From IMG/VR virus record IMGVR_UViG_3300027804_000001, positions 32,001 through 96,000 of that record: DNA of 64,000 nt. One strand, given 5' to 3'. The notes beneath the pieces are model-generated. The model did not search any database. It saw only the letters and a list, made by a program, of their open reading frames with translations, and was not told the origin of the DNA. Origin of the DNA: a virus. Taxonomy: Duplodnaviria; Caudoviricetes. Within the stretch, counting starts at the first letter, position 1; every line of letters begins with the position of its first letter. Below, one piece after another: positions 1 to 64,000 of the stretch. Position numbers and translations under genes: made by a program.

Positions 1-454
1 CCATATCAATTTCACCCATACCTACAATTTTCGCATCAAACTCAACAGCACCTTCAGGTATACCCATTTCTTTCATTACCAATTCCACCGCCAATTGTTC
101 CAATTCCTCTTTGTGATTTGATTCAATTTGAACAATTGTGTTGTGTGCATTCATTAATGTTTGTTGAAGTTGCATAACTCCCTCCATTCCTCTTTGTACT
201 GGTGCATTATCACCCAAATATCTTCTTAAATTAGACACAACTTGTCTATATCTTTCAGATGCTAAAACTTCTTGGAAATTTTTGTTTGGTTCTTCACCTG
301 TAGAAGGTAATGGTACTTTTTTCAATGGAGTATCTCCTTGGGATAATTTATCCTGTAAACCTTGGTCAGGCCTATCCTGAGTATCAAAATCCATTGCCAT
401 TTCTTTAATATTGTTTTCTATTAAAGATAACAAATTTTTTTTATTTATTTGCAT
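1..454 (-). CDS. Hypothetical protein, partial (runs off the window start)
   Basis: Read manually: ATG at 454 (MQINKKNLLSLIENNIKEMAMDFDTQDRPD...), open to base 1; overlaps the end of the 441..1208 ORF. Confidence 0.8.
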   Translation of the reverse strand, partial: MQINKKNLLSLIENNIKEMAMDFDTQDRPDQGLQDKLSQGDTPLKKVPLPSTGEEPNKNFQEVLASERYRQVVSNLRRYLGDNAPVQRGMEGVMQLQQTLMNAHNTIVQIESNHKEELEQLAVELVMKEMGIPEGAVEFDAKIVGMGEIDM

Positions 455-1208
455 TTTCCTTTTCTTTTAATGCTTTTGGTTTAGGATCTTTTCCCGGACC
501 TGGTTGATAAGGTGTTTTTGGTTTTGTACCTGGTTCTACTTTTGGTTTTGTCGGTGCAGGTTTTGTTGTGGGTGATGATTCTTTTACCTCTGTATTAGAA
601 ATTGCATCATAACTCATAAATTCAGGAATACCGTTATGTCCTTTTTTAACATTTGGACCAACCTCAACCTCATTTATTTTTACTTTAATTAATTCCATGA
701 TTTCATTCTTTGATGTAAATGAATGGAAATTACTCTCTGCAATTGTTTCTAACCAATCTTTAACTTCGGTATTCTCTCTTTTAACATTTTTCCACATAGC
801 GGCTGCCGCAACTGCTTCAGGGTCTTTTGCACCACTCTCTTTTGCCTTTGTAACAACTTTCTCAAATCCCTTACCTTTTTTACCTATATTTTCACCCTTC
901 TTGGCTTTTTTAACTATTTCACTTTTCTTTTCTTTAGATAAACCAGCAGATGGTTTTTCTTCTTTAATATCTTCACCAAATGTGGTTTTTTTCAAAGCCT
1001 CAGCATTTTTAACCGGATCTTTTAACATTGCATTCATCAATGCAACATCTTGTGGTTTATTTTTATCTAATTTAGTCATAACAACTTGTGTTGCTTCACC
1101 TAATATTCTTGACGACAATTCAGATAATTGTTTATCGGTAAAATTAACTAATGTCTTTTCAGAGAAACCCTCGTTTATTAGTTTCTCCACAATTTCATTT
1201 CTTTTCAT
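441..1208 (-). CDS. Hypothetical protein, Lys/Glu/Pro-rich, possibly virion-associated
   Basis: 255-aa ORF in an overlapping minus-strand operon; no recognisable motif. Confidence 0.8.
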   Translation of the reverse strand: MKRNEIVEKLINEGFSEKTLVNFTDKQLSELSSRILGEATQVVMTKLDKNKPQDVALMNAMLKDPVKNAEALKKTTFGEDIKEEKPSAGLSKEKKSEIVKKAKKGENIGKKGKGFEKVVTKAKESGAKDPEAVAAAAMWKNVKRENTEVKDWLETIAESNFHSFTSKNEIMELIKVKINEVEVGPNVKKGHNGIPEFMSYDAISNTEVKESSPTTKPAPTKPKVEPGTKPKTPYQPGPGKDPKPKALKEKENANK

Positions 1209-1606
1209 GATTCTTTGAATTTTATTTCTTCTTTTAATAAATGATAATTTCTTTGTTTTAGTTTTTTGGTAACCGATTCAACACTTTCACCAAATCTAAA
1301 TGATAATCTATCAAATTGATTATCAAAATCGAATTTCTCCCAAGCTAATGCAATTACATTATCTACAGCATCAATAACTCCGAAATAATCGGAGTTTTGA
1401 ATTAATTCTAGTTCTAAATCTGTATTTTTTAATAACCCAACTAAATCAACATATTCGATACTTGGTGATTTTGATTGTTGGGTTGATGATGCGGGTATGA
1501 CAAACCACTCCTCTATGTCAAGATCAGTTGATTTACTGAAGATAAATTCGTACTGTTTTTGACCTTTGTAATCTGAACCAATTTCATTAACATAGATAAG
1601 GACCAT
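1205..1606 (-). CDS. Hypothetical protein
   Basis: 133-aa ORF, ATGA overlap with the next gene. Confidence 0.8.
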   Translation of the reverse strand: MVLIYVNEIGSDYKGQKQYEFIFSKSTDLDIEEWFVIPASSTQQSKSPSIEYVDLVGLLKNTDLELELIQNSDYFGVIDAVDNVIALAWEKFDFDNQFDRLSFRFGESVESVTKKLKQRNYHLLKEEIKFKES

Positions 1607-1608
1607 TA

Positions 1609-2640
1609 TTAATTAAAATATTTACTCAATGTTTCACCAACACTTTTGTTAATTTCATTTTTGATTTCGTCTAAGTCAATTTCTTTTAAATCATCTTCAT
1701 GACTTGTCTCGTCAATATCAGCATATTTTGATAAATCAATTTCGTCTGTTTCATCAACAGAATCAATAGGTGTATTAATGAAAGTTTCAAGAGCATCAAT
1801 ACCATCTATTTCACCTAAATCTTCTTCAGCAGATGGTTCTTCAGATGGAACTTCTTCCTCACCACCCATATCGGGTTCTTCAGCAGGTACTTCTTCCTCA
1901 CCACCCATTTCATCTTCTTCTCTTTCAAATTTCTTACTTATTTCTTCAATATCCTCATCGTCTAATTTATCCAAATCAACTGCAGAAATAATCATGTTAA
2001 GCACATATTTGATATCGTCACTTTCCATCTTGTCTTGTTGGTCTCTTAATTCTTGACCTAACTTACCAGCAAATTTTTGTACTTCAGCCATATAGTCTGA
2101 ACGCTTAGATTCCCCACCTTCTTCACTACCATCAGGTCCCATAGATGGTTCCTCTGATGGTGGCATATCAGATGGTTCAGAATCTGTTGATGGTTCTTCA
2201 GCAGATGGTGGTGGTAATTCACCCATAGGTTCTTCGGCAGCTGGTGGTGGAGTTTCCATTGATGGTTCCGCCATAGGTGCTTCTTCCTGAGATGGTTTAG
2301 TTTTTAAAACATATTTTGTTGCTTCTTGTAATTCTTCTTGTCCCTTTAAAAGTTCTAATCTTTTTAAGGCTTCGGCGTATGATGAAAACTTATTTTTATT
2401 TTTCATAAACATTCCGCCGATATAATCAAGGGATGATTCGTTTAATCCTCTTTTAACATAGTAACCGTCTTTTTCTTTCACTATACCATATATTCCACCG
2501 GTCTTAGCTTCGGACACCATTTCAGGTGTTGATTTTGAGGTTTTATTATTCGAATTCTTGTAGTATGTTAATTCGAGGATTCTCTTTAGTTTGTCATCTC
2601 CCGATAACTTCTCACTACCAATTGGTTTTAAATCTGCCAT
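1609..2640 (-). CDS. Hypothetical highly acidic protein (possible scaffold/head protein)
   Basis: 343 aa with Glu/Asp/Pro low-complexity tracts; TATTTATA motif upstream (2674-2681). Confidence 0.8.
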   Translation of the reverse strand: MADLKPIGSEKLSGDDKLKRILELTYYKNSNNKTSKSTPEMVSEAKTGGIYGIVKEKDGYYVKRGLNESSLDYIGGMFMKNKNKFSSYAEALKRLELLKGQEELQEATKYVLKTKPSQEEAPMAEPSMETPPPAAEEPMGELPPPSAEEPSTDSEPSDMPPSEEPSMGPDGSEEGGESKRSDYMAEVQKFAGKLGQELRDQQDKMESDDIKYVLNMIISAVDLDKLDDEDIEEISKKFEREEDEMGGEEEVPAEEPDMGGEEEVPSEEPSAEEDLGEIDGIDALETFINTPIDSVDETDEIDLSKYADIDETSHEDDLKEIDLDEIKNEINKSVGETLSKYFN

Positions 2641-2710
2641 TTTTTAAAAATTAAGATTGACTTATTCTTATCCTATAAATACATAGATATATAGAAAAAA
2701 ATAAGTCTCT

Positions 2711-3490
2711 TTATTGTGATATGGACAATTTTTTGTCCGTTATATTATTTTTTAAATCTAATAATTTCTTTATGTATCCGTTTCTTCTAAGTAATTTGAA
2801 GGTTAGGTTCTCGTATGAATACTCACCACCACTCTCTAAACCGCTTTGTCTGAACTTTTTTATTCTCTTTCTTAAGTCCTCTATTTGAGATAAAACGTTT
2901 TGATTAACCCCCTTAGATGTGATAGAATCTATTTTTTTTGCAAATTCCTCACCCTTCTCTAATATTTTTCTGTCATCGATACTTGGATTTTCTTTTTTGG
3001 GTTCAATAATCCATTCACCATTTAACACAGAATAAACCCCTGAGGATATGTGCTGCTCATTGACATCTTGAACATAAAGTTCAACATCAAATCCCTTAAT
3101 TTTAATATTGTGTTTTTCATTCCAAACATTTTTTTTTGCATCAAAAAATTCTTTCATTATTGTATGAAACGCGATTGAATCCATCTCCTTTTTTCCATCT
3201 ATTTCATCCATGTCAATCAAAATGTGTAAATCAACATCTGAATATTCAGACCAATTAAAGTTAGCCAACGAACCCGTTAAAACAATATCATGAATAAAAA
3301 ACTCAACTCCCAAAGATTCAATGAAATCATCAGATATTTCAATTAACCTTTTTCTGATTTCATCTTTCATCTCATAAGAATCATCGTTTTTATTGAAAAT
3401 CAACGAACATAATGAATCCTTTGATTCAAAGGATTTTACTATCTTTTCGTCTTCTTCCCTATCTTCGATTAGTTCTTCAAATAAACTCAT
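2711..3490 (-). CDS. Pol-beta superfamily nucleotidyltransferase
   Basis: hhhTGSxANxxWxxxSDxDLH motif (DIVLTGSLANFNWSEYSDVDLHIL) and a later ELYVQD strand. Confidence 0.75.
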   Translation of the reverse strand: MSLFEELIEDREEDEKIVKSFESKDSLCSLIFNKNDDSYEMKDEIRKRLIEISDDFIESLGVEFFIHDIVLTGSLANFNWSEYSDVDLHILIDMDEIDGKKEMDSIAFHTIMKEFFDAKKNVWNEKHNIKIKGFDVELYVQDVNEQHISSGVYSVLNGEWIIEPKKENPSIDDRKILEKGEEFAKKIDSITSKGVNQNVLSQIEDLRKRIKKFRQSGLESGGEYSYENLTFKLLRRNGYIKKLLDLKNNITDKKLSISQ

Positions 3491-3732
3491 CCTACTTTAG
3501 TGTATTTGTAACTTCTTGAGATACTCTCATTGAAGTATTTTCCTTGGGACTTAGCCATTCTAAATTTTGTGAACTTTTCCCATGGAACGTTATTATATTC
3601 ATAAATAGACCCACTATTAAAAGTGACCACCAAATTTTTGGATTCAGTATCATATTTGGCGGATTTTAAATTTGAAGATTCAATAAGAACTTCAATAATG
3701 GTACCCTCAATTTTTTCTGATAAAATAGACAT
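3487..3732 (-). CDS. KTSC domain protein
   Basis: SSNLKSAKYD...LVVTFNSGSIYEYNNVP...SQGKYFN matches the KTSC pattern. Confidence 0.85.
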   Translation of the reverse strand: MSILSEKIEGTIIEVLIESSNLKSAKYDTESKNLVVTFNSGSIYEYNNVPWEKFTKFRMAKSQGKYFNESISRSYKYTKVG

Positions 3733-3773
3733 ATTCTTTTTTATGAATAATATAACATATAAATATCAAATAA

Positions 3774-3797
3774 AAAACCCCACATATGTGGGGTTTC
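3774..3797 (-). terminator. Intrinsic terminator hairpin after the Hsp20 gene
   Basis: AAACCCCACATATGTGGGGTTT inverted repeat with an A tract on the left. Confidence 0.7.
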
Positions 3798-3799
3798 AA

Positions 3800-4171
3800 T
3801 TAATTTAGAGATACTAACCTCTCAATAGTTTTTTTCTTATCAATCGGCAGTTTCAATTCTAATACCCCATTCTCAACTTTACCTTCAATATCTTTTTCTT
3901 TAACATCTTCAGGTAATGTGTAAGATTTTTTAAAATTATTCACAAAATAGGTTTTCTCTACTTTTTCTTGTTTTTCAAAAGAAATTGTAATTGTACCATC
4001 TTTTATGGTAATTTTTATGTCTTCTTTAGTAAGACCAGGAACACTCATTAATAACTTGTACTCAGTTTCATTTTTACTGATACTAGTTTGTGGTACCGAA
4101 CTACCGATGTAAGATGTTTCGAATACTTTATCGAACACATCGAAAAGTGGATCTTTAAATAATGTTATCAT
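3800..4171 (-). CDS. Small heat-shock protein (Hsp20/alpha-crystallin family)
   Basis: VPGLTKEDIKI...FKKSYTLPEDV...IEGKVENGVLELKLP. Confidence 0.92.
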   Translation of the reverse strand: MITLFKDPLFDVFDKVFETSYIGSSVPQTSISKNETEYKLLMSVPGLTKEDIKITIKDGTITISFEKQEKVEKTYFVNNFKKSYTLPEDVKEKDIEGKVENGVLELKLPIDKKKTIERLVSLN

Positions 4172-4212
4172 ATTTTTTAAATTTTACAATTCAGTTATCA
4201 AGTATTTTACCA

Positions 4213-4262
4213 AATGTCTAAAACTGACATTTAGACATTCGTTAGATATTTTTTTAGACATT
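4213..4262. promoter_or_regulatory. Operator-like array of TAGACATT boxes between divergent Hsp20 and ClpC genes
   Basis: AATGTCTA-N11-TAGACATT perfect inverted repeat (4213-4239); further boxes TAGATATT 4243-4250 and TAGACATT 4255-4262. Confidence 0.55.
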
Positions 4263-4295
4263 TTGTCTTTATTTTGTTTTTATAAATTTTAGTAT

Positions 4296-4303
4296 TATAT
4301 TTG
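4296..4303 (+). promoter_or_regulatory. Bacteroidota sigma70 -7 element
   Basis: TATATTTG (consensus TAnnTTTG) upstream of the ClpC start. Confidence 0.65.
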
Positions 4304-4326
4304 TTTGTAACAAAACTTAAAAAATA

Positions 4327-6345
4327 ATGGCAGTAGATTTTTTTGAAGAGGGGAATGTAAGTAACCCAAGAAGAGTACGTAAAAACAGTGAAACACCTAT
4401 CTTAGATAATTTTAGTAGAGACCTTACTAAGTTGGCAGAAGAAGGTAAAATCGACCCCGTTATTGGTCGAGATAAAGAAGTGAAAAGAATATCACAAATC
4501 CTTTCAAGAAAGAAAAAAAACAATGCAGTTATAGTTGGTGAGGCGGGTGTTGGTAAATCTGCGTTAGTTGAAAAACTAGCATTGTCAATTAAAGAAGGTA
4601 AATGTCCATCAAACTTAGTTGACAAAAGAATTGTTTCTCTTGATTTAACTTCTTTAGTCGCGGGAACAAAATATAGAGGTCAATTTGAGGAGAGGATTAA
4701 GGCGATTCTTAATGAGTTATATGAGGTAAAGAATATTGTATTATTCATTGATGAACTACACACCATGGTTGGAGCGGGAAATGCAAGTGGTTCTATGGAT
4801 GCAGCAAACATTTTAAAACCGGCTTTGGCTAGAGGTGAAATACAATGTATTGGTGCAACTACTTTTGATGAATATAAAAAACATTTAGAAAAAGATTCTG
4901 CATTAGTACGAAGATTTCAAAAAATCATATTAAGTGAGCCTGATGAGAAAGAAACAACTCAAATATTAGAAAACCTTAAAGATTCTTATGAAAATTATCA
5001 CAAAGTATCATATGGTGAAAATGTTATTAATACCATCGTAAAATTATCTAAAAAATTTATCACTGATAGACAATTTCCTGATAAGGCTATTGATATATTA
5101 GACGAACTTGGTTCTGAAAAGAAGATATCTAATAAGATGCCAGAATCGGTTGAAAAACTTAAAAAAGATATCGATGTTGTAAAGGAAAAAAAGATTTCAG
5201 TTGTTAAGAGTCAAGATTACGAACAAGCCGCAAAACTTAGAGATGAAGAAAAGAAATTAAATTTAAAACTGGAAAGTGAAAAGAAAAAATGGTTAGATAA
5301 TTTAAAGAATAACAAAATGCTGATAACAGTTGACGATGTTTATGAAATCGTTACTGAAATGACAGGTGTTCCAATAACTAAATTGGATGAAAAAGAAACT
5401 GATAAATTATTGAAGATGGAAGAAATTCTAACTTCAAGAGTTATTGGTCAAGATGATGCAATAAAAGTCATATCAAAAGCAATAAGAAGAAATCGTGTTG
5501 GTATTAAAGATTCTAATAAACCAATTGGTTCATTTATATTTTTAGGATCAACCGGTGTTGGTAAAACTTATTTAGCCAAATCAATTGCTGAGTTATTGTT
5601 CGGTGACCCCGATAAGATAATTCGAGTTGATATGAGTGAATACATGGAAAAACACAATGTGTCCAAATTAATTGGTTCTCCTCCAGGATATGTTGGTTAT
5701 GATGAAGGTGGACAATTAACTGAAAAAGTTAAGAACAACCCGTTCTCTGTTATTCTTTTTGATGAAATTGAAAAAGCACATAAAGATGTTTTTAATATCC
5801 TACTTCAAATTTTAGATGAAGGACATTTAACCGATTCGTTTGGTAGAAAGATTAATTTTACAAACACAATCATTATCATGACATCTAATGTGGGTGCTAA
5901 GAAAGTTTCTGAATTTGGTAATGGCGTTGGATTTTCAACCTCATCATCTGAAGAACAAAAATATGAAGTAAGGAAAACAATGATTCAAAAATCATTAAAA
6001 CAACAATTTAATCCTGAATTTTTGAATCGTATTGATGATATTATCCTATTCAATCATTTAGATGAAACAGTACTTAAGAAGATTATCACCATTGAAATTG
6101 GTAAACTTATTAAGAGATTGGTTGAAAAAAATTACCTTGTAATTTTTGATAAATCTGTTGCAAGTAGAATTTTCGAATTAAATTCACAGGAAGAATATGG
6201 TGCAAGACCACTAAAAAGAATAATTCAAAATCTATGTGAAGATTTCTTAAGTGAAGAGATTTTAAGAGGTAATATTATTGAAAATGAACAAGTTACTTTA
6301 AAGTTTAAAGACGAAAAACTTACAATAACTAAAAAAATATTGTAA
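4327..6345 (+). CDS. clpC: ClpC-type Hsp100 AAA+ ATPase lacking the N-terminal Clp-repeat domain
   Basis: Two Walker A ([16 protein letters not shown]) and Walker B ([16 protein letters not shown]) motifs; UVR-like M domain ([15 protein letters not shown]); GVGF ClpP-docking loop; [15 protein letters not shown]. Confidence 0.9.
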
Positions 6346-6382
6346 ATACTTGACTTTTTTCAAAAATTATATATATTTATAT

Positions 6383-6490
6383 TCTCGGAGGTTCTCTTTG
6401 TCGATTACCTTTTCGTTTTTTTTCATAAGTAAGTGGGGTTGAATCCACTGAAAGACCTTAAAACCCCGACATTCCTTGTTGGGGTTTTTT
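6383..6490 (+). ncRNA. Candidate small RNA with its own promoter and terminator
   Basis: TATTTATA at 6374-6381; no ORF; GAGGUU/GACCUU closing stem, GUGG..CCAC hairpin, terminator ACCCCGACA/TGTTGGGGT plus U tract. Confidence 0.55.
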
Positions 6491-6521
6491 ATTTTCAAAA
6501 TTTTTTGTTATATTTACACTT

Positions 6522-6716
6522 ATGAAGAAATACACATTTATCTTGGCTATTTTCGCAACAATTGCGTTAACGGCCTGTGGTTCCGGGTCGACCACAACTG
6601 AAACAACTGACTCTACGGCGGTTAGTGTTGATACTACAGCGGCAGTTGTAGATTCAACTAATGTCGATACTCAAACAGGTGGGGGATCTGGATCAGATTC
6701 TCAACCTATTAAGTAA
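6522..6716 (+). CDS. Small Ser/Thr-rich lipoprotein
   Basis: Signal peptide with lipobox LTAC followed by a disordered S/T/D tail. Confidence 0.8.
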   Translation: MKKYTFILAIFATIALTACGSGSTTTETTDSTAVSVDTTAAVVDSTNVDTQTGGGSGSDSQPIK

Positions 6717-6722
6717 AAATAT

Positions 6723-6748
6723 GGGCCGGATTAAATTCCGGCCCTTTC
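6723..6748 (+). terminator. Intrinsic terminator
   Basis: GGGCCGGA-ttaaat-TCCGGCCC followed by TTTC. Confidence 0.7.
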
Positions 6749-6760
6749 TATTTATTTGTT

Positions 6761-7177
6761 ATGGAATATGTTGGAGATTTAATATTATTGAGAGGAGTAC
6801 CGGGGTCAGGAAAAACGACTCTTGGGGAAATTATACTCCAAACAACACAACATCAAATACCTGATGTATTATCGGCGGATAATTTTTTTATCAATGATAA
6901 AGGTGAATATAATTTCGATAGTACGAAATTAAAAGAAGCACATAATTTTTGCCAACAAAAATGTGCCGAAAGAATGCGTTTGGAGTTTTCAAAAATTGTG
7001 GTTGCAAATACATTTACACAAGAATGGGAAATGAAACCATACTTTGAGATGGCAGAAAGATATCGATACCGAATTCATAGTATAATTGTAGAGAATAGAC
7101 ACGGAAACAAAAATATACATGATGTTCCCGATGATAAAGTTCAGATAATGAAAGATAGGTTCGAAATTCAGTTGTGA
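6761..7177 (+). CDS. P-loop polynucleotide kinase-like protein (AAA_33 / N4BP2-like)
   Basis: LRGVPGSGKTT Walker A, SADNFF, VVANTFTQEWEM, HDVP lid. Confidence 0.8.
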   Translation: MEYVGDLILLRGVPGSGKTTLGEIILQTTQHQIPDVLSADNFFINDKGEYNFDSTKLKEAHNFCQQKCAERMRLEFSKIVVANTFTQEWEMKPYFEMAERYRYRIHSIIVENRHGNKNIHDVPDDKVQIMKDRFEIQL

Positions 7178-7249
7178 TGGGTAAGTTTATTCTTTCTTTT
7201 ACTAATATCACATATCCACAAAAAAAAAGAACAAAAGGATTATTAAAAC

Positions 7250-8281
7250 TTGCTAAGTACTTTAGAAAAATATTACCAAAATGGTTTGTTACAAAAACAA
7301 ACACACCCAAATCTTGATTTAACTATATGGAATTATTCTCCAAAAGTTCAATACGAAAGATTGTGGGATGATGTTACCATGCAATGCCGTGGATTAGTTA
7401 CTAATTCAAAAGGTGAGATTGTCGCAAGACCATTTAAGAAATTCTTTAACTACGAAGAACATAAACCAGAAGATATCCCAAACGAAGATTTTGTGGTCTA
7501 TGAAAAAATGGATGGATCTTTGGGTATTCTTTTCAACTATAAAGGAGAATGGATAATGGCAACTCGTGGTTCATTCACCTCTCCACAAGCAATTAAAGGA
7601 AAAGAAATTCTTAATAGACATGACATTAGTGCGTGGAGAAAAGACAATACATATTTGTTTGAAATTATTTATCCTGAAAATAGAATTGTTGTTGATTATG
7701 GTGATGAAGAAAAGTTAGTTGTTCTTGGTGGTTTCCATACAGAAACAGGTGAAGAAATACCCGATAGTAGTTTATTTTGGACACAAGATTCAGGATTTGA
7801 AATTGTTACAAAATATAAAACATGGGGAGAAGGATACGATTTACTTAAAGAAGAAATATCTAAAGAGAAAGAAGGTTATGTAATTCGTTTTAAAAATGGT
7901 TTTCGTATGAAAATCAAAGGAGATGAATATGTTAGACTTCATAGGATAATAACTAACGTTTCAAATAGAGATATTTGGGAATATCTAAAAGATAATAAAC
8001 CATTTGATGAATTACTTGAAAAAGTTCCTGATGAATTTAATGAATGGGTTAAAGAAACAGTACGAGATTTAACTGTTAGATTTGAAAACATTGATGACGA
8101 TTATAACAATATTTTTAATTCAATTAATACAATAGACAGAAAACAATTCGCTGAAAATGCAAAAAATTATCCATACCCATCAATATTGTTTGCGATGTAC
8201 GATGGAAAACCAACACATAACATTATATGGAAATTAATATATCCACAATACTCAAAACCATTTAAAAAAGATGATGCCTAA
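7250..8281 (+). CDS. T4 Rnl1-like RNA ligase
   Basis: Motif I EKMDGSLG, ATRGSF, FEII, EGYV, KIK; N-terminal CRGLV and ARPFKKFFN. Confidence 0.88.
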   Translation: MLSTLEKYYQNGLLQKQTHPNLDLTIWNYSPKVQYERLWDDVTMQCRGLVTNSKGEIVARPFKKFFNYEEHKPEDIPNEDFVVYEKMDGSLGILFNYKGEWIMATRGSFTSPQAIKGKEILNRHDISAWRKDNTYLFEIIYPENRIVVDYGDEEKLVVLGGFHTETGEEIPDSSLFWTQDSGFEIVTKYKTWGEGYDLLKEEISKEKEGYVIRFKNGFRMKIKGDEYVRLHRIITNVSNRDIWEYLKDNKPFDELLEKVPDEFNEWVKETVRDLTVRFENIDDDYNNIFNSINTIDRKQFAENAKNYPYPSILFAMYDGKPTHNIIWKLIYPQYSKPFKKDDA

Positions 8282-8894
8282 TTTATATGTTTGTGGTGAT
8301 AGTTTTGTTGATTGGGATAAACCTGATACACATTGGATAGATTATTTATCCAATCATTATAATATTATCAAATTAGGGAGATACGGATCAGATAATCATA
8401 GTATATTATATCAAATGGGATTAATTAATGATTATCTAAATGGGGACAGAGTGGTTGTTGTTTTTACGGCACCAGGAAGATTTCCAAGAAGATATTTTGG
8501 TGAAAGAGAAATCAATCAAGACGTAAAATATATTACATGGGAATGGTATAAAGACAAAAATTTTGCTAAGAAATTAATGGAATTAAGAGTTAAAGAAACT
8601 GAAAGTTGGTTAAATGGTGAAAGGAATTCAGAAATTGAATTTCTTAAAAAGGTGAAAGTTTTTTATGGTGATTTTAAACCTGTTTTTGTAACATGGAATG
8701 AAGACTTTTATAAAAAAACATATGATTTTGTTGATTTAATAAAAGTAACATCAATATCTGATGAAGGTGGTGAAGAAAATGATTGGCACCCTGGTTGGAA
8801 GGGTTGTTATGAATTTTATCAAAAAATTTATAATTTATTAGAAATAAAAGATACTATGGTAGATTATATTGATAAAATCAATAAAATACTATGA
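8271..8894 (+). CDS. SGNH/GDSL-like hydrolase-fold hypothetical protein
   Basis: N-terminal LYVCGDSF and C-terminal DWHPG motifs. Confidence 0.5.
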   Translation: MMPNLYVCGDSFVDWDKPDTHWIDYLSNHYNIIKLGRYGSDNHSILYQMGLINDYLNGDRVVVVFTAPGRFPRRYFGEREINQDVKYITWEWYKDKNFAKKLMELRVKETESWLNGERNSEIEFLKKVKVFYGDFKPVFVTWNEDFYKKTYDFVDLIKVTSISDEGGEENDWHPGWKGCYEFYQKIYNLLEIKDTMVDYIDKINKIL

Positions 8895-9409
8895 AACTAA
8901 CAAATGAAGAATTTGAAATTTTATTAAATGAATTAAATAATACTCCAACAATGGATGAAGAGGAAATAAAATTTATAAAATCGGCACACCCACAACTTTA
9001 TTATACAAGTGAAAATAAAAGAGATAATGGCGTTTCTTTATATACCGATAGAAGTTTTATTTATAGTTTAAAAAATGAAAAATTAAAAAAAATATTATGC
9101 GATAAATTTAATGAAGATATACAGAATGTTTATTCAATACATAAATTAATATATGGTATTGGTGGTCATGCAAAAAAACATAAAGATAGATTTACAACAC
9201 ACAAAACTGTTAGTATAATATTATCAGATAATTTTAAAGGTGGTGAAATGTATATTAATGAACAATTAGTAGAGATGAATGAATTGGGTAATTATATAGT
9301 TTTTGATGGTGGGAGAGATTTACATGAAGTTAAAGAAATAATTGAGGGTGAAAGAGAAGTTTTAGTAATATGGTTTTCAAAAAAACCGGCAAAATTTAAT
9401 TTAATATGA
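8891..9409 (+). CDS. 2OG-Fe(II) oxygenase
   Basis: HKD...SIILSDNFKGGE...LHEV...R HxD..H..R pattern. Confidence 0.75.
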   Translation: MKLTNEEFEILLNELNNTPTMDEEEIKFIKSAHPQLYYTSENKRDNGVSLYTDRSFIYSLKNEKLKKILCDKFNEDIQNVYSIHKLIYGIGGHAKKHKDRFTTHKTVSIILSDNFKGGEMYINEQLVEMNELGNYIVFDGGRDLHEVKEIIEGEREVLVIWFSKKPAKFNLI

Positions 9410-9891
9410 TGAAAACAGAAAAGAAGAAACTTTATTTGGATGATGTGAGAACCCCCACATCGGAAGATTGGGTTGTTGTACGCAATTATGATGAATTTGT
9501 TCATCAAATAAATTTATATGGTTTAGAATCTTTTGAGGTTATTTCATTAGATCACGATTTAGGTGAAGACGCAATGGTTGAATATTATACTAATGTGAAA
9601 AATAATTTTACTTTAGATTATAATAATATCCAAGAAAAAACAGGAATGGATTGTTGTAAGTTTTTAGTTAATCTGAGTATGACAAAATACATACCACTAC
9701 CACAAATTTATGTTCATTCTGCAAACCCTATAGGTAGTGCAAATATGATGGGTTATATAAATAACTATTTAATGAATTGTGGACTACCCCAAACATGTGT
9801 TAGGGTTAAAATTGACCATACTATTCACGAATCACATTTAATACCACCCGAAGCTAGAAAGGCCAAATGGGACAGAAGTATAAAAAAATAA
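9406..9891 (+). CDS. Cyclic-phosphate-processing receiver-like domain protein
   Basis: LYLDDVRTP, ISLDHDLG, VHSANPIG motifs; sits with PNK and RNA ligase. Confidence 0.7.
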   Translation: MMKTEKKKLYLDDVRTPTSEDWVVVRNYDEFVHQINLYGLESFEVISLDHDLGEDAMVEYYTNVKNNFTLDYNNIQEKTGMDCCKFLVNLSMTKYIPLPQIYVHSANPIGSANMMGYINNYLMNCGLPQTCVRVKIDHTIHESHLIPPEARKAKWDRSIKK

Positions 9892-9941
9892 TTATTATAT
9901 TTTTATCTCCTTAAAAAATTTTCTTTTTGTAAAAAAAAATA

Positions 9942-9949
9942 TAACTTTG
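9942..9949 (+). promoter_or_regulatory. Bacteroidota -7 element
   Basis: TAACTTTG upstream of 9978. Confidence 0.55.
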
Positions 9950-9977
9950 TCATAACAAAACTCTAAACAAACTTACT

Positions 9978-10301
9978 ATGCCAAAAACTAAAATTTTCAA
10001 AGACCTAATCTTTAAGAAAAAATACAAATCTTATGGACAATTTCATTCAGAAAACAGAGAAAAAATTTATAAAACAATAATCGAATTGTTTAAGGAATTT
10101 AGTTTAGTTAAAAATAAAACATTGTCAATGACAATTAGTGCCGATATTGAAAATATCGAATGGAATACTGAGTTGTGTTTTAATAGGGGTGAATCCTATA
10201 TTCTTAAAAAAGATGTTATGCCGTATTTTGAAGAGATTGAAGATTATGAAACATGTTCCGAAATAATAAATCTTTCAAAATCCTTGACTAAATCAATATA
10301 A
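9978..10301 (+). CDS. Hypothetical protein
   Basis: 107-aa ORF with its own promoter. Confidence 0.75.
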   Translation: MPKTKIFKDLIFKKKYKSYGQFHSENREKIYKTIIELFKEFSLVKNKTLSMTISADIENIEWNTELCFNRGESYILKKDVMPYFEEIEDYETCSEIINLSKSLTKSI

Positions 10302-10340
10302 AGGTTTATATTATTTTATAAATAAAAGCCTAATTATTTT

Positions 10341-10366
10341 TAGGGTACTTTTATTTATTTTGTTCA
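10341..10366. repeat. 26-bp direct repeat, left copy
   Basis: TAGGGTACTTTTATTTATTTTGTTCA; 25/26 identical to 21545-21570. Confidence 0.8.
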
Positions 10367-10394
10367 GAACCCACCGATTCTTCGGTGGGTTTTT

Positions 10395-10396
<2 letters not shown>
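10367..10396. terminator. Terminator between convergent units
   Basis: AACCCACCGA-ttct-TCGGTGGGTT plus T tract. Confidence 0.8.
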
Positions 10397-11882
<1,486 letters not shown>

Positions 11883-11885
11883 TTA

Positions 11886-12695
11886 TCAAAGATTAAGACC
11901 CAACCCTAATTGTGAATATTTTCTAATTGGGTCATGGTCAAATTTTATAGTTACATTATTAAAGTCTTTCATAATACCAATTTTCATAGTTGTAAAATTG
12001 GTGTTATATTTTGGAAATGTAATTTCACCAATTGCATCTTTTCCTCTCCATAATACTCTTTCATTTCCAAACCCAATCATGGTATGAAAACCAATTTTTT
12101 TATGTCTTTTACCGAATCCAAAATAAATTGTTTTCTCTTTTACTAAATCATTAATTAACGGAAAATCAACTTGTGTTATTCTACCATTAGGAAAAAATGT
12201 TGATTTATCGGGTTCATACGTTGAAACGAAATCCATTATAAAATAATTTTTATTACCGACCGTAAAAGATACACCAATTTGTTTATTGGTTGTCTTGTTT
12301 AATGTAAAATTGATAATAGGTTTTTTACCTCTGATAGTATCTCTTTTACCATTTTCATAAACATATACTCTAGCGGGTTGTCTATAACCCCAATCATTAA
12401 AGTACCACATAGGTTGGTAGTAATTCCAACCAAACATAGGTGCCCCCCATAAATCCCATCTATTCCATCCCCATCCTGCGTAAGGTTGTGTTATAATCAC
12501 GTTTGACCCGGGTTTTGTTGGTCTTGGTCTATTTTCTTCTCTTGGTGAGTTGTTTCTCCACATACTAATGTCACTTCTCTGACCTTGAATTGAAGGACGA
12601 ACTTCTACTTTTGTTGGTGGATTGTTTCTCCAAGACGATACTTGTGAAAATGTTACCAACGGAGTTAAAACCAATAGTAATAATAACTTTTTCAT
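11886..12695 (-). CDS. Secreted protein, probable outer-membrane beta-barrel with Trp/Pro-rich N-region
   Basis: Signal peptide MKKLLLLLVLTPLVTFS; terminal strand YSQLGLGLNL. Confidence 0.65.
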   Translation of the reverse strand: MKKLLLLLVLTPLVTFSQVSSWRNNPPTKVEVRPSIQGQRSDISMWRNNSPREENRPRPTKPGSNVIITQPYAGWGWNRWDLWGAPMFGWNYYQPMWYFNDWGYRQPARVYVYENGKRDTIRGKKPIINFTLNKTTNKQIGVSFTVGNKNYFIMDFVSTYEPDKSTFFPNGRITQVDFPLINDLVKEKTIYFGFGKRHKKIGFHTMIGFGNERVLWRGKDAIGEITFPKYNTNFTTMKIGIMKDFNNVTIKFDHDPIRKYSQLGLGLNL

Positions 12696-12724
12696 AATTA
12701 TTAGTTTAGTATTATATAAATATC

Positions 12725-12751
12725 AAAAAAAGGGAGTTTAAACTCCCTTTT
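12725..12751. terminator. GGGAGTTTAAACTCCC hairpin family, copy 1
   Basis: AAAAGGGAG-tttaaa-CTCCCTTTT. Confidence 0.75.
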
Positions 12752-12854
12752 CTATTTTACTTAAAACTTCTAAATTCTGTTTTATAAGTTTTATTTTTTT
12801 CATACCACTTCTTCTACTTCTCATAGGACGTGGTTTTTTTGCTGCTGTTCCCAT
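12738..12854 (-). CDS. 38-aa basic peptide (not in ORF track)
   Basis: MGTAAKKPRPMRSRRSGMKKIKLIKQNLEVLSKIEKGV; starts 5 nt after the CsgG-like stop. Confidence 0.55.
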   Translation of the reverse strand: MGTAAKKPRPMRSRRSGMKKIKLIKQNLEVLSKIEKGV

Positions 12855-12859
12855 ATTAT

Positions 12860-13588
12860 TTATTTTTGAAATATTCCTTTTTTAATCATTTTATCTAAGA
12901 TATTAGCACAAGCAACATCTAAAGCTTTTTTTGTTGAGATACTAATTGTTGATTGGTTAAACTTAATTGGATCCACACTTGCATCAGAAAGTAAAGTCAA
13001 CTCTCTAACAGTTTTTGCTTCACCTAAACCAGATGCTGCAATTATCGTTCCATTTTCTGCATCAGTAAATCTAACTTGCAAACCCAATCTAGTCACCATA
13101 TTGTCTTTGATACCATCTTTTAAGTTAATGGTTTCATCTTCAGATACCGAATAATCATACACTTCAATTTCAACAAAATAATGAGCCAATTTAATTTTTC
13201 CTCTACCATCTAATTTATTTTCAGAAATACCTGCTTGAGATGCTTGGAATTGTTTTACCATTCTATTCTTAATCTCGGTCTTATCTTCAGTAAATTCAAA
13301 TCTATTAAGGTTATCCAAATATTCTAATACAATATTTGCGACACCCAATCCAACTCTTTTTTCTTTTAGTTCAGGGTACATTTCATATACTTCCTCACCA
13401 ATACCACATTTTAAGATTTGGATATTTTTCTTTGGACCTTCATAATCCAAATAAGCAGATATGTCTTTTTTCTTTTCAAAATCCGCTTTAAATTCTTCAG
13501 TTTTTGTTTTACCTATTGTTTGAGCAGTTAGGACATTTACACCACCCGTAATTAACAATATACCCAATAATACGATTAATTTTTTCAT
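12860..13588 (-). CDS. CsgG/HfaB-like (curli secretion channel family) protein
   Basis: Signal peptide; GLGVANIVLEYL..NRFEFTE, AHYFVEIEVYDYS, LGLQVRFTDAENGTIIAASGLG resemble CsgG. Confidence 0.65.
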   Translation of the reverse strand: MKKLIVLLGILLITGGVNVLTAQTIGKTKTEEFKADFEKKKDISAYLDYEGPKKNIQILKCGIGEEVYEMYPELKEKRVGLGVANIVLEYLDNLNRFEFTEDKTEIKNRMVKQFQASQAGISENKLDGRGKIKLAHYFVEIEVYDYSVSEDETINLKDGIKDNMVTRLGLQVRFTDAENGTIIAASGLGEAKTVRELTLLSDASVDPIKFNQSTISISTKKALDVACANILDKMIKKGIFQK

Positions 13589-13614
13589 ACATGTTTTTTA
13601 TAATAAATACAACA

Positions 13615-13637
13615 AAAAAGGGAGTTTAAAACTCCCT
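13615..13637. terminator. GGGAG..CTCCC hairpin family, copy 2
   Basis: AAGGGAGTTT-a-AAACTCCCTT with upstream A tract. Confidence 0.7.
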
Positions 13638-13642
13638 TAATA

Positions 13643-13906
13643 TTAACCTTCCATTTCTTCGGTCTCTTTCTTTTTGTTGTGTTTGTTGTTTATATACTTA
13701 TCAACAGAAGCAATACCAAATGCCCCCAACGTTATAACTAAGAAACCATCAAAAATAAATTCATTAATTACTAATGGTTTACCCATCCAACCCGTAATTA
13801 AGTCAACCGCCAAAGCGATTACCATACATATAAATGATGAGAAACCTACAACAGATTTTTCATTTATGTGGTTGTTGTCATTAAATAATTCTTTAATAAA
13901 TCCCAT
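13643..13906 (-). CDS. Small two-TM membrane protein (holin-like topology)
   Basis: Two hydrophobic segments and a charged C-tail. Confidence 0.6.
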   Translation of the reverse strand: MGFIKELFNDNNHINEKSVVGFSSFICMVIALAVDLITGWMGKPLVINEFIFDGFLVITLGAFGIASVDKYINNKHNKKKETEEMEG

Positions 13907-13940
13907 AATAAGTGTTTTAGTGTTTGTTTAGTTTTTATGA

Positions 13941-14588
13941 TTAACCCTCTATATGGTCATCGGGGTCAGTGTCCTTTATTTTTCCGCATTTTAGACATTC
14001 TAAGTCACCATCCCCATCTAAATCTCCCCATACGTGCTCACATTGTCTATGTGCAAAGTACATATCGATTTTACCATCACCATCAAAATCTATACCATCC
14101 ATTGTACCATCACCATCTTCATCCACTTCAATTCCTGTTCTAGGTTGTGTGGTTGGTACTTGTTCAAACGTATCGTTTACCTTTTCTATTTTTGAGTTTT
14201 CAATAGCGGTTTGAAACGCCTCTGGTATGATTGGTGTGTTGTTTGGCGGAGTTACCGGCATATCAGCAGTGTTACTCATTGCCGTACCATCTTCCTCATC
14301 CATTTTCTGAACCAACATTTTATCTTTATCAGTATCACTAAACCAATAGTCAATGATTTTACCATAAGAACCAATGAACGCTCCTAATAACAATAATAGA
14401 AGTTCTTTCCATTCACCTTCTATTGCTGATTTATTTAATATAGCGAAGAACATTCCACCTATAATAAACATAAATCCACCCAATACCAATGCGGTAATAT
14501 ACCACCTACGTTTCATCATTGCGTTTAATAAATCTTTAAATCCACTTGGTGGTGTCTTTTCATTCGACACCTCGTTTACATCTGACAT
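13941..14588 (-). CDS. Two-TM membrane protein with Ca-binding DxDGDG loops and a C-terminal Cys/His cluster
   Basis: Start refined to MSDVNEV; DEDGDG, DFDGDG, DLDGDG; CEH..CxxC. Confidence 0.7.
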   Translation of the reverse strand: MSDVNEVSNEKTPPSGFKDLLNAMMKRRWYITALVLGGFMFIIGGMFFAILNKSAIEGEWKELLLLLLGAFIGSYGKIIDYWFSDTDKDKMLVQKMDEEDGTAMSNTADMPVTPPNNTPIIPEAFQTAIENSKIEKVNDTFEQVPTTQPRTGIEVDEDGDGTMDGIDFDGDGKIDMYFAHRQCEHVWGDLDGDGDLECLKCGKIKDTDPDDHIEG

Positions 14589-14629
14589 ATCTTTCTTTTT
14601 ACAATTTCTTTTTACTTTATTGCACTCAA

Positions 14630-14944
14630 TTACCATTTTGGAGCTTCTTCCTTAAATTCGTCACCTTCTTTTTTCTTAGGTTTTGCAACTGGTTGAGCCG
14701 GTGCACTTTTTTCTTTAATGATAACAGTTTTACCACCACCTGCAGCTTGTTGCTGAGTTTGTGAGTTTGTAATATTAATTACAGGTGCGGCTTGTTGAAC
14801 TGGCGCCGCTTCTTTATCTCCACCACCTAATAATGTTGTTAACCACACACCACCTGCGGTTACTACGGTACCTGCCACTCCGACAATTGTCTTTTTTAAT
14901 CCTGACCAAGTACCATCATTTGAGTTTTCTACTTCTTCTGACAT
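14630..14944 (-). CDS. Small single-TM protein
   Basis: 104 aa, one hydrophobic segment. Confidence 0.7.
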   Translation of the reverse strand: MSEEVENSNDGTWSGLKKTIVGVAGTVVTAGGVWLTTLLGGGDKEAAPVQQAAPVINITNSQTQQQAAGGGKTVIIKEKSAPAQPVAKPKKKEGDEFKEEAPKW

Positions 14945-14968
14945 AAAATTTAAATTTAATTTGTGTTA

Positions 14969-15340
14969 TTATAGTTTATTAAAATCCGTAATACCAATCA
15001 GTACATTGTTTACATCATATAATGCAATTCTGTATGCTGATTTTGGTAATGCGTTAGTGTATACTTTCAATATATTATCACCGGCTTTTACTTCCATTGT
15101 TTCTTTCGATACCACTCTATTTGCAATATCTAAAATCTTTACACTAACCGTTCCCGATGACTCTAATTTAACATTCATACTAACCTCACTTGTTACAAAT
15201 GGTGATGAAAGTTTAATACCAGAATTTGCCGTCATTTTTAATTCGGGTGTAACTGCAACTTCAGGCATTGGTAACATGTCATCTTTACGACATCCTGTCA
15301 TAAAAATCACTGCAATTGTTATTAAAAATAGTTTTTTCAT
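14969..15340 (-). CDS. Lipoprotein with FlgD-Ig / T9SS-CTD-like beta-sandwich
   Basis: Lipobox MTGC; VSVKILDIANRVV...AGDN...LPKSAYRI pattern. Confidence 0.6.
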   Translation of the reverse strand: MKKLFLITIAVIFMTGCRKDDMLPMPEVAVTPELKMTANSGIKLSSPFVTSEVSMNVKLESSGTVSVKILDIANRVVSKETMEVKAGDNILKVYTNALPKSAYRIALYDVNNVLIGITDFNKL

Positions 15341-15341
15341 T

Positions 15342-15689
15342 TTAGTTTAGTGTTAGTTTTGTTTTTCCTTTTTGGTTTTTATTAATATCCTCAAGTACTA
15401 AATATAAATACTTTGATGGTAACGATTTTGTATATATTTTTAACTTATTATCACCAATTTTACCAATTATTTTTTCTTTGGTTAAAACTTGACCAGTTTG
15501 GAAATCTACCAATTTCAATATGTATGTACTATCAGATGTTAATTTAAATGTAATTTCATCACCATCTGAAACAGAAGATTCAGACATGGAAAATATGTCA
15601 ACCTGAACTTTAGGTTGAGGTATGGGTTCTATTTCCATTTTTGTACACCCAACCATTAAAATCAATGATATATATAATAATTTTTTCAT
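15342..15689 (-). CDS. Lipoprotein, distant paralog of 14969..15340
   Basis: Lipobox MVGC; GDNKLKIYTKSLPSKYLYL resembles GDNILKVYTNALPKSAYRI. Confidence 0.65.
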   Translation of the reverse strand: MKKLLYISLILMVGCTKMEIEPIPQPKVQVDIFSMSESSVSDGDEITFKLTSDSTYILKLVDFQTGQVLTKEKIIGKIGDNKLKIYTKSLPSKYLYLVLEDINKNQKGKTKLTLN

Positions 15690-15947
15690 TTATTGTATTT
15701 TAATATATTTTGAAGTTTTAAAAGGATTTAAATAATACTCATTACTTTTCCATTTTTCAATTTTAAATCTAGCCATTTCTTCCGAATAGTATATTACATT
15801 ATCGTCATACCATTTACCCATTCCATATTTTTTCATCGGTAGATATAATGAATAACCTGTACCATCATATTCCACCATTTTAATCTTATATCTAACACAA
15901 GATGAAAAAGTTAAAACTAACGATGTGAGTAATAATACTTTTTTCAT
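15690..15947 (-). CDS. Small lipoprotein
   Basis: Lipobox FSSC. Confidence 0.65.
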   Translation of the reverse strand: MKKVLLLTSLVLTFSSCVRYKIKMVEYDGTGYSLYLPMKKYGMGKWYDDNVIYYSEEMARFKIEKWKSNEYYLNPFKTSKYIKIQ

Positions 15948-16840
15948 TAGAATTGAAAGTTTGTTCCTATCATAAACATTATTGGATTACTCTTTTTATA
16001 ACCTACCGATTCACTTAATTTATCCCAAGTTGTGTTATATCTAACATTAGTATTCAATACAAATCTTTTAGTTATTTTCCAATCCATAGATACACCATAA
16101 TATAAGTCCAAATTGAAATCATCTATATATGATAAATCCGATTCGGTGTCATCTTTGAATACTTTATATACATCACTCATTGCAAATAACTGAGGTGAAA
16201 TATTTACTCTTTTAGTTTTAAATGTATAAGTGTACATCGCCATACCTCTATAAGTAAGTTCAGATGATGCTGGCATTTGTGGATATATTAAATCTAAAAA
16301 ATTACCATCCGCATCTACCGTATATTTTCCTTCCCACTCACCCTGATAAGTTCCCCAAAATGATTTTGATGCAATTAAACTATAACCAAATGTTCCAAAC
16401 TTTTTAGTTCTGAATACATCAATGAATGATAATGTAATATCTTTTTGAAAATCAAAATCGGTTGAATAGAATGTTTGTATTGTAGTTGTTCTCTTTTCAG
16501 TATTTCTACTTAAACCATAACCAACACCATAATAATTCCATATAGGATTAATTGATGCGGCGAATGAGTGACCCCATTGTCCATTTAAAGACGATTTATG
16601 GTATCCTAAATTAAGAGTAGTTGATACTTGTCTACCAATTACACCAATTGAAAGGTTTGATGATGAAAGAACATCTTTTGAGAAATTAACATAGGATTGT
16701 AATATACCCACATCATTCCAATCATCACTTTCACCAAATAATTCTTTCGGTGATAGTTGTAATGTATCAGGTTTTTGTATTTGTGCGTTAGATACAAATC
16801 CAATTAAAACTAATGATATGAATAATAATAACTTTTTCAT
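15947..16840 (-). CDS. Outer-membrane beta-barrel protein
   Basis: Signal peptide, amphipathic strands, terminal MIGTNFQF (BAM-type C-terminal Phe). Confidence 0.7.
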   Translation of the reverse strand: MKKLLLFISLVLIGFVSNAQIQKPDTLQLSPKELFGESDDWNDVGILQSYVNFSKDVLSSSNLSIGVIGRQVSTTLNLGYHKSSLNGQWGHSFAASINPIWNYYGVGYGLSRNTEKRTTTIQTFYSTDFDFQKDITLSFIDVFRTKKFGTFGYSLIASKSFWGTYQGEWEGKYTVDADGNFLDLIYPQMPASSELTYRGMAMYTYTFKTKRVNISPQLFAMSDVYKVFKDDTESDLSYIDDFNLDLYYGVSMDWKITKRFVLNTNVRYNTTWDKLSESVGYKKSNPIMFMIGTNFQF

Positions 16841-19146
16841 TATATCACCTTTACATTTAATTTAATTAAATTAGTGTTTAATGTTTCAACATTTTTAATT
16901 GAAATTAAACCTAATATGTTTGTAATTGTTGTTTTTGGTTTAAATGTTATTTTATAACCAATATTAGAAATTAATCCACCTGACGTATTTAACGAACCCA
17001 AACTTATAAATGAACCATTATTTTTACCAAAGTTTGTTGATTGTGTATTATTAAATTGAACACTTGAAAAATCTAAAATTGAATTATCAAAATATACGTC
17101 AAATTGAGTTGCACCAATACTATTGCCATTTGGATTTACCACTATAGTTGCAATTATACTATCACCAACTTTTTCCATCATTATATCTGCTTCAACATCA
17201 CCTATAGAATTATTTGTTACTGACATTGATTTTATTTCAGATGGTTGAGTAATACTACTTGATGATAAAACAAAACCTGTTGGTTGAGATGAATGAGAGA
17301 GATTTACATCACCTTTCCATGTAATATCTAAATTATATGAATTTAAAATACCGTTGGTAAAAGTAAATGGATAGTTAATTCTTTTAATATCTGTATATGT
17401 ACTCCATGTTTGTTTTGTGATATTATCATATGTTGTAGATGGAATTATTTTCATTGCATCTGCAATTGATGGTGTTGATTGCCATAAAGAATTCGTACCT
17501 TGTAAATGTGTTAATAAAGAATAACAATCTCTTTCATCAAAAACACCATCTTCGTTAACATCGGCATTGTGGAATTGAATACCGGATGTAAAATACTTAC
17601 TCTCATTACCCATAATACCTCTATCAGAATATTCTTTAAATGCCAAATAAACATCACCAACAGTGATTATATTACCTAATAATGTTTGTGTCTGTGATGT
17701 AGTTAAATTACCAAATGATATTGTGTGATATTTGTACATTAAATTTTGACCAAATGTTACTTCAGACGCAAATGCATAATCCGTATTCCATCCATTTACA
17801 TTTCTTATATAAGAGTTATAGATAGACGTTCCATCTGTTACCTTAGTTAATGAAGAAGGGACACTATATTGTGCCCAACCATTTACATCGTGAGATAAAT
17901 AAGTTACTGGACCATCATATGTATCTAATATTTTTACATTTGTTATTGATTGCGGAGTATAGTTCGTAAACTTTCTATAATCAATTAATAACCTACTTAC
18001 ACCATTACCCATCCAACTCGCATTTGGGTTTGTATATGACCACTCAACTTGACCAGGTACTATGGTTGCCTTATTTCCATTTCCCACAATTTGTGATGTG
18101 TCCATTTGATTAGTCATATCAACTCTACCAATACCATTTAAATTAACATATGAATAATTAGAAGAAAAATTTGTATTATCAGTAGATGTTAAAATTCTAC
18201 TTTTAAACATTGTTTCATCGACATTAGTACCAAAATTAAAATTGAATTGTGCTCTTAATGTTTGTCCATTTGAGTGAGAAACTGAGTTAGAATAAAATCC
18301 GGTAAATGTTTGGTCATCGGGATTAGACCATGTTCCATATTCGATTACATATGGATTAGACCAGTTAGGTAAATCGTTCCATTGAGAACCGCCTCCCCAT
18401 TTAGTTACTGCATAATCTTCATTACCCGAATTGTTTGGTTCACCACCCGCCCAGTTGTTATATTGTCCTTGTATATTTCCGTTTAATTGTCCGTTTGCAG
18501 TTTTAATTACGGTTCCTTTTTCGGGTCCCGCATCGATTACCCATCTACCTTCCGTTACCTCATCAGTTAATGCAAACCATATGTTTGTTTGTGGTACATT
18601 TGCAAAAATAAATGCATCTTCATCAGAGGATGTAATTGTCACCAAATATCCCGTTTGTCCTTTGAATGTTGTTGCTTCTGATGCGGTTCTTGCACCTGTG
18701 TATGTGTTTCCAGATGCCATTGGTCTATAAAAATGACCATTAGTTGGATTATAATAGTATCCTGTTGGATTAACTGTTGCCGATACCGATAACTGAATAG
18801 TACCAACGGTTGCGGTTGTGTTTACTTTGAGTGTTGCCAATGCATTGTTTATATTCGACATGGTTCCAGTAAAAACTAGCTTTGTTTTGTTACCACTCAT
18901 TGTGAATCCACTTGCAGGTAACAAACCCGTTGTTGTTGTTAAATAGAATGTTGTTCCCGACGGTGCTGTTGGTAATCCTATGGCACAAAGAAGGTTATCT
19001 GTTGAATTAAACCCACTTAAATTAAATCCACTAGCGTCTTGGGCTGTTGTGTTTACGGTAAACGACTTTGGGTCTGGTGCTATTATTTGCTGACCAAAAC
19101 CAAAGTTTGTAATTAGTATCAATAATATAACTAATAGTTTCTTCAT
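16840..19146 (-). CDS. Secreted adhesin-like protein: C-type lectin-like + dockerin-like + cohesin-like domains
   Basis: YNNWAGGEPNN..EDY..WND (C-type lectin); ADVNEDGVFDERDCYSLL (dockerin EF loop); IGATQFDVYFDNSILDF (cohesin-like). Confidence 0.65.
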   Translation of the reverse strand: MKKLLVILLILITNFGFGQQIIAPDPKSFTVNTTAQDASGFNLSGFNSTDNLLCAIGLPTAPSGTTFYLTTTTGLLPASGFTMSGNKTKLVFTGTMSNINNALATLKVNTTATVGTIQLSVSATVNPTGYYYNPTNGHFYRPMASGNTYTGARTASEATTFKGQTGYLVTITSSDEDAFIFANVPQTNIWFALTDEVTEGRWVIDAGPEKGTVIKTANGQLNGNIQGQYNNWAGGEPNNSGNEDYAVTKWGGGSQWNDLPNWSNPYVIEYGTWSNPDDQTFTGFYSNSVSHSNGQTLRAQFNFNFGTNVDETMFKSRILTSTDNTNFSSNYSYVNLNGIGRVDMTNQMDTSQIVGNGNKATIVPGQVEWSYTNPNASWMGNGVSRLLIDYRKFTNYTPQSITNVKILDTYDGPVTYLSHDVNGWAQYSVPSSLTKVTDGTSIYNSYIRNVNGWNTDYAFASEVTFGQNLMYKYHTISFGNLTTSQTQTLLGNIITVGDVYLAFKEYSDRGIMGNESKYFTSGIQFHNADVNEDGVFDERDCYSLLTHLQGTNSLWQSTPSIADAMKIIPSTTYDNITKQTWSTYTDIKRINYPFTFTNGILNSYNLDITWKGDVNLSHSSQPTGFVLSSSSITQPSEIKSMSVTNNSIGDVEADIMMEKVGDSIIATIVVNPNGNSIGATQFDVYFDNSILDFSSVQFNNTQSTNFGKNNGSFISLGSLNTSGGLISNIGYKITFKPKTTITNILGLISIKNVETLNTNLIKLNVKVI

Positions 19147-19149
19147 CCA

Positions 19150-20832
19150 CTATTCTACTGTTAAATCTATTTTGTTTCCGTTTCCATCAACAGCATCTGA
19201 TAACACAAAATAAAATAAACCAGCGGTATTTGTTAAATTTTCTTTAGGTGTGAAAATTAATTTATATGGTGTACCCACTTTAATTCTACCTGTTTTTATT
19301 TGGTCAATAGAACCGAAAGTTAATCTACCATTATTATGTGTTGAGAAATTTGTTACTGTTGATCCAGAATCAAAAATTACATTGTCTAATGTTAATTTTG
19401 ATTCATCATATTGCATTATAACTTCTAAACCAGCTAAATCAGATTTTGTTAAATTAGTAGTTAAAACAACTTTACCACCTTCTAACTTTGATGACACACT
19501 CAATGTTGCTTTTTCGTATTCTTTTGTTTGATATGAACCAACAACTAAATTTGAACTATTAACAGACATTGATTTTATATCCATTGTTCCAATTCGAGAT
19601 ACTGAGTTTGTGTAAATTCCATTTTGTATGTTTTGTGCAATAACAGCGGGATCAGTTGAATGTGACCAGTTCAAATCACCACCCCAAGCAAATACCGCAT
19701 TTGCGGTTTGAGTATTAGAAGTAATTAACACTCTATTTGTAGGTGTTCCATCTAACCAACTTTGATTCAACAAACCACTATACCATTTTACTGATGTTGA
19801 CGTTGATGTTGGTATCATGGCATTTGAATCGACATTTATACCCATAACATATGCAAACATGTAATAAGAATCACTTTCACTAAATACGGTTTTGTTTCTT
19901 GTGATTAAACCGACCTTCTTTTCTAAATTAGGGTAAGTAAAATATGTTGAATTACCATTTATATCGACTTGTGATACAGCAAGAAATGCTTTATAAGCAT
20001 CTGATACTGTAATAACATTATTCATCCATGTTCTTTGATATGCTGGTGCAACAAACACACCAACAGAATCGCCTATTTTTAAATTTGTAAATGTTGCTTC
20101 ACCACTTGCATCTAAAGGTGATGTTGTAATTGGTTGTTGTCCCCAATCTATTTGACCACTACCATCATTTTTTAATCTCATAATTTGAACGGTGTGGTCT
20201 GTTATTGTTGTATAATTTGATGGGAATGCAACTTTAACTTTAAATGATGATGAACCACCTGTTACATTACCTAAAGATATTGATGCACCAGATGTGGTAA
20301 TTGGTGATATATTTGTTGAAGTAGCATCAATTGCATACGCCAAAATTAAATTATGAATATCGGTGTATGATGTATTATCTTTAATTACAAATTTATGAGA
20401 TGCCAACTCCCCATTAATTGTTGCATCTGTTCTTTGTAAAGTTAATTGACCAACGTTCCAATCTGAATTCACAGCAAAATTCCAAGGAGAAGCCAAATAC
20501 TGTGCATATAGAGATGTTGATGCAGAATTTGCGTTTGGTGTAAATTTATAGTTGGCCCACTCAGTTGAATATGTTTGTACGGATGTACCTTGTCCGTATG
20601 TTATTGAGTTTGGTAATAACAATAAAGATTTGTTACTATATTGATATCTTAACCATACATAACGTGGTGTTGTTGCAGGATTTGTTCCTTTATCCACAAC
20701 ATATTTTACAGTTACTGTATCACCAACCTTATATGGACCCGTTGCGGGTGTAATTGTTCTGTTGATTGTCATTTGACCAAAAGACGCCAAAGAGATAGTT
20801 AATATCCCTAAAACAAATATTAGTTTTTTCAT
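19150..20832 (-). CDS. Secreted protein with dockerin-like and cohesin-like C-terminal modules
   Basis: Start refined to MKKLIF; ITVSDAYKAF, WGGDLNWSHS, LAGLEVIMQYDESKLTL shared in type with 16840..19146. Confidence 0.6.
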   Translation of the reverse strand: MKKLIFVLGILTISLASFGQMTINRTITPATGPYKVGDTVTVKYVVDKGTNPATTPRYVWLRYQYSNKSLLLLPNSITYGQGTSVQTYSTEWANYKFTPNANSASTSLYAQYLASPWNFAVNSDWNVGQLTLQRTDATINGELASHKFVIKDNTSYTDIHNLILAYAIDATSTNISPITTSGASISLGNVTGGSSSFKVKVAFPSNYTTITDHTVQIMRLKNDGSGQIDWGQQPITTSPLDASGEATFTNLKIGDSVGVFVAPAYQRTWMNNVITVSDAYKAFLAVSQVDINGNSTYFTYPNLEKKVGLITRNKTVFSESDSYYMFAYVMGINVDSNAMIPTSTSTSVKWYSGLLNQSWLDGTPTNRVLITSNTQTANAVFAWGGDLNWSHSTDPAVIAQNIQNGIYTNSVSRIGTMDIKSMSVNSSNLVVGSYQTKEYEKATLSVSSKLEGGKVVLTTNLTKSDLAGLEVIMQYDESKLTLDNVIFDSGSTVTNFSTHNNGRLTFGSIDQIKTGRIKVGTPYKLIFTPKENLTNTAGLFYFVLSDAVDGNGNKIDLTVE

Positions 20833-20833
20833 T

Positions 20834-21478
20834 TTATTCAAAAAGTTTAACTACAAGCGAACCACACGCTTTTTTTATTGCATTACTTAAGGATGTTTGG
20901 TTGAATTTACCACCCTCGTCTACGATTAATGTGGACATTGAGATTTCTGAAGACCCTTCCTCAACAACAACTTCTTTTACTTTTTTACCGTTTTTATAAA
21001 GAATACCTTTCATTCTAACAACAACTTTTTCCTCATTTTTATGAAAAACTGATACGTTTTTCTTTGTTGTCAGAATATCCAAATAAACAATTTCCACCTT
21101 AATTTTATTTTCAGCAGATGGACTTAAATCTTTACCATTTTCTTGTAGATATTCTTCTAATATGTTTTTAACCCCAAATGATAATTGTCTATTACCTGCA
21201 AGTTTTCCAATTTTAACATTGTTCTCCACACCCTCTACCCATACATGATCTTCAGATTCATACCATATATTTTCTGGCGAATTTTTAAATGTGCCATCAA
21301 TCATATGTGTAATCTTATTTGTCCAAGTGTTAACAATTTCATCCTGACCTGTGGCCATTAAAATTATTGTTGATACTTGAAAGGCAAGTGCTAAGAATAC
21401 CCAAGCAAGTGCAAATACTAAGAAAAATTGGAAGAATCTATCCCTAATCGATAGTGCGATAATTTTTACCCTCTCCAT
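20834..21478 (-). CDS. Membrane-anchored CsgG/LpoB-like alpha/beta protein
   Basis: Start refined to MERVKII; N-terminal TM; VEGVENN...SFGVKNILEEYLQE and ALSNAIKKAC-type terminal helix as in the CsgG-like gene. Confidence 0.45.
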   Translation of the reverse strand: MERVKIIALSIRDRFFQFFLVFALAWVFLALAFQVSTIILMATGQDEIVNTWTNKITHMIDGTFKNSPENIWYESEDHVWVEGVENNVKIGKLAGNRQLSFGVKNILEEYLQENGKDLSPSAENKIKVEIVYLDILTTKKNVSVFHKNEEKVVVRMKGILYKNGKKVKEVVVEEGSSEISMSTLIVDEGGKFNQTSLSNAIKKACGSLVVKLFE

Positions 21479-21544
21479 TGTTTTTAAGTTTTTTAGTTGT
21501 ATCACTAAAAACTTAAAACCTTACTCGGGTAAATTTTAAATTTC

Positions 21545-21570
21545 TAGGATACTTTTATTTATTTTGTTCA
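21545..21570. repeat. 26-bp direct repeat, right copy
   Basis: TAGGATACTTTTATTTATTTTGTTCA; matches 10341-10366. Confidence 0.8.
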
Positions 21571-21607
21571 TTTTATAAATATTTGAATAGTTGTTTAACG
21601 ATGTGAT

Positions 21608-21979
21608 TTAGTAGAGAATTTGCTTATTTTTTTCAAATATTTTGTATCCAAAGTCAATTCTTGTTTTAACTTGAGGTATTGAGAATTTTACAATTTCTTC
21701 TATCTCAATTATTAATTCGTTGTTTTCTCCTTTTAATTTTGAATTATCGTCGAAATATATATAACGATTTTTATCAAAATCTTTTCTCATTTTTTCATAT
21801 AAAACTTCATAATTTATTAATTCACAAACCATTTTTTCCATATGTAATAAATGAGGTGAAAGTTTTTTTAAAAGAAACGAGTTGTCAACTTTTTGTAGGT
21901 AGGCAAGTAAAACATATTGTTTTTGTTCAAAGTCAATCGGTGATTCCATATACCATGTAAGTGCTAGTTGATTCAACAT
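21608..21979 (-). CDS. Hypothetical protein
   Basis: 123-aa ORF. Confidence 0.75.
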   Translation of the reverse strand: MLNQLALTWYMESPIDFEQKQYVLLAYLQKVDNSFLLKKLSPHLLHMEKMVCELINYEVLYEKMRKDFDKNRYIYFDDNSKLKGENNELIIEIEEIVKFSIPQVKTRIDFGYKIFEKNKQILY

Positions 21980-22036
21980 TAAAATACTTTTTTATAAATA
22001 TTTTTAAATTTTCTTGTATTTTCATATACTTATTGT

Positions 22037-22044
22037 TATCTTTG
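22037..22044 (+). promoter_or_regulatory. Bacteroidota -7 element for tRNA unit 1
   Basis: TATCTTTG upstream of the leader ORF. Confidence 0.7.
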
Positions 22045-22069
22045 TTAGAGATTTAAATAAAAAAGTTCG

Positions 22070-22174
22070 ATGAAACAAGTAAAACATATTATGCACTCGT
22101 TTACAATCTGTTCAAAATGGGCGGATGAGCGTGTTATGCTTTTGTCTCGAACTGAAGATATTAATAAGGGCTAA
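22070..22174 (+). CDS. Attenuator leader peptide 1 (34 aa)
   Basis: MKQVKHIMHSFTICSKWADERVMLLSRTEDINKG; 3' part carries the antiterminator strand. Confidence 0.75.
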   Translation: MKQVKHIMHSFTICSKWADERVMLLSRTEDINKG

Positions 22175-22230
22175 ATAAAGATTGGCTTTAAATATTCAGA
22201 ACCTCGGGACAAAATCTCGGGGTTTTTTGT
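22140..22230 (+). promoter_or_regulatory. Transcription attenuator 1 (antiterminator/terminator)
   Basis: Terminator AACCTCGGGA/TCTCGGGGTT plus T tract (22200-22230); TTTTGTCTCGA (22140-22150) pairs with TCGGGACAAAA (22204-22214); CTGAA pairs with TTCAG. Confidence 0.8.
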
Positions 22231-22234
22231 TTTT

Positions 22235-22307
22235 GGGCCGGATGTCAATGGCAGACCACCTGATTTGCAATCAGAGTGAATGGGTTCGATTCCCAACGCG
22301 TCCACCA
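22235..22307 (+). tRNA. tRNA-Ala(TGC), atypical acceptor stem
   Basis: Anticodon loop TTTGCAA, G3:U70, encoded CCA; C:C and G:G mismatches at pairs 5-6. Confidence 0.7.
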
Positions 22308-22368
22308 ACCCCCGAGTTTAGGAGCTGGTATCTCCGTTTCTCGATATAACTGAAAAACTACCACACAT

Positions 22369-22441
22369 TCTTAGGTAGCTCAATGGTGAGAGCATCCGTC
22401 TGATACGCGGAAGGTTGATGGTTCGAGTCCATCTCTAAGAA
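22369..22441 (+). tRNA. tRNA-Ile(GAT)
   Basis: Full cloverleaf, loop CTGATAC. Confidence 0.92.
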
Positions 22442-22446
22442 CAATA

Positions 22447-22519
22447 GGAGATGAAGCTAACTTAGTAGAAGCGAAGGACTGAAAATCCTTAGGAGTTGGA
22501 GCGTAACCAACTATCTCCA
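22447..22519 (+). tRNA. tRNA-Phe(GAA), non-canonical T-loop
   Basis: AAGGA-CTGAAAA-TCCTT; T-loop AGCGTAA. Confidence 0.85.
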
Positions 22520-22524
22520 CAATT

Positions 22525-22598
22525 GACCTCTTAGCTCAGTTGGTTAGAGCACCTCACTTTTAATGAGGGAGTCCGCAGTTCGAGTCTGCGAGGGGTCA
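22525..22598 (+). tRNA. tRNA-Lys(TTT)
   Basis: Full cloverleaf, loop CTTTTAA. Confidence 0.95.
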
Positions 22599-22604
22599 CA
22601 ATAC

Positions 22605-22675
22605 ATGGGTGTGGTGCAATGGTAGCATTCCGGTCTCCAAAACCGTCGATGGGAGTTCGAATCTCTCCACCCGTG
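22605..22675 (+). tRNA. tRNA-Trp(CCA)
   Basis: Loop CTCCAAA, G73. Confidence 0.92.
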
Positions 22676-22693
22676 CAAAAATTAAATAAATGT

Positions 22694-22764
22694 GGTCTCA
22701 TAGTTTAATGGAAAAACGTCTCGCTACGGACGAGATGATTGGGGTTCGAATCCCTGTGAGACCT
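22694..22764 (+). tRNA. tRNA-Arg(ACG)
   Basis: TCTCG-CTACGGA-CGAGA. Confidence 0.92.
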
Positions 22765-22796
22765 CTGTTCATTGTTCGAGAACAAAGAACAAATAA

Positions 22797-22867
22797 GTCA
22801 GGTTGGCCGAGTGGTTAGGCTGAGGTCTGCAAAACCTCCTACATTGGTTCGAATCCAATACTTGACT
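22797..22867 (+). tRNA. tRNA-Cys(GCA)
   Basis: GAGGT-CTGCAAA-ACCTC, U73. Confidence 0.93.
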
Positions 22868-22869
22868 CT

Positions 22870-22945
22870 GTGATAGATGTTCGTATGGTAGAACCCAAGA
22901 TTGTGGCTCTTGGATTAGCGGGTTCGAATCCCGTCTATCACCCCA
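22870..22945 (+). tRNA. tRNA-His(GTG)
   Basis: Loop TTGTGGC; encoded G-1:C73. Confidence 0.9.
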
Positions 22946-22946
22946 T

Positions 22947-23018
22947 TGTGGGGAGGTTAGGTAACCCGTTTGGTCTCATAAGCCAGATATTCAGGTTCGA
23001 TTCCTGGCCCCGCAACCA
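22947..23018 (+). tRNA. tRNA-Met(CAT), probably elongator; short D-arm
   Basis: Loop CTCATAA, paired position 1:72, encoded CCA. Confidence 0.75.
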
Positions 23019-23059
23019 AAAAAAGATTAAAAATATTTTGTGATTTCACAATTTATTCT

Positions 23060-23067
23060 TATCTTTG
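23060..23067 (+). promoter_or_regulatory. Internal -7 promoter ahead of tRNA-fMet
   Basis: TATCTTTG; palindrome TTGTGATTTCACAA at 23038-23051 over the -33 region. Confidence 0.65.
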
Positions 23068-23077
23068 TAAAACAAAT

Positions 23078-23149
23078 CGCGAGATAGAGCAGCGGTAGCT
23101 CGGAAGGCTCATAACCTTTAGGTCGGGGGTTCGATTCCCTCTCTCGCAA
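23078..23149 (+). tRNA. tRNA-fMet(CAT)
   Basis: C1:A72 mismatch, loop CTCATAA. Confidence 0.88.
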
Positions 23150-23233
23150 CACTTGAGACTAACTCAACGAGGCTTTTGTCAACCAGAGCATGACTTGGAT
23201 GGTGCAGATTGAAGGTGGGTTAGAATCATTTTT

Positions 23234-23307
23234 GGTTTCTTGGTGTAGTGGCCTAACATGCCTCCCTGTCACGGAGGAGACCACGGGTTCGAATCCCGTA
23301 GGAACCG
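23234..23307 (+). tRNA. tRNA-Asp(GTC)
   Basis: CCTCC-CTGTCAC-GGAGG, G73. Confidence 0.95.
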
Positions 23308-23310
23308 CAA

Positions 23311-23472
23311 GTTGTTTCATACACTTAACACGCTTAGTAACAAAGCAAGGTACATAGAGTTACATAGAAGCATGGAGTGATTACCCGACGCTACATTCGG
23401 ACTACAAATGTGATTAGGTTCAGTCGTTGTAGAGAAAGAGATGTTAAGAGTAAACTTGCAAGTTGAAACAAC
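23311..23472 (+). ncRNA. Unidentified structured RNA between tRNA-Asp and tRNA-Ser
   Basis: Closing stems GTTGTTTCA/TGAAACAAC and CTTAACA/TGTTAAG, plus internal hairpins. Confidence 0.55.
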
Positions 23473-23476
23473 GATT

Positions 23477-23564
23477 GGAGAGATGGCAGAGTTGGCCGAT
23501 TGCGTCAGTCTTGAAAACTGAAGAACGGGAAACTGTTCCGTGGGTTCGAATCCTACTCTCTCCG
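23477..23564 (+). tRNA. tRNA-Ser(TGA)
   Basis: Long variable arm, loop CTTGAAA. Confidence 0.95.
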
Positions 23565-23569
23565 CACTT

Positions 23570-23641
23570 GCTCGGTTCGACTAGTGGTCAGGTCGCGTCC
23601 CTTTCACGGACGTAGCACGGGTTCGAATCCCGTACCGAGTA
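23570..23641 (+). tRNA. tRNA-Glu(TTC)
   Basis: CGTCC-CTTTCAC-GGACG. Confidence 0.95.
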
Positions 23642-23699
23642 CAAAAATTTTTTTATTATTTAAACTTTTTATATATTCACATATACTTATAAAACAGAG

Positions 23700-23804
23700 A
23701 TGAAGAATTTGAATAACATATCAACACTTAGTACGAGACCAGTTAATGGTAATGGGTATGGTGTGCAACCGTTATGTTACTCAAGTTCGGATTTCAAAAT
23801 GTAA
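23700..23804 (+). CDS. Attenuator leader peptide 2 (34 aa)
   Basis: MKNLNNISTLSTRPVNGNGYGVQPLCYSSSDFKM; 3' part carries the antiterminator strand. Confidence 0.75.
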   Translation: MKNLNNISTLSTRPVNGNGYGVQPLCYSSSDFKM

Positions 23805-23862
23805 GATTCAATCTACCTAAGATATCGAAACCCGAACTCAACAAAAAAGTTCGGGTTTTTTG
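23784..23862 (+). promoter_or_regulatory. Transcription attenuator 2 (antiterminator/terminator)
   Basis: Terminator AAACCCGAACT/AGTTCGGGTTT plus T tract; AGTTCGGATTTC (23784-23795) pairs 11/12 with GAAACCCGAACT (23827-23838). Confidence 0.82.
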
Positions 23863-23895
23863 TTTTAGTAATTTTTTATTCTTATATTTTATTAG

Positions 23896-23907
23896 GTTCT
23901 TTGACAT
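23896..23907 (+). promoter_or_regulatory. boxA-like antitermination element
   Basis: GTTCTTTGACAT just upstream of tRNA-Leu; recurs at 27150 and 29548. Confidence 0.55.
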
Positions 23908-23920
23908 TGTGGGAAAATTT

Positions 23921-24005
23921 GCCGAGGTGATGGAATGGTAGACATGACAGACTTAAAATCTGTTGGGACGAAAGTCCCGTGCGGGTTCGACTCCCGCTCT
24001 CGGTA
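23921..24005 (+). tRNA. tRNA-Leu(TAA)
   Basis: ACAGA-CTTAAAA-TCTGT, long variable arm. Confidence 0.95.
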
Positions 24006-24044
24006 CAAACACTATCGTTCTTTGGAAATAAAGGAGAAAATAAT

Positions 24045-24290
24045 ATGGATATATTATCATTTATTTTAGGAATGTCCGTTGTGGTGGTTATCGCGGTTGC
24101 GGTAGTTGCTGTAATGGCCTTTGTTAAGGTGAGAAAACATAACAAAGAAATTGATGAAATTCATCAAATAATCGGAAGAGAAATTGATGTACAAAACAGA
24201 GAGCGTGAAACAATTGTTCAAGACATATATCGAACACTAGATTCACGACTTGATAAACTTGAAAGTAAATTAAACAGCCGTAAGGCATAA
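24045..24290 (+). CDS. 81-aa single-TM coiled-coil protein inside the tRNA array
   Basis: Start refined to 24045 after AAGGAG; N-terminal hydrophobic helix; flanked by inverted repeats. Confidence 0.75.
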   Translation: MDILSFILGMSVVVVIAVAVVAVMAFVKVRKHNKEIDEIHQIIGREIDVQNRERETIVQDIYRTLDSRLDKLESKLNSRKA

Positions 24291-24329
24291 CAATTAAATA
24301 AAAAACTTTCAAAGACGATAGTGTTAATT

Positions 24330-24404
24330 GGTCTGATAGTTAAACGGATATAACAACTCTCTTCTAAAGAGTAATTCGTGGTTCGATTCCACGTCGGACT
24401 ACCA
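24330..24404 (+). tRNA. tRNA-Arg(TCT)
   Basis: ACTCT-CTTCTAA-AGAGT, encoded CCA. Confidence 0.93.
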
Positions 24405-24406
24405 TT

Positions 24407-24480
24407 CGGGATTTAGTACAGTCCGGTAGTATGCTTGGTTTGGGACCAAGAGGTCGTAGGTTCGAATCCTGCAATCCCGA
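24407..24480 (+). tRNA. tRNA-Pro(TGG)
   Basis: CTTGG-TTTGGGA-CCAAG. Confidence 0.95.
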
Positions 24481-24485
24481 CACTT

Positions 24486-24557
24486 GTCTTCTTAGCTCAG
24501 CGGTAGAGCATCTCGCTGTTAACGAGAGGGTCCAAGGTTCGAAACCTTGAGAGGACG
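24486..24557 (+). tRNA. tRNA-Asn(GTT)
   Basis: TCTCG-CTGTTAA-CGAGA, G73. Confidence 0.93.
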
Positions 24558-24563
24558 CAAATT

Positions 24564-24647
24564 GGCCGAGTGGTGGAATGGTAGACACGTTGGTCTTAGG
24601 AACCAATGTTGAAAAACGTGAGAGTTCGAATCTCTCCTTGGTCACCA
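24564..24647 (+). tRNA. tRNA-Leu(TAG)
   Basis: TTGGT-CTTAGGA-ACCAA, long variable arm, CCA. Confidence 0.95.
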
Positions 24648-24653
24648 ATAAAA

Positions 24654-24734
24654 TGGGGTATCGCATAGTGGCAATTGCGGGGGACTGTAAATCCCCTCTC
24701 ATTGAGTTCGGCGGTTCGAGTCCGTCTACCCCAA
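24654..24734 (+). tRNA. tRNA-Tyr(GTA)
   Basis: GGGGA-CTGTAAA-TCCCC, long variable arm. Confidence 0.92.
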
Positions 24735-24740
24735 CAAATT

Positions 24741-24814
24741 GGACTCGTAGCTCAGTTGGTCAGAGCAGGGCACTCATAATGCCAAGGTCGGGGGATCGTG
24801 ACCCTCCGGGTCCA
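24741..24814 (+). tRNA. tRNA(CAT), probably Ile2 (lysidine, reads ATA); non-canonical T-loop
   Basis: Loop CTCATAA, GGACTCG acceptor resembling Ile-type tRNAs, A73; T-loop ATCGTGA. Ile2 vs Met is inference. Confidence 0.7.
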
Positions 24815-24818
24815 CAAT

Positions 24819-24893
24819 AGAAGATTAGCTCAGAGGAAGAGCATTTGGTTTACATCCAAAGGGTCGGGATTTCAAAATTCTCATCTTCTACCA
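24819..24893 (+). tRNA. tRNA-Val(TAC), atypical T-arm
   Basis: TTTGG-TTTACAT-CCAAA; T-loop TTCAAAA; CCA. Confidence 0.85.
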
Positions 24894-24919
24894 AACTCGG
24901 AAGTAAAAACGAGACAAAT

Positions 24920-24995
24920 GCGGAAGTAGCTCATTAGGTAGAGCGTCTGCTTGCCAAGCAGAAGGTGGCCAGTTCGAGCCTGGTCTTCCGCTCCA
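24920..24995 (+). tRNA. tRNA-Gly(GCC)
   Basis: TCTGC-TTGCCAA-GCAGA, U73, CCA. Confidence 0.95.
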
Positions 24996-24998
24996 CAA

Positions 24999-25072
24999 GC
25001 TTCCTTAGCTCAGCAGGCCAGAGCACGTGATTTGTAATCTCGGGGTCGTCAGTTCGATTCTGACAGGAAGCT
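24999..25072 (+). tRNA. tRNA-Thr(TGT)
   Basis: Loop TTTGTAA. Confidence 0.92.
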
Positions 25073-25130
25073 CAAAAGGACTTTAATGGTTGAAGTACAA
25101 AACTGACGTAGGTTAGTCCCACCTACAAAT

Positions 25131-25202
25131 GCAGATGTCGTATAATGGCTATTACTCCATCCTTCCAAGTTGGAGACGAAGGTTCGATTCCTTTCATCTG
25201 CT
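25131..25202 (+). tRNA. tRNA-Gly(TCC)
   Basis: Loop CTTCCAA, U73. Confidence 0.92.
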
Positions 25203-25265
25203 CAATCATCAAAGAGACCGCTAAATCGAGTTAGTGAAAATCTACATTCTCAATGATGATTATTC

Positions 25266-25336
25266 TGTCCTTTAGTATAACGGTAGTACAGGTGGTTTTG
25301 GTCCATCTAGTTGGGGTTCGAATCCCTGAGGGACAA
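25266..25336 (+). tRNA. tRNA-Gln(TTG)
   Basis: GGTGG-TTTTGGT-CCATC, U1-A72. Confidence 0.92.
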
Positions 25337-25337
25337 C

Positions 25338-25577
25338 ATGGAATTAATAGCATACATAGGTGGAATATTACTTACAATTTGTGGTATACCTGAAGTCATT
25401 AGAACAATTAAAGATAAACGATGTCACTTAGGGTGGCCATTTTTATTATTATGGTTTTTTGGTGAGGTGTTTATGTTAATATATTCGGTTGATTTAAAAA
25501 GTTATCCATTAATAATGAATTATCTTTTTAATACCATTATTGTTGGGGTTATGTTATATTATAAAATAAAAAAATAA
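25338..25577 (+). CDS. PQ-loop / SemiSWEET-like 3-TM transporter
   Basis: Start refined to MELIAYIGG; ICGIPEVIRTIK PQ-loop-like motif, three TM helices, conserved N in TM3. Confidence 0.65.
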   Translation: MELIAYIGGILLTICGIPEVIRTIKDKRCHLGWPFLLLWFFGEVFMLIYSVDLKSYPLIMNYLFNTIIVGVMLYYKIKK

Positions 25578-25590
25578 AATAAAATAAACT

Positions 25591-25890
25591 ATGTGGTTAT
25601 ATGTCTTAGTATTTTTCTTTCAAGTTTTATTCAATGTTTTTAAAACTATGGAGATAAAATACACTTATGAGAATAAAGTTAAACAACTTGTGTTTAATTC
25701 GGTATGGATAAATCTTGTATCATTAGGTTCAACTTATTTTGCACTTGATAGATTATTTGCCAAAGATTGGACGGTTATTATTGTTTATATAAGTGGTAGT
25801 GTTTTTGGTAAATGGTGGGCAATGACACACTTTGTAAATTATGAAAATAAATTTTACGAATTTTTAAATAAAAGAAAAACAAAAAAATAA
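25591..25890 (+). CDS. Small multi-TM protein (DUF5698/UPF0316-like)
   Basis: Three hydrophobic segments, YISGSVFGKW-type motif. Confidence 0.5.
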   Translation: MWLYVLVFFFQVLFNVFKTMEIKYTYENKVKQLVFNSVWINLVSLGSTYFALDRLFAKDWTVIIVYISGSVFGKWWAMTHFVNYENKFYEFLNKRKTKK

Positions 25891-25893
25891 AAT

Positions 25894-26127
25894 ATGTATT
25901 TAACATTTCACATTATCTGTATCATTTATTGTATGTATCAACTAATAAAAAAATACAATAAATTATCAAATCCCGGTATGATTGGTGTATCTCCTGGTTT
26001 AGAGACCATTATGGTCATTGTATTAGCTCCTGCACTTGCAATTGTTGATGTATCATTAACATGGATTCGTTGGTATAAAGAAGCCGAAGAAGCTAGAAGA
26101 AGAAATGACGAAAGAAAAATTTTTTAG
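25894..26127 (+). CDS. Small membrane protein
   Basis: 77 aa; stop codon abuts tRNA-Ser. Confidence 0.65.
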   Translation: MYLTFHIICIIYCMYQLIKKYNKLSNPGMIGVSPGLETIMVIVLAPALAIVDVSLTWIRWYKEAEEARRRNDERKIF

Positions 26128-26212
26128 GAGAGTTACCCAAGTTGGTGAAGGGGGCAGTTTGCTAAACTGTTAGGGTGTTAAAGCCGCGAGGGTTCGAGCC
26201 CCTCACTCTCCG
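26127..26212 (+). tRNA. tRNA-Ser(GCT)
   Basis: GCAGT-TTGCTAA-ACTGT, long variable arm, G73. Confidence 0.93.
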
Positions 26213-26217
26213 CAAAT

Positions 26218-26387
26218 TGTAGTGTGTTGAAAAACGATTGACACGCGTGTCAATCTGGCAGACAAGCCCTCCTGTCTCGGGGGTGTGGATAACGAAATAG
26301 ATTGGTAATATGGGGTAGACCACCATCCTGCAGGAATGTGTTATCAATTGAATCGCCTCGTGGATGGTTCGAATCCTCCCACTACAG
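26218..26387 (+). ncRNA. 170-nt expanded tRNA-Asp(GTC)-like RNA
   Basis: Acceptor TGTAGTG/CACTACA + G73; anticodon arm CCCTC-CTGTCTC-GGGGG; GGTTCGAATCC T-loop; hairpin insertions in D-loop and variable region. Confidence 0.7.
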
Positions 26388-26415
26388 CTAAAATAATTAT
26401 AGTAAATGAAATGAA

Positions 26416-26877
26416 ATGAAACAATTTAGAACTCTCTATGGGACAAATATTCCTAACTTGATTGAGTATGTTAGAGAATACATCTCAACAAGAGAGAACG
26501 TAGAAATTCTCATCGGATCTGACTCACAATGTTATGGAAATAAGAAAACCATTTATGGTGTTGTAATAGCATTATATACACCAGGGAAAGGTGCACATGT
26601 TTTATGTACTCGTGAGACAACTTCGATGGAATATAATACACCATCTAGATTGTTAAATGAGGTTTGGAAATCTATTGAAATTGCGGAATGGTTAAAAGAA
26701 AATGGATTACCTAAACCTACATGGATTGATATTGATTTAAATCCTGACCCAAAGTATAAATCTAATTCCGTATTAAGACAGGCAGTTGGTTTAGTCGAGG
26801 GTATGGGATATAAAGTTAGGTATAAACACTTAGGTGCGTTAACAACATATGCTGCTAATCATTTAGTACGTATTTAA
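26416..26877 (+). CDS. YkuK-like RNase H-fold protein (DUF458)
   Basis: ILIGSDSQ, RLLNEVWKSIEIA, IDIDLNPD, AANHL motifs. Confidence 0.75.
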   Translation: MKQFRTLYGTNIPNLIEYVREYISTRENVEILIGSDSQCYGNKKTIYGVVIALYTPGKGAHVLCTRETTSMEYNTPSRLLNEVWKSIEIAEWLKENGLPKPTWIDIDLNPDPKYKSNSVLRQAVGLVEGMGYKVRYKHLGALTTYAANHLVRI

Positions 26878-26907
26878 AAATAATAATAAATTATTTATAT
26901 TTTTAAT

Positions 26908-27090
26908 ATGGGATACACTAACTCTGATTTAATGGAAGAGATTATGATTCTTTCTTTTGAAGAAGGAATTATTAATGATGTGAGAGAAGAGGTAATGAGG
27001 ATATTAAATAATAATCAAACTTTACCTTTATACGAAATATATGAAATGGCGTATAATAAAATCTCGAAAAAAAATTTTAAAAATAATTGA
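26908..27090 (+). CDS. Hypothetical protein
   Basis: 60-aa ORF. Confidence 0.6.
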   Translation: MGYTNSDLMEEIMILSFEEGIINDVREEVMRILNNNQTLPLYEIYEMAYNKISKKNFKNN

Positions 27091-27120
27091 CAAAAATTTT
27101 GTTTTTAAATAAACTCTTCG

Positions 27121-27128
27121 TATATTTG
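27121..27128 (+). promoter_or_regulatory. -7 promoter of the large ncRNA
   Basis: TATATTTG followed by boxA-like GTTCTTTGAC at 27150-27159. Confidence 0.7.
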
Positions 27129-27134
27129 TAAAAC

Positions 27135-27970
27135 AATCGGAAACGATAAGTTCTTTGACTAAAAATATTGGCCGCCTATGGTCATTAAATAAACTGTGAA
27201 AGCAGTATAAAGTGAATCTGAATTAGTTATTCAGGTTTGCGGTTTCAGAAATGGAACTTGAGTAGGCAAGCGGGATATCATCGAACCTTAAGTACTGAGG
27301 GTGACACTTTAGGGAAAGTGGTTTGGTGACCAAGCGATACCGGTCGTTTGGTTGAGGTGGGAACACCAATAAGAATAACTCGTAGAATTATTGTAAAAAG
27401 TATGGTCTCCAACTATACAATTGCGTGATTCAATACAATGGGAATCTTAAAACCGAAAGGTATGGTGATGTACAGGTGGTGCTGTTATTATCCTTGATTT
27501 GAATCTACCAAGATTCTTATCTCGAAGGGGTCCAAAAGTATGGAGGTAGGGATATCTCAGAGGGTAGTTTAGTATCGTGTTGTTCAAAAGATGACATGTC
27601 TGGTGACGAGCCACTACCTTCCAAATCGGTAACTAAAATCATTTTGTTAATTTTGGTTTAACAAACTTAAATACAAAAGGAAAAGTGCTCGTCAGTCGTT
27701 AGAGACAGGTGACTACATAGTCGTGAGGGGTTCACGGCCACAAAGGGTCCCAAGCCCAATGTGAATTGTAAGAAAGTTCTCTAGTCCCGCAAGGATTAAT
27801 CGGGGTGGCAACCTCGAAGAGTAATGAGTAAGATGAGAGTATCTAATGACTTAAGGATTGGTTAATCTAATTGACCGTCACTGGTTGGTACAGTTCAAAA
27901 GACTGTGGATAAGAAAGGAAACAATAATCTTTCTAAAGTCAACTACTAAAACTTGTAATCTCAGAGTTTT
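27135..27970 (+). ncRNA. Large structured ncRNA, GOLLD-like
   Basis: About 830 nt without a credible ORF, GC-richer than flanks, many hairpins (ACC-GAAA-GGT, GGGGT-GGCAA-CCTC, CAGT-TCAAAAG-ACTG), ends ..TGTAATCTCAG..; size and tRNA-adjacent phage context fit GOLLD; family call from memory, not a model search. Confidence 0.65.
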
Positions 27971-28040
27971 GTTTTTTAGTTTTAATAAACTAAATGGTGG
28001 AAGAGACCTCACAAAAATATTAACCGTGCGGCCCCAAATC

Positions 28041-28068
28041 AAGTCAGAATATTTCTGACTTTTTTTTT
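28041..28068 (+). terminator. Intrinsic terminator downstream of the large ncRNA
   Basis: AAGTCAGAA-tat-TTCTGACTT plus T tract. Confidence 0.75.
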
Positions 28069-28100
28069 GCATATTAAAAAATATTTTTTATATTATTAAA

Positions 28101-28856
28101 ATGAGAATTGTTTGTATATCTGATACACATAGTCTCCATAAAAATATGGAGAAATATGGACCATTACCCGAAGGTGATGTATTAATACATGCGGGTGATT
28201 GTACAAACAAAGGAGAAAAACGTGATGTAGAAGAATTTGTTCATTGGTTTATGAACATAAAAGGATTTGATTCTAAAATTTTTATTGCCGGTAATCACGA
28301 TTTTGCATTTGAAGAACATAGATATCCACATCATAAAGGTGAATACGATTGGTTTCATCATTTAATGACACCTGAAAATTTATCACAATCAGATGTTGTG
28401 TATCTTGAAGATAGTGAGTTCATAATTGAATCACCTGAATTTAATAGACCAATAAAATTTTATGGATCGCCTTGGCAACCGGAGTTTTATAATTGGGCAT
28501 TTAATTTACCAAGACTTGGTGAAGATTTAAAAAGATATTGGTCAATGATTCCTGATGATACTGATGTATTAATTACCCACGGACCACCTAATGAAGCGAG
28601 GGATTTTGTAAATAATTGGAGACAAGGTAGTATTAATGTTGGGTGTGAATTATTACGTCATCGTGTAGATGAAATAAAACCTTTGTTACATGTGTTTGGT
28701 CACATTCACGGAGGTTATGGTGGTGCTTATATTAAAGACACTCTTTTTGTTAATGCATCAATTTGTACAGAACAATACATACCATCAAATAAACCCATTG
28801 TAATTGAATTAAAAGAATTCGATGGAAATATAGAAGCAATTTATGTCGAAGAATAA
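28101..28856 (+). CDS. Calcineurin-like metallophosphoesterase (MPPED/Rv0805-like)
   Basis: ISDTH, HAGD, AGNHD, THGPP, FGHIH. Confidence 0.9.
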   Translation: MRIVCISDTHSLHKNMEKYGPLPEGDVLIHAGDCTNKGEKRDVEEFVHWFMNIKGFDSKIFIAGNHDFAFEEHRYPHHKGEYDWFHHLMTPENLSQSDVVYLEDSEFIIESPEFNRPIKFYGSPWQPEFYNWAFNLPRLGEDLKRYWSMIPDDTDVLITHGPPNEARDFVNNWRQGSINVGCELLRHRVDEIKPLLHVFGHIHGGYGGAYIKDTLFVNASICTEQYIPSNKPIVIELKEFDGNIEAIYVEE

Positions 28857-29526
28857 TCAACCTGTAAGTGTTATAATACCAACACGTCAAATAGATGATG
28901 ACTATTTGAAACATGTGAGTAAGATGTTTTCACATCCTAAAACTGAAATAATTGTTTATGAAAATAATGGTGAAGAATCTTTACCACAAATTTATAATAA
29001 AGGTTTAGAAGAATCGACATACGATATTGTTGTTTTTATGCATGACGATTTAATTATTGAGACGACAAATATTACACCTAAAATTGTTAAATTATTTGAT
29101 AAAAATCTTGAGTATGGTATTTTAGGTTTAGCAGGAACAAATAATTTATTAAGTGGAATGTGGTGGCAAGATAGAACATCTATGTATGGTGTTGTTGGTC
29201 ATGAACATAATGGAAAAAGACATGTGAATTATTATTCAAAACAAATGTTCACTGAGACACCTAAAGAAGTGGTTGTTGTTGATGGATTATTTATGATGGT
29301 TCATAAAAAAAGAATCAAACATAAATTCAACGAACAGTTTGAAGGTTTTCATTTTTACGATTTACCAATATGTCTTGATAATCATTTGGATGGGGTTAAA
29401 ATTGGAGTTACAACTAGAATTAGAGTAACACACAAATCAATAGGAATGGTTAATAAAAAATGGGAGAAGAATAAACTTCTATTTGAGGCGTTATATGAAA
29501 AAAACTTTCCTTTGGTAATATCATAA
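28843..29526 (+). CDS. GT-A glycosyltransferase-like protein
   Basis: YNKG, VFMHDD, VVVDGLFM, FHFYDLPIC motifs. Confidence 0.75.
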   Translation: MSKNNQPVSVIIPTRQIDDDYLKHVSKMFSHPKTEIIVYENNGEESLPQIYNKGLEESTYDIVVFMHDDLIIETTNITPKIVKLFDKNLEYGILGLAGTNNLLSGMWWQDRTSMYGVVGHEHNGKRHVNYYSKQMFTETPKEVVVVDGLFMMVHKKRIKHKFNEQFEGFHFYDLPICLDNHLDGVKIGVTTRIRVTHKSIGMVNKKWEKNKLLFEALYEKNFPLVIS

Positions 29527-29561
29527 AATATTTATATCTTTACATTAGTTCTTTAAAATAT

Positions 29562-29955
29562 GGGGGTGTCTGGTATTGATTGGCGTTAATATGATAGGTG
29601 GGCACGTAGTCGGATGTCATCTACGACTTTAATCAACGGTGGTAAAATTCAAACGGCAACGTTTACAACAAAATGGAAGCTTGCGGATTAATTGCAACTT
29701 CTAACGTAGCAGTAGCCTAAGGCGAGACTACATTCGGGTCGGTTAGGACATTAACCTAGGAACAGAAGTCCAATATACGGGTCACAGGTCAGAGCTCGTT
29801 TAAAATAATTCTGAGACCAGGTTGTTTATAGGTTGGTTTCCCACATACATCAAACCTAATATTTCGGAACATTGAGAAACAATGTTGTAATAAACGTGTA
29901 GTCCATTTATGGTATTGCGAGCAAGACACGGGTTCGACTCCCGTCACCTCCACCA
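29562..29955 (+). ncRNA. ssrA: tmRNA
   Basis: Ala acceptor GGGGGTG/CACCTCC-ACCA with G3:U70, T-arm GGTTCGACTCC; tag ORF 29655-29720 GNVYNKMEACGLIATSNVAVA*. Confidence 0.93.
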
Positions 29956-29959
29956 AAAG

Positions 29960-29987
29960 TAAAACCCCTCTATTGAGGGGTTTTTTA
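29960..29987 (+). terminator. tmRNA terminator
   Basis: AAAACCCCTC-tatt-GAGGGGTTTT plus T tract. Confidence 0.8.
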
Positions 29988-30045
29988 TATGTTTATAAAT
30001 ATAAATCGATGTTTCACGTGAAATTATATGTATTAAAATATAATA

Positions 30046-30534
30046 TTAATCCTTAGATTTATTAATATTTGGGTCAGACATATTCTGAATATATGCATCC
30101 ACTAATCTACTAACAGCCTCAGGTTTTTCGTCAGCTTTGAATTTTACTTTAATTTTAGCCATTCCTGACCTATCAGTATTTTTCCCTGAATCAACTTCAA
30201 TACCCTTAATATTATGTTTGTATCCCCTTTTTTTAAATAAACCTAATAATGATTTTTTGAGATCTGAAACGCTAGATTGATCCTCTCCAAATATTAGTCT
30301 GGCTTCAAACTCTATCTCTAATTCATCTAACCCAATAGAAGAGTGATCTGCTAGAATATAAAGAGGTACATCTAAATCCTTACCCCCAATTGTGAAGGTT
30401 TGTATTATAGGTGTACCGTCTTCATTAAAATAGTTTCTGATAGCATTAATATGCTGTCTTTCACTTATACCTTGAGAAACCATCGCAGCCTCTAAGAGAC
30501 CCCCAACCAATTCTTCTATATTTAATCTTGCCAT
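30046..30534 (-). CDS. DUF2589-family protein
   Basis: IEELVGGLLEAA..., DVPLYILADHSSIGLDELEIEFE. Confidence 0.65.
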   Translation of the reverse strand: MARLNIEELVGGLLEAAMVSQGISERQHINAIRNYFNEDGTPIIQTFTIGGKDLDVPLYILADHSSIGLDELEIEFEARLIFGEDQSSVSDLKKSLLGLFKKRGYKHNIKGIEVDSGKNTDRSGMAKIKVKFKADEKPEAVSRLVDAYIQNMSDPNINKSKD

Positions 30535-30584
30535 AAAACTAATTTATATTATAATATAACATAAATTATTGACAAAATCAATTA

Positions 30585-31184
30585 TTATTTACTTGGGTCT
30601 GCTGTAAGTGGAATTAAAGATGGTTCTAACATTTGAGTTAGATAATCTGATAATTTCAACATACCTTCAGTCGGTGGTAATTGTTCAGCATGTACTTTTA
30701 CTTCATATTTTGCTGAATTATCTGTACTTCTTGTGTTTTCCTTATGTGTTGCAACTTTACCAGCAACTGTCGCTGAGAATTTCATACCCCACCAACTTGC
30801 AGATGCTGAAGCCGAATAAGATGTTTCACTATCTGAACTTTCTTTTGATGTTTCAGACGTTTTAACTTCCATAGTAAAGTTGATGTCCGCAGAAGTTATT
30901 GCTAATGAAGGAAGCGGGACTAATGGTAACATAGGAACCTTATTATACAATTTCTGTATAGTTTGTTCACCTGTCGCACCGTCGGTAACTACTCTGTTCA
31001 TTTCAACATCCAAAGAACGAGCAACATTCTTTTTAGTTTTCTCATCTTGTTCAAAAGCCACTTCGGAGATGTATCTCCAAGTTACCTCATTTAATTTTGC
31101 TTGACCCTTAGCCATCCCGACTATAGGTGAAACAATTAGATCCTCAATTGGAAGACCCGCAAATTGATCTGCAATACCCGCCAT
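30585..31184 (-). CDS. DUF2589-family protein
   Basis: FAGLPIEDLIVSPI, VPMLPLVPLPSLAI..INFTMEV, RSTDNSAKYEVKVHA. Confidence 0.75.
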   Translation of the reverse strand: MAGIADQFAGLPIEDLIVSPIVGMAKGQAKLNEVTWRYISEVAFEQDEKTKKNVARSLDVEMNRVVTDGATGEQTIQKLYNKVPMLPLVPLPSLAITSADINFTMEVKTSETSKESSDSETSYSASASASWWGMKFSATVAGKVATHKENTRSTDNSAKYEVKVHAEQLPPTEGMLKLSDYLTQMLEPSLIPLTADPSK

Positions 31185-31244
31185 AATTTTTTATTTAATT
31201 TTTGGTTTATTAACTATAAATATCTCACATTTAATTAAAAGGAT

Positions 31245-31448
31245 TTAACCAAATTTAACCATTCCCTTGTACTGGTTTTTTATTTTTTTAATTTCATTCA
31301 TTGCCTCATTATATGATTTTTTAATGTCTTCATTAACCGTAAAATCGAGTATTGTTTTACAGTTGGGACAGGCAGATATGGGATGTTTTATAATAAACTC
31401 TAAGGTTAAACCCAATGGGGTTTTACACATGGGACAAGGTAACGACAT
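31245..31448 (-). CDS. Small Zn-ribbon protein
   Basis: Start refined to MSLPCPMC; CPMC...CPNC. Confidence 0.7.
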   Translation of the reverse strand: MSLPCPMCKTPLGLTLEFIIKHPISACPNCKTILDFTVNEDIKKSYNEAMNEIKKIKNQYKGMVKFG

Positions 31449-31464
31449 ATTAAAATATAAATAA

Positions 31465-31580
31465 AAAGAGTAACAATGTAAACGAACAAAGAGGTCTTTA
31501 GGACCCCTTTGCCGAGATAAAATACCTCCCTTTCGTTTAATCATGTTATCACCTAACGGCGACCAAACCAATTAGGTTCT
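31465..31580 (-). ncRNA. Candidate structured small RNA
   Basis: TATTTATA promoter at 31583-31590; nested stems; G:U wobble favours the minus strand; U-rich end. Confidence 0.5.
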
Positions 31581-31594
31581 AATATAAATATCTC

Positions 31595-32548
31595 TTAAGT
31601 ATATAAACGTGCTAAAGTTTTTAACCAAGCCAAATTCATAAGAGCACTTCCCGCATCGGCAATACCCGATGAATCATTACCATTTAACGAATTTAATTCT
31701 TCTTGTGATACAACACCACCTTGATTTATCATTTGACTAAATCTCGGGTCATTTGCTAATTGTTCTCTAAATTGAGAATCGGTTTGAAGTTTCTCTTGAA
31801 AAGATTCAAAATTTGGTAAACCAAAAATATCCAATATTCCATTAGCAATTATAAATTGTTTTATTAAGTTCCTTCTGTCTTTTCTACCAGTTCTAACAAT
31901 ATACCACCAATTTTTTATCCAGTTACTTGGTTTCTGTCCATTTTTTACAATGTATTTTGCAAGTCTTTCTTCTCTAAAAAAGTTTTTTATACCCATTGCA
32001 ACAGGACCCCCTCCTGTTAACATTTTTAATGTACTTGGAGCACCTTGTGCTGCAATTTCTTTACCCACCCTTTGACCGATTCTGGCTGGTTTCAATTTAG
32101 ACACTGTTGATTTTAATGAGTTAACAGCATCTAACATTTTTTGACCCCAACTAGAATTAACTTTATTTAAATTTTTAACTGTTCCTGTTACACCTGGATG
32201 ATCAAAATATTTTGACATTTTAATAAATTGTTCTTTAGCCGCGGGATTAGACATTAAATATTTTGCCATGTCATCACTACTACTTAATGCCGCTTTACCA
32301 ACAGGACCAGCAGATTTTAAAAACCTAATAAACGGTTTGGCAATAATATCACCAACAGTTGGTATTAATGCAATTAACATTAAACCCGCATAAATATATT
32401 CTTTTCTATAAAGATATAGACCAATTAATGCGATATCGGCAATTTCACCTATAACAGGTATAAAACCTGCAACCATTAATCCCGTTTCCCAACCATCTTC
32501 TTTAAGTAATTCTCTATTTTCTAATATTTGTTTTTTTGTTATTTCCAT
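31595..32548 (-). CDS. Hypothetical protein with pre-toxin-TG-like motif (possible virion/ejected protein)
   Basis: AGFIPVIGEIADIA ... LIPTVGD motif. Confidence 0.6.
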   Translation of the reverse strand: MEITKKQILENRELLKEDGWETGLMVAGFIPVIGEIADIALIGLYLYRKEYIYAGLMLIALIPTVGDIIAKPFIRFLKSAGPVGKAALSSSDDMAKYLMSNPAAKEQFIKMSKYFDHPGVTGTVKNLNKVNSSWGQKMLDAVNSLKSTVSKLKPARIGQRVGKEIAAQGAPSTLKMLTGGGPVAMGIKNFFREERLAKYIVKNGQKPSNWIKNWWYIVRTGRKDRRNLIKQFIIANGILDIFGLPNFESFQEKLQTDSQFREQLANDPRFSQMINQGGVVSQEELNSLNGNDSSGIADAGSALMNLAWLKTLARLYT

Positions 32549-32550
32549 TT

Positions 32551-33147
32551 TTAATGAATTGCTTTACAGAATTTATCCGCCAAAACTTCCGAAAGATTGG
32601 TTTCTTTTACAACTTCACCCATTAAGTTACCTAAGTAAACTCCTCCCATTTGTGCAACACCAATTGAGTAGTCATTTGGATTTGCACCCATATCTCCTCC
32701 TAATACTCGTCTTAACATCATTGTAACTAATCTATCTGATAAATCGGGAAATTTAGCAACACACTCTTGTTCGTTTTTGAATATTTTTAATAAATCAAGA
32801 GGATTCCAGTCTGCAAATAATTGTGCAATTATAGTCGAACTAGTTGGTCCCCATCCGAAAATTTTATTCGCAATAAAACGAAATATGTATTCTTTCGCAG
32901 ATATCATGAGTGAGTCAGTCAATCCTTTTTTTACCGCATCCACATTTATTGAATTTTTAATTGAGTCGGGAACATCAATTTCATCTAAATCATATCCTTC
33001 ATTAACCAAGTTTGTGGTAATTTCAAGATATCTTTCGATTAAATAATTCTCATCTCTAATATCATCTAATTCAATATATGCCTCATCCAAACGTTTTTTT
33101 CGTTCTTCAGTAAGGACATTTGATATTATGTTTTTTATTTCACTCAT
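32551..33147 (-). CDS. Hypothetical protein
   Basis: 198 aa, helical. Confidence 0.75.
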   Translation of the reverse strand: MSEIKNIISNVLTEERKKRLDEAYIELDDIRDENYLIERYLEITTNLVNEGYDLDEIDVPDSIKNSINVDAVKKGLTDSLMISAKEYIFRFIANKIFGWGPTSSTIIAQLFADWNPLDLLKIFKNEQECVAKFPDLSDRLVTMMLRRVLGGDMGANPNDYSIGVAQMGGVYLGNLMGEVVKETNLSEVLADKFCKAIH

Positions 33148-33153
33148 ATTAAT

Positions 33154-34887
33154 TTATTGTTTTTGCCAAACATATTTTACACCGTAGTCTTTATCTTTTT
33201 GTTTAATTCTTACATAACCCATTTCAGATAATGCAGTATCTAATCTACCCAATTGTGTATCATCTAAATCTGGACCCTTATATTTGATTCTATTATTATC
33301 ATCTTCCCCAACAATATTACCATTATCTTTCAACGCATTATAAAATTTCGCCGGCGACACCTCTAATGGTTTAATATCAGGTAGTTTTAAGTTACTAAGA
33401 TCAATAGGTTTTAATTTAATATCTCTTGGTGCTAATGGTTCTAATTTAATTTGTTCTCTTTTTTTAACTACTTCTTCATCCGCACCATTACAAACAGAAT
33501 CAATAATTGATTGTGTTAAACCATTGCTCGTATCAATACCTTTATCTTCTAAAGCTTTTTTAGTTATTGGTCCAAAATTACCAGTTTGATATTTTTCAGG
33601 TAAACCTAAACATACCTGTACTTCTTTAACTTGTTTTGAACGACAACCAAATTCATGTGGTAATTCTTTATTTGAACAATCATGAAAATTTGATTTTGGT
33701 GGTTTAGGTGGAGGAGGTGTTTCACCATCCTTTTTATCCCAAGTAATAGTGATATTAGATGATTGTTCATTTAATTCATTTTCAGACAATGGTTTAGTTT
33801 CAACACCACCACCAGCTTTACATGCGTATGTACCACTCATTGCATTATCCATTGTCCAAACTCTCATGTTTGGATAAAATTTCAAACCTCCATGACCTTT
33901 AGATGCCTCATCGAATTCATTTTTACTGAAAATCATTGCGTCACCACCACTTGTTGCTCCCCATTCAAGTCCTTCCATATTTACAACACAATCAGGCATT
34001 ACTGCACTTTTTTCTGCATCACTTCCACTAAATAAATTTTTAAGTACTTCATAAGCACCATATCCTGCCAAACCATATAATACTAAGTTTTTAAGATTAA
34101 GTTTTGATTTAATTCCCTTCAATCTTTCAAAAGCAGTTGTACTATATTTTTTTAGATATTCACCACCTTTTCTAAATTTATCCGCAATACTAGGTCCCAA
34201 CTTTTTAGCATCTTCAGCAGCAGTTTTTACCACATTTGCAGCAGCTTCTGTACCTGTCTTTGCACCTGTTTCAAGTGCCTTAACTTCAGGTGCAACACCT
34301 TTTAATTCTTTCGCTCTTCTAGCCAACGCTTGGTCAACTGCTTTCGTTGCAACACCACCAGACGCGCTTGCTTGTGCTGCTTGTCTTATCATCTCTTCGG
34401 CTTCCTTACCTTCAATACCCATTTGTGAAAGTGTTTTCTTAGCGATTTCCATTTTTCTTGGGTCTGCAGGATTAAGTGTTCCCTTAGGAAAAACTAGTTT
34501 TGACATATCAATGAAACCTTGTTCAGTCTTTACAAAGCCTTTAATTTTTTGTAATAACTCAGGAGAATTTTTGGCAACTGATTTTACCAAACCAGCAGCT
34601 TCTACATTAGTTAATTTATTATCCTTTACCGCTAAAGCAAAATCTTCTAAACTTTTAAACTTATTACCAATTGCAGGTACATCTGTTTTTATTGTCTGCC
34701 AAAGGGCCTTTTCTTCTTGAGCAGCTTTAAGAATAACTTTAAGTGGTTCTTGAAATGTTTTCAATTGTTCATCCACTGATTGTTCAATTTCAGACAATTC
34801 ATTAACATCTATCGATTCTTCATTTTTTTCAATAGATTCGGTTAGTGTTATAAATTTTCTTATTAATTTCGCGTCCTTGTTTTCCAT
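33154..34887 (-). CDS. Large hypothetical protein with central TM and PG-binding-like segment
   Basis: VKEVQVCLGL...GNFGPITKKAL resembles PG_binding_1. Confidence 0.6.
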   Translation of the reverse strand: MENKDAKLIRKFITLTESIEKNEESIDVNELSEIEQSVDEQLKTFQEPLKVILKAAQEEKALWQTIKTDVPAIGNKFKSLEDFALAVKDNKLTNVEAAGLVKSVAKNSPELLQKIKGFVKTEQGFIDMSKLVFPKGTLNPADPRKMEIAKKTLSQMGIEGKEAEEMIRQAAQASASGGVATKAVDQALARRAKELKGVAPEVKALETGAKTGTEAAANVVKTAAEDAKKLGPSIADKFRKGGEYLKKYSTTAFERLKGIKSKLNLKNLVLYGLAGYGAYEVLKNLFSGSDAEKSAVMPDCVVNMEGLEWGATSGGDAMIFSKNEFDEASKGHGGLKFYPNMRVWTMDNAMSGTYACKAGGGVETKPLSENELNEQSSNITITWDKKDGETPPPPKPPKSNFHDCSNKELPHEFGCRSKQVKEVQVCLGLPEKYQTGNFGPITKKALEDKGIDTSNGLTQSIIDSVCNGADEEVVKKREQIKLEPLAPRDIKLKPIDLSNLKLPDIKPLEVSPAKFYNALKDNGNIVGEDDNNRIKYKGPDLDDTQLGRLDTALSEMGYVRIKQKDKDYGVKYVWQKQ

Positions 34888-34902
34888 TTTATTTTTTTTA
34901 TA

Positions 34903-36267
34903 TTATTGGTTATCTAATGAATTCATTTGTGCCATCGCATCATCAAACGACGATTTAACAGTTTGCTTTATTGAATTATCGTCTAGAGTATTTGCCAAAT
35001 CAGCTTTTAGTTTTTCCATTTTTTGTGTTTGATATTCCGTATATTTTTCGGCACCCTTTTCTATTGCCTTAACACCACCATGTAATGCTAACCCACCAAC
35101 GACACCTTTTTTAGCTGCCGTTTTTAATAATGCAGGATTTCTAGAAGCCGCTAATCCTGGTTTTACAAAATCTTGTGAAATTCCTTTAGCAATTGTTTTA
35201 CGTAAACCTGGTTGTGAAGCCTTTGTCGCATTATCTAAAGTTTCAAAGATATTATTTATTTTACCTTTAGCGGTTTTAATCATTTCATTTACTTTAGGGC
35301 CACCGATTGTTTTTGCTAACCATTCAATTGGTTTAACAATTAAATTCATTATAAAACCTACACCTTTAGATAACAATGTAATTAACGGTTTAAGTAATGG
35401 ACTTGATAAAAGTTTTCTAACGTCTCTACCCGCAGCTTTCATTGCACTTTTAATTCCACTTGCTGCTCCACCCGTAAAAGCTAAACCAACTAAACACAAA
35501 CCAATATCTATGTATGAAAATAATTCATTAGGGATTTGTCCACTAACTAATTGATATATTTTCCATATACCCAATGCACCCCATAATATTGCTCCCGCTA
35601 TTTTACCCACACCGATAGTTGAAAGTGCAATATCAACACCAATTGCAACAGGGTTGAGTAAAATCTGTTCTAATTTCGTAAAAAACCAAGGAAGACCTTT
35701 ATTTAAAATCCATTGTCCTGCTTCTTTAACTTTATCAACAACCCAATCTACCGCACCACCAACAGCACCCTTCGCAGCATCTACTGCACCACTAACAGCA
35801 CCCTTCGCAGCATCTACTGCACCACTAACAGCTCCTTTCGCTGCGTTCCAAGTATTAGAAACACCAGTTTTTATGTCATCCCACCAATCTTCTAAAATTA
35901 ATGGAGACTCAATTAATACTTTTGTTTTTACAAAATCCCAAGATTCTTCTATTAAACGTAGTGTACCGAAGTTAAATTTTTCAGGAGATTCGTATATTAA
36001 ATTCATACCATATCTCACTTCATATTCTAAAACTACATCTCTATTATGTTCAATTAAGGGATAAATTAACTGTTTCATCTTGGAAAATAATTCCGAAGAT
36101 TCCATCAATTTCATTTTGTAACTATAGGAGAATTGATGTTTAAACATCTCACAAACCATTGCAGGATGAAGACTGTTTTGACTAAATCTAAATCCTGTTT
36201 GAGTATCAATAATTTTATCTTCGTATTGGATGTATCTATTATCGATACTAATTTTTATGAATTCCAT
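34903..36267 (-). CDS. Hypothetical helical membrane-associated protein with 11-aa repeats
   Basis: (AAKGAVSGAVD)x3; several Gly-rich hydrophobic helices. Confidence 0.75.
   Translation of the reverse strand: MEFIKISIDNRYIQYEDKIIDTQTGFRFSQNSLHPAMVCEMFKHQFSYSYKMKLMESSELFSKMKQLIYPLIEHNRDVVLEYEVRYGMNLIYESPEKFNFGTLRLIEESWDFVKTKVLIESPLILEDWWDDIKTGVSNTWNAAKGAVSGAVDAAKGAVSGAVDAAKGAVGGAVDWVVDKVKEAGQWILNKGLPWFFTKLEQILLNPVAIGVDIALSTIGVGKIAGAILWGALGIWKIYQLVSGQIPNELFSYIDIGLCLVGLAFTGGAASGIKSAMKAAGRDVRKLLSSPLLKPLITLLSKGVGFIMNLIVKPIEWLAKTIGGPKVNEMIKTAKGKINNIFETLDNATKASQPGLRKTIAKGISQDFVKPGLAASRNPALLKTAAKKGVVGGLALHGGVKAIEKGAEKYTEYQTQKMEKLKADLANTLDDNSIKQTVKSSFDDAMAQMNSLDNQ
35749..35847 (-). repeat. 33-bp tandem repeat x3 within CDS
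   Basis: ACAGCACCCTTCGCAGCATCTACTGCACCACTA units on the + strand. Confidence 0.8.
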
Positions 36268-36281
36268 GTTATATAAATACT

Positions 36282-36548
36282 TTATTTAAGTTGATTTGCT
36301 TTACCTCTTTTAAGAACCGAACCAACAATATCTGACCATTTTGTTACACTTACCTGATTTGCGGGTCCTCTCGTCACTCCACTTTCCCATTTTCCAACTT
36401 GGGGATAACCTTGACCACCACCTTGTTGTGGTGAGGTTCCTGCTGTAGGTTCGGGATTTGGTGTCTCCCCTTGCTCCGTAACTTCTTGATTTTCATTGAT
36501 TTTTTTAATCAATGAATCGTATTGTTTTTCGGTTAGGCTTATTTTCAT
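36282..36548 (-). CDS. Hypothetical protein with N-terminal LTExQ motif
   Basis: MKISLTEKQYDSLIKKINE; TATTTATA upstream. Confidence 0.75.
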   Translation of the reverse strand: MKISLTEKQYDSLIKKINENQEVTEQGETPNPEPTAGTSPQQGGGQGYPQVGKWESGVTRGPANQVSVTKWSDIVGSVLKRGKANQLK

Positions 36549-36634
36549 AATATATAAATATCAAAAAAAAGTTTTGAAATTAGTTGTGATATCCAAAAAA
36601 ATACGTATTTTTGTCTTCAATTTAAAGCAAAGAC

Positions 36635-37231
36635 ATGAAAAAACTGATTATACTATTGTTTATCCCACTTTTTTGGGGATGTGAGAAATATGAACTTACT
36701 ACTCCACCTGTAATAACAGGGGGTAAATGGGTCTTTTATGATTATGATATAGTCCCTATCAGTTCAATATCTTCATATCAAGTATTAAAAAATGATACTA
36801 TTTGTATTAACTCTTGGAATAATCAAACATTTGTTAGTGGAGATATATTAATGAAACAAAATTATAACACTACAACTAAAGATAGAAGATTTGTAATAGG
36901 TAAAACAACTTGGGAATTTGACGGTACCGTGGGGTCACCGTTTTATTATCTATCAACGGATTTTATAAATTTCAATGGGTCTCTACAACCTTCTCATGTC
37001 CCATTTGACGTGGAGGTTTATGATAGGACAGATAAACTTAGTGTTTATAATACTGAAACTGGTAGTAGAACCATGTACACCTATGAAATCGTTAATAATA
37101 AATCAAATGGTGTTACCCCATCAAGTAAAATGACATTACTAAGTCCTGAAGTTGTTACTGACATTTATATGTCAAATGGTACCAGAGATAAAGCCGTGAC
37201 CGTAAGAATACTTTTGAAATTTATGAGATAA
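36635..37231 (+). CDS. Lipoprotein
   Basis: Lipobox FWGC; TATTTTTG -7 element at 36606-36613. Confidence 0.75.
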   Translation: MKKLIILLFIPLFWGCEKYELTTPPVITGGKWVFYDYDIVPISSISSYQVLKNDTICINSWNNQTFVSGDILMKQNYNTTTKDRRFVIGKTTWEFDGTVGSPFYYLSTDFINFNGSLQPSHVPFDVEVYDRTDKLSVYNTETGSRTMYTYEIVNNKSNGVTPSSKMTLLSPEVVTDIYMSNGTRDKAVTVRILLKFMR

Positions 37232-37232
37232 T

Positions 37233-37601
37233 TTACTCGTCGTAAATTGTAGGGTCTTCTTTTGCGAACATTTTGATAAACTGACCAGCCTTTGCGTTCG
37301 CCTCGTCCTCAATTTCACCACCAATATCCGGTGGTTTTACTTCTAATCTACCTTGTTCGTATTGTTTGTGATGCACGAGTTCGTGTGCAATACTTCTCAT
37401 TACATCAACTAATGCACGATTTTTACTGCAAACCTTTATGACCTTATTTTCTTTAGTGTAGTCATAATTTGCAGTAGTCTTTAAACCCTCTCTATGGTTT
37501 TGAACTGAGATTGTTGGTACCGTTTTTAAGTCTAGTTCTTTTTTAACAAACTTAACAAAACGGTTTAACTTATCTTTTTTATCGTCATTTAGTGCACCCA
37601 T
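37233..37601 (-). CDS. HExxH zinc metallopeptidase-like protein
   Basis: Start refined to MGALND; SIAHELVHHKQ...EDEANA. Confidence 0.65.
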   Translation of the reverse strand: MGALNDDKKDKLNRFVKFVKKELDLKTVPTISVQNHREGLKTTANYDYTKENKVIKVCSKNRALVDVMRSIAHELVHHKQYEQGRLEVKPPDIGGEIEDEANAKAGQFIKMFAKEDPTIYDE

Positions 37602-37612
37602 ATTAATAAATA

Positions 37613-37852
37613 TCACAAAATTATTTCATCTGGTAAATCATTTTCTTGTGTGTATTGATTAATCAAGTCAATAATAAAAGATTCGTCAACATCAACCAAG
37701 TCATCTTCAGTTATTATTTCGGGTGAGTAATATTCTACCTCAGAATAATCTAAATCTAAAATCCTATAAAATTTGTCATAATCAGACTTAATAGAAAATT
37801 CAATGTAAAGTCTTCTCGTGTCGTCATTGTAATAATAATCGTGTATTCTCAT
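37613..37852 (-). CDS. Hypothetical acidic protein
   Basis: 79-aa ORF. Confidence 0.7.
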   Translation of the reverse strand: MRIHDYYYNDDTRRLYIEFSIKSDYDKFYRILDLDYSEVEYYSPEIITEDDLVDVDESFIIDLINQYTQENDLPDEIIL

Positions 37853-37944
37853 TTCTGAAACTAAACATTGATAAGTATATTACAAAATATCAAAAAACTT
37901 TAAACATATATATAATTTCGTTATTTTGATTAATAATTACAGAT

Positions 37945-38274
37945 ATGATGGATTGGTATTATGTAAAAACATATTGTCCTAAGTCTTTTGATCGATTTGT
38001 ATCTGGTATGTTTCCTAATGTTGGGATACCATGCATTTCGTCATTAAACCTTTTTGATAATAGAAAACTGTATAAATTTTTTGATTACAATGGGGTATAC
38101 TTGAATATCGAAATGTATAACCCAAATCAATGGGCATTTACCATTTCACTAAATAACGGATTTGTAATTGGTAATGGTCAAACCTCTAAACAAACAAGAG
38201 AAGAAATTGAGATGGATGGTTTTGTTGAGTGTTTTAAAATATTAGAGAAGAAACTTGAGGTTGTTTATGAGTAG
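37945..38274 (+). CDS. Hypothetical protein
   Basis: 109-aa ORF. Confidence 0.7.
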   Translation: MMDWYYVKTYCPKSFDRFVSGMFPNVGIPCISSLNLFDNRKLYKFFDYNGVYLNIEMYNPNQWAFTISLNNGFVIGNGQTSKQTREEIEMDGFVECFKILEKKLEVVYE

Positions 38275-38581
38275 TATTTATATTATGGACATGTCATTTA
38301 ACTTTTTAATACAAGCAACTAGAGTTTTACAAATAAACAACTATGATGATGACGAGGTTAAAATGATTTACAAATATGCAATTAACCTTGACAATGAAAT
38401 TTTAAATGAGTATTATAATAGTTACAATGTTATGGGGTTTGAGAATGATTTAATCTTATACATTGAAATAATTGAATCACTAATCTTTATTTACGAAGAT
38501 TTAGAAGAATATGAAAAATGTTATGTTCTAAAAAGAAAAAAAGATGAGTGTTTGGAAATAATAAATAAAAATAAAAAATAG
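38267..38581 (+). CDS. Hypothetical protein (UVR-like C-terminal helix pair)
   Basis: Start refined to MSSIYI; YEDLEEYEKC..LK. Confidence 0.65.
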   Translation: MSSIYIMDMSFNFLIQATRVLQINNYDDDEVKMIYKYAINLDNEILNEYYNSYNVMGFENDLILYIEIIESLIFIYEDLEEYEKCYVLKRKKDECLEIINKNKK

Positions 38582-38585
38582 TACT

Positions 38586-38735
38586 ATGTCAGTTTTCGGA
38601 ATGTCTGAAGAAGAAAAAAAGAAAATCCTTGAAAAACATAAAGAGGCAACAAAAAGTCATTATGTAAAAAAGGATGAAGTTAAAAAAGGTTTACAAAAAC
38701 CTGAAACAAAAGAAAATAAAAAAACCTCCAAATAG
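38586..38735 (+). CDS. 49-aa Lys/Glu-rich peptide (not in ORF track)
   Basis: MSVFGMSEEEKKKILEKHKEATKSHYVKKDEVKKGLQKPETKENKKTSK. Confidence 0.6.
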   Translation: MSVFGMSEEEKKKILEKHKEATKSHYVKKDEVKKGLQKPETKENKKTSK

Positions 38736-38741
38736 GAGGTT

Positions 38742-38927
38742 TTATTTTTTATTTAAATGTCTCGTAAGTAATATATAAGACAACCAGAAACATCCTGAAA
38801 TAGAATAAAAAACGATATCTGCAACCCAATACGAACCACTCAAATCCATTATTAATTTGAATAGGGCGTCGTATCCAAAGGGGAGAAAGAACATTGCTAA
38901 CATTAGAGACGTATCTCTGTAGAACAT
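38742..38927 (-). CDS. Small two-TM protein
   Basis: Probable start MFYRDTSL; two hydrophobic helices. Confidence 0.55.
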   Translation of the reverse strand: MFYRDTSLMLAMFFLPFGYDALFKLIMDLSGSYWVADIVFYSISGCFWLSYILLTRHLNKK

Positions 38928-39016
38928 TAATCTGTGTTCTTTTTGTTTTAATTTTTTGATTTTGCTTATCACCATCAGGGTCCATGTATATCTTGTTTAA
39001 ATAATTATGGTGTATT

Positions 39017-40123
39017 TTATAAATATATCGAATCTAACTGTTTCCAATCAGTTTCTTCAAACCATTCATACGTGTGCTCAATATCAATCGACGCATCGTT
39101 AGTTTTGAATATGAAAAACCCGTTTTTACTTGATTGAAATTTCCTTTCTACGGTTCCTTCCGATGTCGTTATCTTAAAAATATGGTCTAAAAAATTTTGA
39201 TTTGTTTCCTCTAAACCCCAATAGTATTTAACACTATAAAAATTTTCATGTTTATAGACATCAACTATTAATGGTACTTTATTTTCTTTATAATCAACAA
39301 AAAATTTGTTTTTATAAATTATTGAACCGTTATCAAACTTTAAGTAGTCAATATATTCTTGATACGTTTCTCTAACCGCATGATAACTCACAAAATGTAA
39401 ACATTCTACAAGTTCAATATCCACACTTTGGAAATAAGGTATTCTATATTTGTCAACCGATAAATTAACATAATTACCATTTTTATAAAACATGTGAGCA
39501 AATGCAGACTGCTCAATCCAAGAAGGGAAATAATTAATATTGTTTTTCACTAAATTAGATAAAGCAAATTCCAAGTCATCTAAACTATAATATTTTTCAG
39601 AAGGTATATAAATTAAACCAGTATTCACATTTTTATAAACAGGAACTTCATTTTTTGGTTCATTAAATGAATATGAACTTTGAACATCAGGAAAATAAAA
39701 CGGAGTATTAGATTCAATAAAATCTATAACATCTTGTGGTTTCCTCATAAAAAGTAAATCCGTATCTAATCCCAATACTCTTTTTGTTTTTGAAAAAAAG
39801 AAATAATCAAAAGTTTTAATCTTATGCCATAAGTTTATTTTACTATTTCCAAGTCGATAACTCATACAATTAGGGTAATCCTTTATGTATTGTTCAATTT
39901 CTTTATCCGCCCACTTTCTGTCAATAAAAATTACATTATCAATATCATATAACAATGTTTTATCCATTTCAGTTAACGAACCATCATCATGTAAATAAAT
40001 GGGTGTATTTTTAAACTCGTCATATTTTTGAAGAGATTTAAAATTATTTAAAGCTAATACAACATCTCTATTACAAATTAAAGAGTGTATTTCTAATCCA
40101 TCAAATATTTGTATCTTATCCAT
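39017..40123 (-). CDS. GT-A fold glycosyltransferase-like protein
   Basis: VLGLDTDLLF DxD motif, NTGLIY, WIEQSAFA, LHFVS (GT8-like). Confidence 0.65.
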   Translation of the reverse strand: MDKIQIFDGLEIHSLICNRDVVLALNNFKSLQKYDEFKNTPIYLHDDGSLTEMDKTLLYDIDNVIFIDRKWADKEIEQYIKDYPNCMSYRLGNSKINLWHKIKTFDYFFFSKTKRVLGLDTDLLFMRKPQDVIDFIESNTPFYFPDVQSSYSFNEPKNEVPVYKNVNTGLIYIPSEKYYSLDDLEFALSNLVKNNINYFPSWIEQSAFAHMFYKNGNYVNLSVDKYRIPYFQSVDIELVECLHFVSYHAVRETYQEYIDYLKFDNGSIIYKNKFFVDYKENKVPLIVDVYKHENFYSVKYYWGLEETNQNFLDHIFKITTSEGTVERKFQSSKNGFFIFKTNDASIDIEHTYEWFEETDWKQLDSIYL

Positions 40124-40132
40124 AAAAAACTT

Positions 40133-40903
40133 TTATCCCGCAATGTTCCACGGTTTTACATTATTAACTTTTTCTACATAATTTGAAATAAAATGTTTGG
40201 TAATAAAACCAACCAAATTACTTACAGAATGAACTTTAATTCCTGAGTTATAAGCAGCAATTGACATAACTGAACCTTCACCCGCACCAATAGTGTCAAG
40301 GTAATTCATTTTAATATCCATACCCTCACAAAAATCAACTAAACTCTCCCAAATTTCAAAAAATCTTTGTTCTTTACCACCATCTTTTTTAACTATCCAT
40401 CTACCCTCTAAAAAATGTTCTAAATAACCCTCAACCGTCTTGTCAAATATTCTTTTATATGTGTAACCGTGTTTATTTAATAATTCTAAACCTTCTTTAC
40501 CATATTTTGTATTTCTACGTCCTTTTATTTCACAAATAGATAAATCATCATTTAAAAATGTTAATTCAACGGTTCCAAAATTAGAGAATATGTGTAATCC
40601 CGGCTCAATGTCTTGGAATTTGTCTAAATTATCTATGTCTTTTATGTGAACATCCGCATCTAAAAATATTGCGGTATCATAATGTTTAAGACATTCTTGT
40701 ACAATTACTCTTTTTTCGTGAAACGAGAAATATTCTTTTTTATATTCGATAGGTGTTAATAATTCTGATGGTGTATAATGATTCATATCATTTGTTAAAA
40801 CAAATACATGATACCCCATACCGTTTAATTGACCAATAAGTGAGTCTCCGAAGTTTACATATTTTTCACCATATGTAAGGGTACAAAAAGCAAAATTTTT
40901 CAT
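40133..40903 (-). CDS. Glycosyltransferase-like protein
   Basis: IFLDADVH DxD; similar in type to the C-terminal half of 40900..42633. Confidence 0.6.
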   Translation of the reverse strand: MKNFAFCTLTYGEKYVNFGDSLIGQLNGMGYHVFVLTNDMNHYTPSELLTPIEYKKEYFSFHEKRVIVQECLKHYDTAIFLDADVHIKDIDNLDKFQDIEPGLHIFSNFGTVELTFLNDDLSICEIKGRRNTKYGKEGLELLNKHGYTYKRIFDKTVEGYLEHFLEGRWIVKKDGGKEQRFFEIWESLVDFCEGMDIKMNYLDTIGAGEGSVMSIAAYNSGIKVHSVSNLVGFITKHFISNYVEKVNNVKPWNIAG

Positions 40904-42633
40904 ATAGTATCAATTAATTTCCAGTTTCTTTCACCATACCAATCATAAGTATGATAAATCTGAGTATTTCTCTTTTTTTCAAATATCAATTCACCGTTTT
41001 TTTCACTGTTAAAATGATAAACAACGTCATTTATTTTAAATTCGTGATCTAAAAATTCAACATTATTATTTTGGTTCCAATCGTAGGTTAAGATTATCAA
41101 ATTATCATTCATTTCATGAATTGTGTATGATAAATCAACCTCTTTCTCTTTAAATTCGATGTTTAATGAATTTGATTTTAATAAAACACCATCACCAATC
41201 TTAACTGTCTTTCTTCCAGGATAATTTTTTAAATAATCATTTATTTGGCCACCACTGCAAAAATTATACTTCAAATTATCACCAATATAATTTGAAACAT
41301 CATTATTATTTACTTTAATACCACTCTTTGCAACGGACAATCCAACTAAATTACCCTCACCCAATCCTATTCTTTGAGAATTATTTTTTATTTCAAATTC
41401 ATCTAAAACAGATGATAGTTTTTTCCAAGTATCCAATAATATCTCTTCTTTACCCTCATCTTTACAAATTATAATAATACCTTCTTGGTAATGATATGCA
41501 TCCTCAATTGGTATGTTTAATTCTTTTGATGTTTGAAGTGCCAATTCACCATATCCTTTTACTCTTACGGATATATCTGTACTCTCAAAAAAACCACTAT
41601 CCCTTCTTGTTAATTTACCCCAATCCCATGATGGATGAAATCCAGGTTCAACTATTCTTAAAAAATTCGAATAACAGTTTTTATAGTCTTTATAAAAAAT
41701 TCTACTATCTGAATCAATATAAACAACACAATCTTCTATTTTAAAACCTTCTTCAAAACAAATTATTTTGTCATTATAAGTAAACCTCTTATTTGGATAT
41801 TCACTTATGATAACATTAGGTAATTGTTCATATAATTCTTTTTTATCTGTTACAACTAAAATTTTTTGTTTGAAATAATTTAAATCACAACATAATTTAA
41901 GTGCATTTTTATTCGCGTTTTCACCTACCGCAATTGTTGAAATTATATAGTTCTGTTTTTTGTATTCTTTTTTACAACTATTGTTTCCTTGAATATCGGT
42001 TACAAATGAATTTTTAACTTGTACAATTTTTTGATTTGAAACAAAAACATTTAAACTTTTACACTTTGTATAAATGGCGGTATCGATTTGATTATCGATG
42101 TCTTTTAAAGTCTCTAATAGTCTTGTTGCACCTTTTGGTGAAATAATTAATGAAGGTAAACATGTAATCATTCCTTTTGGAATAGATAAATTTTCTGAAT
42201 ATGATTCCTTTTCTATTTTAGTATCACCATAACCTAAATAACAAAAATCGAAATCACTTGGTAATTCTTCTAATATCTTTTCTAAATGAGAATCAAAATT
42301 ATCATCAATTATTACATCGTCTTCAAATGTGATTGCGGGTGAATCTAATGTTTCTATTAATTCGAATAGTTTGATATAACTTAACAGAACACCTAATCCT
42401 CCTTGAGTTAATGAAAGACCCCATGCTGTTATTGTCTCCATTAAAATATCATCGATAGCATTATTAGACAATAAACCTTTCTGAACACTTCTCGGATGAA
42501 TTTTGTAACCATTTATGGCATCAAATCTTTTATAGATATTTTTTAAATGGTTACTTTTTTTTAATTCATCTTCTATAAATTTTTTTCTATCCTCTCTTCT
42601 TTCTAAATTAATATAAAAACAATGTTTAATCAT
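40900..42633 (-). CDS. GT25-family glycosyltransferase fused to a second DxD domain
   Basis: YINLERREDRK, RFDAING, ITFEDDV, FCYLG (GT25); later VYIDSDSR. Confidence 0.75.
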   Translation of the reverse strand: MIKHCFYINLERREDRKKFIEDELKKSNHLKNIYKRFDAINGYKIHPRSVQKGLLSNNAIDDILMETITAWGLSLTQGGLGVLLSYIKLFELIETLDSPAITFEDDVIIDDNFDSHLEKILEELPSDFDFCYLGYGDTKIEKESYSENLSIPKGMITCLPSLIISPKGATRLLETLKDIDNQIDTAIYTKCKSLNVFVSNQKIVQVKNSFVTDIQGNNSCKKEYKKQNYIISTIAVGENANKNALKLCCDLNYFKQKILVVTDKKELYEQLPNVIISEYPNKRFTYNDKIICFEEGFKIEDCVVYIDSDSRIFYKDYKNCYSNFLRIVEPGFHPSWDWGKLTRRDSGFFESTDISVRVKGYGELALQTSKELNIPIEDAYHYQEGIIIICKDEGKEEILLDTWKKLSSVLDEFEIKNNSQRIGLGEGNLVGLSVAKSGIKVNNNDVSNYIGDNLKYNFCSGGQINDYLKNYPGRKTVKIGDGVLLKSNSLNIEFKEKEVDLSYTIHEMNDNLIILTYDWNQNNNVEFLDHEFKINDVVYHFNSEKNGELIFEKKRNTQIYHTYDWYGERNWKLIDTI

Positions 42634-42634
42634 T

Positions 42635-43885
42635 TTATAAATTTCCTGTTAATCTTTCACACCATCCTTTTGATGTACTAAATGGCCATACCACCCAATA
42701 CTTTGGTTTATTTTCCACTTGGAATTCTCTCCATAATTTTCCGTAACCATCCGGGTCGTTCATTATTCTGTTAATTTCATGAATATCCGCATCTTTTCTA
42801 TGAATTGTTTCGTCTTTTTCATCATGAAAGGCAACAACCCAAAACTCATAATCCTTCTCAGGTACTTTTGAATAATGAATATCAATACAATGTTTGAAAA
42901 TTTTTAAGAAGGATGATTCAAACTCTTCACCATACAATGGTGGGTTAGGTGCTAAGTTATTATCTTGTGTATATTTTTGAATTGCTCTTTTCTTAAAAGA
43001 AAGACCTGAATAACGTTCGTAATCCTCTAATGTTCTAACTTTTCCAAAATCATATACACCGAAATCAATATCTTTAACTTCACCATCCATTTCAAATAAT
43101 TTTCTATTTCTTAAATGACATCTATTGTTTCGATTTACCCATACAGGGTCATCATCCCATTGTTTCTTTCTACCTTTTCTTGTATACTCGTGCCAAACAA
43201 CTATTTTATGAGGATGAAATAAATCATAACCCCAAGTATAGGCCCTTACTGCAATTGAAATTTCTTCTCCGTGAAAATAATATTCAGGGTCGTGCGGAAC
43301 CTCCAAACAAAATTGACCTAAGGTAAAACAAAAATGTGCGGAATAAAATCTTGCCGGTAATGGTTCCGTTCTTTCTTTAAAATCGTCAATTGCTGCAGGT
43401 AAAAAAAACACCGCACCTTCAGGAATAAATCTATCAAAATTCATTTTCCAAGGAACCATATTTCTACCTGCCGGGTCTTTATCGGGATCAAAAGATGAAA
43501 CGTAACCAGTTAACAAAGGTTTTTCGTGTCCCTTGTCTTGTAATTGTTTAATCATGTTAATCAATTCTTCGTCCCAATTTTTAATAAATCGATGATGTGA
43601 ATCTAATTGTAAGGTAAATTCTTCCCCATCATAATTTTGTTGTAATAAATTTCTTGCCCAACAAGCACCCTTAGAATCCTTATAATTGATATCCACGATT
43701 TTAAATCTTGGGTCATCTTTAAAATTGTTTAAATTATCCCATGTATCTTCGTCTGAGTGTTGCCAAGCAATTGAAAAAACTAAGTTTTCAGGATATTTTG
43801 CATTTAATAAACAATCTTTTATTGTTGGAATTAATTGTGGGTCTCTATATGAGGCAATTTGGATAAAGATTTTATTTTCTTTCAT
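42635..43885 (-). CDS. GlcNAc-transferase (Skp1 Gnt1 / GT60-like)
   Basis: Start refined to MKENKIF; IFIQIASYRDP, GACWAR, LQLDSHHRF, YFHGEEI, GYDLFHP. Confidence 0.8.
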   Translation of the reverse strand: MKENKIFIQIASYRDPQLIPTIKDCLLNAKYPENLVFSIAWQHSDEDTWDNLNNFKDDPRFKIVDINYKDSKGACWARNLLQQNYDGEEFTLQLDSHHRFIKNWDEELINMIKQLQDKGHEKPLLTGYVSSFDPDKDPAGRNMVPWKMNFDRFIPEGAVFFLPAAIDDFKERTEPLPARFYSAHFCFTLGQFCLEVPHDPEYYFHGEEISIAVRAYTWGYDLFHPHKIVVWHEYTRKGRKKQWDDDPVWVNRNNRCHLRNRKLFEMDGEVKDIDFGVYDFGKVRTLEDYERYSGLSFKKRAIQKYTQDNNLAPNPPLYGEEFESSFLKIFKHCIDIHYSKVPEKDYEFWVVAFHDEKDETIHRKDADIHEINRIMNDPDGYGKLWREFQVENKPKYWVVWPFSTSKGWCERLTGNL

Positions 43886-44001
43886 GTTTAATTTAATTAT
43901 TGAATAATATAACATTAAATAAAAAGACTTTAAACCATTATAAGATGATTTTTTTTTATGGTTTTTTTTTCGTATAATATTAAAAAAGATGTTTTAATAT
44001 T

Positions 44002-44364
44002 ATGGCCAAAGTCTACCAACCGATTGTAATTGAAGAAACCGAGAATATTTTACTGGGTTTAATTGAATCAAAGTTTTTTGAGGATTATGATATAACAAAT
44101 TTAACTTTTGCAAGAGAATATATTTTAGAATTAATGAATGAAAAATATATTTCAGGACTTTTGGATGGAGATGATGAAAATGATGAAATCTTCACTGAAG
44201 AAGAGTTTACAAAAGTACTACAAGAACTAGTTGCGGGTAGTGTTTTATATGAATTAAAAGAAAGTGGGTATGTTAATTCATATAAAGATGATGATACCGA
44301 AGAAATGTTCTTTTTAACTAAAAAAGGTAAGAAATATTTGAAAAACGATAAGAGTGAAGAATAA
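44002..44364 (+). CDS. Hypothetical protein (C-terminal winged-helix-like)
   Basis: ELKESGYVNS...FFLTKKGKKYL. Confidence 0.65.
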   Translation: MAKVYQPIVIEETENILLGLIESKFFEDYDITNLTFAREYILELMNEKYISGLLDGDDENDEIFTEEEFTKVLQELVAGSVLYELKESGYVNSYKDDDTEEMFFLTKKGKKYLKNDKSEE

Positions 44365-45123
44365 TTAATCCAAATTAAACGTGTCGTTAAATTTTTTATC
44401 TGAATTTTTATAAGATTTTTGTGTTTCATCATTAGCATTCATAGTATATTGCCAATTCCAACACAATTCATCTCTTACATCAAATCCAAAGAACGATAAA
44501 ACTTGTTTTTGTGTCTTAATTACTTCCCTACCATTCCAATTTTGACCAATTGCAATTAAACCACAAGAAACTTTTTCTAAAATATTAGATTCACCGAGAG
44601 TTGTGTGTCTATTTTCTAACCATGTTAATCTTTCTATAAGATTTTGGTATTGTGCGTTCATTTGACCCCATCTTATGGATCCAAAAAACACAACCGCATC
44701 AGATTCAAACAGTTCTTTAGAAATTTTCCACAGTTCATCATCAGGATTGTTAATACTTCTCCAACATCTGTGGTTACCAGTCGGGTTTTTTTCTTTATCC
44801 TTCAATGAAGCCTTTTTCACACCACATGAATTACCATCAACATGTGAAACATTACCCTCACAATGATGAATTTGTAGTTTTATCGTCTCAAAAAGGGTAC
44901 ATTTCGATTTACCCAAGTACGATTGAATGGCCTTAGCTAATTTTGTTGATTTTGGTTCCTCTTTTAACTCTTTCATTGCCCATTCACCCCTGTTTGAGGT
45001 TGTTATGAACAACACTTTTTCTTTACCTTCAAGAAACTTAACAGTTTTAACAAGATTCTTATAACTTGGGTCATCTTTTTTAAGATTTGGGTCAATTTCC
45101 TCTAAAAGTTGGGTTAGTTCCAT
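44365..45123 (-). CDS. Flavodoxin-fold NAD(P)H:FMN reductase / iron-sulfur flavoprotein-like
   Basis: FITTSNR, HCEG..CG..RC..DD, SDAVVFFGSIRWG. Confidence 0.7.
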   Translation of the reverse strand: MELTQLLEEIDPNLKKDDPSYKNLVKTVKFLEGKEKVLFITTSNRGEWAMKELKEEPKSTKLAKAIQSYLGKSKCTLFETIKLQIHHCEGNVSHVDGNSCGVKKASLKDKEKNPTGNHRCWRSINNPDDELWKISKELFESDAVVFFGSIRWGQMNAQYQNLIERLTWLENRHTTLGESNILEKVSCGLIAIGQNWNGREVIKTQKQVLSFFGFDVRDELCWNWQYTMNANDETQKSYKNSDKKFNDTFNLD

Positions 45124-45452
45124 TATTTTTTCTTTTCTTCAACTTGTTGAGTATAAATGTTTCTCTTATACTGTCTTATTTTATCTTTGAGTTGGGATAA
45201 CAATTTCTGTGCACCCGCTAAATTACTTGAAATTCCCGTAATTCTACCATTTGACACCCCTTTTAATCCACCGGGTATAGAATCTTCTAATTTCCTGAAT
45301 TCTCTAATTGTGTCATTAAGAGAATTTTGTAATTCCTCTATTTTAAATTGAACACGATTAAATTCTTCTCTCTTAACCTTATTGGTTTCTTCGGTTAGAA
45401 TTTTGGTTATCACCTCTTTTACTATGTTTTCAGAAATTATTTTGTTTTCCAT
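45123..45452 (-). CDS. Hypothetical coiled-coil protein
   Basis: 109 aa; TATTTATA upstream. Confidence 0.7.
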   Translation of the reverse strand: MENKIISENIVKEVITKILTEETNKVKREEFNRVQFKIEELQNSLNDTIREFRKLEDSIPGGLKGVSNGRITGISSNLAGAQKLLSQLKDKIRQYKRNIYTQQVEEKKK

Positions 45453-45532
45453 ACTAATATAAATACTTTTTTCTTTATTAATTTTTTAATTTATAGATTT
45501 TTTCTTATATTTTATAGTGAAACTTAGAAACC

Positions 45533-46582
45533 ATGAGTGATATTTTTGAAACGTTGTTCGATTTTGATGATATTCTGATTGAACCTAGTATTTTATCTAA
45601 AATCAGTTCAAGAAGTGAGGTTAACCCAAGAAACGTTTGGGGTAACTTACCATTAATGACCGCACCAATGGATACGGTTGTTAGTGAGAATAATTTTCAC
45701 CTCTTTAAAAAAGAGGGTATACTACCCGTATTACCCAGAATACAGAATCCATCCAATGATTGGGTGGATGTTAATATATTTCTATCATATAGTTTACAAG
45801 ATTTCGAAAAAATCTTTTTAAAAGATAAAGTCCGTGTTAACGACGGTGATAGGATAATGGCATTGATTGATGTTGCAAACGGACATATGGAAATTCTACA
45901 TGATTTAGCAAAACAAGCTAAAAAAATGTATGGTTATTCGATGTGTTTAATGGTTGGTAATGTGGCAAACCCCAAAACATTTCAAGAATATTGTAAAATT
46001 GGTGTTGATTTGGTAAGAATAGGTATTGGTAATGGTAATGGTTGTTTAACCACAGTCCAAACGGGTGTTGGATACCCTATGGCGTCATTAATTGAAGAAT
46101 GTAATGAAATAAGAACCATTAACAATTATAGAACTGAAATTGTTGCTGATGGTGGGTTTAAGAAATTTTCCGATATTATTAAAGGTCTCGCACTTGGTGC
46201 AGATTATATTATGATAGGTTCAATATTAAACAAGTGTTTGGAAAGTGCGGGTGAGACAACAAAAGAAGATGGTACGATAATCAATCAATTCTCACCTGAA
46301 ACAAAAGACATGTTCCACGTGGAAATCCCCCTTTATAAAACATTTAGAGGTATGAGTACTAAAGAAGTTCAAAAAGCGTGGGGTAAAGGAGATTTAACGA
46401 CCTCTGAGGGGGTTATCAGAAGAAATAAGGTAGAATATACCTTATCGGGTTGGGTTAAGAATTTTGAGGATTATTTACGTTCTGCAATGAGTTATACAGG
46501 AAAAAAAGAACTCCACCGTTTTATTGGTGGAGTAGATTTTAATTTAATAACTCAAAATTCTTTTAGAAGGTTTGATAAGTAA
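45533..46582 (+). CDS. IMP dehydrogenase / GMP reductase family protein
   Basis: TAPMDTV, IDVANGH, GIGNGNGCLTT, ADGG, FRGMST, GLRSAMSY-type C-terminus. Confidence 0.85.
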   Translation: MSDIFETLFDFDDILIEPSILSKISSRSEVNPRNVWGNLPLMTAPMDTVVSENNFHLFKKEGILPVLPRIQNPSNDWVDVNIFLSYSLQDFEKIFLKDKVRVNDGDRIMALIDVANGHMEILHDLAKQAKKMYGYSMCLMVGNVANPKTFQEYCKIGVDLVRIGIGNGNGCLTTVQTGVGYPMASLIEECNEIRTINNYRTEIVADGGFKKFSDIIKGLALGADYIMIGSILNKCLESAGETTKEDGTIINQFSPETKDMFHVEIPLYKTFRGMSTKEVQKAWGKGDLTTSEGVIRRNKVEYTLSGWVKNFEDYLRSAMSYTGKKELHRFIGGVDFNLITQNSFRRFDK

Positions 46583-46810
46583 TTAATCTAATCCAAATTC
46601 CTGTTCTTCGGATCCTGTTAATTCACCATCTCTTTTCATACCGTCTTTAATATATGTTCTAATCAATTTAGATACGTCTACCTTTTTGTGTTGTGCAACC
46701 TTCTCAATCTCCTTATAATAAGCAGGAACAACTCTAAATGTTAACATTTTAATAAGTTGTTTGTGTTTAGGTTTATCTGATTCGAATTTTTCGTCTATAT
46801 TGATGTCCAT
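46583..46810 (-). CDS. Ribbon-helix-helix-like DNA-binding protein
   Basis: MLTFRV...EIEKVA...DVSKLIRTYIKDG. Confidence 0.6.
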   Translation of the reverse strand: MDINIDEKFESDKPKHKQLIKMLTFRVVPAYYKEIEKVAQHKKVDVSKLIRTYIKDGMKRDGELTGSEEQEFGLD

Positions 46811-46883
46811 CTTTTAAATTTTATATATAAATATTTGGTAAACCCAAATAAATTAGGTATATTATAATATAAATACAAGAATT

Positions 46884-47237
46884 ATGTCAGAAGAAAAACA
46901 AAAGTCAGCAATCAAGCAATGTGAGGAAATGTATCCCGAAACCACGGCGGAGTTTAAAAAGATTCTTAATGAAATGTATGACACGTTTTGTAAAAAACAA
47001 TTAAACTATGGTCCGGATAACATATCTGTAGGAACTAAATTATCAACACCAGAAGAGGTGAAACTATCCCAAACGGGGTTGTGGTTCAGAATGAATGATA
47101 AAATACAAAGATTAAAACAATTGGTGTTATTGAGTCGACAAGATACTGTCGGTGAAAGTGTTGAAGACACTTACCAAGACTTGTCGGTATATAACGTCAT
47201 AGCCATGATTGTTATAAGAGGTAAATGGGCTAAGTAA
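46884..47237 (+). CDS. DUF1599 / nucleotide-modification-associated domain protein
   Basis: KKQLNYGPDNI, FRMNDKIQRL, EDTYQDLSVY. Confidence 0.75.
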   Translation: MSEEKQKSAIKQCEEMYPETTAEFKKILNEMYDTFCKKQLNYGPDNISVGTKLSTPEEVKLSQTGLWFRMNDKIQRLKQLVLLSRQDTVGESVEDTYQDLSVYNVIAMIVIRGKWAK

Positions 47238-47259
47238 TATATAAGTATATATGTTTTAA

Positions 47260-47285
47260 TGGGGGCCCAATGCCCCCATTTTTTT
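47260..47285 (+). terminator. Intrinsic terminator
   Basis: ATGGGGGC-ccaat-GCCCCCAT plus T tract. Confidence 0.75.
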
Positions 47286-47322
47286 ACACAATTTTTTTTG
47301 AAATATTTATAATAAAAACGAG

Positions 47323-47679
47323 ATGAAAATAGACATAAACCACCCATCATTCGTCAATTTTATTGAGAATGTAATCAGCAACATTACAACTAATGTTCAT
47401 GTTGAGAAGTATTTTAGTTTATCAAAAGAACAAAAACTCAGTGAACAACTAAAGGTTTTTAAAATAATGAATAACTCCTTAAGGAGTGGTATAAAACTTA
47501 ATGAACCTGAATATAAAAGTTTTATAACCGTATTGTGGAAAAGAAGTGAAGAAAATGAAAAATATGAATTATCTGCAATTTTAAAAGATGCAATAGACAA
47601 TTTTGATGGATTATATGATGTTATAAAACCAATAAAAAAGATAACAAGAAAAATAAAGACTAGTAATAACAATGAATAG
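47323..47679 (+). CDS. Hypothetical protein
   Basis: 118 aa; TATTTATA at 47304-47311. Confidence 0.7.
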   Translation: MKIDINHPSFVNFIENVISNITTNVHVEKYFSLSKEQKLSEQLKVFKIMNNSLRSGIKLNEPEYKSFITVLWKRSEENEKYELSAILKDAIDNFDGLYDVIKPIKKITRKIKTSNNNE

Positions 47680-48067
47680 TAAAATCATTGACGTAAAGAC
47701 AAAGAAAAAATTATATAACCTATCAATTAGGTGGTGTAAGGACTTTTTTGGTGTCAATGAAAGAAAAAGAACAAAACTTAAAGTTATCTTTAGTAAAAGA
47801 AGAAGAAAAATAAAAAATTCAATGGTTTTTGGTAACTACTGTTTTTATAGAAATCGTATAACAATTTATTTACCCCATTGTAATACAATTGAAGAAGTTG
47901 TATCAACAACAATACACGAATACACACATTATCTGCAATCGAGATTAAAATACAAACAATACGAACAGTATCATTATTATTCTACACATCCTTATGAAAA
48001 AGAAGCCAGAAGAAACGAAGAAAGATATACACAACTTTGTTTAAAAGAAATTAAGAATTTACTATAA
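47672..48067 (+). CDS. HExxH metallopeptidase-like protein
   Basis: TTIHEYTHYLQ...HPYEKEAR. Confidence 0.65.
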   Translation: MNSKIIDVKTKKKLYNLSIRWCKDFFGVNERKRTKLKVIFSKRRRKIKNSMVFGNYCFYRNRITIYLPHCNTIEEVVSTTIHEYTHYLQSRLKYKQYEQYHYYSTHPYEKEARRNEERYTQLCLKEIKNLL

Positions 48068-48260
48068 TAGCGTCACTAATCTCCCTTAAAAATAACAAAT
48101 AGTCTTCCTCAGATTTATATTTGCCTCTTATTACAATATCACAGTGCCATAACTGTTTAACGTCTGAGACATACTCCGATTTAATTTGATCAGGTTTAAC
48201 TTTTCTATAAATCCAGTATAACTTATTCTGATAATTTACTAATTCCTTATTTAATAACAT
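48051..48260 (-). CDS. Hypothetical protein
   Basis: 69-aa ORF. Confidence 0.65.
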   Translation of the reverse strand: MLLNKELVNYQNKLYWIYRKVKPDQIKSEYVSDVKQLWHCDIVIRGKYKSEEDYLLFLREISDAIIVNS

Positions 48261-48865
48261 TATTTTTTGTGGTCGTTTGGTTCACACAACATTTCTAGTT
48301 GTTCCCATTTAAATTTAGGTTTTTCGTTTAAAAAGACGAAGCATCTCCATTTATTCTGTTTCTCAAAATAAATGTGTTTTTGTAGGTGTGAAGGAATCGC
48401 TGCACCGGTTTGTACCTTTTTAACGGGGGCGTCAAAAAATAACTTTACAAGAACTGTTATATTCTCTTGGTCGTCCCATTTTCTAATCTGTTCTTCTAAT
48501 AATCTCCATTCTCCTCTGTTTAGATATTGATCCTGCATTATACAATTTAGATATGAAAATGTTTGTTTTAAATTTTCCATATTATCTGAAAAAGTTGCGG
48601 CTGGTGCACCATGACCTTTATCATAAATGTTTTTGGCGTAATCATCCGCATCAGATGTTTTAATGTTCTTTTCTGTATAAAAGTCCATTGTACCTCTATT
48701 AACATTTGTAGGACGATTTGTTGACCTATATTTAATCCATAAAGGTTGTTCTAACTTCTGAGAATATAATACCTCAAATACATTATTTTTAACTCTAATT
48801 GTGTCCTGTGAAAATGAAGTAAAGCTTATTAATACCCCAATTAATAATGATAGTGTTTTTTTCAT
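48260..48865 (-). CDS. Secreted DNA/RNA non-specific endonuclease (Endonuclease_NS)
   Basis: Signal peptide; YDKGHGAPAA, TFSYLN...Q...LNRGEWRLLE. Confidence 0.85.
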   Translation of the reverse strand: MKKTLSLLIGVLISFTSFSQDTIRVKNNVFEVLYSQKLEQPLWIKYRSTNRPTNVNRGTMDFYTEKNIKTSDADDYAKNIYDKGHGAPAATFSDNMENLKQTFSYLNCIMQDQYLNRGEWRLLEEQIRKWDDQENITVLVKLFFDAPVKKVQTGAAIPSHLQKHIYFEKQNKWRCFVFLNEKPKFKWEQLEMLCEPNDHKK

Positions 48866-49419
48866 AATTCTATTTTTTTTATATAATTAAATATATCCAA
48901 AGAAGTGTTACCATAAACGTCAAATTCAACAAAAGGTATACTATTAACCAATAATCGTGTTTTAACATCTTTATCAATGTCTTTAGATTCCTGTAGATTT
49001 TGAAATCTCCCGTTTTCATCATAAGTCGTATCATCTCTTCTAAGTAGTATGTTTAAACTGTTATATTTCTTAAATAGTGAAAGTAAAAATTCATCAAAGG
49101 TTTCATCATAAAACATAGACGGGTACTGAGGTTCAGTATTATATCTTGTTTTATACACCATACCCAAAATTATAGGAGAATCAACGATAATATATTTTAC
49201 TTTACCATATAACCGACTTATGTTTCTGTGTTGATTTGCGGTTATGTAAAACTGATCCTTAATTGCTGAATGATTTTCTTCCCATGCAACTATTTTTGGA
49301 AATTCGTATGTCAATTCAACATCAAAATGATGTTTTTTCATAATTGTATATAATCCCGTGGATTGTGTTGACTTACCAATTCCAGGTCCTCCAAAAAAAT
49401 TAATTATTAAACTATCCAT
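48862..49419 (-). CDS. P-loop NTPase/kinase (AAA_28/NadR-like)
   Basis: INFFGGPGIGKST, IIVDSPI. Confidence 0.75.
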   Translation of the reverse strand: MDSLIINFFGGPGIGKSTQSTGLYTIMKKHHFDVELTYEFPKIVAWEENHSAIKDQFYITANQHRNISRLYGKVKYIIVDSPIILGMVYKTRYNTEPQYPSMFYDETFDEFLLSLFKKYNSLNILLRRDDTTYDENGRFQNLQESKDIDKDVKTRLLVNSIPFVEFDVYGNTSLDIFNYIKKIEL

Positions 49420-49641
49420 AATTAATTAATATAGATAAAAAAAGGGAGATTTCATATCTCCCATATAATTCTTTTTAAAACTTTATTTTGTCCCCCGACA
49501 ACAAAAATAAATAAGACATCACCTTACGAAAAGGAATTAAAAATGAATGACTATTTGTCAGTAAAAAAAATATTTGAGTTTTCGGGTCGACCATATTGAA
49601 AAACTTTGAAATTTTATTTTTAACAGAGGTATTTATAACAT

Positions 49642-49941
49642 ATGGAAAACATTTATTCGGTTTTAATTACCGCAATTACTGTATTGGGAGGGACGACCGC
49701 CTTTCGTTTTTACGAAAAAAGAGCAATGCGTAAAGAAAGAGATGATGAATTTATTAGACATGACTGTAAAGACAGAATCTCTAAATTAGAGGCATTGTTA
49801 GTTGAATCCTCAAGAGAAAAGGATGATTTAAGAAAAATGGTTTTAGATTTAACCAAGGAAGTTGCAGCTCTAAGTGTTAAAGTTGAATTCTTAACAAAAG
49901 AAAACGAAGAATTACATAAAAAAAGAAGAACAATCAAGTAA
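49642..49941 (+). CDS. Single-TM coiled-coil protein
   Basis: N-terminal TM then heptads; TATTTATA at 49630-49637. Confidence 0.7.
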   Translation: MENIYSVLITAITVLGGTTAFRFYEKRAMRKERDDEFIRHDCKDRISKLEALLVESSREKDDLRKMVLDLTKEVAALSVKVEFLTKENEELHKKRRTIK

Positions 49942-49942
49942 T

Positions 49943-50296
49943 ATGAAAAAATATATATTCACAGAATCCCAAGTTAGGAAAATCATTGATAATCAAATTT
50001 TAGAACAAACCACAGAAGAGAGGATATTAATAAATGCTGGTTCTGAAGAATTCTTAAACATGAAAAAAATTCAAGGAAAAGATTTAACAGAAAAAATTAA
50101 GAAATATCAAATGTCTATTGGTTGTGATCAAACAGGCCACATGTTGGATAGTATAGAATGTATTAAACAAAAAAACAGAAAAGATTTTATTTTATTGAGG
50201 GATACGATTCGTAAAAACAGGTCCATTTTGGATAAAATTCCTGTCTTTATTGGTAAGTTATTTGGATATAAAGAAGACCCCGAATCAATATTTTAA
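49943..50296 (+). CDS. Hypothetical protein with N-terminal FTExQ motif
   Basis: MKKYIFTESQVRKIIDNQILEQ. Confidence 0.7.
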   Translation: MKKYIFTESQVRKIIDNQILEQTTEERILINAGSEEFLNMKKIQGKDLTEKIKKYQMSIGCDQTGHMLDSIECIKQKNRKDFILLRDTIRKNRSILDKIPVFIGKLFGYKEDPESIF

Positions 50297-50862
50297 GATT
50301 TATTAACACAATTATCAAAAATTGTAATTATATCATCTTTTGATAATATGTTGTAACATTCCGAATAACCTGAAAAAGACTCTAAAACTGGTCGGTATTT
50401 TTTCACCGACCTTTTTTTATTTAATTTTTCTTTGATTTCATCCTCCAACTTTCCTGCTTCAGGAGTATCAATTCTTCTTAATATTGACTCTAAAATATAA
50501 CCCTCATATCCGTAAGCTTTACTGAATCTTCTCATTATAAATCTTTTAGAAGTGATACCAACCTTAACAAATGTTTTACCTGTTAATTCTTCCTTTATCA
50601 ATACCAAATATAATGATTTTGGTATTTTACTTAATTTTTTCTCTTTTTCTTTTGATTTTTTGTTCAGTTTAGATTGGACGTATTCCCTCAGTTTTTCAAT
50701 CGTTTTAAATTCCTTTAAATCTCTATTGGGGTTTATTATAAATTTTTTTAATCTGTCAATATAAATTGTTTTACCGTTATCAGCAATATATTTGACCCCT
50801 TTTGGGGTTTTTTCCTCATAAACTGAGTAGTAACCTATTTTGAATAATAATTTAGATGACAT
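50293..50862 (-). CDS. GIY-YIG / T5orf172-like nuclease-domain protein
   Basis: LYLVLI...FVKVGITS..RF...LEDEI...GYSECY. Confidence 0.55.
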   Translation of the reverse strand: MSSKLLFKIGYYSVYEEKTPKGVKYIADNGKTIYIDRLKKFIINPNRDLKEFKTIEKLREYVQSKLNKKSKEKEKKLSKIPKSLYLVLIKEELTGKTFVKVGITSKRFIMRRFSKAYGYEGYILESILRRIDTPEAGKLEDEIKEKLNKKRSVKKYRPVLESFSGYSECYNILSKDDIITIFDNCVNKS

Positions 50863-50953
50863 ATAATGTTATTTTTTTTATATAACTTTTTTTAAAATAT
50901 TTTGGATATCACTTTTAATATACATACATTTGCATTGAAAATAAATCAAAATC

Positions 50954-51292
50954 ATGGTTAACACTAAGAAATGTTCAGGATGTAAAGAGTCAAAATCAAT
51001 TGGCCAATTTTACAAAAACAAACTAGTATTAGACGGTCATAGTAACTATTGTATCGACTGTACTAAACAAAATGCAAAGAAATATTTCCAAAGAAAAAAG
51101 GAAAAGGTAGCAAAATCAGAAAGTGATAATTTGATGAAAATGGTACTTTTATCTAACTATAATGATGTTGATTCGTCTAATGCGGACAATCTCATGAAGA
51201 TTCTGATGATTGAGAAAATGTGTAAATCTATACTTTTTGAATTGGATGAATTGAAAAAATCATATACAAAGTCAGAAAATTTGGTTTCTTGA
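50954..51292 (+). CDS. Zn-finger protein
   Basis: KKCSGC...QFY...YCIDC; TACATTTG -7 element at 50925-50932. Confidence 0.7.
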   Translation: MVNTKKCSGCKESKSIGQFYKNKLVLDGHSNYCIDCTKQNAKKYFQRKKEKVAKSESDNLMKMVLLSNYNDVDSSNADNLMKILMIEKMCKSILFELDELKKSYTKSENLVS

Positions 51293-51341
51293 TAGTACAG
51301 GATGAGTTTATTTAATATTTATATTAGTTATATTTATTAAT

Positions 51342-53051
51342 ATGAATATTAAAGACATCGTAAAAAGACACCTTATGGAAGCCCAAATGTCAAGGGAAAC
51401 CGAGGCATTTTTGTTGAATAAGTGGAAAGGTGTAACTCCTGAAGCGGTAAAAAAGATTTTCGATTGGTTCGAAAGTGTAAAAAATAGTTTTCCATTAGAA
51501 CCCGAGAACGTAAAAGGTGGACTTTTGAGTTTTATGGGTTGGTTTAACGGAAGCTCACCCAATAGAGAAAAATTCGACCTTAAAAATATTAGAGACATTA
51601 GATCATATTCTCTACCACAAATAAAACGTTTGTGGTCTGAATTTAAGAGTGAACCACTTTTTACGGGAGAAGAGGGTGAAGAGGTTTCACTTTCTGTTGA
51701 TGAGATTTTCTATAAAAATGTAGATGGTTCCGCACCTAGTAGTAATTCAATCGTAAACTATTTTAATAGTCCAAATGCGGTTAATGAAAATGATAAAAAT
51801 AGATTAACGCAACTTTTTGAAAAAAGTAAGGAGCTTTGGTATGGAACTCGTCATTTAATTTTTGAAGATAATGGATTTAGAGTATATAACGTTCCAGACC
51901 AAGCAACATCAATTGCTTTTGGTTGGTATCTTTATTACATAAGATATACATACAATTATAGTGGAAATAACTGGTGTACAACAACTCCAAGTTCAAACAA
52001 CTTCTTTCAAAGTAAAAGAGGAGATAGGTCTTTTTACTTTGTTATAGATGAGTCTAAATTTCCACAATCAAATGATAATCGTAGTAACCCACCTACGGAC
52101 GGCCCAAATTTCTTTTTATCTGCGTTACAGATAATGGCACCGAACAATTATGACCGTGCAAAATATAAAGTAACTGGTATTCATAATCCAGGTGAACCGA
52201 CATTTGACGAGGAAAATTTATTAAGATTATATCCAAAACTTAGACCATTATTAGATACTGATAAATTACAATATGTTCCATGGTCAAAAAATGATCAATT
52301 AGGTGGTGGTAGAAACGTCGACCCAATTTCAAGAATTAATGAAAGAGAAGGTGATGAATTTGAATTCGCAGTTAGACCACCAAATGAAAAACTTGAATAC
52401 ATTAATAGACAAGGGGCCGTTTTAAGAAAGGCAAAGTCGTGGAGAAGTATGACTGAGGCAATGAAAAAACAATATTCATTCGCAACATTGACTAGAGACA
52501 ACATGTATGATAAATTTTCAAACTCTGAATTATTTAAAGCATTAAGTCAAGCAGAAAGAAAAACATTAGATAATAGAATTAACATTGTTAGACCTGAAGA
52601 AGGTGGTATCAAATTAATCATTAAGAATATTATGCAAAATGATTTCTATGTTGATGAGAGACTTTCTTTAGATAAGGATTATATTTCATTATACAAAAGT
52701 AGGTCATCGGGTAAATTTGGTATATACAATTTAAAAGAAGATAATTGGGTTAATTTTGATGGAATCACATTTGATGATGAATACCATCAAATATCCGAGA
52801 GACCTTACAAAACAAATGATGGTAAAAGATTTTTTGCCATCATATACGGTAGAAGTTCCACACCTGATAATAGTTCATTTTATGTTTTACTACCAGTAAT
52901 GGGTAATAAAATCGATGGTTACTTTGTAAGTGCTAAAAAATGGGACGAGTTAAAGGTTCAATTGGTTGGTGAAACTGATCCAGAAAAAACAAATACTGAA
53001 TTTGACCCTGAAACGGGTAACGATATTGAAGAAATGAAAAAGGGAGTATAA
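51342..53051 (+). CDS. Large hypothetical protein with WCT motif domain
   Basis: NNWCTTT....FF......FYFVID. Confidence 0.75.
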   Translation: MNIKDIVKRHLMEAQMSRETEAFLLNKWKGVTPEAVKKIFDWFESVKNSFPLEPENVKGGLLSFMGWFNGSSPNREKFDLKNIRDIRSYSLPQIKRLWSEFKSEPLFTGEEGEEVSLSVDEIFYKNVDGSAPSSNSIVNYFNSPNAVNENDKNRLTQLFEKSKELWYGTRHLIFEDNGFRVYNVPDQATSIAFGWYLYYIRYTYNYSGNNWCTTTPSSNNFFQSKRGDRSFYFVIDESKFPQSNDNRSNPPTDGPNFFLSALQIMAPNNYDRAKYKVTGIHNPGEPTFDEENLLRLYPKLRPLLDTDKLQYVPWSKNDQLGGGRNVDPISRINEREGDEFEFAVRPPNEKLEYINRQGAVLRKAKSWRSMTEAMKKQYSFATLTRDNMYDKFSNSELFKALSQAERKTLDNRINIVRPEEGGIKLIIKNIMQNDFYVDERLSLDKDYISLYKSRSSGKFGIYNLKEDNWVNFDGITFDDEYHQISERPYKTNDGKRFFAIIYGRSSTPDNSSFYVLLPVMGNKIDGYFVSAKKWDELKVQLVGETDPEKTNTEFDPETGNDIEEMKKGV

Positions 53052-53064
53052 ACTCCCTTTTTTT
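53036..53064. terminator. GGGAG..CTCCC hairpin family, copy 3
   Basis: AAAAGGGAG-tataaa-CTCCCTTTT between convergent genes. Confidence 0.75.
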
Positions 53065-53087
53065 ATGACCTTGTGATTTGTTTATTA

Positions 53088-53903
53088 TTAGAATTTTGTT
53101 CCGCAGTGTGGACAGAACTTATGTGTATCTTTTTTTCTTTTTGCACCACACTCTGTGCAATATGTAACTAACTCTTCTCTAACAACCGGTTTAGTTGATT
53201 GAGGTTTAATTTTCCACCAATTTGTTGTCGATGGAAAACTATAAAACGATGAATTATCGTAAGTAAAAACTTGGTCAGATTCTGATCCTTTTTCAACTCT
53301 ACCCGTTTCAACATGTCTTAATGGACTTGTTAATTCTTTTTTAATTCTATTCGAATTGTTAAAAAATGAATTAGTGTTAATAGTACCACTTGTTAATGAT
53401 GCATTATAAAATGTATTCGTACTTGTTGTAGTAAAAGAAGTATTACCTAATGTGTTATGAGTTGTATATGTATACGGTGTATTAGTCCAAACCGGATTGT
53501 TAATGGTTAATGTACCACTACCACTTAAGTAACTTGGTGTAACAATTTCATTATAGAACTTAACTGTAACATCACCATTATTGGCAATAGATTGTTGTAC
53601 ATCCTCATTATTTCCATTTACAACGTATGTTTCAAACAAAAACTTCTTTGCCTCATCAAGATACCTTTCGAGGAAAACGCGTTCACCAGGACGAAGTATA
53701 ATACCACTACCGATGGAATTACCATTCATCTCGATTTTTGCTAAAACTTTATTTTGTGTTGGATTAAAAAGTTCGATTTCGAACTCATCACCGTTTTTAA
53801 GATATACGGTGTCTACGTGCTGTTTTAATCTTTGTTTACCTTTGGTGATAAAAGATTGTGGTACAGCATAACCAATCGTGTTGATTGAAATTCTTCTGTT
53901 CAT
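53088..53903 (-). CDS. Hypothetical protein with C-terminal double Zn-ribbon
   Basis: Probable start MNRRIS; CTECG...FCPHCG. Confidence 0.7.
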   Translation of the reverse strand: MNRRISINTIGYAVPQSFITKGKQRLKQHVDTVYLKNGDEFEIELFNPTQNKVLAKIEMNGNSIGSGIILRPGERVFLERYLDEAKKFLFETYVVNGNNEDVQQSIANNGDVTVKFYNEIVTPSYLSGSGTLTINNPVWTNTPYTYTTHNTLGNTSFTTTSTNTFYNASLTSGTINTNSFFNNSNRIKKELTSPLRHVETGRVEKGSESDQVFTYDNSSFYSFPSTTNWWKIKPQSTKPVVREELVTYCTECGAKRKKDTHKFCPHCGTKF

Positions 53904-54040
53904 TTCCTTATATTTTTTTGTATTTGAACCCGAATTCGTTGGTATCAATTCCAACTCAAATGCCACAAGGACACTTCCGATTCAACCACAAGGTCTATTA
54001 TAAGTATATCGAAGAATTAATAAAATGTAAAGTAAAAACC

Positions 54041-54493
54041 TTATAAAGTGTAAACTGGAACATGAATTGATTCAACAACAACCTCACCGTTCTCGTCATT
54101 ACCTAATTTAACTATTATCTCGTTACCAATTGTAATAACACCTTGGTTTTCTTGTGTTTCTTGTTCAACATTTTCCCAGTTTAATGGAATAGTAATTTCA
54201 ATATCATCCGCATCATCTACCTGTGGAGTAATTGTTAATTCTATTTCAGATGGTCCTTGAATATCGTATAACGAAATATCTTTTATACCCCAACTTCTAT
54301 GTTCTTGGTCAATTAAATATGACAATCTTATATCACCAGCAACGGCCCAATCTATATCATTTCCATTGATTTTTACACCATATGTTTCCACATCTACCGA
54401 AACCACCCTTTCGTATCTATTGTCGTTAATCCCTTCACTAATACGTTTTTTAATCATATTCAATTGATTTTCACTGAGTAATATCTTTTTCAT
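54041..54493 (-). CDS. Hypothetical protein with N-terminal LSExQ motif
   Basis: MKKILLSENQLNMIKKRISE. Confidence 0.75.
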   Translation of the reverse strand: MKKILLSENQLNMIKKRISEGINDNRYERVVSVDVETYGVKINGNDIDWAVAGDIRLSYLIDQEHRSWGIKDISLYDIQGPSEIELTITPQVDDADDIEITIPLNWENVEQETQENQGVITIGNEIIVKLGNDENGEVVVESIHVPVYTL

Positions 54494-54595
54494 TTTTCTA
54501 AATTTGTGATTTATTATAAATACCTGATAAAAATAATAAAAAAATTTGGTATATCCATAAAAATTCCTATCTTTGTGGTCTAAAACGATTTTATC

Positions 54596-54781
54596 ATGGG
54601 TAGAGTATTTGTCTTATTAGTGGTTTTTTTGGTGTTACTCACAAGTTGTTCTGTGGGTAAAAAAACACGTGTAACAAAGACACATATGTGGGAAAACAAA
54701 ATGGTGACAAAGAAAGAATATGATTCATTACTTTATCACCACACATATAAATTTGTACAAAATTACAAGGAAAACAATTAA
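54596..54781 (+). CDS. Small lipoprotein
   Basis: Lipobox LTSC; TATCTTTG at 54568-54575. Confidence 0.65.
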   Translation: MGRVFVLLVVFLVLLTSCSVGKKTRVTKTHMWENKMVTKKEYDSLLYHHTYKFVQNYKENN

Positions 54782-56028
54782 GCCTTAGTTGATTGTATTG
54801 GGTTACCGCATAAATCGGTTGTTAATAATACCGTTTCTTGTGTTGATCCCCTTTTCATACCTGAATTAGGTTCTCCATCATACAAAGGTGTATCAACCTT
54901 CTTATTAATAATTGTTACCCACGGTGTCTCGGCGTGAGTTCCTGTTTTATAGAACATTTTATACTTACCATCTTTTGACACCAATGGTACTATTGTTAAA
55001 ACTATCTTATCAGATGGTGCATTATCAATAATACTCTTAGCCCTGGCCCCGTCTAACACAAACGTTTGAGACCTACTTCCACCTGACAATCCATCGGATT
55101 TTCTACCATATTCTTTAAAAGAATTATTAACCTTTTCCAATTCTTCAATAAAAGGTTCTATTGTTTCATAACCAAGTTTAGAAGCATGATATCTCATATT
55201 TTCTGACCACTGTATTACTGGTGGTTCAGGAATTATTTTTTTCCTTTCTCTTTCTTTATAAACACCTGATGCTAATTGTTTTTCGAAATTATCAACTAAT
55301 TTCTTATGTTGGGCCATTTGTTTTTGATGTCTATTTCTAGCATAATCAACACCCATATCTAACGTGGAGTTATTTAAATTAACAATACCCAACGACACTC
55401 CATTCATTCTAATTTCAAAAATAGCCTCATCACATTCGTGATTTGATTTGTTTTTACCTTTGTAATAACCTACTGTAATCTCAAGACCAACAATACATTC
55501 ATAATTTTTTCTAGCACTAACTACCGCTCTCACAAATTGTTCGGATTTATATTGAGCCATTTTTGTCTTGTCTTTAAGATCATTAGGACCTGAATATGGG
55601 GTTTGACCAATCACTGTTTTTGGTTCAGGTATTTCTGGTAGTTCATTTTGAGATAATGTTTTACCTACCAACGATTTAAAGTAATTTTCCAAGAATACTT
55701 TTAAAGATTGACCTCTTTTTTGAGATAAAACACCCGGTTCTAATGTTACGGATGGATTAACCTCTGTGTCCTTATTTGTTACTTTACTTTCACCCGATTC
55801 AATTTGAATGGTGATTTTACTTCCTTTATGTTGATTTATAAAATTTACGATTTTAACTAATTCATTAGTGATACTTGAGGTTTGCTGTGGGGTTAGTTTC
55901 CATTTACCCATCGACCACATTGCACCAAAATTAACACTAATTGATTCAGTCTTACTCTCGTTCTGTTCTAAAACAACCCCATCTATTAGTTTTTTTATCT
56001 GATTTTCTGTTAAAATTACGGTTCTCAT
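54778..56028 (-). CDS. Hypothetical protein with LTExQ N-terminus and OmpA-C-like segment
   Basis: MRTVILTENQIKKL; LSQKRGQSLKVFL resembles the OmpA LSxxRA motif. Confidence 0.6.
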   Translation of the reverse strand: MRTVILTENQIKKLIDGVVLEQNESKTESISVNFGAMWSMGKWKLTPQQTSSITNELVKIVNFINQHKGSKITIQIESGESKVTNKDTEVNPSVTLEPGVLSQKRGQSLKVFLENYFKSLVGKTLSQNELPEIPEPKTVIGQTPYSGPNDLKDKTKMAQYKSEQFVRAVVSARKNYECIVGLEITVGYYKGKNKSNHECDEAIFEIRMNGVSLGIVNLNNSTLDMGVDYARNRHQKQMAQHKKLVDNFEKQLASGVYKERERKKIIPEPPVIQWSENMRYHASKLGYETIEPFIEELEKVNNSFKEYGRKSDGLSGGSRSQTFVLDGARAKSIIDNAPSDKIVLTIVPLVSKDGKYKMFYKTGTHAETPWVTIINKKVDTPLYDGEPNSGMKRGSTQETVLLTTDLCGNPIQSTKA

Positions 56029-56121
56029 CTATTTTCTAAAATGTTTATATCATATAAATACTTTAATAAAATATATGTGGTATTTATATGTAAATAAACA
56101 TTAATCAAAAATTAACAAAAT

Positions 56122-56964
56122 ATGTTATTGAAATTAGGTTCTGAAGGAGAAGACGTAAAAAAACTCCAAGTAAAATTAGGGGTTGACCCAATTGGTAAAT
56201 TTGGCCCAAAAACCGATACAGCCGTTAAAGCGTGGCAATCAGCAAATGGACTTACTCCTGATGGTGTTGTTGGTCCATCAACATGGGCTAAATTAATGGG
56301 TGAATCTGTAACAAGTACACCTACTGTCATTACTGAACCTGCACCCGTTGCAAATGTTGGTGGGTTAAAATTAGAAAAATTAAAAGGACATGTTCCCGAC
56401 GCGGTAATTGCTCAAATTCCTGATACCGCATCTAAATTTAACATTAACACACCACTAAGACTTGCACATTTCTTAGCACAATGTGGTCATGAAAGTGGAG
56501 GATTCAAAGTAACACAAGAAAATTTAAATTACTCCGCAAAGGGTTTGATGGGTATTTTCAAAAAATATTTCCCAACACAAGCATTGGCTGAATCATATCA
56601 AAGACAACCACAAAAAATAGCAAATAAAGTGTACGCTTCCCGCATGGATAATGGAAATGAAGCTAGTGGTGACGGCTACAAATTTCGTGGCCGCGGATAC
56701 ATTCAATTAACCGGCAGAGCAAACTACACAGCATTTGGTAAGGCAATTAATGAAGACATTGCAAATAATCCTGATGTTGTAAGTGGAAAACACGCATTAT
56801 TATCTGCTGCTTGGTTTTGGTCAAAAAATGGACTGAACACTTTGGCAGACGGAGGTTCAAGTGATCAAGTTGTAACATCAATTACAAAAAGAGTAAACGG
56901 CGGAACAATTGGTTTACCTGATAGAATAAAACACTTCAAAGAATATTATCAATTGTTATCATAA
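56122..56964 (+). CDS. Endolysin: PG-binding domain + glycoside hydrolase family 19
   Basis: GSEGEDVKKLQ..DGVVGPSTW; AHFLAQCGHESGG, FRGRGYIQLTG, SAAWFW, ITKRVNGG. Confidence 0.9.
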   Translation: MLLKLGSEGEDVKKLQVKLGVDPIGKFGPKTDTAVKAWQSANGLTPDGVVGPSTWAKLMGESVTSTPTVITEPAPVANVGGLKLEKLKGHVPDAVIAQIPDTASKFNINTPLRLAHFLAQCGHESGGFKVTQENLNYSAKGLMGIFKKYFPTQALAESYQRQPQKIANKVYASRMDNGNEASGDGYKFRGRGYIQLTGRANYTAFGKAINEDIANNPDVVSGKHALLSAAWFWSKNGLNTLADGGSSDQVVTSITKRVNGGTIGLPDRIKHFKEYYQLLS

Positions 56965-56990
56965 AAAAAGGGAGTTTAAACTCCCTTTTT
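56963..56990. terminator. GGGAG..CTCCC hairpin family, copy 4
   Basis: AAAAAGGGAG-tttaaa-CTCCCTTTTT. Confidence 0.75.
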
Positions 56991-58830
56991 AATTTGTGTT
57001 TTTTTTAAATCTAATTAAACTTTCAAATAATTTATAATTGGTTAAAAGTGATATTAAATTTTCAACCTTAACACCATCAGGTTCTCCCCATCCACCAAAC
57101 TTTTCTCCCGTATCTTTATTTGTATATTCTATTTTAACCATACCTGTATCACAATTAATTTCCGTAGATTTTAGTTTTACTTTTATGTGTTCGTTTTCGT
57201 ATGTTTTACTATAACTGTTAAAATATTTTTGAATGATTTGATTAAGTGTTTGTCTTAATTTCATACAACTACCACTACGTTCCACATCTTCTAAAATATA
57301 ATCAAAGAATTTGTCAGTTTCTTTTGTTAACTGATTTGATTCTCCATATTTTGGATATGTTACTTCATAATCATATATTCTTTCGAACTCATGTGCGTGT
57401 CCACAATAACCAACAAATTGATTTAACATTTCATTTAAATTATCTTCATCAGGTGCATTATCATATCCTTTCTTTAATAAGAACTGAACAAATTTTACAA
57501 TACCTAAACTAACATTATAACCACCACCATATTCTGAACTAACATCAATATCTTTTTTAATCTCATCGACCATTGTATCATTTCCATTTTCATAACTCGC
57601 ATATGATAAATCGGCAATATCTGACCAAAATGCATCTTGAATATCATCTTTTTCTTTAAATGTATCAAAGAAACTACTTAAGAAATTATCAAAATCTTTT
57701 ATTAAAAACTTTTGAGAGAATTCAGTTGCATTTTGAGTATAATATTCATTTAAAAATGATTGTAATTTTTCTACTTCATCTTCGTCCAAACCCATATCTT
57801 TCATATCGTCATAAACGAATTCCCACCCATGATTTGATTCATATTCATACCAACCCACGTTTTGTTCGAGTTGTTCTAAATCATCAATAATTGTTTCCAC
57901 ACTTATTTCAATTCTTCCCCCATCAATTGAAACGTTGACATTATTTAATAATTCAGATACTACATCTTCATCACTCGATAATATACCATTAACCAATTTG
58001 TTATTAATTTTACCAATTGATTTTTCAAATAATTGTAAACCAAATTCATTTGGTAAAATGTCTAATCTTTTAAGTTCATTTTTTATTTCATCACCACTAA
58101 CTTCTTTTGTAAAAGATGGAAAGAAATAATTAAATATTTCTTTATTTTCAGGTCTTACAATAAATTCTGATGTGTTAATTCTTCTATCGTCTCTGTCCAT
58201 ATATTGATTAGACTCAAAATGAAATTGGTATTTCTGGTCAGGATTTTGTTTATTAATCATTATAAACAAAGGACCTTGTGGTGAATATCTACTAAACATA
58301 TTACCTCTATCCTTATGTTTTTTATTTAAAGAATACGGTCCCCATGTTGTACACCACTCAGTATTAACACCCAAATAACAAGATGCCCTTTCAGTTAATG
58401 GTTGAAATATATACCAATTTTCTCCGTTATGTAAAACCTTAAATTCATCTTTAGAAAGTACTTTTAAAATTTCACCAAGACTTTTGGTATCCTTTGCAAT
58501 GTAATCTTTAACAACATTATACAAATCACCGAGTTCTTTGATTTTACCTAAATCTAACGGTATTTTGTGTTGATAAACATACTCAAGATATTCTTTCGCC
58601 TTATCTAAATCTTCTATTTGTAAACCACCCTTTTGAAATAATGATATAAGTAATTTTGCATACTTACCCATTCTTTGAATTTTACCACCATCAACAACAG
58701 ACTGAGGGTCTGAACCAACAATCTCTAAAAAATCATCATATGGAATTTTACTATAATATTTTTGGTAAATCTCATCACCAGATAGTTCATTTAGTAAATC
58801 CTCCAAAAGAATATTAAATTTCATATTCAT
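56989..58830 (-). CDS. Large hypothetical protein with WCT motif domain
   Basis: TEWCTTWG...FSRYSPQGPLFIMINK...KYQFHFESNQYMDRDD. Confidence 0.75.
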   Translation of the reverse strand: MNMKFNILLEDLLNELSGDEIYQKYYSKIPYDDFLEIVGSDPQSVVDGGKIQRMGKYAKLLISLFQKGGLQIEDLDKAKEYLEYVYQHKIPLDLGKIKELGDLYNVVKDYIAKDTKSLGEILKVLSKDEFKVLHNGENWYIFQPLTERASCYLGVNTEWCTTWGPYSLNKKHKDRGNMFSRYSPQGPLFIMINKQNPDQKYQFHFESNQYMDRDDRRINTSEFIVRPENKEIFNYFFPSFTKEVSGDEIKNELKRLDILPNEFGLQLFEKSIGKINNKLVNGILSSDEDVVSELLNNVNVSIDGGRIEISVETIIDDLEQLEQNVGWYEYESNHGWEFVYDDMKDMGLDEDEVEKLQSFLNEYYTQNATEFSQKFLIKDFDNFLSSFFDTFKEKDDIQDAFWSDIADLSYASYENGNDTMVDEIKKDIDVSSEYGGGYNVSLGIVKFVQFLLKKGYDNAPDEDNLNEMLNQFVGYCGHAHEFERIYDYEVTYPKYGESNQLTKETDKFFDYILEDVERSGSCMKLRQTLNQIIQKYFNSYSKTYENEHIKVKLKSTEINCDTGMVKIEYTNKDTGEKFGGWGEPDGVKVENLISLLTNYKLFESLIRFKKNTN

Positions 58831-58876
58831 AAATACTTCGTTTGACTTATTAACTTTTTTTTCTTATATTTTAAAT

Positions 58877-59263
58877 ATGGAAAAACCAATTGTTCATAAT
58901 GTATTGGAATGCCCCGAATGTAAGGTCCCAAAGGGGTGGGGTGAAGAAATCATCATTTGTAATCACGAATTATATTGTGGTAAATTATTGTGTTTCAAAC
59001 AGGGTGCCAAATTTTCTATGCATTATCATATGATAAAAGATGAAACTTGGTATGTAGATAAAGGTGAATTTATTTACAGATGGATAGATACCGAAACCGC
59101 CGAAGTAAATGAGAAAAAATTAAAAGTTGGTGATGTTGTTAGACAAAGACCGGGTCAACCACATCAACTTGAAGCAATAACTGATGGTGTGGTCTTTGAA
59201 GTCTCTACAGAACATTTTGATTCTGATTCATATAGAGTATGGAGGGGGGACTCCCAAAAATGA
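58877..59263 (+). CDS. Cupin-fold sugar isomerase-like protein
   Basis: SMHYHMIKDETWYV...PHQLEA..FEVST. Confidence 0.75.
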   Translation: MEKPIVHNVLECPECKVPKGWGEEIIICNHELYCGKLLCFKQGAKFSMHYHMIKDETWYVDKGEFIYRWIDTETAEVNEKKLKVGDVVRQRPGQPHQLEAITDGVVFEVSTEHFDSDSYRVWRGDSQK

Positions 59264-59661
59264 AAAAAGTTTGGATAAATGGTAGTTTTGATGTTTTACA
59301 TGTTGGCCACATTCGACTCCTTGAGTATGGTGCTGGTCTCGGGAATGTTAGGGTTGGATTGGACACTGATCAAAGAATCAGTGATAAAAAAGGACCCAAT
59401 AGACCGTACAATAATCTTGACGATAGGATTGAGTTTATATCATCTATTAAGTTTGTTAGTTCTGTTGTCACTTTTGGTTCAGACGATGAACTCATTCAGA
59501 GAATTATTGAATTTAGCCCCGATTATATGGTGATTGGTAATGATTACACCTATCAAACAATAATTGGTGTAGAACATATTCCGCAAATTATGTTTTTTGA
59601 TAAAATTAAAAATAAATCAACTTCTTCTATATTAGGATATGATAGTAACAGTAATAGGTGA
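59260..59661 (+). CDS. Cytidylyltransferase-family nucleotidyltransferase (RfaE/HldE domain II-like)
   Basis: Start refined to MKKVWINGSFDVLHVGH; KGPNRPYN, GNDY, STSSI. Confidence 0.85.
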   Translation: MKKVWINGSFDVLHVGHIRLLEYGAGLGNVRVGLDTDQRISDKKGPNRPYNNLDDRIEFISSIKFVSSVVTFGSDDELIQRIIEFSPDYMVIGNDYTYQTIIGVEHIPQIMFFDKIKNKSTSSILGYDSNSNR

Positions 59662-60382
59662 ATTATGTAATGATATTTTTGTTTATGGTGATGCCAGGAG
59701 ATTAAGTCCTGAGGCACCTGTTCCTGTTTTGACACATACACATGTTGAAACAAACTTAGGCATGGCAGGAAATGTCAAACAAAATTTATTGTCATTAGAT
59801 TCAACATTACGTATTAATTTATTTCATCAAAAAACTGAAATAAAAAAAACAAGATACGTTGATGATAAATCAAACCATATGTTTCTAAGAGTTGATGAAG
59901 GTGAGGATAATATCGATATTTTTGATGTAAATATATCAAAGGGTAATGCAATAAAGAATTCAGATATTGTTATTGTTAGTGATTACAATAAAGGATTTTT
60001 AAATGAAGAAACATTAATTGAAATAGGTAAAAATTCTAAATTATCTATTATAGATACAAAAAAGAAATTAACAAAAGAAATCATCGAAGCATTTAGTTTT
60101 ATTAAATTAAATGAACACGAATACAAAACAAATGAATCAATTTCAAACGAATACAAAGATAAATTTATTATCACATTAGGAATGAGAGGTGCAAAACATA
60201 ATGACATAATTTATCCATCACCGTCACCAAAACAAACTATGGATGTGAGTGGTGCTGGTGACACTTTTACCGCGTCTTTTATTTTGAAATATAAAGAAAC
60301 AAATAACATATCAGAATCAATTGTGTTTGCCAATTTAATGGCATCAATTGTAGTATCAAAAAGAGGAGTAACCACACCATGA
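59639..60382 (+). CDS. PfkB-family heptose-phosphate kinase (RfaE/HldE domain I-like)
   Basis: RLSPEAPVPV, GMAGNV, SDYNKG, DVSGAGDT. Confidence 0.88.
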   Translation: MIVTVIGELCNDIFVYGDARRLSPEAPVPVLTHTHVETNLGMAGNVKQNLLSLDSTLRINLFHQKTEIKKTRYVDDKSNHMFLRVDEGEDNIDIFDVNISKGNAIKNSDIVIVSDYNKGFLNEETLIEIGKNSKLSIIDTKKKLTKEIIEAFSFIKLNEHEYKTNESISNEYKDKFIITLGMRGAKHNDIIYPSPSPKQTMDVSGAGDTFTASFILKYKETNNISESIVFANLMASIVVSKRGVTTP

Positions 60383-61188
60383 GACACGCACTTGTAACAG
60401 GAAGTAACGGATTTATCGGTAAAAATTTATCTTATGAAATTTCAGATATCTTTATGGTATTTGGTATTGATGATGAGATTTTTGCTTATGATAAATGGAT
60501 GGATAAATTAAATGAAAAATTAGACGAGATTCAACCCGACGTTATATTTCACGTTGGTGCTTGTTCTGATACATTAGAACAAGATGTAAATTACATGATG
60601 ATTCGTAATTTTGAATTTACAAGAGTTCTTTCTGAATATTGTTTTGTAAATGAAGTACCATTAATTTATTCATCGTCAGCCGCAAATTATGGTACAAATA
60701 ATTTATACCCATCTAATTTATACGGATGGAGTAAGTATGCTGCGGAACAAGTTGTAATTTTAAATGGTGGTATTGCGTTAAGATATTTTAATGTGTATGG
60801 TCCTGGTGAAGAACATAAAGGAAACATGTCATCTGTTGCATTACAAATGATGAATAAAGTAAAAAATGGTGAAGATGTTAAATTATTTCCAGGTTCACCA
60901 AAAAGAGATTTTGTTTATGTAAAAGATGTTGTGGGTGCAAATCTATTCGCATTAGACAATTATGATGAATTATCATATAGATTTTATGATGTTGGTTGTG
61001 GTGAAGCAAGAACCTTCGAAGATGTTATGGAAATAATGGGAATACCATATACGTATCATAGTGAATTAGATGTACCAAATGGGTATCAATTTTTTACACA
61101 ATCCGATAAATCTAAATGGATGCCGGGATGGGGTCCTAAATATACTTTAGAGGAGGGACTCCAAAATTATTTTTTTCGAAACTTTTAA
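60379..61188 (+). CDS. hldD: ADP-heptose 6-epimerase-like SDR (HldD/RfaD)
   Basis: TGSNGFIG, FHVGACSDT, YSSSAANYG, YGWSK, RYFNVYGPGEEHKG. Confidence 0.8.
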   Translation: MRHALVTGSNGFIGKNLSYEISDIFMVFGIDDEIFAYDKWMDKLNEKLDEIQPDVIFHVGACSDTLEQDVNYMMIRNFEFTRVLSEYCFVNEVPLIYSSSAANYGTNNLYPSNLYGWSKYAAEQVVILNGGIALRYFNVYGPGEEHKGNMSSVALQMMNKVKNGEDVKLFPGSPKRDFVYVKDVVGANLFALDNYDELSYRFYDVGCGEARTFEDVMEIMGIPYTYHSELDVPNGYQFFTQSDKSKWMPGWGPKYTLEEGLQNYFFRNF

Positions 61189-61957
61189 TTTTTTTTATAA
61201 TATTGTCGGCGATTACTTTATGAAATTTTTTTGATGGATGTTTATCTTGTGGTGGATTATTTCCAAAAAATTCATAATCAGTACAAATAGATAATTCATG
61301 ATTATTTTTGGATGCTTCACTCATTGAATTATAAGTTATACCATCATATTTTATTTTTATCCAACGATTTGACATATAGTAATCGGATTCAATTAATTTA
61401 TCATAATCGTTTGTGATGTTAATAATGAATGGTATGATACCTCTTTCTTCATAAAATTGGAATGTTGTTTTTATTCTTGTGAAAAGTTGATTCAATAATT
61501 TGTCAGTATACTCTTCGTATGACGAAAATCCATATTGTTTTAACTTATTATACAGAATGTCTACATTACTATCAGTTAATCTAATTTCTTGTCCATTTTC
61601 AAATTGAAAATGACTTCTGTGTGGGTATGAAGTTTGTAATATAATGTAATCAACATCTTCGAACTGATAAGTTTCTTCAGTCCAATTTGTATTTGGTCTT
61701 TTTAAATGAAATAATTGATTGATAAAATCTAAACTATCTTCATCGTTACCCGAATAAGCTCGTCTCGTTATTTCAAACTTTTCGAATTCTTGTGAAACCA
61801 ATCTAGGGAACCTAAAAATATTTTTAACATTAAGGTGATGATATTTTTTTTCTGAATAATCATCACCGTTGTAGTATTTTTGGTATCTTTTTCTATCATA
61901 GAGCCATAAACCATGTCCGTGTGTATACGAACACCCGGCAAAAATTATACCACTCAT
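61136..61957 (-). CDS. SGNH-like hypothetical protein
   Basis: IFAGCSYTHG and DKHPS motifs. Confidence 0.55.
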   Translation of the reverse strand: MSGIIFAGCSYTHGHGLWLYDRKRYQKYYNGDDYSEKKYHHLNVKNIFRFPRLVSQEFEKFEITRRAYSGNDEDSLDFINQLFHLKRPNTNWTEETYQFEDVDYIILQTSYPHRSHFQFENGQEIRLTDSNVDILYNKLKQYGFSSYEEYTDKLLNQLFTRIKTTFQFYEERGIIPFIINITNDYDKLIESDYYMSNRWIKIKYDGITYNSMSEASKNNHELSICTDYEFFGNNPPQDKHPSKKFHKVIADNIIKKIKSFEKNNFGVPPLKYI

Positions 61958-62082
61958 AAATTAAAAACGGTCTTAATAATTGCGTAAGCAAATACTCCAA
62001 CAGTACCGACTATCAAAATACCAACACCAATAGCAAATATACTTATAACTGTTTCGGCTATTTTTTCAACGTTAAATTTCAT
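61954..62082 (-). CDS. 42-aa single-TM peptide (not in ORF track)
   Basis: MKFNVEKIAETVISIFAIGVGILIVGTVGVFAYAIIKTVFNL; ATGA overlap with the next gene. Confidence 0.6.
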   Translation of the reverse strand: MKFNVEKIAETVISIFAIGVGILIVGTVGVFAYAIIKTVFNL

Positions 62083-62086
62083 AAAT

Positions 62087-62848
62087 TTAATTTTTATATT
62101 TTCCTTCAATCCAATCAAGAATCCAAGTTTCTTTTAAATTTTGTCTCATCAATTCTAATGGTGAAAAGTTCACATTTGGTTTTGAATCAGTTTTTTGATT
62201 ATCACTTGGGATTGTTCCATATTTTTCAATTTCTGAATAATCAATAACGTGGTCTACTCTCGCTTGATTTTCTTTCCATTGTGATTTTTGGGTTAAAAAT
62301 AGTGTTTGAGCAACGTTACCTCTAAAAACTAAAACCATACAATTAGACCTATCGGTTTTAGATTTTTCACCATCGGGTTTACTTTTATCTACCGGTTCAT
62401 AATTTGTAAAAAATAATTTGGCGTCATTTCTTTTCATTGAAAAGGCTTGAGTAACCATTTGTTTTATTTTTTCACCTTCTTTACCTTCAGGATACTTTAT
62501 TTGTTCTGTTCTAACTGTTGGTGAATTTAATTCAAAATCATATATTAAAACTGCAAAATCCTTATCTTTCGGAAAATCGTATTTGTAAATATTTTCTAAT
62601 CTTTCTTTAATAATTTCTGCAATAGTATCTGTTAAAGTGTATTTCCCAATTATTTTAGTTTGTAATCCTCTTGGTAACCAACCTATTTTATTATTAAGTT
62701 CATGTCTAACATATTCTAAAACTAAATCGACACCATTTCTAAGTAATTCTAATCTATTGTTTTTTTGGTCAATATCATGATTATCTGGACGATTATCCAG
62801 TTCTTTCAATAAAGTTTGATATTGGGACTCAGAAATCAAGATTTTCAT
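62087..62848 (-). CDS. Hypothetical protein with N-terminal ISExQ motif
   Basis: Start refined to MKILISESQYQTLLKE. Confidence 0.7.
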   Translation of the reverse strand: MKILISESQYQTLLKELDNRPDNHDIDQKNNRLELLRNGVDLVLEYVRHELNNKIGWLPRGLQTKIIGKYTLTDTIAEIIKERLENIYKYDFPKDKDFAVLIYDFELNSPTVRTEQIKYPEGKEGEKIKQMVTQAFSMKRNDAKLFFTNYEPVDKSKPDGEKSKTDRSNCMVLVFRGNVAQTLFLTQKSQWKENQARVDHVIDYSEIEKYGTIPSDNQKTDSKPNVNFSPLELMRQNLKETWILDWIEGKYKN

Positions 62849-62903
62849 ATCAATAAATATTAACAAACATAAATAAAAAAACCCAACTATTCAAGTCGGG
62901 AGT

Positions 62904-62973
62904 CCAGTATATACTAGTATTAATTATTTCTAGTTATCTAGTGCTAGATTCTAGTACTAGATATAAATACTGG
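62904..62973. repeat. CTAG-palindrome cluster bounded by an inverted repeat
   Basis: Six CTAG in 62914-62960; CCAGTAT/ATACTGG ends. Confidence 0.7.
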
Positions 62974-63029
62974 GTAAAATGAAAAAGGTCTCCAAACGGA
63001 GACCTCTTAACATAAAAAAATAATTAAAT

Positions 63030-63239
63030 TTATAGGAATCTTCTAAAATTGGATTTAATTTTTTCGATTGATTCGTTAACCACAGGACTTTCCTCCTCAA
63101 CATCTACCTTTTCTTTATCTTCATCCTTCAACTGATTCATTTCATCGAATTTTTCTTCGTTGGTATCTTCAGCATAGGAATGTTTTCTTTCCATAATCAT
63201 TTTAAGTTGGGTTTCTGTGATTTTTATCTTCTTTGACAT
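63030..63239 (-). CDS. Hypothetical protein with N-terminal ITExQ motif
   Basis: MSKKIKITETQLKMIME. Confidence 0.7.
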   Translation of the reverse strand: MSKKIKITETQLKMIMERKHSYAEDTNEEKFDEMNQLKDEDKEKVDVEEESPVVNESIEKIKSNFRRFL

Positions 63240-63263
63240 GACATATTGATTTCTATATAAATA

Positions 63264-64000
63264 TTAGAAATTCTTAAATATTCTATCCAAATCACAGTCT
63301 CTTGTGATAAATTTATTATCCAATAACTTTTGTCTGTTTTCTTTGAAGAAATTTACCATTTCAACGGGTACAAATGGGTCCTTCTCTGAAATTTCAATTG
63401 CTCTATTTTTATTGTATCTAATGATATCTTCAATTCTATTATATAATTCTTTTAAATCTGAATTCTTATATTGATTAAAATTTTGAACCATTTTCATAAT
63501 TTTAATATCTAAATCCCTTTCATTGTCAAAACTATAATCGAATAGTTCGTCATATTTTTTGAAACCTAATTTCTCCAATTGTGAATTATGATGAAGTGGT
63601 CCTGATACCAATAAAGGTTGACCTATTAGTAAATTTTTGAATGTTTTCTCAGAAAAAAATATTTCGTGATTAGTATATAAAGATTCACCAACAAGGTTAA
63701 ATAGACATTTATTATTTAAAAGAAAATCGGTATTAAATTCCGTGTCTTGGTTAATATTATCAATGATATGGATTTTATCTCCCAAATCAAGTGTAAGAAT
63801 CTTTTCCTCCCAACATTTGAAGTTATAGGGATTGTGCCAAGATGTTGATAACATATTCCAAGAAACAAGACCGTGTTCAAACAACTCATTTTTACACAAC
63901 TCATCAATAATTAATGATCTATTTGGTCTTGGGTGTCTGTTTAAACAAAAGAATAATTTTTCAAATGATGTGTTGATGTTTATATCCTCAATTGGTCTAT
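63264..64000 (-). CDS. Hypothetical (possibly glycosyltransferase-like) protein, partial; 5' end beyond the window
   Basis: Frame open upstream of 63899 (..FCLNRHPRPNRS..); SEKTFKNLLIGQP..GF..YDELFDYSFD. Confidence 0.7.
   Translation of the reverse strand, partial: RPIEDININTSFEKLFFCLNRHPRPNRSLIIDELCKNELFEHGLVSWNMLSTSWHNPYNFKCWEEKILTLDLGDKIHIIDNINQDTEFNTDFLLNNKCLFNLVGESLYTNHEIFFSEKTFKNLLIGQPLLVSGPLHHNSQLEKLGFKKYDELFDYSFDNERDLDIKIMKMVQNFNQYKNSDLKELYNRIEDIIRYNKNRAIEISEKDPFVPVEMVNFFKENRQKLLDNKFITRDCDLDRIFKNF

What the first reader, a model, noticed from the sequence alone, without database searches (positions are those of the whole stretch)
27121..28068. GOLLD-like giant ncRNA with rRNA-style expression signals
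Seen: dedicated -7 promoter, boxA-like element, about 830 nt of hairpin-rich non-coding sequence and a terminator. Established: GOLLD RNAs are about 800 nt, occur near tRNAs in phages and have no known function. Inference: boxA-type antitermination implies high-level expression; its position between attenuated tRNA arrays and tmRNA hints at a translation-related or decoy role.
Basis: partly seen in the sequence, partly recalled or inferred. Interest (0 to 1): 0.65.

Follow-up and report, generated by a model that had tools for sequence, protein, structure and literature searches.

The report
Phage GOLLD RNA with rRNA-style leader
This stretch of a large lake phage encodes a true member of the known giant, cage-forming GOLLD RNA family, and it starts with the same promoter, hairpin and boxA signal that the host phylum puts before its ribosomal RNA genes, so the RNA is probably made by termination-resistant rRNA-type transcription.

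Summary
Rfam's GOLLD model (RF02032) matches 27560-27967 (+) end to end at 322.5 bits against a cut-off of 150. The 400 nt upstream are the family's 5' domain: about 90 IMG/VR loci share it, and 73 of 101 predicted pairs show compensatory changes.

A Bacteroidota-type promoter (TTTG 27098-27101, TATATTTG 27121-27128), a GAAA-loop hairpin (27136-27147), the word GTTCTTTGAC (27150-27159) and a strong terminator (28041-28068) frame a transcript of about 935 nt with no ORF above 66 aa.

The boxA reading is supported by comparison:
- GTTCTTTGA is the commonest 9-mer both upstream of related GOLLDs (63 of 68) and in Bacteroidota 16S leaders (42 of 101).
- It keeps a fixed distance from the promoter but a variable one from the RNA core.
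- It also precedes phage tRNAs and tmRNAs, including in this window.

I found no paper in the held library that links GOLLD with boxA. This scan has already noted the same leader before GOLLD on other phage DNA several times.

Verdict: an ordinary new member of a known RNA family, with a real and apparently unpublished rRNA-style leader. Nus binding, expression level, cage assembly and biological role are all untested. The hinted translation or decoy role remains speculation.

The parts
27098..27101 (+). -33 element TTTG of a Bacteroidota-type promoter
   Evidence: TTTG-N19-TATATTTG match at 27098-27128. The nearest relatives (L010, L053, L091) keep the same layout.
27121..27128 (+). -7 element TATATTTG (TAnnTTTG); the transcription start is inferred at about 27131-27136 within TAAAACAA
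   Evidence: TAnnTTTGTAAAAC(AA) is conserved in related GOLLD leaders. A second exact copy lies at 23060-23073 before tRNA-Met. The start site is predicted, not measured.
27136..27147 (+). Leader hairpin AUCG-GAAA-CGAU (boxB-like position)
   Evidence: In relatives the stem covaries (UCGG/CCGA, CAGG/CCUG, UUGG/CCAA, GUUACUC/GAGUAAC). Mean fold energy is -4.2 against -0.95 kcal/mol for shuffles. Host 16S leaders show the same hairpin-then-boxA order.
27150..27160 (+). boxA-like word GTTCTTTGACT
   Evidence: Present in 61-64 of 68 non-redundant related leaders; the loci hold 119 hits against 7.6 expected. It is the same top 9-mer as in Bacteroidota 16S leaders. It differs at one position from the gamma-proteobacterial consensus GYTCTTTAANA (PMC5725501).
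27165..27559 (+). GOLLD 5' domain (variable 'cap' domain of the family)
   Evidence: nhmmer hits in about 90 IMG/VR loci (up to 344 bits); 34-sequence alignment A2, 101 predicted pairs, 73 with compensatory changes.
27560..27967 (+). GOLLD conserved 3' domain (Rfam RF02032, model positions 1-416)
   Evidence: 322.5 bits against gathering score 150, E = 1e-91, not truncated, only three non-canonical pairs marked.
27628..27690 (+). A/U-rich variable linker after the first hairpin of the 3' domain (the equivalent is disordered inside the solved cage)
   Evidence: low posterior probability and unpaired model positions 62-136. PMC12286853 describes linker 497-538 of env-38.
27789..27792 (+). Loop GCAA of hairpin P21a, with the self-complementary GC dinucleotide
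   Evidence: GC in the window and most relatives, UCGA in the L001/L011 clade. This is the GC/CG switch that PMC12286853 reports for the intermolecular kissing loop B8.
27968..28040 (+). 3' trailer: U-run, an A/U hairpin (27975-27994), then ATGGTGGA...CCGTGCGGCCCC; role unknown
   Evidence: conserved in the nearest relatives (L010, L105, L104, L091); replaced by a tRNA-Met or a short tail elsewhere. Pairing with the 5' end is not supported.
28041..28068 (+). Intrinsic terminator: 9-bp stem AAGUCAGAA/UUCUGACUU, loop UAU, nine U
   Evidence: z = -3.3. The stem is conserved in relatives L010, L036, L083, L104, L105, L111.
23896..23905 (+). Second exact copy of GTTCTTTGAC, after the attenuator terminator and 15 nt before tRNA-Leu (tRNA block 2)
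   Evidence: Same arrangement in L116, L104, L110.
29548..29558 (+). boxA variant GTTCTTTAAAA, 3 nt before the tmRNA 5' end
   Evidence: In L003, L030, L071 and L120 the leaders read TATATTTG..AGTTCTTTGAAA before tmRNA-like 5' ends, judged by eye rather than by ARAGORN.

Best explanation
The locus is one transcription unit for a GOLLD RNA of a large Bacteroidota-infecting lake phage.

Shown here:
- The RNA is a full-length family member, with a 5' domain at 27165-27559 and a 3' domain at 27560-27967.
- It is preceded by a host-type promoter, a small hairpin and the host phylum's rRNA-leader boxA word, and is closed by a strong intrinsic terminator.

Inferred mechanism:
- Host RNA polymerase starts near 27133.
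- The nascent hairpin-boxA leader recruits NusB-S10 and the other Nus factors, as on rrn operons.
- The resulting elongation complex resists Rho on about 0.9 kb of untranslated RNA, elongates fast, and chaperones ordered folding of the two domains.
- Transcription stops at 28068.

By homology with the solved env-38 GOLLD, the RNA then self-assembles through conserved kissing loops into a multimeric RNA-only nanocage (14-mer in env-38).

The same boxA word before the phage's tRNA block 2, an intervening ORF and the tmRNA suggests a shared stable-RNA expression programme. What the cage does is not known. My best guess is a bulk structural RNA that serves the phage's translation-support module by binding or enclosing tRNA- or ribosome-related cargo.
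For: GOLLD identity:
- 322.5 bits, full model.
- 5' domain homology and 73 of 101 covarying pairs.
- the L21a GC palindrome is kept.

Leader:
- promoter, hairpin and boxA are conserved in relatives.
- boxA in 61 of 68 leaders; 119 hits against 7.6 expected.
- GTTCTTTGA is the top 9-mer in both GOLLD leaders (63 of 68) and Bacteroidota 16S leaders (42 of 101).
- the word lies 75-200 nt before 16S in 35 of 101 leaders, against about 0.1 expected by my own hand estimate from base composition (no tool computed it).
- the distance from the -7 box is 21-28 nt, while the distance to the RNA core ranges 18-121 nt.
- a hairpin precedes boxA in both phage and host leaders.
- the same word stands before tRNAs and tmRNAs.
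- terminator.

Literature:
- rrn leaders run boxB-boxA-boxC, boxA is the main determinant, and the Nus/SuhB ring chaperones RNA (PMC8632103).
- GOLLD forms a D7 14-mer cage (PMC12286853).
Against: - No expression data: the transcription start, RNA abundance and 3' end are predictions.
- No binding data for any Bacteroidota NusB-S10.
- No clear boxC. Only a recurring ATATTGG after boxA was seen by eye in the, 32 and 35 listings, and it was not counted.
- The leader hairpin is weak here (4 bp, -3.3 kcal/mol) and absent in some close relatives (L010, L091, L105).
- GOLLDs with other 5' domains show no such word within 1.1 kb upstream, so the leader is a clade feature, not a family feature.
- Cage stoichiometry may differ: the Streptococcus agalactiae 3' domain forms mainly decamers (PMC12990946).
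- The proposed cargo or role rests on context only.
Confidence: 0.7

Rival explanations
1. The conserved GTTCTTTGA word works at another level than Nus recruitment. It could be a promoter-proximal DNA site for a host or phage regulator, an initial-transcribed-sequence effect, or a shared RNase processing signal of stable-RNA precursors. The GOLLD itself is still real.
For: The word sits at a fixed 21-28 nt from the -7 box. It often lies only 15-30 nt before mature tRNA or tmRNA 5' ends, where a processing signal would also lie. At 24008-24029 it is buried in a long helix.
Against: It equals the host phylum's 16S-leader word and differs at one position from the experimentally defined boxA consensus (PMC5725501). 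It is strand-specific and preceded by a hairpin, as in rrn leaders.
Confidence: 0.13
2. The word is a structural part of the mature GOLLD RNA, for instance UUUGAA pairing with the UUCAAAAG loops of the 3' domain within or between subunits, and it only resembles boxA.
For: Two 3'-domain hairpin loops read UUCAAAAG, which is complementary to UUUGAA over 6 nt. The word is kept in 61-64 of 68 GOLLD leaders.
Against: The same word precedes tRNAs, tmRNAs and host 16S genes that have no GOLLD. Its distance to the RNA core varies from 18 to 121 nt. GOLLDs of other clades lack it.
Confidence: 0.1
3. The transcript is mainly a cis-acting leader or regulatory RNA for the downstream metallophosphoesterase and glycosyltransferase genes (28101-29526), not a free-standing RNA.
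For: Same strand, only 33 nt between the terminator's U-run and the ATG at 28101. boxA-modified polymerase might read through some terminators.
Against: A strong conserved terminator lies between them. In relatives the downstream neighbour varies between tRNA-Met, other genes and opposite-strand DNA. The solved family member acts as a free RNA assembly (PMC12286853).
Confidence: 0.03
4. The boxA-like word is here by chance or by descent, without function.
For: The genome is A/T-rich. The looser pattern GTTCTTTRA is not enriched in the window as a whole (5 found, 3.2 expected).
Against: The exact 10-mer occurs twice against 0.18 expected, both times before stable RNAs. There is a 16-fold excess across 1.2 Mb of related loci, and the word keeps its position across diverged leaders.
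Confidence: 0.03

Closest known systems
GOLLD RNA family (Rfam RF02032; Weinberg et al. 2009, from my own knowledge; env-38 cryo-EM structure, Kretsch et al. 2025, PMC12286853)
   Same: - Full-length match to the conserved 3' domain.
- A structured 5' domain of about 400 nt, for a core of about 800 nt.
- A variable linker after the first 3'-domain hairpin.
- A self-complementary L21a loop.
- Phage location next to tRNA genes.
   Different: Nothing that sets it apart from the lake-type members. It has the shortest leader class (boxA 20 nt from the core, no inserted hairpins), its own promoter rather than a tRNA-Met upstream, and a 73-nt trailer instead of the tRNA-Met that often follows.
Bacterial rrn operon leader (boxB-boxA-boxC) and the rrn antitermination complex of NusA/B/E/G, SuhB and S4 (PMC8632103, PMC4807359)
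   Same: Promoter, then hairpin, then a boxA word identical to that of Bacteroidota 16S leaders, in front of a long, untranslated, highly structured RNA that ends at a strong intrinsic terminator.
   Different: - No rRNA behind it.
- One promoter rather than tandem P1/P2.
- No recognisable boxC.
- No supported leader-trailer helix.
- No evidence yet that Nus factors bind.
Phage use of host Nus factors: lambda nut sites, and the boxA element downstream of the T7 early promoters (PMC3709561, PMC2800207)
   Same: A phage transcript carries the host's boxA so that host polymerase becomes termination-resistant.
   Different: In lambda and T7 the signal serves early protein-coding operons, and lambda also needs the N protein. 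Here it precedes stable non-coding RNAs (GOLLD, tRNAs, tmRNA) in a Bacteroidota phage.
ROOL RNA (the other phage-associated cage-forming giant RNA)
   Same: Phage- or prophage-encoded, near tRNAs, forms an RNA-only nanocage (PMC12286853).
   Different: Unrelated sequence and fold. No hit from any other Rfam family (ROOL included, if the release holds a model for it) in 26900-28300, even at E up to 1.

Membership tests
GOLLD RNA (RF02032) | Covariance-model score above the curated gathering score over the whole conserved 3' domain | tested here: met
   322.5 bits against 150, model 1-416 of 416, E = 1e-91, + strand only.
GOLLD RNA (RF02032) | Structured but more variable 5' domain of about 400 nt directly upstream | tested here: met
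   homologous in about 90 loci; 73 of 101 predicted pairs have compensatory changes.
GOLLD RNA (RF02032) | Total size about 800 nt, non-coding | tested here: met
   27165-27967 is 803 nt. No ORF above 66 aa.
GOLLD RNA (RF02032) | Phage or prophage location, commonly beside tRNA genes | tested here: met
   25 tRNAs at 22369-26213 and a tmRNA at 29562-29955, all on the + strand. The relatives are IMG/VR viral contigs and huge phages LR745206 and LR756502.
GOLLD RNA (RF02032) | Self-complementary dinucleotide (GC or CG) in loop L21a, used for the inter-subunit kissing contact | tested here: met
   GCAA at 27789-27792; UCGA in the L001/L011 clade.
GOLLD RNA (RF02032) | Assembly into a homo-oligomeric RNA nanocage | not testable with these tools
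   Needs in vitro transcription plus mass photometry or cryo-EM.
GOLLD RNA (RF02032) | Expression rising during lytic growth | not testable with these tools
   No transcriptome is available for this uncultured phage.
rrn-type boxA antitermination leader | boxA word matching the host's rRNA-leader boxA | tested here: met
   GTTCTTTGA is the top 9-mer of 101 Bacteroidota 16S leaders (42) and of 68 GOLLD leaders (63). It differs at one position from GYTCTTTAANA (PMC5725501).
rrn-type boxA antitermination leader | Located in the transcribed leader just downstream of the promoter | tested here: inconclusive
   It lies 21 nt after the -7 box (21-28 nt in most relatives), but the start site is predicted, not mapped.
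rrn-type boxA antitermination leader | boxB-like hairpin 5' of boxA (rrn order) | tested here: met
   Hairpin at 27136-27147. The stem covaries in relatives, and 43 of 65 leaders fold at -3 kcal/mol or better. Host leaders are alike. Some close relatives lack it.
rrn-type boxA antitermination leader | boxC element 3' of boxA | tested here: inconclusive
   No match to the E. coli boxC. A recurrent ATATTGG after boxA was seen by eye in phage and host leaders but was not counted or tested.
rrn-type boxA antitermination leader | Leader-trailer helix joining the two ends of the precursor | tested here: not met
   an 11-bp pairing of 27170-27182 with 28023-28033 appears in the single-sequence fold, but it is no better than shuffles (65 of 300). 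L105, L036 and L083 break it without compensation, and it conflicts with a covarying helix of A2.
rrn-type boxA antitermination leader | NusB-S10 binding and resistance to Rho-dependent termination | not testable with these tools
   Needs biochemistry or reporters in a Bacteroidota host.

The most novel reading that the evidence does not exclude
Large Bacteroidota phages run a 'boxA regulon' of stable RNAs (GOLLD, tRNA blocks, tmRNA). The regulon captures the host's rRNA antitermination and chaperone complex. The complex would be needed to fold the 0.8-kb GOLLD co-transcriptionally into an assembly-competent subunit. The flood of phage boxA leaders would at the same time draw limiting Nus factors away from host rrn operons, tying the phage's own translation-support RNAs to shut-down of host ribosome synthesis.
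Probability: 0.15. Interest if true: 0.7.

Novelty: new member of a known kind. Interest (0 to 1): 0.4.

Why it matters
GOLLD has been known since 2009 and its cage structure since 2025, yet nothing is known about how it is made or what it does. If the boxA leader is functional, this clade of GOLLD RNAs is synthesised like ribosomal RNA: Rho-resistant, fast and chaperoned, and co-ordinated with phage tRNAs and tmRNA. That places GOLLD among the phage's translation-linked stable RNAs. It also gives concrete handles for experiments, namely boxA mutants, Nus factor binding and reporter fusions in Flavobacterium or Bacteroides. For annotation, the hairpin plus GTTCTTTGAA word is a useful marker of stable-RNA transcription units in Bacteroidota phages.

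Tried and rejected
- Leader-trailer (end-to-end) helix. A single-sequence fold pairs 27170-27182 with 28023-28033, but it is not better than shuffles, is not compensated in relatives, and conflicts with a covarying helix. Rejected.
- Trailer 27968-28040 as a decayed tRNA. Many relatives have tRNA-Met at this place, but ARAGORN and Rfam find none here and the fold is no better than shuffles. Left unexplained.
- P27 hairpin plus U-run (27950-27977) as the real terminator. The fold z-score is 0.1, so it is at best a weak stop.
- boxA as a universal GOLLD feature. GOLLDs with other 5' domains lack it within 1.1 kb upstream.
- Sigma-70-like TTGACA-17-TAAACT (27087-27115) as the promoter. This is less likely than the -33/-7 pair, because relatives conserve TAnnTTTGTAAAAC rather than that hexamer.
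- Search of the window's own genome. No genome is held.
- The 'phages' collection gave only two relatives, both unannotated huge phages.
- PMC7549688 (Mycobacterium GOLLD) is not held.

Full report
WHAT IS THERE

Rfam's covariance model for GOLLD (RF02032) matches window 27560-27967 on the + strand at 322.5 bits. The gathering score is 150 and E = 1e-91. The match covers model positions 1-416 of 416, is not truncated, and has only three non-canonical pairs.

The Rfam model covers only the family's conserved 3' half. The 5' half (27165-27559) was tested separately:
- nhmmer finds it in about 90 IMG/VR GOLLD loci, up to 344 bits.
- It is also in the two huge phages LR745206 and LR756502.
- In a 34-sequence alignment, RNAalifold predicts 101 pairs, and 73 of them have compensatory double changes.

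The interval holds no ORF longer than 66 aa. The core is 803 nt. This agrees with the published domain layout of env-38, with its 5' domain at 1-420, 3' domain at 421-833 and a disordered linker after the first 3' hairpin (PMC12286853). In the window that linker is 27628-27690.

EXPRESSION SIGNALS

Promoter. Upstream lies TTTG (27098-27101), 19 nt, then TATATTTG (27121-27128), the Bacteroidota -33/-7 form.
- The extended word TAnnTTTGTAAAAC occurs exactly twice in the 64 kb. The other copy is at 23060-23073, right before tRNA-Met.
- Related leaders conserve TAAYTTTGTAAAACAA.
- I infer a transcription start near 27133.

Leader. A 4-bp hairpin with a GAAA loop follows (27136-27147), then GTTCTTTGACT (27150-27160).

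Terminator. At the far end a 9-bp stem plus nine U (28041-28068) is the only terminator-like site in 26700-28300. It folds with z = -3.3, and its stem is conserved in the nearest relatives.

The predicted primary transcript is therefore about 935 nt.

IS THE boxA-LIKE WORD MORE THAN CHANCE?

In the window:
- The exact 10-mer occurs twice against 0.18 expected. The second copy is 15 nt before tRNA block 2, downstream of that block's attenuator terminator.
- A variant, GTTCTTTAAAA, lies 3 nt before the tmRNA.
- Another variant, CGTTCTTTGG, lies between tRNA-Leu and a small ORF.

Across relatives:
- 61 of 68 non-redundant GOLLD upstream segments contain GTTCTTTGA[AC].
- The loci hold 119 hits against 7.6 expected.
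- Of the non-redundant hits, 71 lie in GOLLD leaders. Of the 31 others, at least 11 lie before tRNAs, four before tmRNA-like 5' ends (judged by eye, not by ARAGORN), several at tRNA-to-ORF junctions, and the rest in coding sequence or unexplained.

An unbiased 9-mer count makes the point without choosing a motif beforehand. GTTCTTTGA is the commonest word in the GOLLD upstream segments (63 of 68). It is also the commonest word in 101 Bacteroidota 16S rRNA leaders fetched by a 16S 5'-end pattern (42 of 101). In those leaders it lies mostly 75-200 nt before the 16S start.

In both sets the 28 nt before the word fold better than shuffles:
- Phage leaders: -4.2 against -0.95 kcal/mol.
- Host leaders: -4.25 against -1.7 kcal/mol.

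The phage hairpin stems covary. This is the rrn order, boxB hairpin then boxA, in which boxA is the main determinant (PMC8632103). The word differs at one position from the experimentally grounded gamma-proteobacterial consensus GYTCTTTAANA (PMC5725501).

Two distance distributions argue for a transcription-linked role rather than a structural one:
- From the -7 box to boxA the distance is 21-28 nt in most leaders.
- From boxA to the RNA core it ranges from 18 to 121 nt, because relatives carry inserted hairpins. The window is in the minimal class at 20 nt.

LIMITS

- GOLLDs with other 5' domains show no such word within 1.1 kb upstream. The leader is a feature of this lake, Bacteroidota-phage clade.
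- There is one promoter here, not a tandem pair.
- No boxC is recognisable.
- A leader-trailer helix is not supported.
- No expression or binding data exist.

HOW IT MOST LIKELY WORKS

Shown:
- Family membership.
- Leader anatomy and its identity with host rrn leaders.
- The terminator.
- Retention of the self-complementary GC in loop L21a (27789-27792). The L001/L011 clade has UCGA instead. This is the same GC/CG switch reported for an inter-subunit kissing contact (PMC12286853).

Inferred:
- The nascent leader nucleates a Nus-factor complex on host polymerase.
- That complex protects the long untranslated transcript from Rho and aids ordered folding.
- The RNA then self-assembles into a nanocage like env-38.

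The biological role is open. The context is a same-strand island of 25 tRNAs, a tRNA-like RNA, GOLLD and a tmRNA, interspersed with several protein-coding genes that include an RNase H-like gene and a metallophosphoesterase gene. This fits a link to translation but proves nothing.

COMPARISON AND NOVELTY

The RNA is a typical lake-type GOLLD, a new member of a known family.

The rRNA-style leader is real, and I found no paper in the held library that contains both GOLLD and boxA or a Nus term. Phage use of boxA is itself known for lambda and T7 early operons (PMC3709561, PMC2800207).

This scan's earlier notes report the same leader before GOLLD on several other phage contigs. My tests here were run independently and agree, including on the weakness of an end-to-end stem. 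An unchecked note places a phage NusG gene elsewhere in this genome.

VERDICT

- Observation: confirmed.
- Interpretation: supported, except for the untested functional hints.
- Novelty: new member of a known kind.
- Interest: moderate (0.4), owing to the leader rather than the RNA.

Noticed in passing
window 24008-24326: An 81-aa membrane-like ORF (24046-24291), with a strong AAGGAG and a boxA variant CGTTCTTTGG, lies between tRNA-Leu and tRNA-Arg. It is bracketed by arms (about 24008-24029 and 24306-24326) that can form a helix of about 19 bp with two bulges, burying the boxA word. This may be a processing stem. L104, L110 and L116 keep the tRNA-Leu, boxA and ORF arrangement.
   Followed up: partly
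window 23037-23073: A second promoter of the GOLLD type (TTTG-N19-TATCTTTGTAAAAC) lies inside tRNA block 1, directly before tRNA-Met at 23078.
   Followed up: no
window 22037-22074: The leader of tRNA block 1 has TATCTTTG (22037-22044) and then GTTCGATGAA (22065-22074). This matches the boxA word at 8 of 10 positions and overlaps the ATG of the leader peptide. It may be a degenerate boxA or chance.
   Followed up: no
window 27968-28040; L010, L104, L105, L091: A conserved 3' trailer follows GOLLD: an A/U hairpin, then (A/G)TGGTGGA ... CCGTGCGGCCCC. More distant relatives carry ATGGAGCnACCGGTAAAA at the same place. I found no pairing partner or function.
   Followed up: partly
L004, L025, L031, L040, L072, L077, L086 and L019, L045, L076 (3' flank of GOLLD): In many relatives a tRNA with a CAT anticodon loop (Met-like) starts within about 10 nt of the GOLLD 3' end. 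In the huge phages LR745206 and LR756502, ARAGORN calls odd tRNA-like genes with two-base anticodons beside their GOLLD.
   Followed up: no
L103, L078, L021, L029, L022, L026, L115, L028 (upstream of GOLLD): A subgroup of leaders has two boxA-like words about 90 nt apart and a conserved GAAAGATACTCGGTATTCAAAT element before the first, instead of a visible promoter.
   Followed up: no
window 26416-26877 and 28101-29526: The GOLLD unit is flanked by an RNase H-like (PF04308) gene upstream, and by a calcineurin-like metallophosphoesterase gene and a family-2 glycosyltransferase gene downstream, all on the + strand.
   Followed up: partly
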